Virus record (IMG/VR): IMGVR_UViG_3300025018_000315
Coordinates: 1-36,352 of that record
Length of the DNA: 36,352 nt
Origin: a virus
Taxonomy: Duplodnaviria; Caudoviricetes
Direction: 5' to 3' (one strand)
Part shown: positions 1 through 36,352 of the stretch, piece after piece
How the letters are laid out: every line of letters begins with the position of its first letter
Numbering within the stretch: the first letter of the stretch is position 1
Notes under the pieces: model-generated
What the model was told of the DNA's origin: nothing
What the model saw: only the letters and a program-made list of their open reading frames with translations
Databases searched by the model: none
Position numbers and translations under genes: made by a program

Positions 1-127
1 GTACTAAGTTTTATGGCAAAACATCAACATACAGTGAGCCAGAAAGACCAAGACATACTTAACGCAATGTAACATGGTAACATGAAGACATAAAAGGATA
101 GATGTTACAAGACATAATAGAGTTATA
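1..127 (+). repeat. Exact 127-bp repeat of 34218..34344 (circularisation overlap)
   Basis: Direct comparison: gtactaagttttatggc...gacataatagagttata occurs at both positions. Confidence 0.95.
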
Positions 128-242
128 CACAGACTACACTTTAAGGAGGGAAAGAAGTGTAGTATAATGAACATATCCGAAAGGATGAACACCTGAATGG
201 AATACTAAGATACAAAGATAAACTGTTTAGATTATCTGGTAT
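120..242 (+). repeat. Exact 123-bp repeat of 36230..36352 (right flank of the IS insertion)
   Basis: gagttatacacagactac...attatctggtat occurs at both positions. Confidence 0.95.
123..168 (+). promoter_or_regulatory. DnaA-box-like site plus promoter with an overlapping inverted repeat
   Basis: TTATACACA (123-131) fits the TTATNCACA consensus. Inverted repeat actacactt (133-141)/aagtgtagt (155-163). -10 TATAAT at 163-168. Confidence 0.6.
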
Positions 243-486
243 TCTTAGCGAAAGCTCGAAATATCAGGTGTTCTAAGCAGTTTTTTTATCCAGTCTTCCA
301 ACAACCTACTAAAGGTTCTCTATGGACTTTAAATGATAGAGATAGATAGTACTGGGCTGTATCGGCTCTAAATAGATACCTTAAACTAATGACTATACCC
401 TTTGACCTATACAAGATTATAGGTGGGCTACACTGGAATAGGCACTCCGCTAAACTAGTACATTAGGTAAGTTGTAGGGGAGTTGG
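176..486 (+). ncRNA. Putative structured non-coding RNA or leader (candidate origin/control region)
   Basis: No credible ORF. Two GAAA-tetraloop hairpins, a 10-bp stem (187-196/264-273), a 12-bp pairing (220-231/272-283) followed by a T run, and further hairpins to ~486. Confidence 0.5.
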
Positions 487-529
487 TATAAAGGGCATAC
501 TATAGGGCATACAATAATACATGTAACTT

Positions 530-763
530 ATGACGAAGACACAGACAGTAGTACGTGGTAGAGGTTATTACCCTAAGAGGGTATTTAGAATATCCGATGA
601 GGTACTAGAGGAGTTTAGAAAACAGAAGAAAGCAAGTGGACTAACCTGGAACTTATTTATTGCTGAATTACTAGACTATGAAACACAAAGAACAATTATT
701 ACAAGGACTAAAGGAAGCATTAAAAAGAAACCCCAACAATCAACAGATAAAAAATCTAATTAG
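530..763 (+). CDS. Small DNA-binding protein, ribbon-helix-helix/CopG-like
   Basis: Pattern RVFRISDEVLEEFRKQKKASGLTWNLFIAELL (beta strand + two helices). Preceded by direct repeats agggcatac. Confidence 0.55.
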   Translation: MTKTQTVVRGRGYYPKRVFRISDEVLEEFRKQKKASGLTWNLFIAELLDYETQRTIITRTKGSIKKKPQQSTDKKSN

Positions 764-899
764 AAATATGAAAGAATGCAAACATTGCTCAGGAGAAGAA
801 CAACACGAATGTGAATGTGGTACACCTATAACTCAAGAAGAATGCACCCAGTATGAGGGCTACTGCTCAGATACCTGTATTCAGAAATTTTGTAAATAA
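678..899 (+). CDS. Hypothetical Cys-rich (zinc-binding) protein
   Basis: CKHC, CEC, CTQYEGYC and CSDTC clusters. Confidence 0.55.
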   Translation: MKHKEQLLQGLKEALKRNPNNQQIKNLIRNMKECKHCSGEEQHECECGTPITQEECTQYEGYCSDTCIQKFCK

Positions 900-900
900 T

Positions 901-1053
901 ATGAACCTATCAAAATACGAACAAACACTATACGACTTGATTATAGAACAAGGAACAATGGAGGAAATGTTTAATCTTGGATATAGAAAGGGTACAGTAG
1001 ACGGATTTAAAAACGCCATTGAAGAACTCGAAAAGTTAAATAAAAAAATATGA
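901..1053 (+). CDS. Hypothetical protein (start probably ATG 901, MNLSKYEQ)
   Basis: Part of track ORF 853..1053. Starts 1 nt after the previous stop and has an ATGA overlap with the next gene. Confidence 0.6.
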   Translation: MNLSKYEQTLYDLIIEQGTMEEMFNLGYRKGTVDGFKNAIEELEKLNKKI

Positions 1054-1274
1054 AAAATCTACAATACTACCGACTTAAGCTAGAATGGAACATAAAACTA
1101 TTTAAAGCAAACACAACACTTGTAGAACGCATAAATCTAGCCCTATTATCAATTCTAAGCCTTTTAATTCTCTCACAGGTAATCACACTAAACTCACTAC
1201 ATAAAGTGAATGTAACAGACCTAAATACAGCTACTGGTTGGATAGTGAATGCCACCACTCAATGCGAGAAATAA
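1050..1274 (+). CDS. Hypothetical protein with one predicted TM segment
   Basis: Hydrophobic stretch INLALLSILSLLILSQVI; operon-like overlap. Confidence 0.6.
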   Translation: MKNLQYYRLKLEWNIKLFKANTTLVERINLALLSILSLLILSQVITLNSLHKVNVTDLNTATGWIVNATTQCEK

Positions 1275-1275
1275 T

Positions 1276-1545
1276 ATGAAAATAACAGAAGCCCACATAC
1301 AACATATTATTGCAATCAATCCACAAGCAATAGGAAACAACACAACCTTTCTTACAACTTTTTATGAAGCAACATGTGATAGTAGAAATATCCCTGCAAC
1401 TTGGGAAAACATCAAGGTGATCATGAAAGAATACAAGCCAGAAGCCCTTACCAGAAAACGCAGACAATTTGTAGAAAGCACAAAAGAACAAAGACAGGAG
1501 GAGGAGAATTATATACAAGAGTATTCCTCTATACCTAACTGCTAA
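1276..1545 (+). CDS. Hypothetical protein (start probably ATG 1276, MKITEAH)
   Basis: Track ORF 1249..1545; ATG directly after the upstream TAA. Confidence 0.65.
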   Translation: MKITEAHIQHIIAINPQAIGNNTTFLTTFYEATCDSRNIPATWENIKVIMKEYKPEALTRKRRQFVESTKEQRQEEENYIQEYSSIPNC

Positions 1546-1546
1546 G

Positions 1547-1714
1547 TTATACACAGAAAAAATACAGATACGCACAAATGATGTATACTATATACAGATA
1601 CCAACAATACCTTGCAAAGTCAGAACGAAAGATTATGATTATAGATAAGACGAGAATAGGCTACGAACCCTGCAAGGTATTGAACGCCGACTTTCTCGTC
1701 TTTTTTATAATCAT
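1547..1714 (+). promoter_or_regulatory. DnaA box, promoter and attenuator-like leader with alternative pairings
   Basis: TTATACACA at 1547-1555 and -10-like TATACT at 1584-1589. 12-bp IR 1605-1616/1671-1682 is interleaved with a ~22-bp stem 1635-1656/1693-1714 that contains T6. Confidence 0.6.
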
Positions 1715-1717
1715 TAT

Positions 1718-2035
1718 ATGAAACGAACTAAAAAACAAAATAGGGCTTTACACAAATACTTTAGTTTGGTTGCAGGAACACTCAATGATGCTGGGCTAGA
1801 TATGAGGGCTGTACTAAAGCCAGAGGTAGATATACCTTGGACAGGCAAGACTATCAAAGAGTATTTGTGGCGACCTATTCAGGAAGTTCAGACAACTAAA
1901 AAAAGCACCACAGAATTAACAACAAAAGAGATAAGCGAAGTTTGGGAAACATTAAATCGTCATCTAGGACAAAAACTAGGCGTGCATGAACCCTTCCCAT
2001 CAATAGATGAAATTATGGAGTATGAAGAACATTGA
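1718..2035 (+). CDS. NinB-like phage recombination-associated protein
   Basis: N-terminal RTxxQNRALH motif and C-terminal STTELTTKE motif, typical of NinB-like proteins; next to HNH and RusA. Confidence 0.5.
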   Translation: MKRTKKQNRALHKYFSLVAGTLNDAGLDMRAVLKPEVDIPWTGKTIKEYLWRPIQEVQTTKKSTTELTTKEISEVWETLNRHLGQKLGVHEPFPSIDEIMEYEEH

Positions 2036-2168
2036 TTGCTACCACACACCAACATCAACAATAGACGGAAACATTAAAGAGGTAAGATGTACTAAATGCA
2101 ATGAACTCCTACTCACATTTGTCCTAGATATTAAAGACTGGATACCAATCAACTATGAAAAGAAATAG
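2022..2168 (+). CDS. 48-aa zinc-ribbon-like microprotein (not in ORF track)
   Basis: MKNIDCYHT...VRCTKCNELL...YEKK*; fills the gap and overlaps both neighbours. Confidence 0.55.
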   Translation: MKNIDCYHTPTSTIDGNIKEVRCTKCNELLLTFVLDIKDWIPINYEKK

Positions 2169-2466
2169 CACGAACCTAAAAAAATACAAAAAAACAATGG
2201 AACAAGTATTTGATAGATGTCTAGGAGTTTGTGAAGTGATAGACAACGGAAAAAGATGCACCAGAAGATTTAATCTTGATGAGATTACCTATACAAACCT
2301 ACTGCACAAGGAAACAAGAAATGGCAAGAGTGATGAGTGGGTACTTGATCCAGAAAACATTGTACTCGGTTGTGCCACCCACCACTATAACGAAGAATGG
2401 AGTGGGGAGAGAGTACAGTATGTTACTTATGATGAAGACATAAACTATATACCCTATGAAGATTAA
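2155..2466 (+). CDS. HNH-like endonuclease domain protein
   Basis: VCEV...C...LLH...W.LDPENIVLGCATHH resembles the HNH/NinG-type NL..LC..CH motif. Confidence 0.55.
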   Translation: MKRNSTNLKKYKKTMEQVFDRCLGVCEVIDNGKRCTRRFNLDEITYTNLLHKETRNGKSDEWVLDPENIVLGCATHHYNEEWSGERVQYVTYDEDINYIPYED

Positions 2467-2782
2467 AATTAAACCATTGTCGGCTAATCAAGCATTTAAA
2501 GGGCGTAGATTTAAAACACCGCTCTATAAAGCGTATGAGGAAGAACTGATGTGGTTACTCCCTAAAATGGAAATACCACAAGGCAGACTATCAGTATTCT
2601 ATGAGTTCGGACTGAGTAGCAAGAATGCTGATGGAGATAATTGTATTAAACAATTTCAAGATATTTTAGCGAAGAAATACGGATTTAATGATAAAGATAT
2701 TTTTGAGTGGATTGTAGTAAAAGAAATAGTAAAAAAAGGACAGGAATATATATCATTTAACATTTTCAAGTATGAAAAATAG
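2456..2782 (+). CDS. rusA: RusA-like Holliday junction resolvase
   Basis: KPLSAN at the N-terminus and acidic catalytic pattern DGDNCIKQFQDIL...GFNDKDI. Confidence 0.75.
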   Translation: MKIKIKPLSANQAFKGRRFKTPLYKAYEEELMWLLPKMEIPQGRLSVFYEFGLSSKNADGDNCIKQFQDILAKKYGFNDKDIFEWIVVKEIVKKGQEYISFNIFKYEK

Positions 2783-2960
2783 AATCATCAAACTACTCGG
2801 AGGGTACACAGGAGAAGAACACAACGAACTAGAACGAATATACAGCACAGAAGAAGTCAAACTGTATATCAAAATTCAAAGACTAGAAAAAGAACTCAAA
2901 GCACGGGAGCAAGTGATAGAGGAATTAACAAAACCTAAGAAACGAGGTAAAACTAAATAA
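2772..2960 (+). CDS. Hypothetical protein
   Basis: Track ORF in a tight operon. Confidence 0.6.
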   Translation: MKNRIIKLLGGYTGEEHNELERIYSTEEVKLYIKIQRLEKELKAREQVIEELTKPKKRGKTK

Positions 2961-2961
2961 T

Positions 2962-3153
2962 ATGATTAAAGACTTTATAATTTTTGAATCAATGATGAAC
3001 CTAGGTTTTATTTTTTCAATGGCGCTAACATTTGTATTTGATAAAAAATGGAAAATAAAAGAATTTTGGAAAGCATACGTAGTCTTTCAATCTCTTCTTC
3101 TCTACATGTTTTTTATGTATTATCTTACAATGCTACTAATTAAACATTTATAA
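2962..3153 (+). CDS. Small membrane protein (two TM segments)
   Basis: Two hydrophobic stretches; 1-nt spacing from the upstream gene. Confidence 0.55.
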   Translation: MIKDFIIFESMMNLGFIFSMALTFVFDKKWKIKEFWKAYVVFQSLLLYMFFMYYLTMLLIKHL

Positions 3154-3160
3154 AAATAAT

Positions 3161-3490
3161 ATGATATGCCAAGAATGTAACAACTCGATAGATAGTAATA
3201 ACATGTGTTGGAATGGAGCATGTAGCTTAGTACACAGAGAACAATTAAAAGCTGGAAATGTTGGAGGTGTAGTATATTGTTATTCAGGAATAGGAGGAGC
3301 TGGTGGAGTAGTACACACAAGCGAAGAGATAAAAAAACTTTATAAACTACAAAAAGAATATCTTAACGATCCAAAAATTGAAATTTCAAAAGTATGGTTT
3401 ATTATAGAGATTGTTAAATTACAAAATAATAGTAGTGAAAGAGCAGACACTTGTGACGAAATTATAGAAGAGCTTAAAAAACATTTATAA
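3161..3490 (+). CDS. Hypothetical protein with N-terminal CxxC...CxxxxC and Gly-rich linker
   Basis: CQEC and CWNGAC motifs; GGVV repeats. Confidence 0.55.
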   Translation: MICQECNNSIDSNNMCWNGACSLVHREQLKAGNVGGVVYCYSGIGGAGGVVHTSEEIKKLYKLQKEYLNDPKIEISKVWFIIEIVKLQNNSSERADTCDEIIEELKKHL

Positions 3491-3496
3491 AAATAT

Positions 3497-3994
3497 ATGA
3501 ATAAAGAAGACCTATACAACGAAACACAAAGGCTCCTAGATGCAGGAGAAGATGTGATGATGATGAGAAAAGATGGAGAGTATTGTTTATTTTCTCCAAA
3601 AAAAGATACAGATGGAAATTATAAAGTAAGTGGGTGGGAAAACAAAAAAGAAGAAGCACAAAACCACCTTTATGATGGTTATCCAAAAAAAGATTTTATA
3701 CAAAATGCAGAAGACGAAAACTGGAGCATAATATCTAGTACACCTCCTACCCCTCCTATTATCCCTAAGGGGACAAAGGTGAAGGTGATAGAAGATGGAT
3801 ATGCGAAAGAAGTTATTGATTATGTAGATGGGAGTTACAAACTAGGAAATGAAAACGTAGCTGGTTATTACGCTCGCAACGAATTTACCCTGTACCTAGG
3901 AGAACAAGACAAACAGGAACTGCCTGAAATAGAAACCATAAAACAAGCCTTCGATGTGTTTAGTGGTGAGATGAATAAATTATTTAATAAATAA
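3497..3994 (+). CDS. Hypothetical protein
   Basis: 165-aa ORF with an AT-rich start context. Confidence 0.7.
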   Translation: MNKEDLYNETQRLLDAGEDVMMMRKDGEYCLFSPKKDTDGNYKVSGWENKKEEAQNHLYDGYPKKDFIQNAEDENWSIISSTPPTPPIIPKGTKVKVIEDGYAKEVIDYVDGSYKLGNENVAGYYARNEFTLYLGEQDKQELPEIETIKQAFDVFSGEMNKLFNK

Positions 3995-4001
3995 AAATAA
4001 T

Positions 4002-4634
4002 ATGCAAATAACAATAGACACAAATACAGGTATCATCACTATCAATGGTGAAACATTAGAAATTAAAGGACAGGGTAAACCAATAGAACATACAGTAACC
4101 CTTTTACATACACCAGAAGAAACGAAAGCAGAAAAGACAAAGAGGTTATGGATGGTGTGGGCAGATAGGTTTGGGATAAAAAGAGAATATATAGAAGAGC
4201 ATGTTGAATTTCAAGAAAATGGAGATGTTATTTGGGATGGAAATTGTAATTGGGATAATAAAGGATTTACAGAATTTCCACCAAATTTTGTGGAGGTTAC
4301 AGGAACTTTTTCTTGTGAAAATAACCAGCTCACTAGTTTAGAAGGATGCTCACAAACAGTTGGAGGAGGTTTTTATTGTGGCTATAACCAGCTCACCAGT
4401 TTAGAAGGAGCACCACAGACTGTTGAGGGAGCTTTTTGGTGTGATAATAACCAGCTCACTAATTTAGAAGGATGCCCACAAACAGTTGGAGGAAATTTTT
4501 ATTGTAACAATAATCCATTATTAACTACTTTTCCTGCTGGAATACACATAGGAGGACTAGTATATATATCAGAAGACCAACAACAACTCAAAGCAGATGC
4601 AAAATTAAAGTGGTATGCAGTTAGTATATGGTAA
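4002..4634 (+). CDS. Leucine-rich-repeat-like protein
   Basis: Three 21-aa repeats CxxNQLTSLEGxPQTVxGxFx plus degenerate flanking copies. Confidence 0.8.
   Translation: MQITIDTNTGIITINGETLEIKGQGKPIEHTVTLLHTPEETKAEKTKRLWMVWADRFGIKREYIEEHVEFQENGDVIWDGNCNWDNKGFTEFPPNFVEVTGTFSCENNQLTSLEGCSQTVGGGFYCGYNQLTSLEGAPQTVEGAFWCDNNQLTNLEGCPQTVGGNFYCNNNPLLTTFPAGIHIGGLVYISEDQQQLKADAKLKWYAVSIW
4314..4510 (+). repeat. 63-nt tandem coding repeats (x3)
   Basis: ataaccagctcac recurs at 4321, 4384 and 4447. Confidence 0.85.
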
Positions 4635-4640
4635 AATAAT

Positions 4641-4775
4641 ATGGAGAAAAAAGATATAGCTTGTGTTTCTTCAAACCCTAAAGATAATGAGTGCAATGCT
4701 ATTTGCAATAATAATGGCTGTAACTGTAAGCACAAAGGTGGTTGTTGCCACTCGGTAATCATAAAAATTAAATAG
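4641..4775 (+). CDS. 44-aa Cys-rich metallothionein-like microprotein (not in ORF track)
   Basis: MEKKDIACVSSNPKDNECNAICNNNGCNCKHKGGCCHSVIIKIK*; 7 Cys and 2 His. Confidence 0.5.
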   Translation: MEKKDIACVSSNPKDNECNAICNNNGCNCKHKGGCCHSVIIKIK

Positions 4776-4842
4776 CCCACTACCCCATTCTGCTAGTTCT
4801 CGATGTGGTGACTGGGGGATTTAACCCCTGTAATATATTTAT

Positions 4843-5130
4843 ATGGAAACACATGAAAAAGAAAAAATGGACTTCGGTACAGTTCTAGCCGAACTTAAAA
4901 AAGGTGCAAAGGTAGCACGTGAGGGTTGGAACGGAAAAGATATGTTCGTGTTTTTAGTAGCAGGGAGTGAGTTTGAGGTAAACCGTGCACCACTTGATCA
5001 ATTCTATCCAGTAGGCACCAAAGTAATCTATAGACCACACATGGATATCAAAGCCGTAGATAATAGTATCGGCGTATGGGTACCATCTCAAACCGACCTG
5101 CTTGCAGAAGACTGGATAGTTGTTATATAA
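4843..5130 (+). CDS. DUF2829 / Tad2-like anti-defence (signal sponge) protein
   Basis: MDFGTVLAELKKGAKVAREGWNGKDMFVFL...WVPSQTDLLAEDW matches the DUF2829 signature. Confidence 0.85.
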   Translation: METHEKEKMDFGTVLAELKKGAKVAREGWNGKDMFVFLVAGSEFEVNRAPLDQFYPVGTKVIYRPHMDIKAVDNSIGVWVPSQTDLLAEDWIVVI

Positions 5131-5183
5131 CCCACTCAGCCCCTACTGGGGGTTGGACTGGGCTATCTACAAGGAGGTGACCC

Positions 5184-5336
5184 ATGCTACTGTTCAACTG
5201 CCAAAAATGTAAGGCAGATAGGCTATTCTCACCAACAGGCAAACAATACACACTTGGTATCCACACATTCAGCTATTACAGCTGTACGAAATGTGGATCA
5301 ATTATCATTATGAGGAGTAATGATGCACCGAGCTAA
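5184..5336 (+). CDS. 50-aa zinc-ribbon microprotein (not in ORF track)
   Basis: CQKC...CTKC; perfect SD AAGGAGGTGA at 5171-5180. Confidence 0.7.
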   Translation: MLLFNCQKCKADRLFSPTGKQYTLGIHTFSYYSCTKCGSIIIMRSNDAPS

Positions 5337-5344
5337 ACACCTCG

Positions 5345-5376
5345 TAGGGGAAGAGGGTAAACTCCCCTACTTATTT
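5345..5376 (+). terminator. Hairpin, putative terminator or processing site
   Basis: gtagggga-loop-tcccctac followed by ttattt. Confidence 0.5.
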
Positions 5377-5388
5377 AATTGAAATATT

Positions 5389-5664
5389 ATGAAAACAAAC
5401 TTAGATGAATACAAAGTAGGAGAATGTTTATCAGTTGCTAAGGGAAAGCTAACACGAAAGCAATCGCAGAAACTTAAAATCCTAAACGAAATTGAAAGAA
5501 ACATTGCTCATAAAATGTTTAATTTCAAACATGGCACGCAAAGTAAAAAAGACAAGCAAGTAATGTTTGAACTGATAGGCTTTCTAAACCTAATCCACTA
5601 CTCAAACATGCCATTTGAAGAAATTAAACAACACCTTGATAATTCACAGTTACTTTATATGTAA
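5389..5664 (+). CDS. Hypothetical protein
   Basis: 91-aa track ORF. Confidence 0.65.
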   Translation: MKTNLDEYKVGECLSVAKGKLTRKQSQKLKILNEIERNIAHKMFNFKHGTQSKKDKQVMFELIGFLNLIHYSNMPFEEIKQHLDNSQLLYM

Positions 5665-5670
5665 CAAAAC

Positions 5671-5859
5671 AGTAATACACATCGTGAGGTGGTTGAGGAG
5701 AAGGTAACTCATCCTAATTTACACAAGTCGGACGTGGCAAGGGCAGTGTAAGTCCATAACCACATGCAAAGTGACTAGACGAGTTTGTATTTGAGTCAAC
5801 ATCAATACAAGTGTGATAGTATCTCGGAAATCTTTGCCCACCTCACAATGTGTATTACT
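5671..5859 (+). ncRNA. Putative structured ncRNA closed by a 22-bp stem
   Basis: 5671-5692 is the reverse complement of 5838-5859 with one mismatch. Internal hairpins present; region is intergenic. Confidence 0.6.
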
Positions 5860-5873
5860 TAATAATAAATTGT

Positions 5874-6044
5874 ATGAGTTCAATCTCAGAAGGAGCAAAA
5901 GAAAACGTAAAACGGTACATCCAATTAGCTTACGAGGCGTTGTTAGAAAGTCCAGTTGCTGCAAAAACTGATTTGGGAAAATATGCGACAATAGAGGTTG
6001 CAAAAATGATACAAAAAGAGTATTCAGATTTAATAAACAGATAA
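5874..6044 (+). CDS. Hypothetical protein (start probably ATG 5874)
   Basis: Track ORF 5850..6044; the upstream GTG lies inside the RNA stem. Confidence 0.55.
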   Translation: MSSISEGAKENVKRYIQLAYEALLESPVAAKTDLGKYATIEVAKMIQKEYSDLINR

Positions 6045-6049
6045 TCTTT

Positions 6050-6325
6050 ATGGAAGAAGAAATAAAAACAGAAATAAGGAATGACATTTTTGACGCTTTC
6101 TGTGCGGGCGTAGATTATGGGCAACTGTTGTGCGAAGAAGAGCGAGATGGTGAAGACTTATATGACGCTTTTCAAGGACACTTAGTGTCACAAAAATTCA
6201 ATATGCCGTCCCAAATCGCCCAACGTAGACAACCGAGAAGTGATAAGTGGAGAGAAGCAAAAAGAAAATCAAAAGAACATTTTATTGAATTATGTGTCAA
6301 ATATTCACCTCATAAAGCCCTATGA
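6050..6325 (+). CDS. Hypothetical protein
   Basis: Track ORF; ATGA overlap with the next gene. Confidence 0.65.
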   Translation: MEEEIKTEIRNDIFDAFCAGVDYGQLLCEEERDGEDLYDAFQGHLVSQKFNMPSQIAQRRQPRSDKWREAKRKSKEHFIELCVKYSPHKAL

Positions 6326-6645
6326 CATCACACCTAGAAAAGACAAAAGAAGCTGTAAGAGTAGCACTCGGAGAAGTATCAGCACTCTTTATGTCACAAG
6401 AAGTAAAATGTACGGAAATTGTAATGCCAACAGAAGACTTATTGCGGATAGCTGATAGTATCAATACTAGTTTTATCCAATCTCACATCGCATATTTATA
6501 TGGAGAGATAGAGAGATTAGAAGAAATAAAAAGAGATTTGGGTGATTTACCTTTATTTGACAAAAATAATTACAAAAGCGGGCAGGCGAGTGCAATTCAA
6601 GATCAAATCAATCACCTGCAATTACAGCTTGAAGAAGCTAAATAA
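6322..6645 (+). CDS. Hypothetical protein (coiled-coil C-terminus)
   Basis: Track ORF. Confidence 0.65.
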   Translation: MTSHLEKTKEAVRVALGEVSALFMSQEVKCTEIVMPTEDLLRIADSINTSFIQSHIAYLYGEIERLEEIKRDLGDLPLFDKNNYKSGQASAIQDQINHLQLQLEEAK

Positions 6646-6663
6646 TTTTATAACCTAAACAAT

Positions 6664-7464
6664 ATGAACACAGAATCAAACTTCACACCAAAAGAAATTG
6701 TAGTACTATCACTCATACCATTGGCTTTAATCCTTGCTTTTATGTCATTTACTATTGTCTACGCTGGACATAGAGGAGTAGTAAAACAATTCGGCAAGGT
6801 GCAAGAACAGGTCTTGGATGAGGGGTTACATCTCAAAAGTCCAATTAAAAAGGTAGTTAAATACGATGTAAGAACACAGAAGATTGAAACAAATGCAGAC
6901 GCTGCTTCACGAGATTTACAGACTGTTAGTACCGACATAGCCCTAAACTTTAGGGTAAACCCAGTTACAGTACGAGATTTGTACCAACAAACAAAAGGGA
7001 ATTACGCAGAAACACTTATTGCCCCAGCTATTCAAGAAAGTGTAAAAGCTGCTACGGCTCAATTTACCGCTGATGAACTTATTACCAAACGCTCAGAGGT
7101 AAAGGAAGCAATGAGACACGCGTTAAAAGAAAGAGAAGCGATGAAGTTTTTTATTATAGAGGATGTGTCAATTGTAAACTTTGCCTTTTCAGAATCATTT
7201 AATACCGCTATAGAAAGTAAAGTACGTGCGGAACAGGACGCTCTTGCAAGTAAAAATAAACTTGAACAAACTAAATATGAAGCAGAACAGAAAGTAGTAA
7301 GTGCCACAGCAGAAGCAGAATCAATTCGTATTCAAGCGCAAGCGGTTACAAGTCAAGGAGGTAAGGACTATGTACAATTACAAGCTATAGCCCGCTGGAA
7401 TGGACAGTTACCAACTCAATTTGTTCCAGGTTCAGCTATGCCATTTATAAATCTCAATCAGTAA
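6664..7464 (+). CDS. SPFH/prohibitin (band 7) family membrane protein
   Basis: N-terminal TM; GHRGVVKQFGKV..LDEGLH, ASRDLQTV, FNTAIESKV, AEAESIRIQA and QAIARWNGQLP motifs. Confidence 0.92.
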   Translation: MNTESNFTPKEIVVLSLIPLALILAFMSFTIVYAGHRGVVKQFGKVQEQVLDEGLHLKSPIKKVVKYDVRTQKIETNADAASRDLQTVSTDIALNFRVNPVTVRDLYQQTKGNYAETLIAPAIQESVKAATAQFTADELITKRSEVKEAMRHALKEREAMKFFIIEDVSIVNFAFSESFNTAIESKVRAEQDALASKNKLEQTKYEAEQKVVSATAEAESIRIQAQAVTSQGGKDYVQLQAIARWNGQLPTQFVPGSAMPFINLNQ

Positions 7465-7466
7465 TA

Positions 7467-7510
7467 CCTCTACTCACCCCATAACTTCGCTTGTGGGGTG
7501 GAATAGGGGA
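7467..7510 (+). terminator. Long hairpin after the SPFH gene
   Basis: ctctactcacccca...tggggtggaatagggg. Confidence 0.45.
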
Positions 7511-7608
7511 AAGTTATACCTAAACAACATTGCAAACATAGTAGCGGCTCCACGCTCATTGTATTGGACGCAGAATGACACTGCATGGTATATCGTTCCC
7601 TACAATTG

Positions 7609-7775
7609 TTCTTCCAAATAGTGTGATGATGTCGGACAGAGAACCGAGATTATCTACCTTAACTAGGTAGCTCTAAGAGGCTAACACGGTAAACCTATAG
7701 GCAGGGAGTCGGTCTTCCATAAGCCATACCTAGCTACTGCAAGTCTAACCTTGTTCATCACACTATTTGGGGGAG
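7609..7775 (+). ncRNA. Putative structured ncRNA closed by a 16-21-bp stem, with a tRNA-like 3' half
   Basis: ccaaatagtgtgatga (7614-7629) pairs perfectly with 7755-7770 and extends by G-U pairs on the + strand. A T-arm-like GCAAG-TCTAAC-CTTGT abuts the closing stem. Confidence 0.6.
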
Positions 7776-7835
7776 TTATGTAAAAAAAGTTCTATGAAGA
7801 AACAAGTAGCTCGTCCTTATAAACAAATAATATCT

Positions 7836-8306
7836 ATGGCAAAATCAAATGTTCAATTTACTAAGGATAATGAGTATTATTCGCCCAAAGAGTTTGTAGA
7901 TAGATTTGGAACTTTTGATTATGATCCTGCAACCACAAAAGAAAAGGCTGATGAGTTTGAAATACCTAACTACGACACAATAGAAACAGATGGGCTAGTG
8001 CAAGATTGGACGAAATATAACCGTATTTGGATCAACCCACCTTTTACACGAAAACACGAATTTATGAAAAAGGCTTGGGAAACATACCAACTTGCAAAAA
8101 ATGAAATATACATACTTTTTCCGATTGAGTTTCTTACAACCGCAAGATTTAGTAATTCAGTAGGGGGGGGGAAGCTCTTTATTCCGAATGGTCGTATAAA
8201 CTTTGAAAGTGGACTAGGAAAACAAGGAAAATCACCAGCATTTGGGAGTGTAGTTATGAGAATACAAGATACGTGGGAGATTGAATTTATAGAAAAAACA
8301 ATATGA
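7836..8306 (+). CDS. Phage DNA N6-adenine methyltransferase (Dam_2-like)
   Basis: EYYSP, FDYDPA, DGL..DW, catalytic WINPPF and GRINF motifs. Start probably ATG 7836 (track ORF from 7767). Confidence 0.88.
   Translation: MAKSNVQFTKDNEYYSPKEFVDRFGTFDYDPATTKEKADEFEIPNYDTIETDGLVQDWTKYNRIWINPPFTRKHEFMKKAWETYQLAKNEIYILFPIEFLTTARFSNSVGGGKLFIPNGRINFESGLGKQGKSPAFGSVVMRIQDTWEIEFIEKTI
8163..8171 (+). repeat. G9 homopolymer inside the adenine MTase gene (currently in frame)
   Basis: gta-ggggggggg-aag encodes VGGGK. Confidence 0.85.
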
Positions 8307-8327
8307 ATAAATTAAGCAAATAGTAAT

Positions 8328-8414
8328 ATGAATAAATTATACTGGTTCTCTGTAGGTTTTATACTTTGTGGTTTAATTTGGAGATTATATGATTGGTTTA
8401 TTATAGGCGTTTAG
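8328..8414 (+). CDS. 28-aa membrane micropeptide (not in ORF track)
   Basis: MNKLYWFSVGFILCGLIWRLYDWFIIGV*; start context aatatgaataaatta is duplicated at 8300. Confidence 0.4.
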   Translation: MNKLYWFSVGFILCGLIWRLYDWFIIGV

Positions 8415-8458
8415 ATCACCCCAAATACATGATATACTACCCTTAACGGAGGTGAATC

Positions 8459-8653
8459 ATGAGAATTGTATGTGGTTGTGACACCGTTATTGAACGTATC
8501 AATGACGGCAAGGATGCAGACTACCACGCCTTGTGTGATACTTGTTTCGCACAAAAAGGCGACTACACCAAGTCTTCGAGTTGGAAAGAACCACCGAGAC
8601 TTGAACTTGTCTTTACCGCTCCTACGGAGCAAAAAAGGAGGAAAAAACGATGA
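8459..8653 (+). CDS. Small zinc-binding protein
   Basis: CGC...HALCDTC; strong SD GGAGGTGA. Confidence 0.65.
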   Translation: MRIVCGCDTVIERINDGKDADYHALCDTCFAQKGDYTKSSSWKEPPRLELVFTAPTEQKRRKKR

Positions 8654-8790
8654 AGCAGATATCACTCTATTGTATGAATTGTTGCGGACGCACAATGTTC
8701 ATATTCTCTCACCGCAAGAGCAAAAAATGGCTCGTTTATAAATGCGGTCAGGGCTGTGACAATGAAGTGCTTGTCCAAGACGACATCTAA
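8650..8790 (+). CDS. 46-aa zinc-ribbon microprotein (not in ORF track)
   Basis: MKQISLYCMNCCGRTMF...YKCGQGCDN...*; SD AGGAGG; ATGA overlap. Confidence 0.65.
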   Translation: MKQISLYCMNCCGRTMFIFSHRKSKKWLVYKCGQGCDNEVLVQDDI

Positions 8791-8834
8791 CCTCTTCGGG
8801 GCGGAGTATAAACAGCCCCACCATTTTAAAATAT

Positions 8835-9146
8835 ATGACAAAAACACAATTTAAAAAAATAATGACCGAGTTAAAAGATTTGATAGAAGCATCAAGAAAA
8901 GTAAATAAAGCAATGAAAGAGTTATCACCTGATTTTGGAGGTTTTTGCAACAATAGAGCAGAAACATTGATAGTAGATATACTAAAAATAGCAATGAATG
9001 ATAAAGATGACTGGATAGAGTATTATATCTATGAGTTAAACTGGGGGACAGGAAATGACAAATATAAAGTATGGAAGAACGGAAAAGAGATACCATTTAA
9101 AACACTTGATGATTTGTGGAACATTATAGAAAAAAAGATAGGTTAA
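8835..9146 (+). CDS. Hypothetical phage protein
   Basis: Track ORF (DWIEYYIYELNWG). Confidence 0.7.
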   Translation: MTKTQFKKIMTELKDLIEASRKVNKAMKELSPDFGGFCNNRAETLIVDILKIAMNDKDDWIEYYIYELNWGTGNDKYKVWKNGKEIPFKTLDDLWNIIEKKIG

Positions 9147-9147
9147 T

Positions 9148-9786
9148 ATGAAATACTTTTCTACATTTACAGGAGTTGGAGGCATAGATATGGGACTACC
9201 TATTGAATGGGAATGTGTAGGTTTCTCAGAAACAGACAAATTTGCTTCACAAGTTTTAAAATATAAATACCCTAACATAAAAAACTATGGCAACATCAAA
9301 ACTATCAATTGGGCAATTGTATCCGACTTTAATCTCCTTGTCGGTGGAAGCCCGTGCCAAGATTTGTCTATTGCTGGAAAAAGAAAAGGGATCACTGGTG
9401 AGCGGAGTGGATTATTTACCGAGTTTATCCGAGCTTTACAAGAAAAGAAACCTGAGTATTTTATCTGGGAAAATGTTGCAGGTGCTTTATCAAGCAACAA
9501 CGGATGGGACTTTGCCGAAGTGCAAACTCAAATGGTCAAATCGGGGTATGAATTGTGGTGGCAAGTTCTCAACGCAAAACACTTTGGTGTCCCTCAAAAC
9601 AGAAAGCGTATATTTGTTGTCGGTACTAGAAACGGATGTCCCAGAAAAGTATTTTTTGAAAGAGGAGACAGTACAGAAGCTCCTAGAGTACACGAAACGG
9701 AACAAGGAGAAAGGGAACGGATTTGCAGCGAAACCAAAGAAAGAAACGGAAGTGATGAACGCACTCAAAGTGGGGGGGGGCTGTAA
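9148..9786 (+). CDS. DNA cytosine-5 methyltransferase, N-terminal part (motifs I-VIII)
   Basis: FTGVGG (I), GGSPCQDLS (IV), WENV (VI), PQNRKRIF (VIII). Stops just after the G9 tract. Confidence 0.9.
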   Translation: MKYFSTFTGVGGIDMGLPIEWECVGFSETDKFASQVLKYKYPNIKNYGNIKTINWAIVSDFNLLVGGSPCQDLSIAGKRKGITGERSGLFTEFIRALQEKKPEYFIWENVAGALSSNNGWDFAEVQTQMVKSGYELWWQVLNAKHFGVPQNRKRIFVVGTRNGCPRKVFFERGDSTEAPRVHETEQGERERICSETKERNGSDERTQSGGGL

Positions 9787-10219
9787 GGATGATCTAGTAG
9801 AAATAACACAAGGTGCTAGTCAAGGATATAGAGTATACGACCCACAAGGGTTATCAGTAAACATAGCAAGTCAAGCTGGTGGACTTGGAGCTAAAACAGG
9901 GTTGTATGCAATACCAGTTCTTACACCTGATAGACTGGAAAAAAGGCAAAACGGTCGCAGATTCAAAGAAGATGGAGAAGAAATGTTTACTATTACAGCT
10001 CAAGATAAGCATGGTGTATTTACAGGGAAAAGAATACGAAGACTTATGCCAATAGAATGTGAACCACTTATGTCATGGCCCAATAATCACACAAAATATG
10101 GCACTAATGAAAAAGGACAAACAGTAGCGATGTCTGATAATCAGAGATACAAAATGTGCGGAAATGGTGTTGTAAGTAAAGTTGCTATGTATGTTTCACA
10201 AATCATACCAACCACCTAA
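9287..10219 (+). CDS. DNA cytosine-5 methyltransferase, C-terminal part (variable region, motifs IX-X) in the overlapping +1 frame; true start uncertain
   Basis: LLSVLETDVPEKYFL, RIRRLMPIECEPLMSWP (IX), QRYKMCGNGVV (X). Confidence 0.8.
   Translation: MATSKLSIGQLYPTLISLSVEARAKICLLLEKEKGSLVSGVDYLPSLSELYKKRNLSILSGKMLQVLYQATTDGTLPKCKLKWSNRGMNCGGKFSTQNTLVSLKTESVYLLSVLETDVPEKYFLKEETVQKLLEYTKRNKEKGNGFAAKPKKETEVMNALKVGGGCKDDLVEITQGASQGYRVYDPQGLSVNIASQAGGLGAKTGLYAIPVLTPDRLEKRQNGRRFKEDGEEMFTITAQDKHGVFTGKRIRRLMPIECEPLMSWPNNHTKYGTNEKGQTVAMSDNQRYKMCGNGVVSKVAMYVSQIIPTT
9772..9780 (+). repeat. G9 homopolymer at the frame junction of the split C5-MTase
   Basis: caaagt-ggggggggg-ctgtaa; deleting one G joins the two frames. 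Confidence 0.85.
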
Positions 10220-10238
10220 AAAAAATAATTAAAATCAA

Positions 10239-10448
10239 ATGCAAGGTCACTACCACATCAGCATTAAAAAAAGAAAAGGAGTATATATAGCAAAAGTATA
10301 CAAAGATTACGAAAGTATAGGTGTCACGCAAGGAGAGAATGACCAGGATATATGTGAGATGATAGCCGACCTTATTATGACGTATCATGATGTGAAGTAT
10401 AGTAGGTGGCAGGTGCTGAGGAGATGGATGACTAATTTATTTTTATGA
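10239..10448 (+). CDS. HicB-like antitoxin domain protein (solo)
   Basis: YHISIKKRKGVYIAKV...VTQGENDQDICEMIADLI resembles the HicB N-terminal TQGET.EEA..NI.DAI pattern. Confidence 0.55.
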   Translation: MQGHYHISIKKRKGVYIAKVYKDYESIGVTQGENDQDICEMIADLIMTYHDVKYSRWQVLRRWMTNLFL

Positions 10449-10452
10449 AAAT

Positions 10453-10734
10453 ATGCAGGACATAAATATCTGTGGAAGAATTTGGAGGGTTGTAGAAGAT
10501 GGTACTGAGCATCAAGAAGGAAGAAGAGGTGCAACATATAAAGAACTACAACTTATTAGGATAAACCCATCTCTCCACCAAGATTTAAAAGATGTAACAT
10601 TGGTACACGAACTATTACACGCTTGCGCTGATTTTGTTGGAATAGAGGAAGAAAAACTAACAGAAGAAGACTGGATAAAACGAATAGCCCCCACATTTAC
10701 AAATATACTTAAAAACAATAATTTATTTATATGA
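10453..10734 (+). CDS. Small HExxH zinc metallopeptidase-like protein
   Basis: IRINPSL...TLVHELLHA...EE motif. Confidence 0.75.
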   Translation: MQDINICGRIWRVVEDGTEHQEGRRGATYKELQLIRINPSLHQDLKDVTLVHELLHACADFVGIEEEKLTEEDWIKRIAPTFTNILKNNNLFI

Positions 10735-11039
10735 AACTATATATAACTAGTGAACAATTAAACGAATTAAACAAGGAGCAACAAGAAGTATTTTACAAAA
10801 TCACTGAGGATACTGGAGGACATGGTATGTCTGGTTGTTGCGAGGTGTGTGAATTACCGAACATAGGACAAATGATTAAATTTCTTGGAGATTATTGGGC
10901 AGATGAATTAGTGGAGGAAGTAGACGAAGAGGACGGAGATGGTAACACCTGTGGAACATCTTTTTATTTTCCTCTTAATAGTGACTTGTGTGATTTGTTG
11001 TGGAGAGAGGTAAAACGCAAACTTAAAGATGATAACTAA
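10731..11039 (+). CDS. Hypothetical protein
   Basis: Track ORF (PNIGQMIKFL...LCDLLW). Confidence 0.7.
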   Translation: MKLYITSEQLNELNKEQQEVFYKITEDTGGHGMSGCCEVCELPNIGQMIKFLGDYWADELVEEVDEEDGDGNTCGTSFYFPLNSDLCDLLWREVKRKLKDDN

Positions 11040-11078
11040 CCCTTGACAGTTGGGTGTACTTCTACTACTAGATACTGT

Positions 11079-11330
11079 ATGTATCCTAAATACCCTAGAC
11101 CTAAGCCGAGAAGAGTGTATGTAGATGAGGAGCAATGGAGAGAATTAAAAGCTCATGTTGCAAAAGAGGGAACGAATATAAGCGAGTGGCTACGAGGTAT
11201 CATAACTAAAACAATTATTATTTCCATTTTCTTGCTTGTTGCTGGGTGTTTTCTCATCAATAAAAGTAAACAAGAAAGATATTCCCAAAATAATTTTGTG
11301 ATTATCTTGCAGGAAGTGTTTAATCAATAG
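11079..11330 (+). CDS. Ribbon-helix-helix (CopG-like) protein with hydrophobic C-terminal extension
   Basis: RRVYVDEEQWRELKAHVAKEGTNISEWLRGII. The track's TTG start at 11043 is more plausibly a -35 box (TTGACA). Confidence 0.6.
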   Translation: MYPKYPRPKPRRVYVDEEQWRELKAHVAKEGTNISEWLRGIITKTIIISIFLLVAGCFLINKSKQERYSQNNFVIILQEVFNQ

Positions 11331-11348
11331 GTGTGTTATAATGTGAGC

Positions 11349-11612
11349 ATGAAAATCTTTTATGCTTCACCAATAAAAAAGAAATACACCCATGTAAAAA
11401 AATATATGGATAAGTTAGATATTGAAGTGGCAAAGCTAGATAAGATGAGACAAATACATTGGGAGATTTACAACGATCACTTTATAGATACTATGGATTT
11501 CTCACATTTCATGGCTACACCAGAGCATGGTTGGTACATACACAAACAATATGCAGTAGTCGAAAAGATACTTGGTAAACTTATACAAGAACAAATAAAA
11601 AACACCTACTGA
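11349..11612 (+). CDS. Hypothetical protein, probably near-leaderless
   Basis: Extended -10 TGtTATAAT ends ~6 nt before ATG 11349 (track ORF from 11331). Confidence 0.6.
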   Translation: MKIFYASPIKKKYTHVKKYMDKLDIEVAKLDKMRQIHWEIYNDHFIDTMDFSHFMATPEHGWYIHKQYAVVEKILGKLIQEQIKNTY

Positions 11613-11626
11613 AAGGTGTTTTTTTC
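11598..11626. terminator. Bidirectional intrinsic terminator between the convergent arms
   Basis: aaaaacacct-actgaa-aggtgttttttt. Confidence 0.8.
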
Positions 11627-11747
11627 TACTCTACATTATCAGACCTTTTCAGGAATAACATAGGTAGGGATATAATCCTAGCCACTAGACCGATACTATC
11701 AAGATGCATCAATTAAGACACCCTGCATACTTCTCGGGAGTAGTATC

Positions 11748-11987
11748 TTACTTTGCGTATTTTGAAATAAGTTTTTGTCCTGCAATAGTTCCTGCTACAA
11801 GTACCAGCCGTAAAAAAGTAACTATACCAGAAACAATAAGTGTTGAATCTACTTGTTCTGGTTTAATTCCTGATAAATCGTAACTTGCTACTAGTGTTCC
11901 AAAAATTGGTAAGAATACTGATGCAAATGTAAACGCTGAACTTTTTAAAAAATATTTCCAATCTTTCTTTTTGTCTAGGTAGTTCAT
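11748..11987 (-). CDS. Putative holin (two TM segments)
   Basis: Two hydrophobic helices; overlaps the endolysin stop. Confidence 0.55.
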   Translation of the reverse strand: MNYLDKKKDWKYFLKSSAFTFASVFLPIFGTLVASYDLSGIKPEQVDSTLIVSGIVTFLRLVLVAGTIAGQKLISKYAK

Positions 11988-12697
11988 ATAACTTCTTTAG
12001 GTGATTTAAGTGGGTTTTTTAATACTTTTTTCCCTGTATAATACCAATCGCTTGATGTCATATCATAGCGTTGCATGACTATATCTTCCTGATAAAAATG
12101 TGGCATAGGGTCTATTGGTACATAGTTCGTCCATTTTCCATTAACCTTTTCTCTTTTTCGTAGTTCAAAATGTAAATGTGCACCTGTTGTATATTTGCCT
12201 GTATTACCACATATACCTATGACTGCTCCTGCTCGTACTGTTTCGCTGTTAAACAGGCTGTTTTTGCCCATTTTAAAGGTACCGAGTGACCGCCAGTATG
12301 CTTCTAGGTGATAATATAATGTTTGATATTGTACTTTTTTTCCGTCTTCCTCCATTTCATCGGTTGTTACTTTCACATACCACCCCCTAGATCTATCATA
12401 TTGAAAGATATTAGTTGTGAGTTGTCCGTCGTGGGAAGCAACACAAGGGATATATCCTGCTCGTTCTAACTTGGTGGCATCACTACGCTTAACTTCTCCT
12501 ACCTTTCCCTCCGTCCAATCTCCTACTCGTTGCCACTTGTTAGCATGTTGTGTTCGGAAGTCTATTCCAGAGTGTCCGAGTGAACCGTAAAATAAAGAGT
12601 TCTTATTTTCTCCAAAAAGTTGTGTGAGGATAGCTACATGTCCTCTATTCATGAAGTGAGTTTGAATTGGTGAGCGTAGTTTCATGTTATCCAACAT
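11984..12697 (-). CDS. Endolysin, peptidase M23 family
   Basis: LTQLFGEN, HSGIDF, LYYHL, GNTGKYTTGAHLHFE and PIDP motifs. Start may be ATG 12685. Confidence 0.9.
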   Translation of the reverse strand: MLDNMKLRSPIQTHFMNRGHVAILTQLFGENKNSLFYGSLGHSGIDFRTQHANKWQRVGDWTEGKVGEVKRSDATKLERAGYIPCVASHDGQLTTNIFQYDRSRGWYVKVTTDEMEEDGKKVQYQTLYYHLEAYWRSLGTFKMGKNSLFNSETVRAGAVIGICGNTGKYTTGAHLHFELRKREKVNGKWTNYVPIDPMPHFYQEDIVMQRYDMTSSDWYYTGKKVLKNPLKSPKEVI

Positions 12698-12806
12698 TAG
12701 GTTGATTAGGTAGCTTGTATTTTGGTTTAGGTTTTTTTTTTGGTTTAGGTTTAGAGGTAATACTGATTGTCTTACCTGTTTTTTTATTTGTAAATTTGAG
12801 TTTCAT
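12687..12806 (-). CDS. 39-aa Lys/Pro-rich basic micropeptide (not in ORF track)
   Basis: MKLKFTNKKTGKTISITSKPKPKKKPKPKYKLPNQPNVG*; fills the gap in the lysis operon. Confidence 0.5.
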   Translation of the reverse strand: MKLKFTNKKTGKTISITSKPKPKKKPKPKYKLPNQPNVG

Positions 12807-12948
12807 ATAGTCTTAATAAAATAGATGTATGATTTTCTATGTTTTTAGTTGTTTGTGCTGTCTTTCTTATGTAGTATACACCCAAAAAGGCTAGGTACAA
12901 AACAATAATAATAAACAGGATTCGGATTACTTCTGTGACGTATTTCAT
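12784..12948 (-). CDS. 54-aa single-TM protein (not in ORF track)
   Basis: MKYVTEVIRILFIIIVLYLAFLGVYYIRK...QIYK*; starts 1 nt after the upstream stop. Confidence 0.6.
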   Translation of the reverse strand: MKYVTEVIRILFIIIVLYLAFLGVYYIRKTAQTTKNIENHTSILLRLYETQIYK

Positions 12949-12949
12949 A

Positions 12950-13282
12950 TCATTTTAGTTTTTTCTCCAAAATCATGTCAATTTTAGTTTCTATTCTTGC
13001 CATTCTATCTGATACAAAAGACAACTTATCATTAAATATATCGTGAAGTTTTGAATTAGCTTTAGACCGTTCGTCTATATCATCAAGCTGTATAGTGTGT
13101 CTACTTATGTCTCCTTGTAGTTTAGCGTGGTTAGTATCTATTTCTATTCTAAGTTGAGTATGATTACGATCTATCTTTTTGTTAATACTAGCAACCCACT
13201 TAAACGCACCGATTATAAATCCGCTGACAGTAGCAAGCAACCCTAGTGTAACAGTTGTATCTGGTGTTAGTGGGTTTGCCAT
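12950..13282 (-). CDS. Holin-like protein (N-terminal TM + coiled coil)
   Basis: TM VTLGLLATVSGFIIGAF; C-terminal RMARIETKIDMIL; located in the lysis cassette. Confidence 0.55.
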   Translation of the reverse strand: MANPLTPDTTVTLGLLATVSGFIIGAFKWVASINKKIDRNHTQLRIEIDTNHAKLQGDISRHTIQLDDIDERSKANSKLHDIFNDKLSFVSDRMARIETKIDMILEKKLK

Positions 13283-13283
13283 A

Positions 13284-13493
13284 TTACACAGTATCTAAAC
13301 CGAGCTTAACAGCCTCTGCTTTTCTTTTTTCCCACACAGCAATTTGTGCGTCTATTGATGCGGTAAGGTTTGTTTGTTGTGTTTGTAAATCTTGTATAGC
13401 AGAAAGTATTTCTATCCAAGTCCATGTTAATTCTTGTGGAACGTTTGTTGCTTCTTTTAATTTGTTCCCCTCTGCCGTGTATGTTGTTTCCAT
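13284..13493 (-). CDS. Small coiled-coil protein (possible fibre chaperone)
   Basis: Directly downstream of the fibre gene; heptad pattern. Confidence 0.55.
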   Translation of the reverse strand: METTYTAEGNKLKEATNVPQELTWTWIEILSAIQDLQTQQTNLTASIDAQIAVWEKRKAEAVKLGLDTV

Positions 13494-13515
13494 ATTGTTT
13501 TAGTTAATTATTAAA

Positions 13516-16173
13516 TCAATTTTTGAACTCGAGCCATCCTTGGTAAAGTGAAATAGTGTTAGAAGCCTTCGCATTGTCCCACTGAACCTTGACCGTAATA
13601 TCCTCCGCTGCTGTTGTATCAATGGTTTCAATAGAGTCATCTACTTGCTTACTGTTATCTATATCAATTTGTCCGTGAAAAGCGGTTGATCCTGAAGCTC
13701 CAGTACTTCGCACCGTCATTCTTGTTTCAACGCACCAGTTCGCCCCTGTAACATTTCCAATAGCGGGTTTGAATGTTCCAACGAGCGTTGAGCCGATATA
13801 TATGTTGATTGTAATGTCGTCTGCTGCTGTTGCGTTTGTAAGAACACCACTTATAGATACTTTAACGACGTTCCCTACTCTTAAATCGTTTGCTGGAATA
13901 GTCCCTGTATAAACCGTTGTTTCTGTAATTGTGTTTGAAACAGTTACGGTTGATGTTGCTACATCAGATGTTCTATCTATTACTCTTTGCGTAGCAACGC
14001 TGGTTATGTACATCTTGTCGTTACTGTACTCAAATGCCCCTGCTTCTGGTGATGTTAATAATGTCCCAGATGTAAACTTGAGTGGGGCTGAGCCTGCTGC
14101 TGCTGCTCCAGCAGCAAGATGAAGAACTGCTGTTGGAGTGGTCGAGCCACCAACAAATAAACGACCGCCATCAATCAAACTAAACACGGTTGCTCCGTTA
14201 TCCTTAGCAACAATGATTGGGTCTGTTTGTGTTCCGTTATCACAAAGGAGAGCGGCTGAAACGAGTGTTGGAGATGCGTTAATCAAGGCAAAGTACCCAC
14301 CAATCTGTGTAGGGGTAGTACCTCCGTTCAATGCGTATCCAGCACACCCAATGTTTGTTGCGCTATTTTTGCTAATAATGGCTCGAAACAAGCCACCATA
14401 ACTTCTATTGCCGCCTGACGCATAACCAGCCTGACCTACAATGTACCCCGTAGTTGTGGCGATGTATTCACCATAATTGGCTGCTTGAACATTTGTAAAC
14501 TCATTTGTCGTTGTACCTGCTGTTTGGTTTTGTGCGTACACACCGAAACTCGATGAAGCACCTGTATAGCCAGCCAAAAGAGATATTTTAGTTGCGGCGA
14601 GTAATGCAGAAGTTGAGCCTGAACCTGTAATTTGGTGGGAAACACCAAACTCTGAACCAACTATTGTGTCAACTACATGAAGACGTGATGTTGGGTTTAC
14701 GTTTATTCCTACATCCCCATTAGCATTTACTCTTAAAAATATATTAGAAGCACCTGCTGCAACTTCATTATTTATAAAACTTGCTTTTGTTGCTCCTTGA
14801 ATAACAAAATAACCGCTACTTTCGTTACTGAATGCAAAACCTGAATAGTTTTGTCCAGCAAAAAGAGCGGCTGCTTTATAGCTCGCATTTCCTACATTTA
14901 TAATGTTTAATGTTGGCGTTGAAGCAGCAAGCCCGCTTCCAAATCTAATATCTGCGTCTCCTGCTCGAACATGAAAGCTTTGCGTGAGACCAGAGTTTAT
15001 TCCAATACCGAAACGATTATTGGCATCATCCCAAAATAGATTGGAATTATCTTGAGTATAGACTCCAGACGTTCCAGCAAAGACAATAGAACCTTCTGTA
15101 AAGGTTGTTGCTGTTCCTGTTCCTCCGTTTGCTACTCCGAGAGTACCTGTAATGCTTGATGTAAGACTAACTAAACTCCAAGAAGTATCTGTCCCGTTAG
15201 TTGTTAAAAACTTGTTTCCATTCGTCGCTTGAGAAGGAGCAAGAGCATTAAACGCAAGGTTGGCTGTAATTTGTCCTGTACCACCCTTAGAAATACCAAG
15301 AGTACCTCCGATATTATCAAGTGTAAGGGCTGACTCATCTACTGCAAAATTAAGCGTTTCATTTCCTGCTGGATTAACCGTTGATAGTGTAATCCCTAGT
15401 CCTGCACTTATTTTAGCTTCTAAATAGCCAGGGGTAGTATCATCAGCAGATACCTTGACCTTTTCATCTGTGGAGCTGTTAGAAACAAACTCAAGACCTG
15501 TTTCGTTTGATTTTACTGCAACAGTCTGTCCTGCTTGCCCTACATACGATATAGGTGTGTCTGTGAGTTCTAAAAATGCGTAATCTTTGCTTGCTTGTCT
15601 CCTAAAATCTGGCAAGTCTTTTAAGTCTGTAATGGAAAGCCTTTCTTGCCCCTTGAGAGCTGAAAGTTTACCTACAATGTCTGTTCCTGTGTCTGGTGAA
15701 CCGTCAATCCCGTTCTTACCGTCTTTTCCGTCTTTTGGTGTAGGTATCTTTGTTAAAACTTCTTTTATAATAATTTTTGTATCTGGTGTGTCCCCTTTCT
15801 CCCCCTTTTCTCCGTCAAAATAATCAACTCCTTTAACAGGTGTCTTTCCGTCTACTCCAGGATCTCCCTTATCCCCTTTTTCTCCAGTAATTGAATCCCC
15901 TTTTTCTCCCTTTTCTCCTTTTTCCCCTGTATCTCCCTTATCCCCTTTCTCTCCCTTTACTTGTGATATTTTACCAAATGCTTCTGCAATCTTTTCCATT
16001 GGGCTGGTAAGTTTTCCAATTTCTCCTCCAGCTTCTTCAATCTTTTCTGATAATTCTTTTTTAGTGTTTTCTCCTTGTACAATAAGAGTTTCAAGCAATT
16101 GTTGCTCATCTTCGGAGTTCTTTTGATTTTGTAGTATTAGAACTTCTAGTTCTAAGTTATCCTCTGGTGGCAT
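13516..16173 (-). CDS. Tail fibre / receptor-binding protein with collagen-like repeats
   Basis: (G-X-Y)n GEKGDKGDTGEKG; GTLGVANGGTG and LFWDDANNRFGIG fibre motifs; beta-rich C-terminus. Confidence 0.8.
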   Translation of the reverse strand: MPPEDNLELEVLILQNQKNSEDEQQLLETLIVQGENTKKELSEKIEEAGGEIGKLTSPMEKIAEAFGKISQVKGEKGDKGDTGEKGEKGEKGDSITGEKGDKGDPGVDGKTPVKGVDYFDGEKGEKGDTPDTKIIIKEVLTKIPTPKDGKDGKNGIDGSPDTGTDIVGKLSALKGQERLSITDLKDLPDFRRQASKDYAFLELTDTPISYVGQAGQTVAVKSNETGLEFVSNSSTDEKVKVSADDTTPGYLEAKISAGLGITLSTVNPAGNETLNFAVDESALTLDNIGGTLGISKGGTGQITANLAFNALAPSQATNGNKFLTTNGTDTSWSLVSLTSSITGTLGVANGGTGTATTFTEGSIVFAGTSGVYTQDNSNLFWDDANNRFGIGINSGLTQSFHVRAGDADIRFGSGLAASTPTLNIINVGNASYKAAALFAGQNYSGFAFSNESSGYFVIQGATKASFINNEVAAGASNIFLRVNANGDVGINVNPTSRLHVVDTIVGSEFGVSHQITGSGSTSALLAATKISLLAGYTGASSSFGVYAQNQTAGTTTNEFTNVQAANYGEYIATTTGYIVGQAGYASGGNRSYGGLFRAIISKNSATNIGCAGYALNGGTTPTQIGGYFALINASPTLVSAALLCDNGTQTDPIIVAKDNGATVFSLIDGGRLFVGGSTTPTAVLHLAAGAAAAGSAPLKFTSGTLLTSPEAGAFEYSNDKMYITSVATQRVIDRTSDVATSTVTVSNTITETTVYTGTIPANDLRVGNVVKVSISGVLTNATAADDITINIYIGSTLVGTFKPAIGNVTGANWCVETRMTVRSTGASGSTAFHGQIDIDNSKQVDDSIETIDTTAAEDITVKVQWDNAKASNTISLYQGWLEFKN

Positions 16174-16234
16174 ATTGACTTTTTTATGTGTCTGTGTTCT
16201 AATTATAGTATAACATTTTTTCTAACTTTTTTAT

Positions 16235-16351
16235 ATGGGATGTGTAGGTGTATCTTTGATAATAATAGGGATAATCGGTCTTTGTATCATTTTCCCTTGG
16301 CTTTTATTGCCACTAGCGATTTTTATTGGATTCGTTCTTCTTTTTCGTTAA
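16235..16351 (+). CDS. 38-aa hydrophobic membrane peptide, antisense to the late operon (not in ORF track)
   Basis: MGCVGVSLIIIGIIGLCIIFPWLLLPLAIFIGFVLLFR*. Upstream TTGACT (16175-16180) and AT-rich -10-like boxes. Its stop overlaps the convergent stop. Confidence 0.6.
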   Translation: MGCVGVSLIIIGIIGLCIIFPWLLLPLAIFIGFVLLFR

Positions 16352-17631
16352 TCTGATTCCTCCAGTTTTGCTTTTATAATACCAAGGAGTGTATTTAGGG
16401 GGATCGTCCCCTTACTTCCAAGTCTACCAAGTTCATTTAAACCGATAGCTGCACCAGATTTAAAAGCAGCTTTGTCGAGTAAATCAGCAACGATACCTAT
16501 TGCGGCACCTTTACTTCCACCTGCAGCTGCGCCAATCTTTGTTCCTAAACCAAGTAGGTTCAGATTGCCAATTCTACCAGACGCTTTTGATAGTGCCTCA
16601 TCAAATTTATATAAGCTACTAAGTCGTTTATTTATATCACCAACAACAGGAGCTTTTTCAACTATTTTTTCTTTCAAAAATCTTGTTGCTTGTTTCTGCC
16701 CCTCAATACCAGCTGAACTCATACGATCATAATATTTTCGTAACATTTGTCCAGTTGCTACTTTTATTTTTTGTGCTTCCTCAATCGGAATTTCTTTACC
16801 GTATTTTTTTATAAAGTTTTTTCCTAATGCGTCAATTTCTTTTACAGATTTTTGTGCTTCTTTTACGTCAATCTGATTTTCAAAAAATCTTTTAGCTTCA
16901 TTAAGATAATTTTGCATCCCTTTGGTTGCTATTTTTTGTCCTTTTCCTGCGACTTCTTCAATTGCATCCCCTAACTGAGCCTCAAAATCATCAATTTTAT
17001 TTGCAACACGTTCAACACCACCTTTTGTAAGCCACACTTTTTCTTTAAGTCCTGTTTTTACTACATCAAGAGCATCGGTAACAACCTTTCCGTCTTTTAC
17101 AATATTCTTAGGCTTTAAGGCAGATTGATACAGTTTTTCTGCTACTATTGTAAGTGGTTTTTTTATTACACTCGATGTACCTTTAAGCCCCACTGGGTTT
17201 ACAAATTCTGCAACTTTTTCACCGTAAAAACCTACTTTTTGAGCTTTATTCTTCGGAGTAGTAAGTGTACCTGTTGGAAGTCCTTTTTTTTCTTCAAAAG
17301 AAGATATGGCAGGACTTATTTTGCTAGCAATATCAAAAGCTGTTTTAACAGGGGATGTAAAAGTATTTGGTAATTGTACAGGAAATTTGCTTTTTACCTT
17401 ATTTATAACATCCGATGATTCTTTTGCAGAACTTAAAATACCCTTACTAAAACCTAAGCCGACATCTAGTCCTGCCTGTATAGATGTTGGTAATTTGCTA
17501 AAATTTGATTTAGGAAGTTGAGGTGATTCTGGTTGTATTCCCATTTGTTTTGCTACAAAATCAATGTCTTCTGGTGTTGGGTTTCCATTAAATTTTACTG
17601 ATTTTCCATTTGAAAATGTAATAGTTGCCAT
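16348..17631 (-). CDS. Putative internal virion / DNA ejection protein
   Basis: Lys/Ala/Gly-rich helical protein in the podoviral ejection-gene position. Confidence 0.6.
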   Translation of the reverse strand: MATITFSNGKSVKFNGNPTPEDIDFVAKQMGIQPESPQLPKSNFSKLPTSIQAGLDVGLGFSKGILSSAKESSDVINKVKSKFPVQLPNTFTSPVKTAFDIASKISPAISSFEEKKGLPTGTLTTPKNKAQKVGFYGEKVAEFVNPVGLKGTSSVIKKPLTIVAEKLYQSALKPKNIVKDGKVVTDALDVVKTGLKEKVWLTKGGVERVANKIDDFEAQLGDAIEEVAGKGQKIATKGMQNYLNEAKRFFENQIDVKEAQKSVKEIDALGKNFIKKYGKEIPIEEAQKIKVATGQMLRKYYDRMSSAGIEGQKQATRFLKEKIVEKAPVVGDINKRLSSLYKFDEALSKASGRIGNLNLLGLGTKIGAAAGGSKGAAIGIVADLLDKAAFKSGAAIGLNELGRLGSKGTIPLNTLLGIIKAKLEESD

Positions 17632-17633
17632 AT

Positions 17634-19598
17634 TTATTTAGTTATTGTGTAACTTATACCACTTGGAGTTGTACCGATTGTACTGTCAGAAGAAGATTGG
17701 AAAGATCCAAGTTCTCCAAAAATAGTATCTATAGGGTCAATACCTTTAGTTTCAAGTTCTTTTTTCTTAGATTTTATGTAAGGGTCTTTTTCAAGAGCCT
17801 TAATCTGTGCGTTATACAAGGCATTTATAGCAGCGTTCATCTGGCTTCTTAGCTCAGGCGACAACTGTTCTCCTTTTTGTAATTTAGACACCTTAGTATT
17901 TAAGGTGTTTAGCAGAGATTGAGATTCTTGTATTAACTTAACATCTTGGTCTCTCGTAACGGCTCCCTCATCTACGACCTTTTGAAACTGGTTAATTGCA
18001 GCAATATCGCCAACACCTGTAGAGAGTGATAATGCTGCTTGCACATTGTTTGCGTAGTTTTGCATAGATACTGTCTTTGCGTAGGTAGAACTTTTTGCAA
18101 CAGAGTTATTTACATCTGATATAGCTTTTCTTTGGTATTCACTTGTCGTCTGCTGCAAAAGACCATTCTTTTGTGCATCATCTAGTTCTTTTCTAAATCT
18201 AGCTCGTTCTGCTGCAGTTCCACCTGAAAGAATATCTGTTGCTGGTTGGTTTCCAAGAATAACTTGTCTTACCTCAAAAGAATACTTTGACAAGTCTGCG
18301 TCCTGTGCTATTGGTGTAGGTTTAGCTTCTACTACAGCTTGATTTGCGTCATATTCTTTTCTTAATTCTGCAACTTTATTTGGGGCAAAAGACTGACCTG
18401 CTGTGTTTTGCTCTTGTGTCAAAAACTCTGCAAATGTTTGCTTTGGTTGAGAAGGTGTAGATTGTGAGGTAGGCTGTGGTGTAGATGTAAATCCATAATC
18501 TATAAAATCACCTGAAGAAGATACTGTTCCTTTTGATTTAGCACCATCAAGTGTAGTGAAATCTCCCGTAATCTTATTAAAGTAGCCTGCTGGTTGTGTT
18601 TTATTTCCTGAAATAAATTGTAGCTCTGTAGCTTTATCTGCTGTTTCTGGTGTTACAGCTTTGTAGCTGCCATCAGTTTGTTTTTCATAGAGAACATTGT
18701 TCACCACAAATGTTTCTGCTTTGGGCTTGTTCTTTGCTTCAAGCGCTGTTTTGTCTGCTTGTTGTCTGTTATATTCTGCCATTAGTTGTTTTTCGGTAAC
18801 TCCAAGTTGAGATGCTAGTTCTTTAAGCATTTCTGGGTCTGCCTCTACTCCACTAGCAATAACATTACCAACAGTATCTGTAACTCTTGAGATCTTTCTT
18901 GTTTCTGCATCTGCTAAGAAATTTATGTATTCTTGTGCTCCTAGTTTTCTTGCTGCTGTTTTAGCTGTAAACTCGTCTGCTGTTTCTTTTCTTACAGTTG
19001 AAAGAATTGAACCAATCTTTGCCGCTCTTTCTGCTTCAATAGAGTTTTGTATTCTTTGGTTGTAATCACTTGTTGTAGCTGTCTGTGCAACACCAAAATC
19101 ACTGCCTAATAGCCCTCTACGAGCTTGTATAGCTCTACTTTGACCTAATCTACCTTGTCCTGCTACTTGCTCCTCTGCACGCTTTGTAGCGTACACTCTG
19201 TTTAGAGCATCAATTTCTTCTTGAAACCGTGCCATTGTTTTTAATCTAATATCTTCTTCATTCACTGGAGCTGTGTCTGCGTTAATCATTGCTCCGTATT
19301 GTGAATATGCATTTTCTAAATCTCTATTTGTTTTTGGCATGTAGTCGCCATACACATCACCTGCTGTTGCTGGTGCTTCAGGAGCTACAGGAGCAACAGG
19401 TGTACCTCCAGTTGTTGCTGGAGGTGTTGGTCTGTTTGCGTATGATGAAAGAAAGTCTGCTTGTAAAATCTCTGCGTTTGGCTGTGCTACTTGTTGATTT
19501 GTAAAAGGATTTACATTTTCTTCAAATGGTAATCCTGTTTGTGGGTTTATTGTTGCCATATAATATTTGTTAGCTGTGACTTTGGATATAAGTAACAT
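17634..19598 (-). CDS. Putative internal virion / DNA ejection protein (start probably ATG 19559)
   Basis: Gln/Ala-rich; RRGLLGSDFG motif; gene position. Confidence 0.6.
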   Translation of the reverse strand: MLLISKVTANKYYMATINPQTGLPFEENVNPFTNQQVAQPNAEILQADFLSSYANRPTPPATTGGTPVAPVAPEAPATAGDVYGDYMPKTNRDLENAYSQYGAMINADTAPVNEEDIRLKTMARFQEEIDALNRVYATKRAEEQVAGQGRLGQSRAIQARRGLLGSDFGVAQTATTSDYNQRIQNSIEAERAAKIGSILSTVRKETADEFTAKTAARKLGAQEYINFLADAETRKISRVTDTVGNVIASGVEADPEMLKELASQLGVTEKQLMAEYNRQQADKTALEAKNKPKAETFVVNNVLYEKQTDGSYKAVTPETADKATELQFISGNKTQPAGYFNKITGDFTTLDGAKSKGTVSSSGDFIDYGFTSTPQPTSQSTPSQPKQTFAEFLTQEQNTAGQSFAPNKVAELRKEYDANQAVVEAKPTPIAQDADLSKYSFEVRQVILGNQPATDILSGGTAAERARFRKELDDAQKNGLLQQTTSEYQRKAISDVNNSVAKSSTYAKTVSMQNYANNVQAALSLSTGVGDIAAINQFQKVVDEGAVTRDQDVKLIQESQSLLNTLNTKVSKLQKGEQLSPELRSQMNAAINALYNAQIKALEKDPYIKSKKKELETKGIDPIDTIFGELGSFQSSSDSTIGTTPSGISYTITK

Positions 19599-21021
19599 CG
19601 CTCCAGAAGTCCACCCTAGGACCAGCTCCTGCTACGGTAGAACCAGAATAAGCTCGCACTGCAAATTCTGAGGTTGTGTGTATTGGCACATTTGTTGAGT
19701 GTGTTGCAGAAGCAGAAGTTGAGCCATTTATGTAAAGAGATATTGAACCACTAACATTAACTATTTTATAAGTATTGTATGATGTTTCTGTAACTAGACC
19801 ACTAATATCAGTTGATTGAACTGTTGAACCATCACAAGTTACAAAATACCAAGCACCAGTAAGACCTTCTACTCCTACTCTATCCGAAGTCCCAGCGTGT
19901 GTATCAGTTGTTGAACTGTCTCCTGTAATCCCTGCGAATTGGTAATTATTAGCACCTGTTCCATTTGAAACTTTTAATCTCATGTTCAATGTAAAGTCTA
20001 GAACTGGGTTTAGGTCTTGTGATGTGTACACCCTTGCTGTACAAGCACCACCATCATGAACAGCCTGACAATCACTCAATATAGCTCCTCTTGTTGTGCT
20101 TCTTGTCCCTGTACCTGTTGTTGCTGCACTCATATGAGGCACAAAACTAATAAGGTTTAACCTTGTATAGTCGTCAAATAAAGGAGCGTTGTTTGGTGTA
20201 ACCCACTCTGGTGCTGTTGCTCCAGCATTTACAGCAAGAACTTGGTTAGCTGTACCAATAGCAAGTCTAGTAGCATCAGTTCCGTTTCCGTAAACTATAT
20301 CTCCTGCTGTTGTTAGACCAATAAGAGAATCACCAATCTTTCCGTTGCTTTTTGCTCGCACCACTTTACTTGCTGTTTCCTCTGCTACGTCGTCAGCTGT
20401 TACAAATTTATTACTGGTACTCGGTGTTCCACTTGTACCAACAAGAGCATTGTTTTCGTCTTGTGTAGGAACTCTTGTGTCATTATCTCCAACTGCAATA
20501 GGGTTTGTAGCACTTGCTGGGGCTGATGACAGTTTGCTGATACCTTTAACTGTTGTACTAGCGTCTGCTCCTCCTGCGATAGCTACTCCGTTTACATAAT
20601 CCACAGTAGACCATTTATAAGTATCACCAGAAGTTAAACTTGGATCTCCGTCATATCCTATTTTCGTTGTTGCTGGAAAACCTGTTGTCCCGTCTAATAA
20701 ATCATTTATAAACTTTAAATGTCCATAGTTAGTAATTTTAACACTAGCCCCAATTCTATGAGCTCGTATTGAACCACTTGTTAGTGTACCCTGTCTTGTA
20801 ACATTTTGAATAACTGAAACTGATGTACCTGTAACAGTACATAGCCAATACTCTTTATCTGAACTTTCCCCATCAATAGTCAGTAAATACTGCCCTGTGG
20901 GTAAAGAAACCCCGTCTTTGTCTGTTGCGCTTTGCAAGGTACAAGAAGTACCCCCAATTGCTATCTTTGTTGCAAGGCTTGTACTAAAATCTGCTACGAT
21001 TGTTGAAAGTTTTTGTGCCAT
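19570..21021 (-). CDS. Virion tail protein (spike/fibre-like, lectin-like C-terminus)
   Basis: DASTTVKGISKLS and GDIVYG...RLAIGTANQVL motifs typical of fibres. Confidence 0.6.
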   Translation of the reverse strand: MAQKLSTIVADFSTSLATKIAIGGTSCTLQSATDKDGVSLPTGQYLLTIDGESSDKEYWLCTVTGTSVSVIQNVTRQGTLTSGSIRAHRIGASVKITNYGHLKFINDLLDGTTGFPATTKIGYDGDPSLTSGDTYKWSTVDYVNGVAIAGGADASTTVKGISKLSSAPASATNPIAVGDNDTRVPTQDENNALVGTSGTPSTSNKFVTADDVAEETASKVVRAKSNGKIGDSLIGLTTAGDIVYGNGTDATRLAIGTANQVLAVNAGATAPEWVTPNNAPLFDDYTRLNLISFVPHMSAATTGTGTRSTTRGAILSDCQAVHDGGACTARVYTSQDLNPVLDFTLNMRLKVSNGTGANNYQFAGITGDSSTTDTHAGTSDRVGVEGLTGAWYFVTCDGSTVQSTDISGLVTETSYNTYKIVNVSGSISLYINGSTSASATHSTNVPIHTTSEFAVRAYSGSTVAGAGPRVDFWSDVTYIQSHS

Positions 21022-21027
21022 ATATTT

Positions 21028-22908
21028 TTAATTATCTGTTGTTGTTCCGTCAAGTGAAACATTTTGTTTATTTCTTTTTGCGTAAGGCATTCTGTTTTCA
21101 AATATTAGAATGTCCCAGTAAGTCAGCAGGTTAAAGTCAAAGTATCCCATGCCTGTCGGCTCTAGTCGTACTCCGAGCGTCCTAAACTTTGCTGTCTTTA
21201 TTTTTAGTTCTATGTAGTAGCCATAGACATCTGTTGTTGTTCCTCCACCGATCTCAATTTCTCCTACCATTGAGCCACCGACCGTTTGAACTTCATCATA
21301 ATTTACATACGTTCCGTCTCCTCTAATCGTTCCTATCCACTCTGGTGTGCCGCCCTCTACTGCTAGATAGACTTTCACCACTTGATCTGGGTCAATGGCT
21401 CCTTTAATCCGCAATCTTCTTGTCTTTTTAAGATTTGTAATTCCGAATAGATTATCCTTAGAGTCCCAGTAGGCTTGAATAGTTGCGTCTAAGTCATCAA
21501 ATCCACTAAATGTGCTGTACACGTTCTGAGTGATTGAATCGCCCACATAGAACGCATCTCCGTCCTGTACTGCCATTTTTCCACTATATGCCACTATATC
21601 TACTGTCTTTGCTTCTATATTACACATTAAGATTGTATCGTTGTTATCTGCTCCAGTTGACTTACAAAAAATTGTTATCCATCTGTCGTATGTGGAAAAT
21701 CCACACTCGTCATAAGTGTAGTCTGAAAATTTGAATTGTGGGAATAATACTTTTGGCTCTACTACGCTACTTACTTTATTTCTTACTAAAACTGTTAATT
21801 CTGGTTTTGTTGGGTTTGAAGTGTTCAAAAATACAATACCCAGCCCTGTTGATACTGCTGCTCTAAAAAAAGGAATACCCATATCTTTACGGTATACCTC
21901 ATTTGTTGCTCCTAAGTCATCTGCATCAATTGATAGTCTATATGCTGAGTTTTCTTTGAGTGAGTAGTATGCTCCGTCTAATCCAACTTGAACTGTTAAA
22001 ATAGCGTCTCCTCCCTCATCTTGTGGAAATTGGAATCCTTCTCCTGCTTGTCTAGGTGTTGAATGAGAAAAGTCTGCTACGCCTAGTGCTGTTGGGTCTT
22101 CCCATTGATAATCACTTGTAACTGCTCCTGTTGTGGTATCGCTGAAAGTAATGTCGTATTCACCTGTTGCATAGTTAATCGTCCCTGTACCACCTAAAAT
22201 TGAACTTAAACCACCTAAATAATCGTCTACAAATGTTTCTGTACCTGCTGCTACTGTGGCAACAAAAGATACACCAAAACAAGAGCGTTTTGGTCCTCCT
22301 GCCTTAAATGCAAGTGTTCCTGTGTAGTTGTCTGTTCCTGATGAACCGATTGCTTCTGCACTTACTGTTGTATATACAGTTGAATCTTGTGCATCAATAT
22401 ATGAGCCATAAAGGCCTGTCTTATCTTGTACTCTGTTCCACAAAAGCATTCGTCCTGTATCTATTGCAATATACCCCTTAAAGTTCTTTGCTGAATCGTA
22501 TACATCAATAGGGCTTGTTGGGTTTGCGTTTATTATCTTCCACATTCCGTCAATTCCACCAACATAGGTAAATGCCCCTGCAAGTGAAGAGTAGTTAGCA
22601 AAAGTATATTCTGCTGTGCTGGTAAGTCCTGTAATAATGTTTGTCCAAGTACCAGAAATATATGCTTGAATTGCTGTGCCTATTTTCCTATATAAAACTT
22701 TTGTGCCATCTGCTTTATAGCCTGCTTGTAATCCTGTTACATCTCCTACTGCTCCGTCTGCTCCGAGAATAGAGCGACCATGTACTAATACAGTTTTGCC
22801 ATCTTTGGTCAAAAAATTAGATGAATCTTTTGATGCTCCATCTGGTATTTTCTCTGAGGGGAGTAAGTTATGAATCCCTTTGTCAAAAATTGCAACTGTT
22901 TTATCCAT
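21028..22908 (-). CDS. Tail tube/nozzle (P22 gp10 / T7 gp12-like stabilisation protein)
   Basis: 626-aa beta-rich protein after the adaptor; DNLFGITNLKKTRRLRI motif. Confidence 0.6.
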   Translation of the reverse strand: MDKTVAIFDKGIHNLLPSEKIPDGASKDSSNFLTKDGKTVLVHGRSILGADGAVGDVTGLQAGYKADGTKVLYRKIGTAIQAYISGTWTNIITGLTSTAEYTFANYSSLAGAFTYVGGIDGMWKIINANPTSPIDVYDSAKNFKGYIAIDTGRMLLWNRVQDKTGLYGSYIDAQDSTVYTTVSAEAIGSSGTDNYTGTLAFKAGGPKRSCFGVSFVATVAAGTETFVDDYLGGLSSILGGTGTINYATGEYDITFSDTTTGAVTSDYQWEDPTALGVADFSHSTPRQAGEGFQFPQDEGGDAILTVQVGLDGAYYSLKENSAYRLSIDADDLGATNEVYRKDMGIPFFRAAVSTGLGIVFLNTSNPTKPELTVLVRNKVSSVVEPKVLFPQFKFSDYTYDECGFSTYDRWITIFCKSTGADNNDTILMCNIEAKTVDIVAYSGKMAVQDGDAFYVGDSITQNVYSTFSGFDDLDATIQAYWDSKDNLFGITNLKKTRRLRIKGAIDPDQVVKVYLAVEGGTPEWIGTIRGDGTYVNYDEVQTVGGSMVGEIEIGGGTTTDVYGYYIELKIKTAKFRTLGVRLEPTGMGYFDFNLLTYWDILIFENRMPYAKRNKQNVSLDGTTTDN

Positions 22909-22909
22909 A

Positions 22910-23536
22910 TTATGCCATTGATAGGTTAGCGTTCCAAAATGCCATGTCTGTTAAGTATTTGTTGTACATTGCTTGGTTAAAGTCTGTATTACTTCTTGCC
23001 TTATCAAATAATTGAATTGCCATATCATCTACACACATACCATGATAAATAACATCGTGGAATCGTGCAGGGAATACTGGTGAAGTACCTGCTGTAAGTG
23101 CTGCTGGAGTGAACCTGTAGTCAAAACTATATGTTGCACTTGCACTTTGTGCTACTGGGAATTTAAGCACGCTGTTTACTTGGTCTACATAACATACATT
23201 GTTGTTGTTTGTGTATTGTCTTCTATCTGACCAATTTACTACTTGAAAGGTTAAATCTCCTACATATACCATAGCTGGTTTAGCACCGAGCTGTGTTTCT
23301 TTTGAGTTGTCTGTGTAGTTGTAGCTTTCTAAAATGTATTCAAAATCACTTGGTAATGTAATAGTTGTTGTTGTTGTCATTGTGCCTGTTGCTTCTTTTT
23401 TTAATATCTCCCAAGCTCTATCTGACGCACAGCGAAGATATATCTTATTTACTAAGTCTAATTCTTCTTGCGTAGATAACTCGGTAGTATCACCTACATA
23501 CAGTTCAAATTTTGCTATGAGTTCACTTGCTGTCAT
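22910..23536 (-). CDS. Head-tail adaptor protein
   Basis: ITLPSDF and PVFPARFHDVIYHG motifs; gene position. Confidence 0.7.
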   Translation of the reverse strand: MTASELIAKFELYVGDTTELSTQEELDLVNKIYLRCASDRAWEILKKEATGTMTTTTTITLPSDFEYILESYNYTDNSKETQLGAKPAMVYVGDLTFQVVNWSDRRQYTNNNNVCYVDQVNSVLKFPVAQSASATYSFDYRFTPAALTAGTSPVFPARFHDVIYHGMCVDDMAIQLFDKARSNTDFNQAMYNKYLTDMAFWNANLSMA

Positions 23537-23587
23537 ATTTTTATAATTTACTTATCTTTCTCCCAATAAAGAGAGAAAGGAAATAAA

Positions 23588-24862
23588 CTATGAAATTCTG
23601 AATGCTGACCATGCGCCTGCTCCAGTTTTTTGCAATCGGATAATACCTCTAGTATTTAGCGATTGTCCTGCTCCTGCATCACTGTCTGCTGGGAAGTTAA
23701 ATTCTCCAACAAGTGTCCAACCAGTATTGGTTGTGACTGTTGCGTCTTCTGCATCAACAGTAGAAATGTTCATCACCGCTACATCAAACGAATCAAATGT
23801 TCCGAGTGAAGTTGGAAGTGCGACTTCGAGGTCTGAAACAGTTGGAAGTTGTTGCGCTGATGTTCCACCTGCTCCTTGATTGATTGTTATCAATTGGGAC
23901 ATAACTTCTGCTGCGGTAAGTGTCGCAGAGGTTGTTTTTGCTGCTGCTGCTCCTTGAGACCTTAGGTTAAGACCTCTTGCAAAAACAGCACCATTAACAC
24001 CAGTTGTGTTTCCTGCTCCACCCATTCCAGCAGTAAGAATAACAGATGAACCTTCTCCACCTGTTCCTGAACCACCTTCTCCGTCTGCTCCTCCTGCTGC
24101 ACCAGTAAGTTTTACATCCCCTGCTTTTCCTCCAACACCAGCTGCGCCTGTGGTTGCTCCACCTGCTGCAGCAGCTACGTTAACTGTACCTGAAGCTCCA
24201 CCTGTTCCTGTGCCAGATGTTCCAGCTACTCCTGAAGATACAGTAACTGCTCCTGAAGCTCCACCATTAACTGCTGCTGCTCCATTTGCACCTGCTCCTG
24301 AAGTGTAAGATAAAGCTCCACCTGCACCAGTACCTGCACCAGCCGCTGAAGAAATAGTTAATGTTCCACCTGCTGTATCAGCAGTTGTTGAAGCTGCTAC
24401 TGCTACTGTGTGATTTACTTCTTTTGTAAAGGTTTGGTTTGTGCCTACGTTAAATCCTGCTGCTGCTCCTGTAACTGTTAGAGCACCAGCACTAGAAAGT
24501 GTTGCATCTCCTGAAACTGCTACAGATGTAGCTGTTGTTCCATTACCTACAAGTATTTTTCCACTTCCTTTAACGTCAAGTGCTGCACCTATTCCTGCTG
24601 CACCTATAAGTACACTACCAGTAGTAAGAGATATTTCGCTTACTACTATATCTGAAACTGCATTCCATGAAGGAGAAGCTACTGTACCTGCGTTGTAGTA
24701 AGGTTTTCCATCTGATGATGGAGTTACCAAACAACCAACAGCAAATTTACTTGCTGTTGTAGGGATAGAAGCTGCAAGTCCATTGAATTGAGCGAGTGTA
24801 ATTTCACCAGCAGAATTTGTTTCTTGAATCAATATGCCTGATAAGGCTGAATCTGTTCTCAT
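23588..24862 (-). CDS. Gly/Ala-rich virion protein (capsid decoration / head fibre candidate)
   Basis: Immediately after the capsid gene; polyglycine-type repeats. Confidence 0.6.
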   Translation of the reverse strand: MRTDSALSGILIQETNSAGEITLAQFNGLAASIPTTASKFAVGCLVTPSSDGKPYYNAGTVASPSWNAVSDIVVSEISLTTGSVLIGAAGIGAALDVKGSGKILVGNGTTATSVAVSGDATLSSAGALTVTGAAAGFNVGTNQTFTKEVNHTVAVAASTTADTAGGTLTISSAAGAGTGAGGALSYTSGAGANGAAAVNGGASGAVTVSSGVAGTSGTGTGGASGTVNVAAAAGGATTGAAGVGGKAGDVKLTGAAGGADGEGGSGTGGEGSSVILTAGMGGAGNTTGVNGAVFARGLNLRSQGAAAAKTTSATLTAAEVMSQLITINQGAGGTSAQQLPTVSDLEVALPTSLGTFDSFDVAVMNISTVDAEDATVTTNTGWTLVGEFNFPADSDAGAGQSLNTRGIIRLQKTGAGAWSAFRIS

Positions 24863-24920
24863 AATATAATCTGTTAATGTAACACGCCCCCCAGTTAAGG
24901 GGAGCTAATTACATAATGAG

Positions 24921-26132
24921 TTAGGCAAGAATATGAACATCTAGGAATTTCTTTGCTCCGTCTGAGAAAGTTTTGATACCTCCTAAGTAAGAACTAAAGA
25001 TATTTGTTCCTCTTTTGTCTGCTGTTGGTCTCATGTCAACTTCTGTATTGTCTTGTAATACAGCGTCAATTCCACCTTTTTTACCAAAGTAAGCGTGGAT
25101 AAAGTTTTTTGTCCAAACATCTGCTCCTGCTGTAAATGTTTCTGAAAGAATAAGTCTTCCTGAACCAATTTGTGTGATTGTAGCTGTATTAGCAGCGTTA
25201 TCGTTGGTTGCTGTAATGTCAAGCAATAATAGTTGGTCTGCTGCTGTTGCTGCTGAGTAACCTGTATCTGCTGCTTCTGCTTCTGAGTCAGCTCCTCCTG
25301 CGTTTAACCATTCTACTAGGTTAGCACGAGTAATATCTACTGTTGTAGCAATGTGGATTTCACTTGCTCCACCTGAAAGAGTACCAACAAAAGTAATAAC
25401 TACTCCGTTCCACGTCATGGTATCTCCATCAGTTGGGTTGGTTGCCATTGTCAAAAGTGCTTCTCCCATAAGGTTTTCTGAAACGTACATTTGTGCGTTA
25501 GAAACATCCCCTGAGTAACCATTCTTGAATACTGAACCAGCCAAGTCAATGTTTTTACCGAGTAGGTATTGAGTCATATCTGATGCTGCGTATGAATCAA
25601 CAACCATTGCTAGGTTTGTAAGTGGTTGGTTAGCTCGTCTTAGTTTTGCAGGTGCACGACTAGCAAGCTGAGGAACTGTTGTACTGGAAAGAGTAATAGG
25701 AGTTCCTGTTGATGCTGTTGTTGTTAAGTCTCCGTCATCAAATGTAAGAGTTGCATTAGTAACTTCTGCAAGTACACGAGCATCAAAGTCAATAGCAGCT
25801 TTCATAGCTGTTTTTGCTCCGATAACTGCTCCTGGATTAAGAGGACCAGCTTGTTTCATTTCACCATCTGAAAGGTGGAATACAATTTCTTTCTCTAGAT
25901 TGATGTTTAAAAGTTCTGAACTATCTGTAACTGAATCAATTGTTGAAGCGTTACCACGAACAACTGTACGAACACGAACTGAATCAATGTCGTACGCTAC
26001 TCTTTCTAAACTTTCTCCGAATTTTAGTTGTGGTTCAAAACGGAATGATGCGATATCTTTTGCTACCAATACTTTTTGGAAGATTTCTTGATAGGCGTTG
26101 TCAAATTGAGGTTTAAAGTCTGTAAGTGACAT
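24921..26132 (-). CDS. Major capsid protein (P22 coat-like HK97 fold, with insertion)
   Basis: Follows the scaffold gene; 403 aa; E-loop-like N-terminus and C-terminal YLGGIKTF motif. Confidence 0.8.
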   Translation of the reverse strand: MSLTDFKPQFDNAYQEIFQKVLVAKDIASFRFEPQLKFGESLERVAYDIDSVRVRTVVRGNASTIDSVTDSSELLNINLEKEIVFHLSDGEMKQAGPLNPGAVIGAKTAMKAAIDFDARVLAEVTNATLTFDDGDLTTTASTGTPITLSSTTVPQLASRAPAKLRRANQPLTNLAMVVDSYAASDMTQYLLGKNIDLAGSVFKNGYSGDVSNAQMYVSENLMGEALLTMATNPTDGDTMTWNGVVITFVGTLSGGASEIHIATTVDITRANLVEWLNAGGADSEAEAADTGYSAATAADQLLLLDITATNDNAANTATITQIGSGRLILSETFTAGADVWTKNFIHAYFGKKGGIDAVLQDNTEVDMRPTADKRGTNIFSSYLGGIKTFSDGAKKFLDVHILA

Positions 26133-26168
26133 ATTTATGTGTTAGCCCTACACCACGATGATTAGTGG

Positions 26169-26879
26169 TTATAGGTATGAAGTAAGCCTTCCAGCCAATC
26201 CTTCGTTGTATTTTCTTTTTAGTGTTGGGTTTTCCATCACTTCTGTAAAATACTCAGGGTCTCTGTCTGCTTTTGAGAAATCAACATCTTGGTTATCGTT
26301 TTTAGATGTACGAGACGAAGATTGATCAAGAGAGCGTTTCCCTGTTACTAGGTGTCCGTATGCTTCTTCTATAATGTTAATGAATGTTTTATTGCTATTA
26401 GCAGGGTTCTGGGCAAGTGTTCTGATAACTTCTTTGTTTACTACACCATCAAACTCAGGTAATACACCGAGTGCTTTTGTGTAGGCTACATTAAATTTAT
26501 CTTCTCTTTGCTTTGCAAGGTCTGCTTCCTTCATAGGAGCTAGTCTTGTTTCCACCTCTGCCTGTGCTTGAGCACGAACGGTATCTGCGAATTCTTGCAA
26601 AAACTCGGCATCTACTCCATGCTTGTCAGATAAAGTTTGTAGATCAAGGCTAACTTCTTTTTTATTAGCACCTGCTTCAATACTTTTTTGAAGTTCTTTC
26701 ATTTGTTTTGCAAGTTCCTTGTTTTCTTTTTTAATATCAAGGAATGTGGCAAGTGGTACTTGCTCTCTCTCGCTTTTGTCTGAAAGTACATCTCCGACTG
26801 TTTCTTCTGTTGTAGTTTCGACTACCTCAGGTGTTGCTTTTACCTCTTCAACTGGAGTTTCAATGGTTTCTTTTTCCAT
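26169..26879 (-). CDS. Capsid scaffolding protein
   Basis: Acidic N-terminus, VPLATFL..K coiled coil; upstream of the capsid gene. Confidence 0.75.
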   Translation of the reverse strand: MEKETIETPVEEVKATPEVVETTTEETVGDVLSDKSEREQVPLATFLDIKKENKELAKQMKELQKSIEAGANKKEVSLDLQTLSDKHGVDAEFLQEFADTVRAQAQAEVETRLAPMKEADLAKQREDKFNVAYTKALGVLPEFDGVVNKEVIRTLAQNPANSNKTFINIIEEAYGHLVTGKRSLDQSSSRTSKNDNQDVDFSKADRDPEYFTEVMENPTLKRKYNEGLAGRLTSYL

Positions 26880-26994
26880 AAATAATCAATTTTACATCGA
26901 GACCTGATGGGGTTGTATACCTCCTCCCAGAAGGAAAAACGATAAATGTTTTACCGCATGTTGCCCCCAATAATCTTAGGAGCAATAGCGTTAA

Positions 26995-27270
26995 TCATTC
27001 TGCTAATAGTTCAAGTGCTTCTTCTGCATCTTTTTTATTAGTTTCTGCTCTTGTAAGTACCCTGAGAAGTGATAGGTCTGACTGTAACTTGGCAAGACTT
27101 GTTACAAGTTCCATGTGGCTTGCTGTCTTATACTTTGACAGTAAACTATCAACTGTACTGACTACATCTGAGCCTAAGCTCTTAGCGAGTAGTTTTCCAC
27201 CCTCTGAATGGGCTACTGCATCAAGTGCTTTCATTACATCTAAATCTTCTTGTACTTCTTCTTTTGTCAT
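26995..27270 (-). CDS. Hypothetical head-module protein
   Basis: Small helical protein (SEGGKLL) between portal and scaffold. Confidence 0.65.
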   Translation of the reverse strand: MTKEEVQEDLDVMKALDAVAHSEGGKLLAKSLGSDVVSTVDSLLSKYKTASHMELVTSLAKLQSDLSLLRVLTRAETNKKDAEEALELLAE

Positions 27271-27608
27271 ACTAATCCTGTTTGTTTTTTAATATCCTCA
27301 AGTGCTTCTTTATATTCTTCAATAGCTTCTTGATATTCTTTTGCTTTGCTTTCTGCTGCTACTCTTACAAGGTTTGACTGGTAATGTAGGTATGCTACAT
27401 GTACTTGCTCCTCTGTAAGGTCTTTGAGAAAGGCATTGTTTTCTTCGTAATTCTTAATCTTTGCTTCCTCTAGTTCTTTTTGTGAAGTCATTTCTTTCAA
27501 ACCCTTTTCACATATTTTGTAGTGAGCCTTTACATCTGCTAGTTCAAACTCTAGTGTACAATCACTTTTCTCAATTTTTTCTCCTTCTATTACTTTATAC
27601 GTTGGCAT
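27267..27608 (-). CDS. Hypothetical coiled-coil protein
   Basis: Track ORF, tightly coupled to neighbours. Confidence 0.65.
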   Translation of the reverse strand: MPTYKVIEGEKIEKSDCTLEFELADVKAHYKICEKGLKEMTSQKELEEAKIKNYEENNAFLKDLTEEQVHVAYLHYQSNLVRVAAESKAKEYQEAIEEYKEALEDIKKQTGLV

Positions 27609-27609
27609 A

Positions 27610-29550
27610 TTATTGATCTAATGATACAGGTTCAGGTGCTAAACCTGATTGATTTAATACATCTTCTCCTTCTACTGCTCTACCTCCTTGTTGCTCCATC
27701 ATCTTTATTTGTTCTTGTTGCAATGCTCTTGCTTCATTTCTCATTACAATAGGCTCTAGTTGTACAATGTAGTCGGCTAAACGCTCAAATTGGTCTTGCT
27801 TGATGTTTTCAAACTGTTGGTACATGTAATCAACCATTCTTTGTTTGTATGCGTTGTTTGCTGATTGGTTGAGCTTAACCTCTTCTCCATCAAGTAAGGC
27901 TTCTATATCTCTATCTGCTTCTGCCATAAGTTGTGAGTTACCATAAAATGAAACATCTAGTAATCTTTCAATCTCATCATCTGTAAATCCTGCAATACTT
28001 GCTGACATCTCTAGGCTTGTCTTTTGATTGACAAGTGGGCTCTTGATTTGTCCTTGTAAGAAGTTAAATCTAGCTTTCTTATCTTGGATTGATGAAAGTT
28101 CTTCTGCATTACTTGCTTCTACTAGTACAGAAAAGTCTTCGTTCTTCCTAAAAATATCTCGCCTAGATACCATAACGAGTTCCACTCCCATAGGCCCTAC
28201 AATGTCCACTGCTATTTTCTTTGTAAGGTTATCTCTTGCTCCGAGTTCATACAGTTTAGAAAATCTATCATAACCAAACGCATAAGATTTATTTAATAGT
28301 CCGAATCTATCAGCTGTTGCTGCTTGGTTTCCTTCATAGATGCCAACCCTACCTTTTTCATCTGCAACTCCTGCAACTCCGTCTGTTACTCCACTAGCTT
28401 TAGCTTGTAGTCCTTCTAGTAGGTTGTAAACAGCAATAGGAGTGTTAATACTTGGTGTTTGTAGTACCTGTACTGCTCTGTTAGCGTCGTAATCTCCTTT
28501 TGTGAGTATTAGTCCGTTTCTTCTGTATTTAAGGCTAGAAAGGTTCTCAATAGCTCCTACATTAACCACTTTCATTGGTTTGTTTATGGCTTCTGCGTTA
28601 TCTAGCATTTGGTTGATAGACACATCTTGAGCCATAAATATCTCTCTTGCGTAATCAGCAAAACTTGGTGTCCAAAACTCTGTCATGTCTGGAAAAGCTG
28701 CCCAAGTCCAGTAAGGATATGCTCCGAGTGGGTAATCTGGTGTAGCAGGGAATATATCTGTTAGTTTTTCACATCTAATACATTGTCCTGAATTGTCCAT
28801 TAAAAGATAATATCTCCCTCCGTCTTCCTGGTAAGTGGTAAACCATCGCCAAAACTTATATTTAGTAGGGTCTGATATTTCTTTTTGACTAATTGTATTT
28901 TGGTCGTATGTTCTTTGCTTCTTATTTGTCTCTTCTTGGGTCATTTCGTTTGCGTTTCCTGAACCCTCTAATAAGTTATCCACAGCATAACCGAGATATT
29001 TCTTATTTTTCTTACCTTCTTTCAGTTCTCTTTTTGTTAGCATAACTGAATAAGAGCCCATATACATGGCTTCTTCTATATCAATCCCTCCACAAGAAGG
29101 GTCAATCAGAAAGTCATACACATCAATAGGCTCAAGGTGGGCTTTGTATTTACCATCAATTGAATCAGCGTAGTAAGAATAGATTGCTCTTCCATATATG
29201 ATAGCTTGTTTCTTTCCTACAATGTCTTTAATGTCCCAGTTGTTTTTTTTAGCGTCTGCTCTCTTTAGTGCATTTAACAATTCTACTCGTTGTAGTTGTG
29301 AGTTTTTTCTCTTAACAAACTTAAATGTTAGAGGGTTATCTATCTTAGACAATAAGGTATGGACAAACTCTTGCATTCTGCCTAAATTAACATTGGCTCT
29401 TGCTTCTGTTGTCTTAGTCTTACGGTTGTAATACATGTCTTCATTCAACTTCCATTTTGCAATCTTTCCTTGCTTAAAAGTTCTAGCAAATTGTATTTCG
29501 TTGAGTGCTTGACTTGCTATCTTTTCAATTGTTATTTTATTGATTGACAT
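27610..29550 (-). CDS. Portal protein (P22-like)
   Basis: ~646 aa after TerL; DFLIDP, INQMLDNAEAINKP and Gln-rich C-terminus. Start probably ATG 29550. Confidence 0.85.
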   Translation of the reverse strand: MSINKITIEKIASQALNEIQFARTFKQGKIAKWKLNEDMYYNRKTKTTEARANVNLGRMQEFVHTLLSKIDNPLTFKFVKRKNSQLQRVELLNALKRADAKKNNWDIKDIVGKKQAIIYGRAIYSYYADSIDGKYKAHLEPIDVYDFLIDPSCGGIDIEEAMYMGSYSVMLTKRELKEGKKNKKYLGYAVDNLLEGSGNANEMTQEETNKKQRTYDQNTISQKEISDPTKYKFWRWFTTYQEDGGRYYLLMDNSGQCIRCEKLTDIFPATPDYPLGAYPYWTWAAFPDMTEFWTPSFADYAREIFMAQDVSINQMLDNAEAINKPMKVVNVGAIENLSSLKYRRNGLILTKGDYDANRAVQVLQTPSINTPIAVYNLLEGLQAKASGVTDGVAGVADEKGRVGIYEGNQAATADRFGLLNKSYAFGYDRFSKLYELGARDNLTKKIAVDIVGPMGVELVMVSRRDIFRKNEDFSVLVEASNAEELSSIQDKKARFNFLQGQIKSPLVNQKTSLEMSASIAGFTDDEIERLLDVSFYGNSQLMAEADRDIEALLDGEEVKLNQSANNAYKQRMVDYMYQQFENIKQDQFERLADYIVQLEPIVMRNEARALQQEQIKMMEQQGGRAVEGEDVLNQSGLAPEPVSLDQ

Positions 29551-29565
29551 AATAATTTTATACAA

Positions 29566-29658
29566 AAATAGCCACGCATTTCACCACCCGCCTCGCAAGA
29601 GGGTAGTGAAATAGTTGCGAGGCTATTTCTTTATATAATTTGTAGTAGAATTATACCA
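29566..29658 (-). promoter_or_regulatory. Internal promoter and switch-like structured leader of the portal gene
   Basis: TGgTATAAT (29658-29650); long hairpin 29566-29628 with alternative 9-bp pairing 29590-29598/29615-29623. Confidence 0.6.
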
Positions 29659-29667
29659 TAGTTTTTA

Positions 29668-31146
29668 TTAAATACCTATATCATCATGTAACAATTCTTC
29701 ATCAAGATAATCTAGGTTTTGTTTTGGATATGCAGGCTCTGCCATTTGCAACATATATGCTTCTGCATCAAGTTCATCATCATACAAACTCATTGGGAAT
29801 GTAAGCAGTTGTTCCTCTAGTGTTGTTGTGTGTCCTTCAATATGATAGATATGACCAGCTTCATATTTAGGTACTAATCCCTCAATACGCATTTCTTTCT
29901 TCTTACCTCCATGTTTCAATTGTTCTATTCTAGGATATTTACCTCTTACCGCCATCTCATCTTCTAAGAACGGTTGGATAGCTTCTGTATATGCTGTTGT
30001 TTCTATTCCTATCTTCTCACACCCATCATCGTGTAGCTGAAAGATAAGGTCTATAATTCCTTTAGCATTAACTTTAATTCCTCTGGATTGTACATACCAG
30101 TTGTTTGCTTCATCTACGCTTGTAACACAAACACCCGTGAAATCACTCTCATCTGTCTTACTGATTGCTGTGTCTATAACTGCAAACTTTCTAGTCTTGA
30201 TTGTTTCTAAATAAGACAAAGGCTTATGTTTGAAGTATCTCTTGAAAAATACTTGATTCTCTTCGTTAAATGGATTGTTCATGAATTCTGCCTCAAATAC
30301 TATTGATCCATGAAACCTCTTTTTGTCTTCGATACTTACCTTTCCTGTTTCTTCTGCTTGTGCGTCCGTTAGAACATACTTTTCTTGCCATGTAGGCTCT
30401 CCGTCCTGAATGATAGGTATGTTTCTTACAAGTAGCTTTTCATCTGTTTTAGCCCTATCTAGGAGTGTTTGGATTGAGCCTGTGTTGGATATGTAGTTAC
30501 CTAGATAGATAATAGATCCGTCTGGGCTCATACCTGAACGAGCTTCGTCCATGTGGGAGATAATTTGTTTTGTTATTGCTTTACTTACCTTAGTTTTGTT
30601 GGTCTCAAAGTCATCAAACAAATAGAAGTCTGGCCTTACATGTTTGTGAAGTCTTCCACGAGGGTTTTCTTGGGTACTAAAGGCTTCTATACGAATTTCT
30701 TTATTATGTACAAGAAAGTTGTCTACTCTCTTTTGTGTTTTTCCTTTGAGTGTTTCATCTGAATAGATGTTACCAAAGTCTTCAAGTATCTTGGTGTTAG
30801 TTACCAGTACATTTGCTATGTCGAAAAGAATACGCTCGGCGTTCTCTCTGGTATAACTATCTACTAATATATATTGTCTTTTCTTGAAAACTAAAAGCCA
30901 TGTGATGAATGCTTTACTTATGCTTGTCTTGGCACTTTCTCTGAACATTAAAAAAAGCACCTCTCTATACTTACCGCTGTCTAAGTCCATAAGGTCTCTA
31001 AACATCTGGTGGTGAAAGGGTGCAAATTTATATTTAATGTAGTCTATGAAGTAGTAAGCAAAAAACAATCCAAAGTCTTTCTCGGCTAGGTATCTTCTCT
31101 CTGCTTGAGAACCGTCCATCATCACTTGTAGCGTTTTTTTATTCAT
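29668..31146 (-). CDS. terL: Terminase large subunit
   Basis: Walker A-like FRESAKT, Walker B YLFDDFE, RNase H-like IDTA...SDFT, and DDELDA. Confidence 0.93.
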   Translation of the reverse strand: MNKKTLQVMMDGSQAERRYLAEKDFGLFFAYYFIDYIKYKFAPFHHQMFRDLMDLDSGKYREVLFLMFRESAKTSISKAFITWLLVFKKRQYILVDSYTRENAERILFDIANVLVTNTKILEDFGNIYSDETLKGKTQKRVDNFLVHNKEIRIEAFSTQENPRGRLHKHVRPDFYLFDDFETNKTKVSKAITKQIISHMDEARSGMSPDGSIIYLGNYISNTGSIQTLLDRAKTDEKLLVRNIPIIQDGEPTWQEKYVLTDAQAEETGKVSIEDKKRFHGSIVFEAEFMNNPFNEENQVFFKRYFKHKPLSYLETIKTRKFAVIDTAISKTDESDFTGVCVTSVDEANNWYVQSRGIKVNAKGIIDLIFQLHDDGCEKIGIETTAYTEAIQPFLEDEMAVRGKYPRIEQLKHGGKKKEMRIEGLVPKYEAGHIYHIEGHTTTLEEQLLTFPMSLYDDELDAEAYMLQMAEPAYPKQNLDYLDEELLHDDIGI

Positions 31147-31546
31147 TTAGTAGTTTATCTAGTTTTATTCTTTCTTCTTCCGTAAGACCCTTAAACAATT
31201 GCTCTCCGTCCTTACCTGTAAGTTCTGTTCTAGCACTCCATTTTTGTTTACCTAATCGCTCTGTAACAAACAATGATACCTTAATTGCTCTGTCACCAAT
31301 CTTTTCATCTCGCACATCAATATCCATTGCTTTTTTAATGTTGCTTTCTGCCTTACTTAGTAATTGATAATCATTGATAATATTTTTTACCCACTCATTA
31401 CCAACTGAATCCGACATTAAACCCATAGAATAGCTTTCAGAAAAACCTGCTTTTTTGGCTGATTGCTTTATTAAACCAAAAGTATCGCTCTCTGGATTAC
31501 AGTAGTACTCCTTAAATGCTAATCTTTTTAGGTTCATGTCTGCCAT
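31139..31546 (-). CDS. terS: Terminase small subunit
   Basis: TFG...QSAKKAGFSESY HTH and RTELTGKDG C-terminal motif; overlaps TerL. Confidence 0.85.
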   Translation of the reverse strand: MADMNLKRLAFKEYYCNPESDTFGLIKQSAKKAGFSESYSMGLMSDSVGNEWVKNIINDYQLLSKAESNIKKAMDIDVRDEKIGDRAIKVSLFVTERLGKQKWSARTELTGKDGEQLFKGLTEEERIKLDKLLNE

Positions 31547-31556
31547 ATTATTCTAC

Positions 31557-31961
31557 TTATTTTTTTGTAAGTGTTAGGACTAGATCTCCTGGTAGTTCGT
31601 AGTAGTTCAATATAACACTTTCGACTACTGCTTTTTCCATAGTTTTGTCAAGTATTTTTAGCAATGTTTCTTTTTCTGCAAGTTCTAGTCTCTTATATGT
31701 TTCTTCACCTTGCCAGTATGTTGCCATAAAACCTTTAAATCCTTTTTCTTCTAGATGATCGTTCTGTTTAGTTTGTTCATCTGCTTCTTCGTACTTCTTA
31801 TTGGGTACCATTAGTGGGAAGATCATATCTAGTAATAAAGATACACCGTTTTGTGTAGCAGTGTATATCATTTCACTAGTTGAAGCTATACTTGCATTAA
31901 CACTATCTATTTGTTTTTGTATGTTTTGCACCTGCTCCATTTCTTTTTTTAATGCTGACAT
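31557..31961 (-). CDS. Hypothetical protein
   Basis: Track ORF. Confidence 0.65.
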   Translation of the reverse strand: MSALKKEMEQVQNIQKQIDSVNASIASTSEMIYTATQNGVSLLLDMIFPLMVPNKKYEEADEQTKQNDHLEEKGFKGFMATYWQGEETYKRLELAEKETLLKILDKTMEKAVVESVILNYYELPGDLVLTLTKK

Positions 31962-31970
31962 AGGGAATTT

Positions 31971-32234
31971 TTATAGTTCAACGCAACTAATTGAATCTCC
32001 TTTAGCGTTATATGTTTTAATATATCTTTTACCACCTTGTGCAAATTCTTTTGTAAAGTTTTGTGTTGGCACTCCTACCTCAACAGAGATTTGGTCTTCC
32101 ATAACTTGGTCTTGGAGTGCCATTACTAAATTAGCTATTTGTTCCTTTGTATAGTTTTTTGCTGGAGGTCTTGGGCATAGTGCTGTGAGTTCTTTTTTTG
32201 TCATTTCCAGCAGTTGTTCTTTTTTGTAGTCCAT
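31971..32234 (-). CDS. Hypothetical protein (Rho-N/HeH-like N-terminus)
   Basis: LLEMTKKEL...YTKEQI pattern. Confidence 0.55.
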   Translation of the reverse strand: MDYKKEQLLEMTKKELTALCPRPPAKNYTKEQIANLVMALQDQVMEDQISVEVGVPTQNFTKEFAQGGKRYIKTYNAKGDSISCVEL

Positions 32235-32401
32235 AAAGATTATTGAGTTTTGTCACCATTGAAGAATCAGCATATTTAATCCCAATTACGAGAATAAGTT
32301 TGTTGTCTTTTGGTGATATCATAGTTATTAACAGTAGTATATCATTATTAAGCAGTATACGCTATACTATGTGTATATAAAAAAACTAACGAAAAACCAA
32401 C

Positions 32402-32794
32402 ATGAAAAAGTCAATAGAAATTACACCAAGTCAATTACATTGGTTGCTTGATATTATTACCAATGTAATTGTTGCACAGACAGAGGAAGAAGTGATGCAG
32501 AAGTTTTCTTTCTTTAATGAGATGAAAGAGCTAAGAGAACAAAGAGCTAAGTACGCAGACGAAGAAAAGGCTGTAACACTTGATATGGAAGAGTTCAAAA
32601 AAGTAATAACATTAGAACTAGACGTAGAATTACTGAAGTGGCTAGAGACTAAATGGCAACTAGTACCAGCACTATACAAGCTCCGAAACAGCGAGGGGGT
32701 CGCTGTACAAGAAGGACTTGCATCAGAAGTAGAGATTGAGATGTACGCAAACATAAAAAAAATCTTAGCCTATGCTGTACCAGTGAAAGACTAG
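32402..32794 (+). CDS. Hypothetical protein, divergent from the late operon
   Basis: 130-aa ORF followed by a terminator. Confidence 0.7.
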   Translation: MKKSIEITPSQLHWLLDIITNVIVAQTEEEVMQKFSFFNEMKELREQRAKYADEEKAVTLDMEEFKKVITLELDVELLKWLETKWQLVPALYKLRNSEGVAVQEGLASEVEIEMYANIKKILAYAVPVKD

Positions 32795-32826
32795 CTGTTG
32801 CGAGGAATACGCAATAACAGGTACAT

Positions 32827-32854
32827 AAAAACCACTAACTACGAGTGGTTTTTT
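32827..32854. terminator. Intrinsic terminator
   Basis: aaaaaccact-aactacg-agtggtttttt. Confidence 0.75.
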
Positions 32855-32855
32855 G

Positions 32856-32901
32856 TTATCCACATGCTATATTTGACAATAGTATAGTATTATAGTATTA
32901 T
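32856..32901 (+). promoter_or_regulatory. DnaA box plus sigma70-type early promoter
   Basis: TTATCCACA (32856-32864); TTGACA (32873-32878), 17-nt spacer, TATTAT (32896-32901). Confidence 0.7.
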
Positions 32902-33005
32902 ACATATATAAGAGATGAAGGCCATCTTGAGGAACATCTAGCTAGGGAGCGCTGGCTCAGGCTGACACTTACCTAGTAGATGATTTATTAACTAATACAA
33001 TTTGT

Positions 33006-33176
33006 ATGAATAGAACAATCGCAGTTCTTACTTGGGGGAGTTGGGAAGATGTTCCACACCTTGAGAAGTTAGCAATATATAGGCAGGAGGGAGAGAGAGA
33101 ACGAATCATTGAAGACTTTGAGGATATACAGGTACTCGGAGTTATATACGAAGATGATGATGTAATAATATGTTAA
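33006..33176 (+). CDS. 56-aa acidic hypothetical protein (not in ORF track)
   Basis: MNRTIAVLTWGSWEDV...YEDDDVIIC*; first ORF after the early promoter. Confidence 0.55.
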   Translation: MNRTIAVLTWGSWEDVPHLEKLAIYRQEGERERIIEDFEDIQVLGVIYEDDDVIIC

Positions 33177-33234
33177 AAAAACTATTAAGCGAGATACTCA
33201 ATTGGAGAATATCACGCCAACTTAAAAAAGCACT

Positions 33235-33438
33235 ATGGAAACAAAAAAAATAAACGCATGGGCTAAAGCAATCCAGCATTATGAAGCAGGAGGGACAATT
33301 AGATCTTGTGCAAATATGCTACAAGTAACCAATGCAACAATAAGTCATAGACTAGAGGTACTAAGTGCAGCAGGTGTCCTAAAAAGAAAACCGAGACCTA
33401 GCACATTTTTACAGAGCTTAATCAATAAACTAAAATAA
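33235..33438 (+). CDS. Small helix-turn-helix protein
   Basis: TIRSCANMLQVTNATISHRLEVL..AGVL pattern. Confidence 0.7.
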   Translation: METKKINAWAKAIQHYEAGGTIRSCANMLQVTNATISHRLEVLSAAGVLKRKPRPSTFLQSLINKLK

Positions 33439-33439
33439 T

Positions 33440-33922
33440 ATGGACAAACTGCAAAAGATACAGAGCGAACTCAAAGCTCCGAAAGGACAACGCAATTCAT
33501 TTGCTAACTTTAATTATAGAAGTTGCGAGGATATTCTAGAAGCGGTGAAGCCACTACTAGCAAAATATAAATGTTCACTAACTATCAGTGATGAGATGTG
33601 GAGTATTGGTACGAGATACTATGTCAAGGCAACAGCCACCATTATAGACAACGAAGCAAAAGAAGCATTGAGTGTTACAGCATTTGCAAGAGAACAAGAA
33701 ACGAAGAAAGGAATGGACGAAGCACAAATTACAGGGGCTACAAGCTCCTATGCGAGAAAATATGCATTAAATGGACTGTTTGCCATAGATGACACTAAAG
33801 ATGCTGATACTATGGATAACAAGGCAGATGTATCAGTAGTGGCAACAAAAAAAATCTTAAACGAAGAACCGCTACCAGAAGAACCACCAATAAAAATTAA
33901 ATTAACAGATATACCTTTTTAA
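33440..33922 (+). CDS. erf: ERF-family single-strand annealing protein
   Basis: LKAPKGQRNSF..FNYRSCEDIL and QITGATSSYARKYALNGLFAIDD motifs. Confidence 0.92.
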   Translation: MDKLQKIQSELKAPKGQRNSFANFNYRSCEDILEAVKPLLAKYKCSLTISDEMWSIGTRYYVKATATIIDNEAKEALSVTAFAREQETKKGMDEAQITGATSSYARKYALNGLFAIDDTKDADTMDNKADVSVVATKKILNEEPLPEEPPIKIKLTDIPF

Positions 33923-33923
33923 T

Positions 33924-34289
33924 ATGAATTACCCAGAAACAACCCAAAAAACAGTTACACCTAAAAAAGTATTTACCAATCTTACAAAAAAAGATGGGAC
34001 AACATACAAAGACGGAGCAACACTTGTTGTCCTCAAAGTACACAATACAGAAGATCCAAACAATGATGTGAGTATTAGTGGATTTTGCAGACCAACAGAC
34101 GAAGTACCAGTAGAAGGGGTGCAAGTTACCCTTGATGTATACGAGAACCAATACGGGTGGCAATTTATCCCGAATAAAGCACCAACAATGTCAGAACTAA
34201 ACCGTAAACTAGACTTGGTACTAAGTTTTATGGCAAAACATCAACATACAGTGAGCCAGAAAGACCAAGACATACTTAACGCAATGTAA
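33924..34289 (+). CDS. Hypothetical protein, possible SSB/OB-fold
   Basis: Beta-rich ORF right after ERF. It spans the circle junction (ends at position 72 in the IS-free circle). Confidence 0.55.
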   Translation: MNYPETTQKTVTPKKVFTNLTKKDGTTYKDGATLVVLKVHNTEDPNNDVSISGFCRPTDEVPVEGVQVTLDVYENQYGWQFIPNKAPTMSELNRKLDLVLSFMAKHQHTVSQKDQDILNAM

Positions 34290-34370
34290 CATGGTAACAT
34301 GAAGACATAAAAGGATAGATGTTACAAGACATAATAGAGTTATAACCACCTATCCCTACACTACATAAAA

Positions 34371-34442
34371 TTGACACTGTATAGATTTTTAGGTTATAAT
34401 CACTTGTGAAAGCGGACAAGTGATTTACATTGCTTATCCACA
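34371..34442 (+). promoter_or_regulatory. Inward-facing promoter at the IS left end, hairpin and DnaA box
   Basis: TTGACA (34371-76), 18-nt spacer, TATAAT (34395-400); hairpin cacttgt/acaagtg (34401-34422); TTATCCACA (34434-34442). Confidence 0.6.
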
Positions 34443-34662
34443 AATGCATACGTCCGTAAGTATGTTCAAATAAAAAAAATACTGTTATAGTAAACAGTAT
34501 CAAATTCCTTGTAGATATGAATAAATTAGTATTCAAAATAAATACTTTGTAATTTGTAATTTGTGCGGTTGCGTTTTTTTGTTTGTGTTTACACTTGACA
34601 CAATAGCGATTTTTTGGTAAGGTCTTGCAACATTACAAGACAGTCTATAAAGAGGCAAAAAG

Positions 34663-34729
34663 TGGACGTATGGAGATTTGAACTCCCAAGGTCTAGGATA
34701 GGAAGCCCGACTTGCACCGTGCTACGCCC
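34663..34729 (-). ncRNA. tRNA-like element with reduced D-arm (anticodon-like loop CTTCCTA, i.e. TCC/Gly)
   Basis: Acceptor GGGCGTA/TACGTCC + A; T-arm GGAG-TTCAAAT-CTCC; mini D hairpin GCA-CGG-TGC; bulged anticodon stem; no encoded CCA. Confidence 0.65.
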
Positions 34730-34760
34730 TGTTTTTGTCCCTTTATAGAACGTTTTGTTC

Positions 34761-35030
34761 TTAATCCTTTCAGTAACAATTACGAGCGGGGGTATCTAGT
34801 TATAGACGTTAGAAGCGTCTATTTCTTTTTTTTACGTGGAAAAAACTTAAACCACTTACCTGATTTAGAGAATATCAATGTACCATTACGATGTATTGCA
34901 TTGCATAACATCATACCATCTTCATCTAAAAAACAAATTTGCTGTTGCTTATTCATAAGCTTATTTCTCCTTTCTGCTGGAACACACCATGCAATGAGAT
35001 AAAGCTCGTAATTGTTACTGAACGGATTAA
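34761..35030. repeat. 27-bp inverted repeat (one mismatch) enclosing 216 bp
   Basis: ttaatcctttcagtaacaattacgagc (34761-34787) versus gctcgtaattgttactgaacggattaa (35004-35030). Confidence 0.92.
34819..34956 (-). CDS. 45-aa basic passenger peptide of the IS
   Basis: MNKQQQICFLDEDGMMLCNAIHRNGTLIFSKSGKWFKFFPRKKKK*; strong SD AAAGGAG upstream of ATG 34956. Confidence 0.65.
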   Translation of the reverse strand: MNKQQQICFLDEDGMMLCNAIHRNGTLIFSKSGKWFKFFPRKKKK

Positions 35031-35216
35031 TTTTTTGGATCAAAAAAGACCAAACACCTGACTCCAACCACATTTGATTTCACTTAGATAATCAATTTTG
35101 ATTGGTTGTTGACTCCCACCAAATTGCCTTGAGGCTATTTGCTGTGGTGGAGCCATGTGTATGGTCTCTTGGTAGTTATCTACAAGGTGAATAAATAAAT
35201 AAGAGTCAACGTAATT

Positions 35217-35245
35217 ACTATATACCTAATGTCTTATCTTGTCAA
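35217..35245 (-). promoter_or_regulatory. Sigma70-type promoter for the IS cargo
   Basis: TTGACA (35245-35240), 17-nt spacer, TATAGT (35222-35217). Confidence 0.7.
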
Positions 35246-35325
35246 GCTAATTTGATTTCTTTAGCATAACTGATATACTGCAACCAATATGAATAATCAA
35301 TACCTTAAAAACCTAAAGAAGATAA

Positions 35326-36186
35326 TTACTGCAAAATTGCAGAAAGAAGAACGTCAAAGCGAACCCTGTCGTTGTATCGGTTGTTGTAATGCCAAACAAA
35401 CGCATCAAGATAAGACTGAAGATACTTCTTTGAAATAACCTTGTGTGTACCTTTTACACTTCTTTTAACGTGTGACCAAAAACTTTCAATATTATTTACA
35501 TATACGTCCCCAGAGACGTATTGTTTTTTTGAGTGATTAACTGTTTGTCTATGGTAACCACTTCCATATCTATTTGAACTATCTGTCAATAATCGAGTAT
35601 TTTCTAAATCAATATTTTCATCAATAAACTCTTCAATAGTTATAGCACGAACATTTGGTACTTTTTTAGCACGCATTACTCCGTTACGCTCTACTGCTCC
35701 TATTACTTTACTTTTATTTGCCATTACAGAACTAGCATTTTTATTATCTTCTCCACCATATCCACGTCCACCAAAATATGCTTCATCCATTTCAACATCT
35801 CCACGAAGTCTAAAGTTACCTTGCCCTAAACACTCTCTAATTAGCTTTAGAATACGCCATGCTGTCTTATAGGTAACATTTAGCTGTCTTTCCATTTCTT
35901 TTGCTGATATGCCTGATTTTGCGTTACTAAAGATAAATATAGCATGAAACCATTTTAATAAATGAGTTGTAGACTTTTCAAATATAGTTCCTGCCATAGG
36001 TGCAATTTGAAAACGACATTTACTACATTGATATTGTTTACGTTCTTTTATTCTGTTATATGTTCCACCACATGAACATTCTTTTGTGTGAAGAACTGAA
36101 AATAAATAATCTAAACAAGCGTCCTCATTAGGAAAGTCTTTTTGAAAATCTATTATTCCATATTTCGTTTCTTTTGCCATATACAC
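35326..36186 (-). CDS. tnp: IS1595-family (ISXO2-like) DDE transposase
   Basis: Zn ribbon CSC...CSKC, HTH (ISAKEMERQLNVTYKTAW), VEMDEAY, LLTD and NNIESFWS motifs. Promoter TTGACA-17-TAATAT lies within the right TIR region. Confidence 0.95.
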   Translation of the reverse strand: MYMAKETKYGIIDFQKDFPNEDACLDYLFSVLHTKECSCGGTYNRIKERKQYQCSKCRFQIAPMAGTIFEKSTTHLLKWFHAIFIFSNAKSGISAKEMERQLNVTYKTAWRILKLIRECLGQGNFRLRGDVEMDEAYFGGRGYGGEDNKNASSVMANKSKVIGAVERNGVMRAKKVPNVRAITIEEFIDENIDLENTRLLTDSSNRYGSGYHRQTVNHSKKQYVSGDVYVNNIESFWSHVKRSVKGTHKVISKKYLQSYLDAFVWHYNNRYNDRVRFDVLLSAILQ

Positions 36187-36352
36187 CTATATTACTCTAG
36201 TATGATTATGTTGTCAAGGGATAGGTGTGGAGTTATACACAGACTACACTTTAAGGAGGGAAAGAAGTGTAGTATAATGAACATATCCGAAAGGATGAAC
36301 ACCTGAATGGAATACTAAGATACAAAGATAAACTGTTTAGATTATCTGGTAT

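Follow-up and report, generated by a model that had tools for sequence, protein, structure and literature searches.

A compact tRNA-like gene with alanine identity marks and a glycine anticodon is cargo of a mobile IS1595-family element in a phage contig

IS1595-family insertion sequences duplicate 8 bp of their target, and family members with passenger genes are called 'transporter IS'. Several irregular tRNAs have been described elsewhere. The tRNA-Pyl of Methanomethylophilus alvus has no connector and has a bulged 6-bp anticodon stem (PMC7609411, PMC6337575), and mitochondrial tRNA-Ser(UCN) is similar in shape and keeps the GG and the T-loop (PMC7609411). Allo-tRNAs are irregular cloverleaves with serine or alanine marks, including G3·U70, that disagree with the anticodon (PMC5389517, PMC7609411). 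Some of them are associated with transposon or toxin-antitoxin genes and have changes that destabilise them (PMC5389517). Mukai et al. found that transposon-linked allo-tRNAs were inactive in E. coli translation and that two of six converted variants were lethal, and they left the role of transposon-linked irregular tRNAs open (PMC5389517). Charging by AlaRS and SerRS, and largely by LeuRS, is independent of the anticodon, and for AlaRS the G3·U70 pair is enough (PMC11415595). The hybrid-identity tRNAs tRNA-ProX and tRNA-ProA have a mismatch between identity and anticodon that predicts encoded mistranslation (PMC10404621, PMC11415595).

We analysed a stretch of 36,352 nt (the window), a 36-kb phage contig that encodes terminase, portal and ERF proteins and whose DNA is present in groundwater and aquifer metagenomes. 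The contig carries a known kind of insertion sequence, an IS1595 family member (Table 1): it encodes a DDE_Tnp_IS1595 transposase and has terminal inverted repeats (TIRs) of about 24 bp and an 8-bp target-site duplication (TSD). As in other transporter IS, variable cargo lies downstream of the transposase, but the cargo in the window differs in being mostly structured RNA plus a gene for a 45-aa peptide. The closest named relatives of the transposase come from Patescibacteria, and thus the host of the element is probably a member of this group. The empty site was found in run X1 (joint 34336>36230) at a depth of 32.7 versus 8 for the IS-bearing form, and in runs X2 and X3 the IS ends were joined to other flanks; the window DNA may itself derive from X1 and X2. 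Run X3 carries positions 34441-35138 unchanged. Since X1 contains the empty and the filled site and the other two runs have other flanks, the insertion is recent and the element is mobile. The tRNA-like gene lies about 300 bp inside the TIR and is absent from the empty site, so an integration-site remnant was ruled out, in agreement with the earlier note, which had described the gene as moving with the IS. Contigs in runs X2 and X3 with the joints 35454>36205 and 35451>36206 resemble non-autonomous relatives of the IS that have suffered internal deletions. The perfect-consensus promoter-like site at the cargo end points into an AT-rich stretch without a long ORF.

Table 1. Features of the IS1595-family element and its cargo (positions in the window)
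Feature	Position	Strand	Basis
IS1595-family element, 1885 bp	34345..36229	-	TIRs, TSD, empty site, other flanks
TIR, cargo end	34345..34368		inverted-repeat search
TIR, transposase end; overlaps promoter-like site 36217-36189	36206..36229		inverted-repeat search
TSD, left copy GAGTTATA	34337..34344		sequence and empty site
TSD, right copy GAGTTATA	36230..36237		sequence and empty site
IS1595 DDE transposase	35326..36180	-	PF12762, 103 bits, E 2e-29
Perfect-consensus sigma-70 promoter-like site, inward from cargo end	34371..34400	+	promoter scan
Sigma-70-type promoter-like site for cargo transcript (11/12)	35217..35245	-	promoter scan
Structured 5' leader, predicted long stem ending in three-way junction	35043..35171	-	folding; no Rfam match
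Arm A of 27-nt inverted repeat enclosing the peptide gene	35004..35030	-	inverted-repeat search
45-aa basic peptide, unnamed family	34819..34956	-	homology, predicted structure
Terminator-like hairpin, opposite strand, at peptide stop codon	34802..34822	+	terminator scan
Arm B of 27-nt inverted repeat	34761..34787	-	inverted-repeat search
Predicted long stem, 5' leader paired with 3' trailer, tRNA-like gene on top	34635..34758	-	-22.5 kcal/mol
Compact tRNA-like gene, 67 nt	34663..34729	-	structural parse, covariance model
Convergent promoter-like site TTGACA-17-TAAGGT, weak -10	34595..34623	+	looser promoter scan only

Read on the minus strand, the 67-nt gene has every feature that the earlier note had listed, together with two defects that it had not, a G49·A65 mismatch (T-stem 4/5) and U37. 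The acceptor stem is paired at 7/7 positions with one G·U at 3-70, and a 3-bp D-hairpin (GCA/UGC, 3-nt loop) follows it directly. The anticodon stem has 6 bp and a 2-nt 3' bulge, with UCC in a 7-nt loop in which the canonical U33 is present and the purine at position 37 is absent. A 3-nt variable loop, a UUCAAAU T-loop and A73 complete the gene, and CCA is not encoded. These base pairs were taken from a scripted parse and not from formal covariation, as the MAFFT alignments were not structure-true. The whole tRNA-Ala identity set (G1-C72, G2-C71, G3·U70 and A73) is present, while the anticodon is that of glycine. The nearest host tRNA is also tRNA-Ala, weakly (score 8.0, next 6.5), and the 3' half of a Patescibacteria tRNA-Ala matches the gene at 22 of 26 nt. 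In the predicted ensemble, the acceptor stem has pair probabilities of 0.88-1.0 and the T-loop part 0.55; the probability is 0.02 for the three pairs that close the anticodon loop. With U37, G49·A65, a 3-nt D-loop and this unstable anticodon arm, the window copy is, on the predicted folds, the weakest of the four copies that were parsed, and it is probably a weak member of its class.

In shape the gene resembles M. alvus tRNA-Pyl, with which the window copy has in common a connector of zero length, a tiny D-loop, a 3'-bulged 6-bp anticodon stem, a 3-nt variable loop and G1-C72. The 6-bp anticodon stem, 3-nt variable loop and 0-1 nt connector are all tRNA-Pyl features, but membership was ruled out because the window copy has UCC and not CUA, and A73 and not G73; no PylRS gene was found in the element. 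The tRNA-Pyl of Methanosarcina and Desulfitobacterium lack the D-loop GG and canonical T-loop that the window copy has. Type I mitochondrial tRNA-Ser(UCN) likewise has a short connector, a small D-loop with GG, a 6-bp anticodon stem, a 3-nt variable loop and the T-loop motif, but its connector has one base, and the window copy sits in bacterial or phage mobile DNA and combines alanine marks with a glycine anticodon. This disagreement between identity marks and anticodon is also found in allo-tRNAs. However, allo-tRNAs have 8/4 or 9/3 acceptor/T stems and resemble tRNA-Sec, whereas the window copy is 7/5, class I and compact; with its 7-bp acceptor, no eighth acceptor pair and five T-stem positions with one mismatch, it was ruled out as an allo-tRNA. 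Unlike allo-tRNAs as described, it is the TIR-bounded cargo of an IS1595 element of Patescibacteria type, and 'Parcubacteria' and 'OD1' are absent from the main text of PMC5389517. The tRNA-like domain of a tmRNA was ruled out too, since the element is contiguous and gave no tmRNA call. The 2-nt connector, 5-bp anticodon stem and score above 29 bits of canonical tRNAs (RF00005) were not found either. By defining features, therefore, the gene is not a canonical tRNA, tRNA-Pyl, allo-tRNA or tmRNA. It has the shape of M. alvus tRNA-Pyl and would act like the hybrid-identity tRNAs. It differs from tRNA-ProX and tRNA-ProA in having no dedicated synthetase beside it and a non-canonical scaffold, and in being carried by an IS, where it follows a peptide gene that is faced by an antisense promoter.

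The check with ARAGORN proposed in the earlier note gave no tRNA or tmRNA call at the gene, and the best Rfam match was tRNA-Sec (13.2 bits, E 3.8). Its folding energy did not differ significantly from that of shuffled sequences (z -0.99), and we dropped it as support. A descriptor of the T-arm plus 7-bp acceptor had matches in 5 of 2000 shuffled versions of the IS and in 9 of 200 of the window. When a covariance model was derived from one unrelated phage tRNA, its top match in the window coincided exactly with the gene (15.1 bits, E 0.07; the next match scored 8.3). The two CCA-ending phage copies described below scored 24.6 and 26 bits on Rfam against a cut-off of 29, and other cargo tRNAs scored 47-62 bits, with 47-59 bits for the nine of the 16 IS cargo tRNAs described below that were scored together. 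Genes with the compact scaffold go unannotated because they score below the ARAGORN and Rfam thresholds.

The scaffold, defined as the absent connector plus the 3-bp GCA/UGC D-stem, is shared by the window copy and four other elements (L296, L126, L373 and L420). The D-loop GG and canonical T-loop are kept in 5/5, and the 6-bp anticodon stem is shared by three of the four others. L296, from a Patescibacteria genome, was retrieved by peptide homology alone and has a 70-nt element in the same slot. Its core (no connector, GCA-loop-UGC-AA) is as in the window, its 6-bp anticodon stem has one defect, and its acceptor is 7/7 paired despite changes from the window copy at positions 3, 4, 6 and 7. 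It has G73 and a UGC anticodon, and thus shares neither the alanine marks nor the anticodon; no recognisable transposase-bearing IS was found in the 3.2 kb examined. L373:1494-1561 and L420:1494-1562 are CCA-ending tRNA-Arg(ACG) genes in phage tRNA arrays; they lack the connector and have D- and anticodon stems of 3 and 6 bp. They were chosen for acceptor pairing, so that pairing is not independent evidence. L126 has a D-arm without connector inside a TIR-bounded, distant IS1595 whose transposase is 34% identical. Like the window copy it has G3·U70, A73 and the 49-65 mismatch, with one acceptor mismatch, and its anticodon is ambiguous (CCC in the scripted parse, UAG in relaxed ARAGORN). A model of the window copy aligned all four arms to L420 (25.6 bits), L373 (25.1) and L296 (21.9), although canonical tRNAs reach 24-25 bits on it through the top half alone; L126 scored 15.4 bits (E 0.08). 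Judging from these sequences, the missing connector is a common design and not a one-off defect. The earlier note had named the lack of structural conservation in related elements as counting against it, and because the structure is conserved in these four, this objection does not hold. Its term 'mimic' undersells the gene: CCA is indeed absent, but the same scaffold forms the CCA-ending tRNA-Arg(ACG) of two phage arrays.

The compact scaffold is rare. No new member was found in 390 further Patescibacteria genomes, and scans of 391 and 14 genomes returned L296 again plus two matches in coding sequence. Four viral scans gave 103, 120 (22 of 64 parts covered), 8 and 67 loci, and the structural filter left only L373 and L420 of these. 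L371 was set aside (6/7 acceptor pairs, different anticodon arm), as was L585, which has a 2-nt connector. A search of 100 loci with the window-derived model at default filters returned full-size tRNAs only; it missed the known compact members and was therefore insensitive. Apart from the L008 peptide, no close DNA relatives of the cargo were found in 141 IS loci, nor any in five genomes, and a window-specific pattern had 0 matches in viral sequences. In the literature searched, with subscription papers and supplements outside its scope, we found no description of the compact scaffold in phages and no account of tRNA cargo in IS1595 elements. Two further reduced tRNA-like genes (L371:997-1064 and 1494-1564) are intergenic in a 58-kb phage.

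We then compared related elements. A tblastn search of 272 loci and the window identified 88 distinct related elements, of which the 63 with a left TIR and a cargo longer than 300 nt were kept. Leaving the window aside, 16 of 62 cargos contain a tRNA gene, with none in 20 shuffled sets, and for 14 of the 16 the element has a perfect 8-bp TSD. In all 16, the nearest host tRNA belongs to another amino acid than the anticodon does; the reference was 69 tRNAs of two Patescibacteria genomes with anticodons masked, on which the host control was correct in 48/69, and four of the 16 assignments are low-scoring (12-15.5). Most bodies are of serine, leucine, alanine or arginine type, and combinations recur. 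Serine bodies have the anticodon CCU, UCU, CCA or UAU and leucine bodies CCA (in three cases) or UGA; one alanine body has GUC; and arginine-like bodies have GCU or ACU and keep C35 and U36, which are ArgRS marks. The cargo tRNAs are mounted on leader-trailer stems with a median of -20.1 kcal/mol versus -7.0 for host tRNAs (n=21 vs 68; p 9e-6). Host tRNA genes seldom encode CCA (11 of 68), and among five relatives a CCA-enzyme family domain was found in 5/5 and RNase P RNA above the cut-off in 3/5; the absent CCA of the window copy is therefore uninformative. The transposases show no codon self-avoidance, the codons that their own cargo tRNA would misread being below the median in 8/17, and the window transposase has 12 GGA/GGG codons against a median of 7.

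Beyond the anatomy, IS carriage and mobility, scaffold recurrence and body-anticodon mismatch across related IS cargos, which we observed, we infer transcription, release, charging, decoding and any benefit to the element as follows. The gene would be co-transcribed at the 3' end of the peptide RNA and cut out slowly, probably throttled by the long leader-trailer stem. Host enzymes would add CCA to the released RNA, AlaRS would charge it with alanine, and this hybrid-identity tRNA would misread GGA/GGG inefficiently or keep AlaRS/EF-Tu occupied. The benefit that we favour would be a selfish or defensive stress on host translation. We put this reading forward tentatively, as a possibility that still falls short of being probable. 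It is consistent with the recurrence of the scaffold in four other elements, with the working of the same geometry in translation in M. alvus tRNA-Pyl and mitochondrial tRNA-Ser(UCN), with the 16/16 mismatched cargo tRNAs on their leader-trailer stems and with the processing machinery of the relatives. On the other hand, the window copy is degraded, its assignment to alanine by alignment is weak, and the four low-scoring body assignments weigh on the wider pattern. L296 lacks the alanine marks and the anticodon, L126 is ambiguous in its anticodon at 15.4 bits, canonical tRNAs score well on the window-copy model, and the scaffold is rare. Moreover, the transposases do not avoid the codons that would be misread, the window transposase being rich in GGA, and the transposon-linked allo-tRNAs of PMC5389517 were inactive in E. 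coli translation.

The degraded state of the window copy raises the alternative of an eroding passenger: a compact or hybrid tRNA that used to function, became non-functional in this IS lineage and now does no more than cap the terminal hairpin of the transcript. Besides U37, G49·A65, the shortest D-loop and the unstable anticodon arm, this would fit the scores below the Rfam and ARAGORN thresholds, against 47-62 bits for other cargo tRNAs, and the lack of codon avoidance. Furthermore, its 5' part agrees in 11 of 13 bases with the D/anticodon junction of a full-size cargo tRNA with an Ala body (L004), and it is therefore conceivable that the window copy arose by deletion from a full-size tRNA. 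However, the GCA/UGC core is common to four other elements, so a private deletion would not explain the scaffold. The fully paired acceptor, the intact alanine marks and the canonical T-loop also argue against erosion, as does the repetition of the alanine marks and the 49-65 mismatch in L126, a distant IS. We consider erosion unlikely.

The predicted cargo transcript runs from the promoter through the three-way-junction leader, arm A, the peptide gene, the hairpin and arm B to the stem capped by the tRNA-like gene, and its 626-nt region folds at z -8.1 (20 shuffles). The predicted promoter and fold thus agree with the earlier placement of the gene at the 3' end of the peptide transcript. The note had proposed two roles for it there, a processing signal and a decoy or antitoxin RNA. 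As for co-occurrence, a tRNA-like gene lies behind the peptide in six of 11 loci with E <1e-9, and two added loci, L296 with and L297 without it, bring this to 7/13; in the other six there is either a plain hairpin at this place or no tRNA-like structure. Conversely, such a peptide is missing upstream of 14 of the 16 tRNAs in other IS cargos. Because the peptide and tRNA modules occur apart, both proposals are weakened, and we keep them as rivals.

As a processing or stability signal, the gene would be cut by RNase P at its 5' end, the 27-bp duplex of arms A and B would close the peptide mRNA, and the RNA would be a by-product. RNase P reads the acceptor stem and T-loop, the best kept parts of the window copy, and mascRNA is a comparable 3'-end processing signal. 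The slot that follows homologous peptides is occupied by very different tRNA shapes, by a simple hairpin or by no tRNA-like structure at all, which also speaks for a signal. But a mere cut site needs no non-cognate anticodons in 16/16 cargo tRNAs, most of which have no such peptide upstream, and a paired leader and trailer should hinder RNase P. Deleting the 3' part barely alters the predicted access to the ribosome-binding site, which counts against this role, and a translational switch by arm B was dropped because none was predicted. The processing signal seems rather unlikely to us.

The peptide has two conserved cysteines and is predicted to form a small beta-sheet of five short beta-strands (pLDDT 87). 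Its family is unnamed and has 93 clusters; no match was found in Pfam, PHROGs or PDB/Foldseek, and the best atlas score was 0.78. Members are basic and about 45-70 aa long (window, L006, L008, L275, L276, L286-L288, L292-L294, L296, L297), and their genes usually have a long inverted repeat around them, a three-way-junction leader before them and a convergent promoter pointing at them. This layout is toxin-antitoxin-like, yet the peptide is not hydrophobic. In type I toxin-antitoxin systems, a small toxic peptide, typically hydrophobic, is repressed by a cis-antisense RNA. A convergent promoter-like site is present at the same position in eight of 11 peptide loci (same-strand control 0/11), but the window peptide is basic and predicted all-beta. 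In the window, this site and the terminator-like hairpin would yield an antisense RNA of about 200 nt across the tRNA-like gene.

With such an antisense RNA, the tRNA-like RNA might belong to a toxin-antitoxin-like module as a decoy or antitoxin that never enters the ribosome and binds the basic peptide or soaks up a synthetase or a tRNA-targeting enzyme of the host or of a phage. The conserved convergent site and the small, basic, conserved peptide are in line with this, as are the restriction-modification and toxin-antitoxin-like genes among other IS cargos (read from ORFs) and the allo-tRNAs near toxin-antitoxin genes (PMC5389517). Against it, no tRNA-targeting protein was found in the element and no nuclease or tRNA-binding fold for the peptide in Pfam, PHROGs or PDB, the peptide occurs without tRNA and tRNAs without peptide, and the convergent promoter tracks the peptide rather than the tRNA (4/17 tRNA loci). 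We regard the decoy as distinctly improbable.

Misreading by a hybrid-identity tRNA, our preferred reading, could be extended to the whole group: IS1595 elements of Patescibacteria and phages would spread deliberately mismatched tRNAs, including an undescribed compact class shaped like tRNA-Pyl and overlooked by ordinary tRNA finders, that are caged in leader-trailer stems until their release as a translation-corrupting RNA toxin in addiction or abortive defence, with the window copy as the Gly-to-Ala member. This extension is doubtful. The IS1595 elements are a defined, TIR-bounded test set of identity-swapped cargo tRNAs, and thus the role that Mukai et al. left open for irregular tRNAs becomes directly testable. 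Our findings also suggest that the geometry of tRNA-Pyl and mitochondrial tRNAs occurs in bacteria and phages with anticodons for ordinary amino acids, which is relevant to the evolution of tRNAs and to scaffolds for engineering the genetic code.

Several other loci deserve mention. Three peptide-linked tRNAs (L276:1275-1376, L292:1284-1385 and L287:1236-1325, minus strand) have very long or two-armed variable regions and the anticodons GAA, UGU or AGU. A promoter-led long stem with a three-way junction, similar to the leader in the window, recurs in the IS1595 cargo of L002, L006, L008, L012, L014, L017, L018, L153 and L205, with no Rfam match at gathering level in the loci scanned. A second group of small basic peptides encoded in IS cargo, with an ITxRxG motif (L002:4935-5114, L125:1473-1595, L162:4027-4164 and L223:4437-4595) is possibly a distant branch of the 45-aa peptide family, with weak HMM scores. 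The tRNA at L122:4883-4954, which has an Ala-type acceptor and the anticodon GUC, lies some 2.6 kb downstream from the transposase of a distant IS1595. The cargo of L010 contains an apparent reverse-transcriptase-like ORF and a small accessory ORF, as read from the translation. At L016:2932-6754, two tandem IS1595 copies with different cargo are jointly bounded by one 8-bp TSD, the TSD of this locus being scored at the ends of the second copy.

Follow-up and report, generated by a model that had tools for sequence, protein, structure and literature searches.

To our knowledge, nearly all antisense-controlled toxins described so far are membrane peptides, and they come from a few model species. 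Among the hallmarks of type I toxin-antitoxin systems, according to one account (PMC6733600), are a long-distance pairing of the RNA's 5' end with its 3' end and a primary transcript that cannot be translated; in another source (PMC8167048), convergent antitoxins that overlap the toxin gene at its 3' end, with cleavage by RNase III, are given as typical, for example in txpA/RatA.

The DNA considered here is a virus record of 36,352 bases, analysed over its whole length and hereafter called the window. It carries genes for a portal protein, an ERF recombinase, a methylase and an M23 peptidase (Pfam); a 492-aa gene has no Pfam match and is taken for the terminase, judged by eye. Near one end lies an IS1595-family transposon, the passenger DNA of which is read here, with moderate confidence, as a cassette similar to type I toxin-antitoxin loci, the presumed toxin being a basic, non-membrane peptide. 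The cassette is likely an undescribed module of toxin-antitoxin style; no description of it was found in the literature searched, mostly articles outside subscription journals. Loci are designated below by L numbers and sequencing runs by X numbers.

The IS1595 element and its movement

The element is defined by the following features (window coordinates, strand, description).

34345..36229, minus strand: IS1595-family element with passenger DNA, 1,885 bp, with terminal repeats, target duplication and empty site
34347-34368 / 36206-36227: terminal inverted repeats of 22 nt, found by repeat search
34337-34344 and 36230-36237: 8-bp target duplication, on both sides of the element
35326..36186, minus strand: IS1595 transposase (PF12762, E 2e-29)
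34371..34400, plus strand: inward promoter with perfect consensus (12/12), just inside the right terminal repeat, in the direction of the predicted antisense RNA

Membership of the IS1595 family is given by the PF12762 DDE transposase, the terminal inverted repeats and the 8-bp target duplication, all of which are present; within the transposase the zinc-ribbon and HTH matches fall below the curated cut-off. The named close homologues of this transposase come from Patescibacteria. The sequencing runs in which it occurs derive from groundwater and aquifer metagenomes, and no RNA run is among those listed as containing it. In run X1, possibly the source sample, a contig of the empty site omits 1,893 bp, with 8 bases shared, at a depth of 32.7, and the filled form is present at a depth of 8.0; the empty site is thus about four times deeper, and the phage population is polymorphic for the element. 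In runs X2, X3 and X8 its ends are joined to different flanks. These other flanks, together with the empty and filled forms in X1, show that the element is mobile and carries the cassette along.

Some contigs of runs X2 and X3 have matches to the left terminal repeat and the transposase 3' end only (window 35411-36228, skipping 720-754 bases); they may represent either related elements or internal deletions. Among 114 related IS1595 elements, with passenger DNA of 0.5-3 kb, the terminal repeats of the clade contain a -35-like hexamer and there is usually one convergent passenger gene; by eye, many of these genes resemble methyltransferases, proteases or phage-type proteins. On one viral contig the terminal-repeat motif occurs five times within about 4.3 kb (L261-L265), which suggests that elements are stacked or nested in phage DNA, and at L107 (4366-5600) a second IS1595-type transposase, read by eye, lies convergent directly behind the first.

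The cassette and its peptide family

The cassette comprises the following parts, listed in the direction of the minus strand.

35217..35245, minus strand: predicted sigma-70-type promoter of the cassette, TTGACA-17-TATAGT, 11/12 consensus
35203..35210, minus strand: 5' segment, predicted antiterminator helix, pairing with 35108-35115
35042..35166, minus strand: leader stem with branched head, predicted terminator/attenuator, 25 bp (35142-35166 with 35048-35072)
35042-35047, minus strand: leader U-tract, which ends the final fold
35004..35030, minus strand: 5' arm of the ORF-enclosing stem, a 27-bp inverted repeat (96%)
34963..34974, minus strand: purine-rich Shine-Dalgarno (SD) region, partly within a local hairpin
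34819..34956, minus strand: gene for a 45-aa basic peptide, predicted all-beta, pI 10.0, no membrane segment
34802..34832, plus strand: stop-codon hairpin with opposite-strand U-tract, predicted antisense terminator (terminator-like match)
34761..34787, minus strand: 3' arm of the ORF-enclosing stem, with a C-rich stretch (34786-34796) ahead of it
34635..34758, minus strand: degenerate tRNA atop a long stem; tRNA part 34729-34663, with acceptor stem and T-arm kept
34595..34623, plus strand: convergent promoter with TTGACA, 17 nt and an extended -10, from which an antisense RNA spanning about 34630-34832 is predicted
34472..34500, minus strand: hairpin and U-tract, likely end of the sense transcript, read from the sequence and absent from the terminator scan list

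Several of these parts had been named in a sequence-only reading of the same DNA. The consensus promoter, the 27-bp repeat and the strong SD with its 45-aa ORF are all present, and the small hairpin is confirmed at 34802-34822; its two leader hairpins (about 35110-35155 and 35031-35047) are found again in an early alternative fold, the final fold being the single 25-bp stem. The convergent promoter, the opposite-strand terminator and the element's own ends had been overlooked. Since promoter-like sites in the region are not above shuffles (15 found, shuffle mean 13.8), the call of the sense promoter depends on its own score and position.

A scan of 1.84 billion representatives with the peptide gave 31 matches at E<=0.001, from which five long proteins matched over partial stretches were excluded, leaving 26 short proteins; a profile search extended the membership, with 29 matches. 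Judged from its nucleotide changes, the peptide gene is truly coding and under coding selection: mismatches at codon positions 1, 2 and 3 number 3, 3 and 13 between L306 and L307 and 5, 7 and 19 between L240 and L308, and over all pairs of nine loci the changes amount to 411, 391 and 708, with the third position dominating. The AlphaFold2 model of the peptide has five short strands (pLDDT 84.5); hydropathy (best 19-residue mean 0.31, GRAVY -0.66) reveals no hydrophobic transmembrane segment, and the peptides of the family are basic and devoid of membrane segments.

The peptide has no Pfam family and no match among PDB sequences; in NCBIfam and PHROGs no family is common to more than one of 24 members, PADLOC matched none of five peptides, and no fold match at E<=0.001 was obtained in the PDB or BFVD, the best of a wide search having Z 2.0, with a 45-residue model as a weak query. 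The ESM Atlas returned only unnamed clusters, under 0.9, and searches in viral contigs and annotated phages gave no confirmed match. Basic micro-proteins like the second half of the family occur in a Bordetella prophage (L328, 1959-2102), a Parabacteroides plasmid (L310, 180-341) and two IS1595 elements (L081 and L054), some with other upstream structures.

Profile searches in overlapping sets of Patescibacteria genomes gave matches in 7 of 401, 4 of 146, 3 of 301 and 3 of 401, indicating a patchy distribution; the seven from the first set of 401 comprised two strong ones, a distant one and four weak ones (L243-L246), the last discarded as chance after they had been read. Nine close loci were compared, namely the window and eight in Patescibacteria genomes (L240, L304, identical to L241, L305-L309 and L311), together with three distant peptide loci (L242, L312 and L313). 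The parts do co-occur in other IS copies: all of them are present at L304, in a transposon only distantly related to that of the window, and at L307 they lie beside a transposase remnant.

The 12-kb regions around 11 peptide loci contain a transposase in two cases (intact at L304, a 3' piece at L307); including the window, three of the nine close loci are beside IS1595 and six have no transposase nearby. L311 adjoins tyrosine integrases and other loci lie among housekeeping genes; L240 and L308 share one syntenic chromosomal site, where the leaderless cassette has a cobalamin adenosyltransferase gene on one side and a cobalamin riboswitch on the other. Among the 114 distinct elements with terminal repeats the family peptide occurs in three (window, L241 and L054), all of which were in the search profile, L241 having entered via the peptide search; long RNA stems occur in six, plus a short hairpin in L208, and tRNA-like motifs in five by a crude scan. 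Given that only 3/9 close loci and 3/114 elements are linked, the cassette is a recurring cargo and not a part of transposition. The description of an IS1595-borne system is thus correct for the parts inside this one element and does not define the cassette, and the suggested role in transposition control finds no support.

Leader, stems and transcript ends

A leader stem of -35.6 to -47.2 kcal/mol followed by a U-tract is found in 10 of the 12 peptide loci (7/9 close and 3/3 distant), the exceptions being L240 and L308, which have the peptide and no leader. In the window the predicted antiterminator helix extends over 8 bp, more than any of the 22 non-cognate runs, and stepwise folding favours the early helix (-45.8 kcal/mol) in transcripts of up to 160 nt and the terminator (-53.1) at 170 nt. 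In five related leaders (L304, L306, L313, L242 and L327) a 5' segment forms 8-12 bp with the nucleotides immediately preceding the terminator's 3' strand, and this pairing exceeds every non-cognate one in 5/5; across all 12 leaders the upstream-to-head pairing is mixed, with the longest run ranked first in only four. By geometric reasoning on the short linker, the first pairing is incompatible with the full stem, and in the models the L304-type leaders therefore look like an antiterminator/terminator switch.

A leader model, R2, trained on four leaders (L304, L306, L313 and L242), found one new locus among 95 genomes, L327, with a 41-aa basic peptide downstream and a piece of an IS1595 transposase upstream; by eye, this peptide can be aligned to the family's second half, the profile comparison being weak (E 0.0012, probability 20%). 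Since R2 gave no match to the leader of the window, nor to those of L305, L307, L309 and L311, the kinship between the window and the L304-type leaders is one of layout only, not of sequence. Another model, R3, added no locus when applied to 22 and then 121 more genomes; conservation of the leader sequence is low, and a MAFFT alignment of the 12 leaders was too poor for modelling. No Rfam family matches the leader. T-box and Y-RNA readings were dropped, there being no Rfam match and no consistent anticodon pairing by eye. A contig of run X4 matches window 35136-35205 and then continues into other sequence, so that the sample may contain a related leader at another place.

Being small, basic and predicted all-beta, the peptide could be a non-toxic RNA-binding regulator of its own leader, acting in a feedback switch for downstream payloads such as a tRNA. 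The two mutually exclusive folds of the leader, with the antiterminator-type pairing best in all five related leaders, and the fact that the leader model alone predicted the peptide locus L327 would suit this explanation, which is possible and yet doubtful: peptide and leader occur apart, L240 and L308 having the former only and two sister IS1595 elements having the leader layout without the family peptide (L083 3577-3819, preceding an unrelated 73-aa ORF, and L164 4905-5136, preceding a tRNA only), and the convergent promoter of all nine close loci is left unexplained.

In 9/9 close loci the predicted folds show a hairpin that follows an A-tract and lies at the stop codon or next to it; on the other strand it becomes a stem with a U-tract. 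A convergent promoter with a score of at least 10 occurs in the nine close loci and in L242, starting 69-303 nt past the stop; the same score is reached by 10 of 120 control gene ends, and by 4 of 57 with long non-coding tails. The near antisense promoter of the window is of the weaker kind in the set (shuffle P 0.10), and the convergent promoter is weak in L312, L313 and L054, falling below 10 in the first two. An RNase III gene is present in 5/5 host genomes tested.

The 597-nt region folds with a z of -7.3, and 0/100 shuffles are as good. When the 5' UTR of each locus was paired with its own and other loci's 3' UTRs (23 pairings), the own-locus pairing ranked first in eight of the nine close loci and in distant L313, and third in L308, for which the control set includes its sister L240; it failed in distant L242 (21/23) and L312 (20/23). 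By a cruder count against 30 shuffled flanks, the pairs of the enclosing stem are above the mean in 9/9 loci and above the maximum in two (window and L304). The arms differ in sequence between loci and yet pair, with G-U pairs in L304. Indeed, leader stem, enclosing stem, stop hairpin and convergent promoter all recur with changed sequences, and the view of the repeat as an RNA stem holds, pairing being kept although the arms have changed.

The same cannot be said of the translational cage proposed for it. The SD region is only 15-53% unpaired in the models, though in most loci not owing to the 3' UTR; blocking the 3' UTR left SD accessibility no higher in 6/9 loci, with a clear gain only in L304 (in the window, 0.48 vs 0.44), which makes the cage doubtful. 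As SD accessibility is almost unchanged, the stem may be an RNase III target or a landing site for antisense invasion rather than a ribosome lock.

Beyond the 3' arm, the tRNA-like part of the window stands on a stem with arms 34635-34670 and 34723-34758 (folding z -4.4). ARAGORN detects no tRNA there by default, doing so only at a relaxed threshold, the best Rfam match has 13.2 bits (E 3.7), and there is no CCA end; the tRNA-like module of the sequence-only reading is thus present on its long stem, in degenerate form, below tRNA thresholds and as an optional part. In 4/9 close loci (window, L304, L307 and L311) the 3' arm is followed by a long stem that contains a tRNA or tRNA-like gene; those of L304 and L307, in the same place as that of the window, pass the Rfam threshold, which that of L311 fails, and tRNAs passing Rfam are likewise held in long stems in L164 and L290. 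An A at the wobble position of tRNAs is rare in bacteria. Such an A is seen in the stem-borne tRNAs of L164 (5201-5272, ACT) and L307 (1248-1337, AGT) by ARAGORN, and of L290 (3672-3744, ACT by eye). In other IS1595 passengers tRNA or tRNA-like genes occur without long flanking stems (L041, L048 and L056; L048 passes Rfam).

The three modules share one design, a stem of 20-36 bp with a payload in its loop, and could belong to a precursor transcript in which RNase III cuts the three long stems and frees a leader head, a mini-mRNA and a pre-tRNA, the ORF stem serving to activate or stabilise. This would agree with an SD that the stem does not hide, with RNase III in all five hosts and with the Rfam-grade tRNAs in such stems in L304, L307, L164 and L290; it would give no role to the antisense unit, and the tRNA is absent in 5/9 close loci and decayed in the window, so that the explanation is an improbable one.

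In type III toxin-antitoxin systems an endoribonuclease gene is preceded by tandem RNA repeats. A somewhat less probable proposal than a processed precursor is that the terminated leader RNA acts in a similar manner, as an antitoxin binding the peptide directly, and that the antisense RNA adds another layer. The order RNA - terminator - protein fits the type III layout, and the terminated RNA would allow a loop-to-head pairing; this second pairing, however, beats all non-cognate controls in only two of the five related leaders, two of the nine close loci lack the leader, and the window cassette has no tandem repeats in the leader, its 45-aa protein having no family match and being far smaller than type III endoribonucleases.

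Finally, that the 27-bp repeat is a DNA feature, bounding either a nested MITE or a segment that can invert, had been suggested by its near-perfect arms, both ending in TTAA, and is very improbable, since the arms differ between loci and in the relatives pair with other sequences, with G-U pairs and bulges, no similar arm exists elsewhere in 239 loci, the loci and run contigs contain no dispersed copies with conserved terminal repeats and no empty site for the segment, and the contigs of eight runs, which show presence and not absence, hold no joint that inverts or removes it.

Proposed control of the peptide and comparison with known systems

An addiction-type role, already proposed by the sequence-only reading, is also the best reading here, as a prediction with about an even chance of being right. 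The match of the type I toxin-antitoxin-like cassette to its class is drawn from the tiny conserved ORF, the 5'-3' pairing and the convergent unit ending at a shared hairpin. Three RNA controls are predicted to keep the message repressed: the attenuator leader, the 5'-3' stem and the convergent antisense RNA. Most transcripts would halt at the leader U-tract, the early alternative fold permitting some read-through, and the read-through mRNA would fold into a loop closed by the 27-bp stem. An antisense RNA of about 200 nt, starting from 34630 and ending at the stop-codon hairpin, would span the entire 3' arm, and the sense-antisense duplex would be cleaved by RNase III. Should the antisense supply be lost, through loss of the element or host shut-off, the peptide would be made and growth inhibited, probably by its binding to nucleic acid or the ribosome; the tRNA-in-stem would be an optional add-on, decayed in the window.

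Against the type I reading counts the peptide itself, which has no hydrophobic segment, unlike most type I toxins, and so does the fact that distant relatives drop the enclosing stem or the convergent promoter. Moreover, in the models the SD is not freed by blocking the 3' UTR, which leaves the stem unsupported as a translation lock, and the leaderless L240 and L308 at their syntenic chromosomal site suit a tolerated gene.

In a bolder and rather unlikely extension, ultra-small bacteria would use the cassette for abortive infection, as a module that senses phage and works almost entirely through RNA: a read-through factor of the phage, or host shut-off, would flip the leader, starve the antisense RNA and free a new class of nucleic-acid-binding micro-toxin, with the stem-enclosed tRNAs, some with the rare A34, as antidote or decoy. 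If this were true, the wider peptide family, with members in a prophage of Bordetella and on a plasmid of Parabacteroides, would carry the module across phyla.

For the type I-like cassette as preferred here, the interest lies in a defined, recurring unit of 0.4-0.7 kb on an active transposon, which joins an uncatalogued family of basic peptides to a likewise uncatalogued, switch-like leader RNA and occurs in Patescibacteria and their phages. Its parts are amenable to simple constructs and offer an entry point to a wider family of unannotated basic micro-proteins.

Compared with txpA/RatA of B. subtilis and the par system Fst/RNAII of E. faecalis, as described in PMC8167048, the cassette is alike in its small ORF, in the convergent, 3'-overlapping unit with a shared terminator hairpin, in its setting on a mobile element and in the availability of RNase III; it differs in that its peptide is basic, predicted all-beta and without a membrane segment, in its upstream attenuator-like leader and optional tRNA, and in that the antisense RNA is predicted and the toxin presumed. 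With aapA/IsoA of H. pylori, described in PMC6733600, it shares UTRs that pair around a very short ORF and a pairing conserved across loci; in the cassette, however, the pairing lies mostly upstream of the SD, which is not masked in the models, and the predicted antisense RNA covers the 3' UTR. SymE and RalR, also described in PMC8167048, set a precedent for antisense-controlled toxins that are not membrane proteins, act on nucleic acid and are under layered repression. The cassette peptide has no sequence or fold match and is much shorter. The leader has in common with transcription attenuators and riboswitch expression platforms two exclusive folds, one of them a stem with a U-tract, and differs from them in its lack of an Rfam match and its little sequence conservation. 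Lastly, the element as a whole resembles the transporter ISs of the IS1595 family, a term used in PMC3129680, in its transposase, terminal repeats, 8-bp duplication and passenger DNA; it stands apart in its RNA-rich cassette, where most relatives carry unrelated protein genes.
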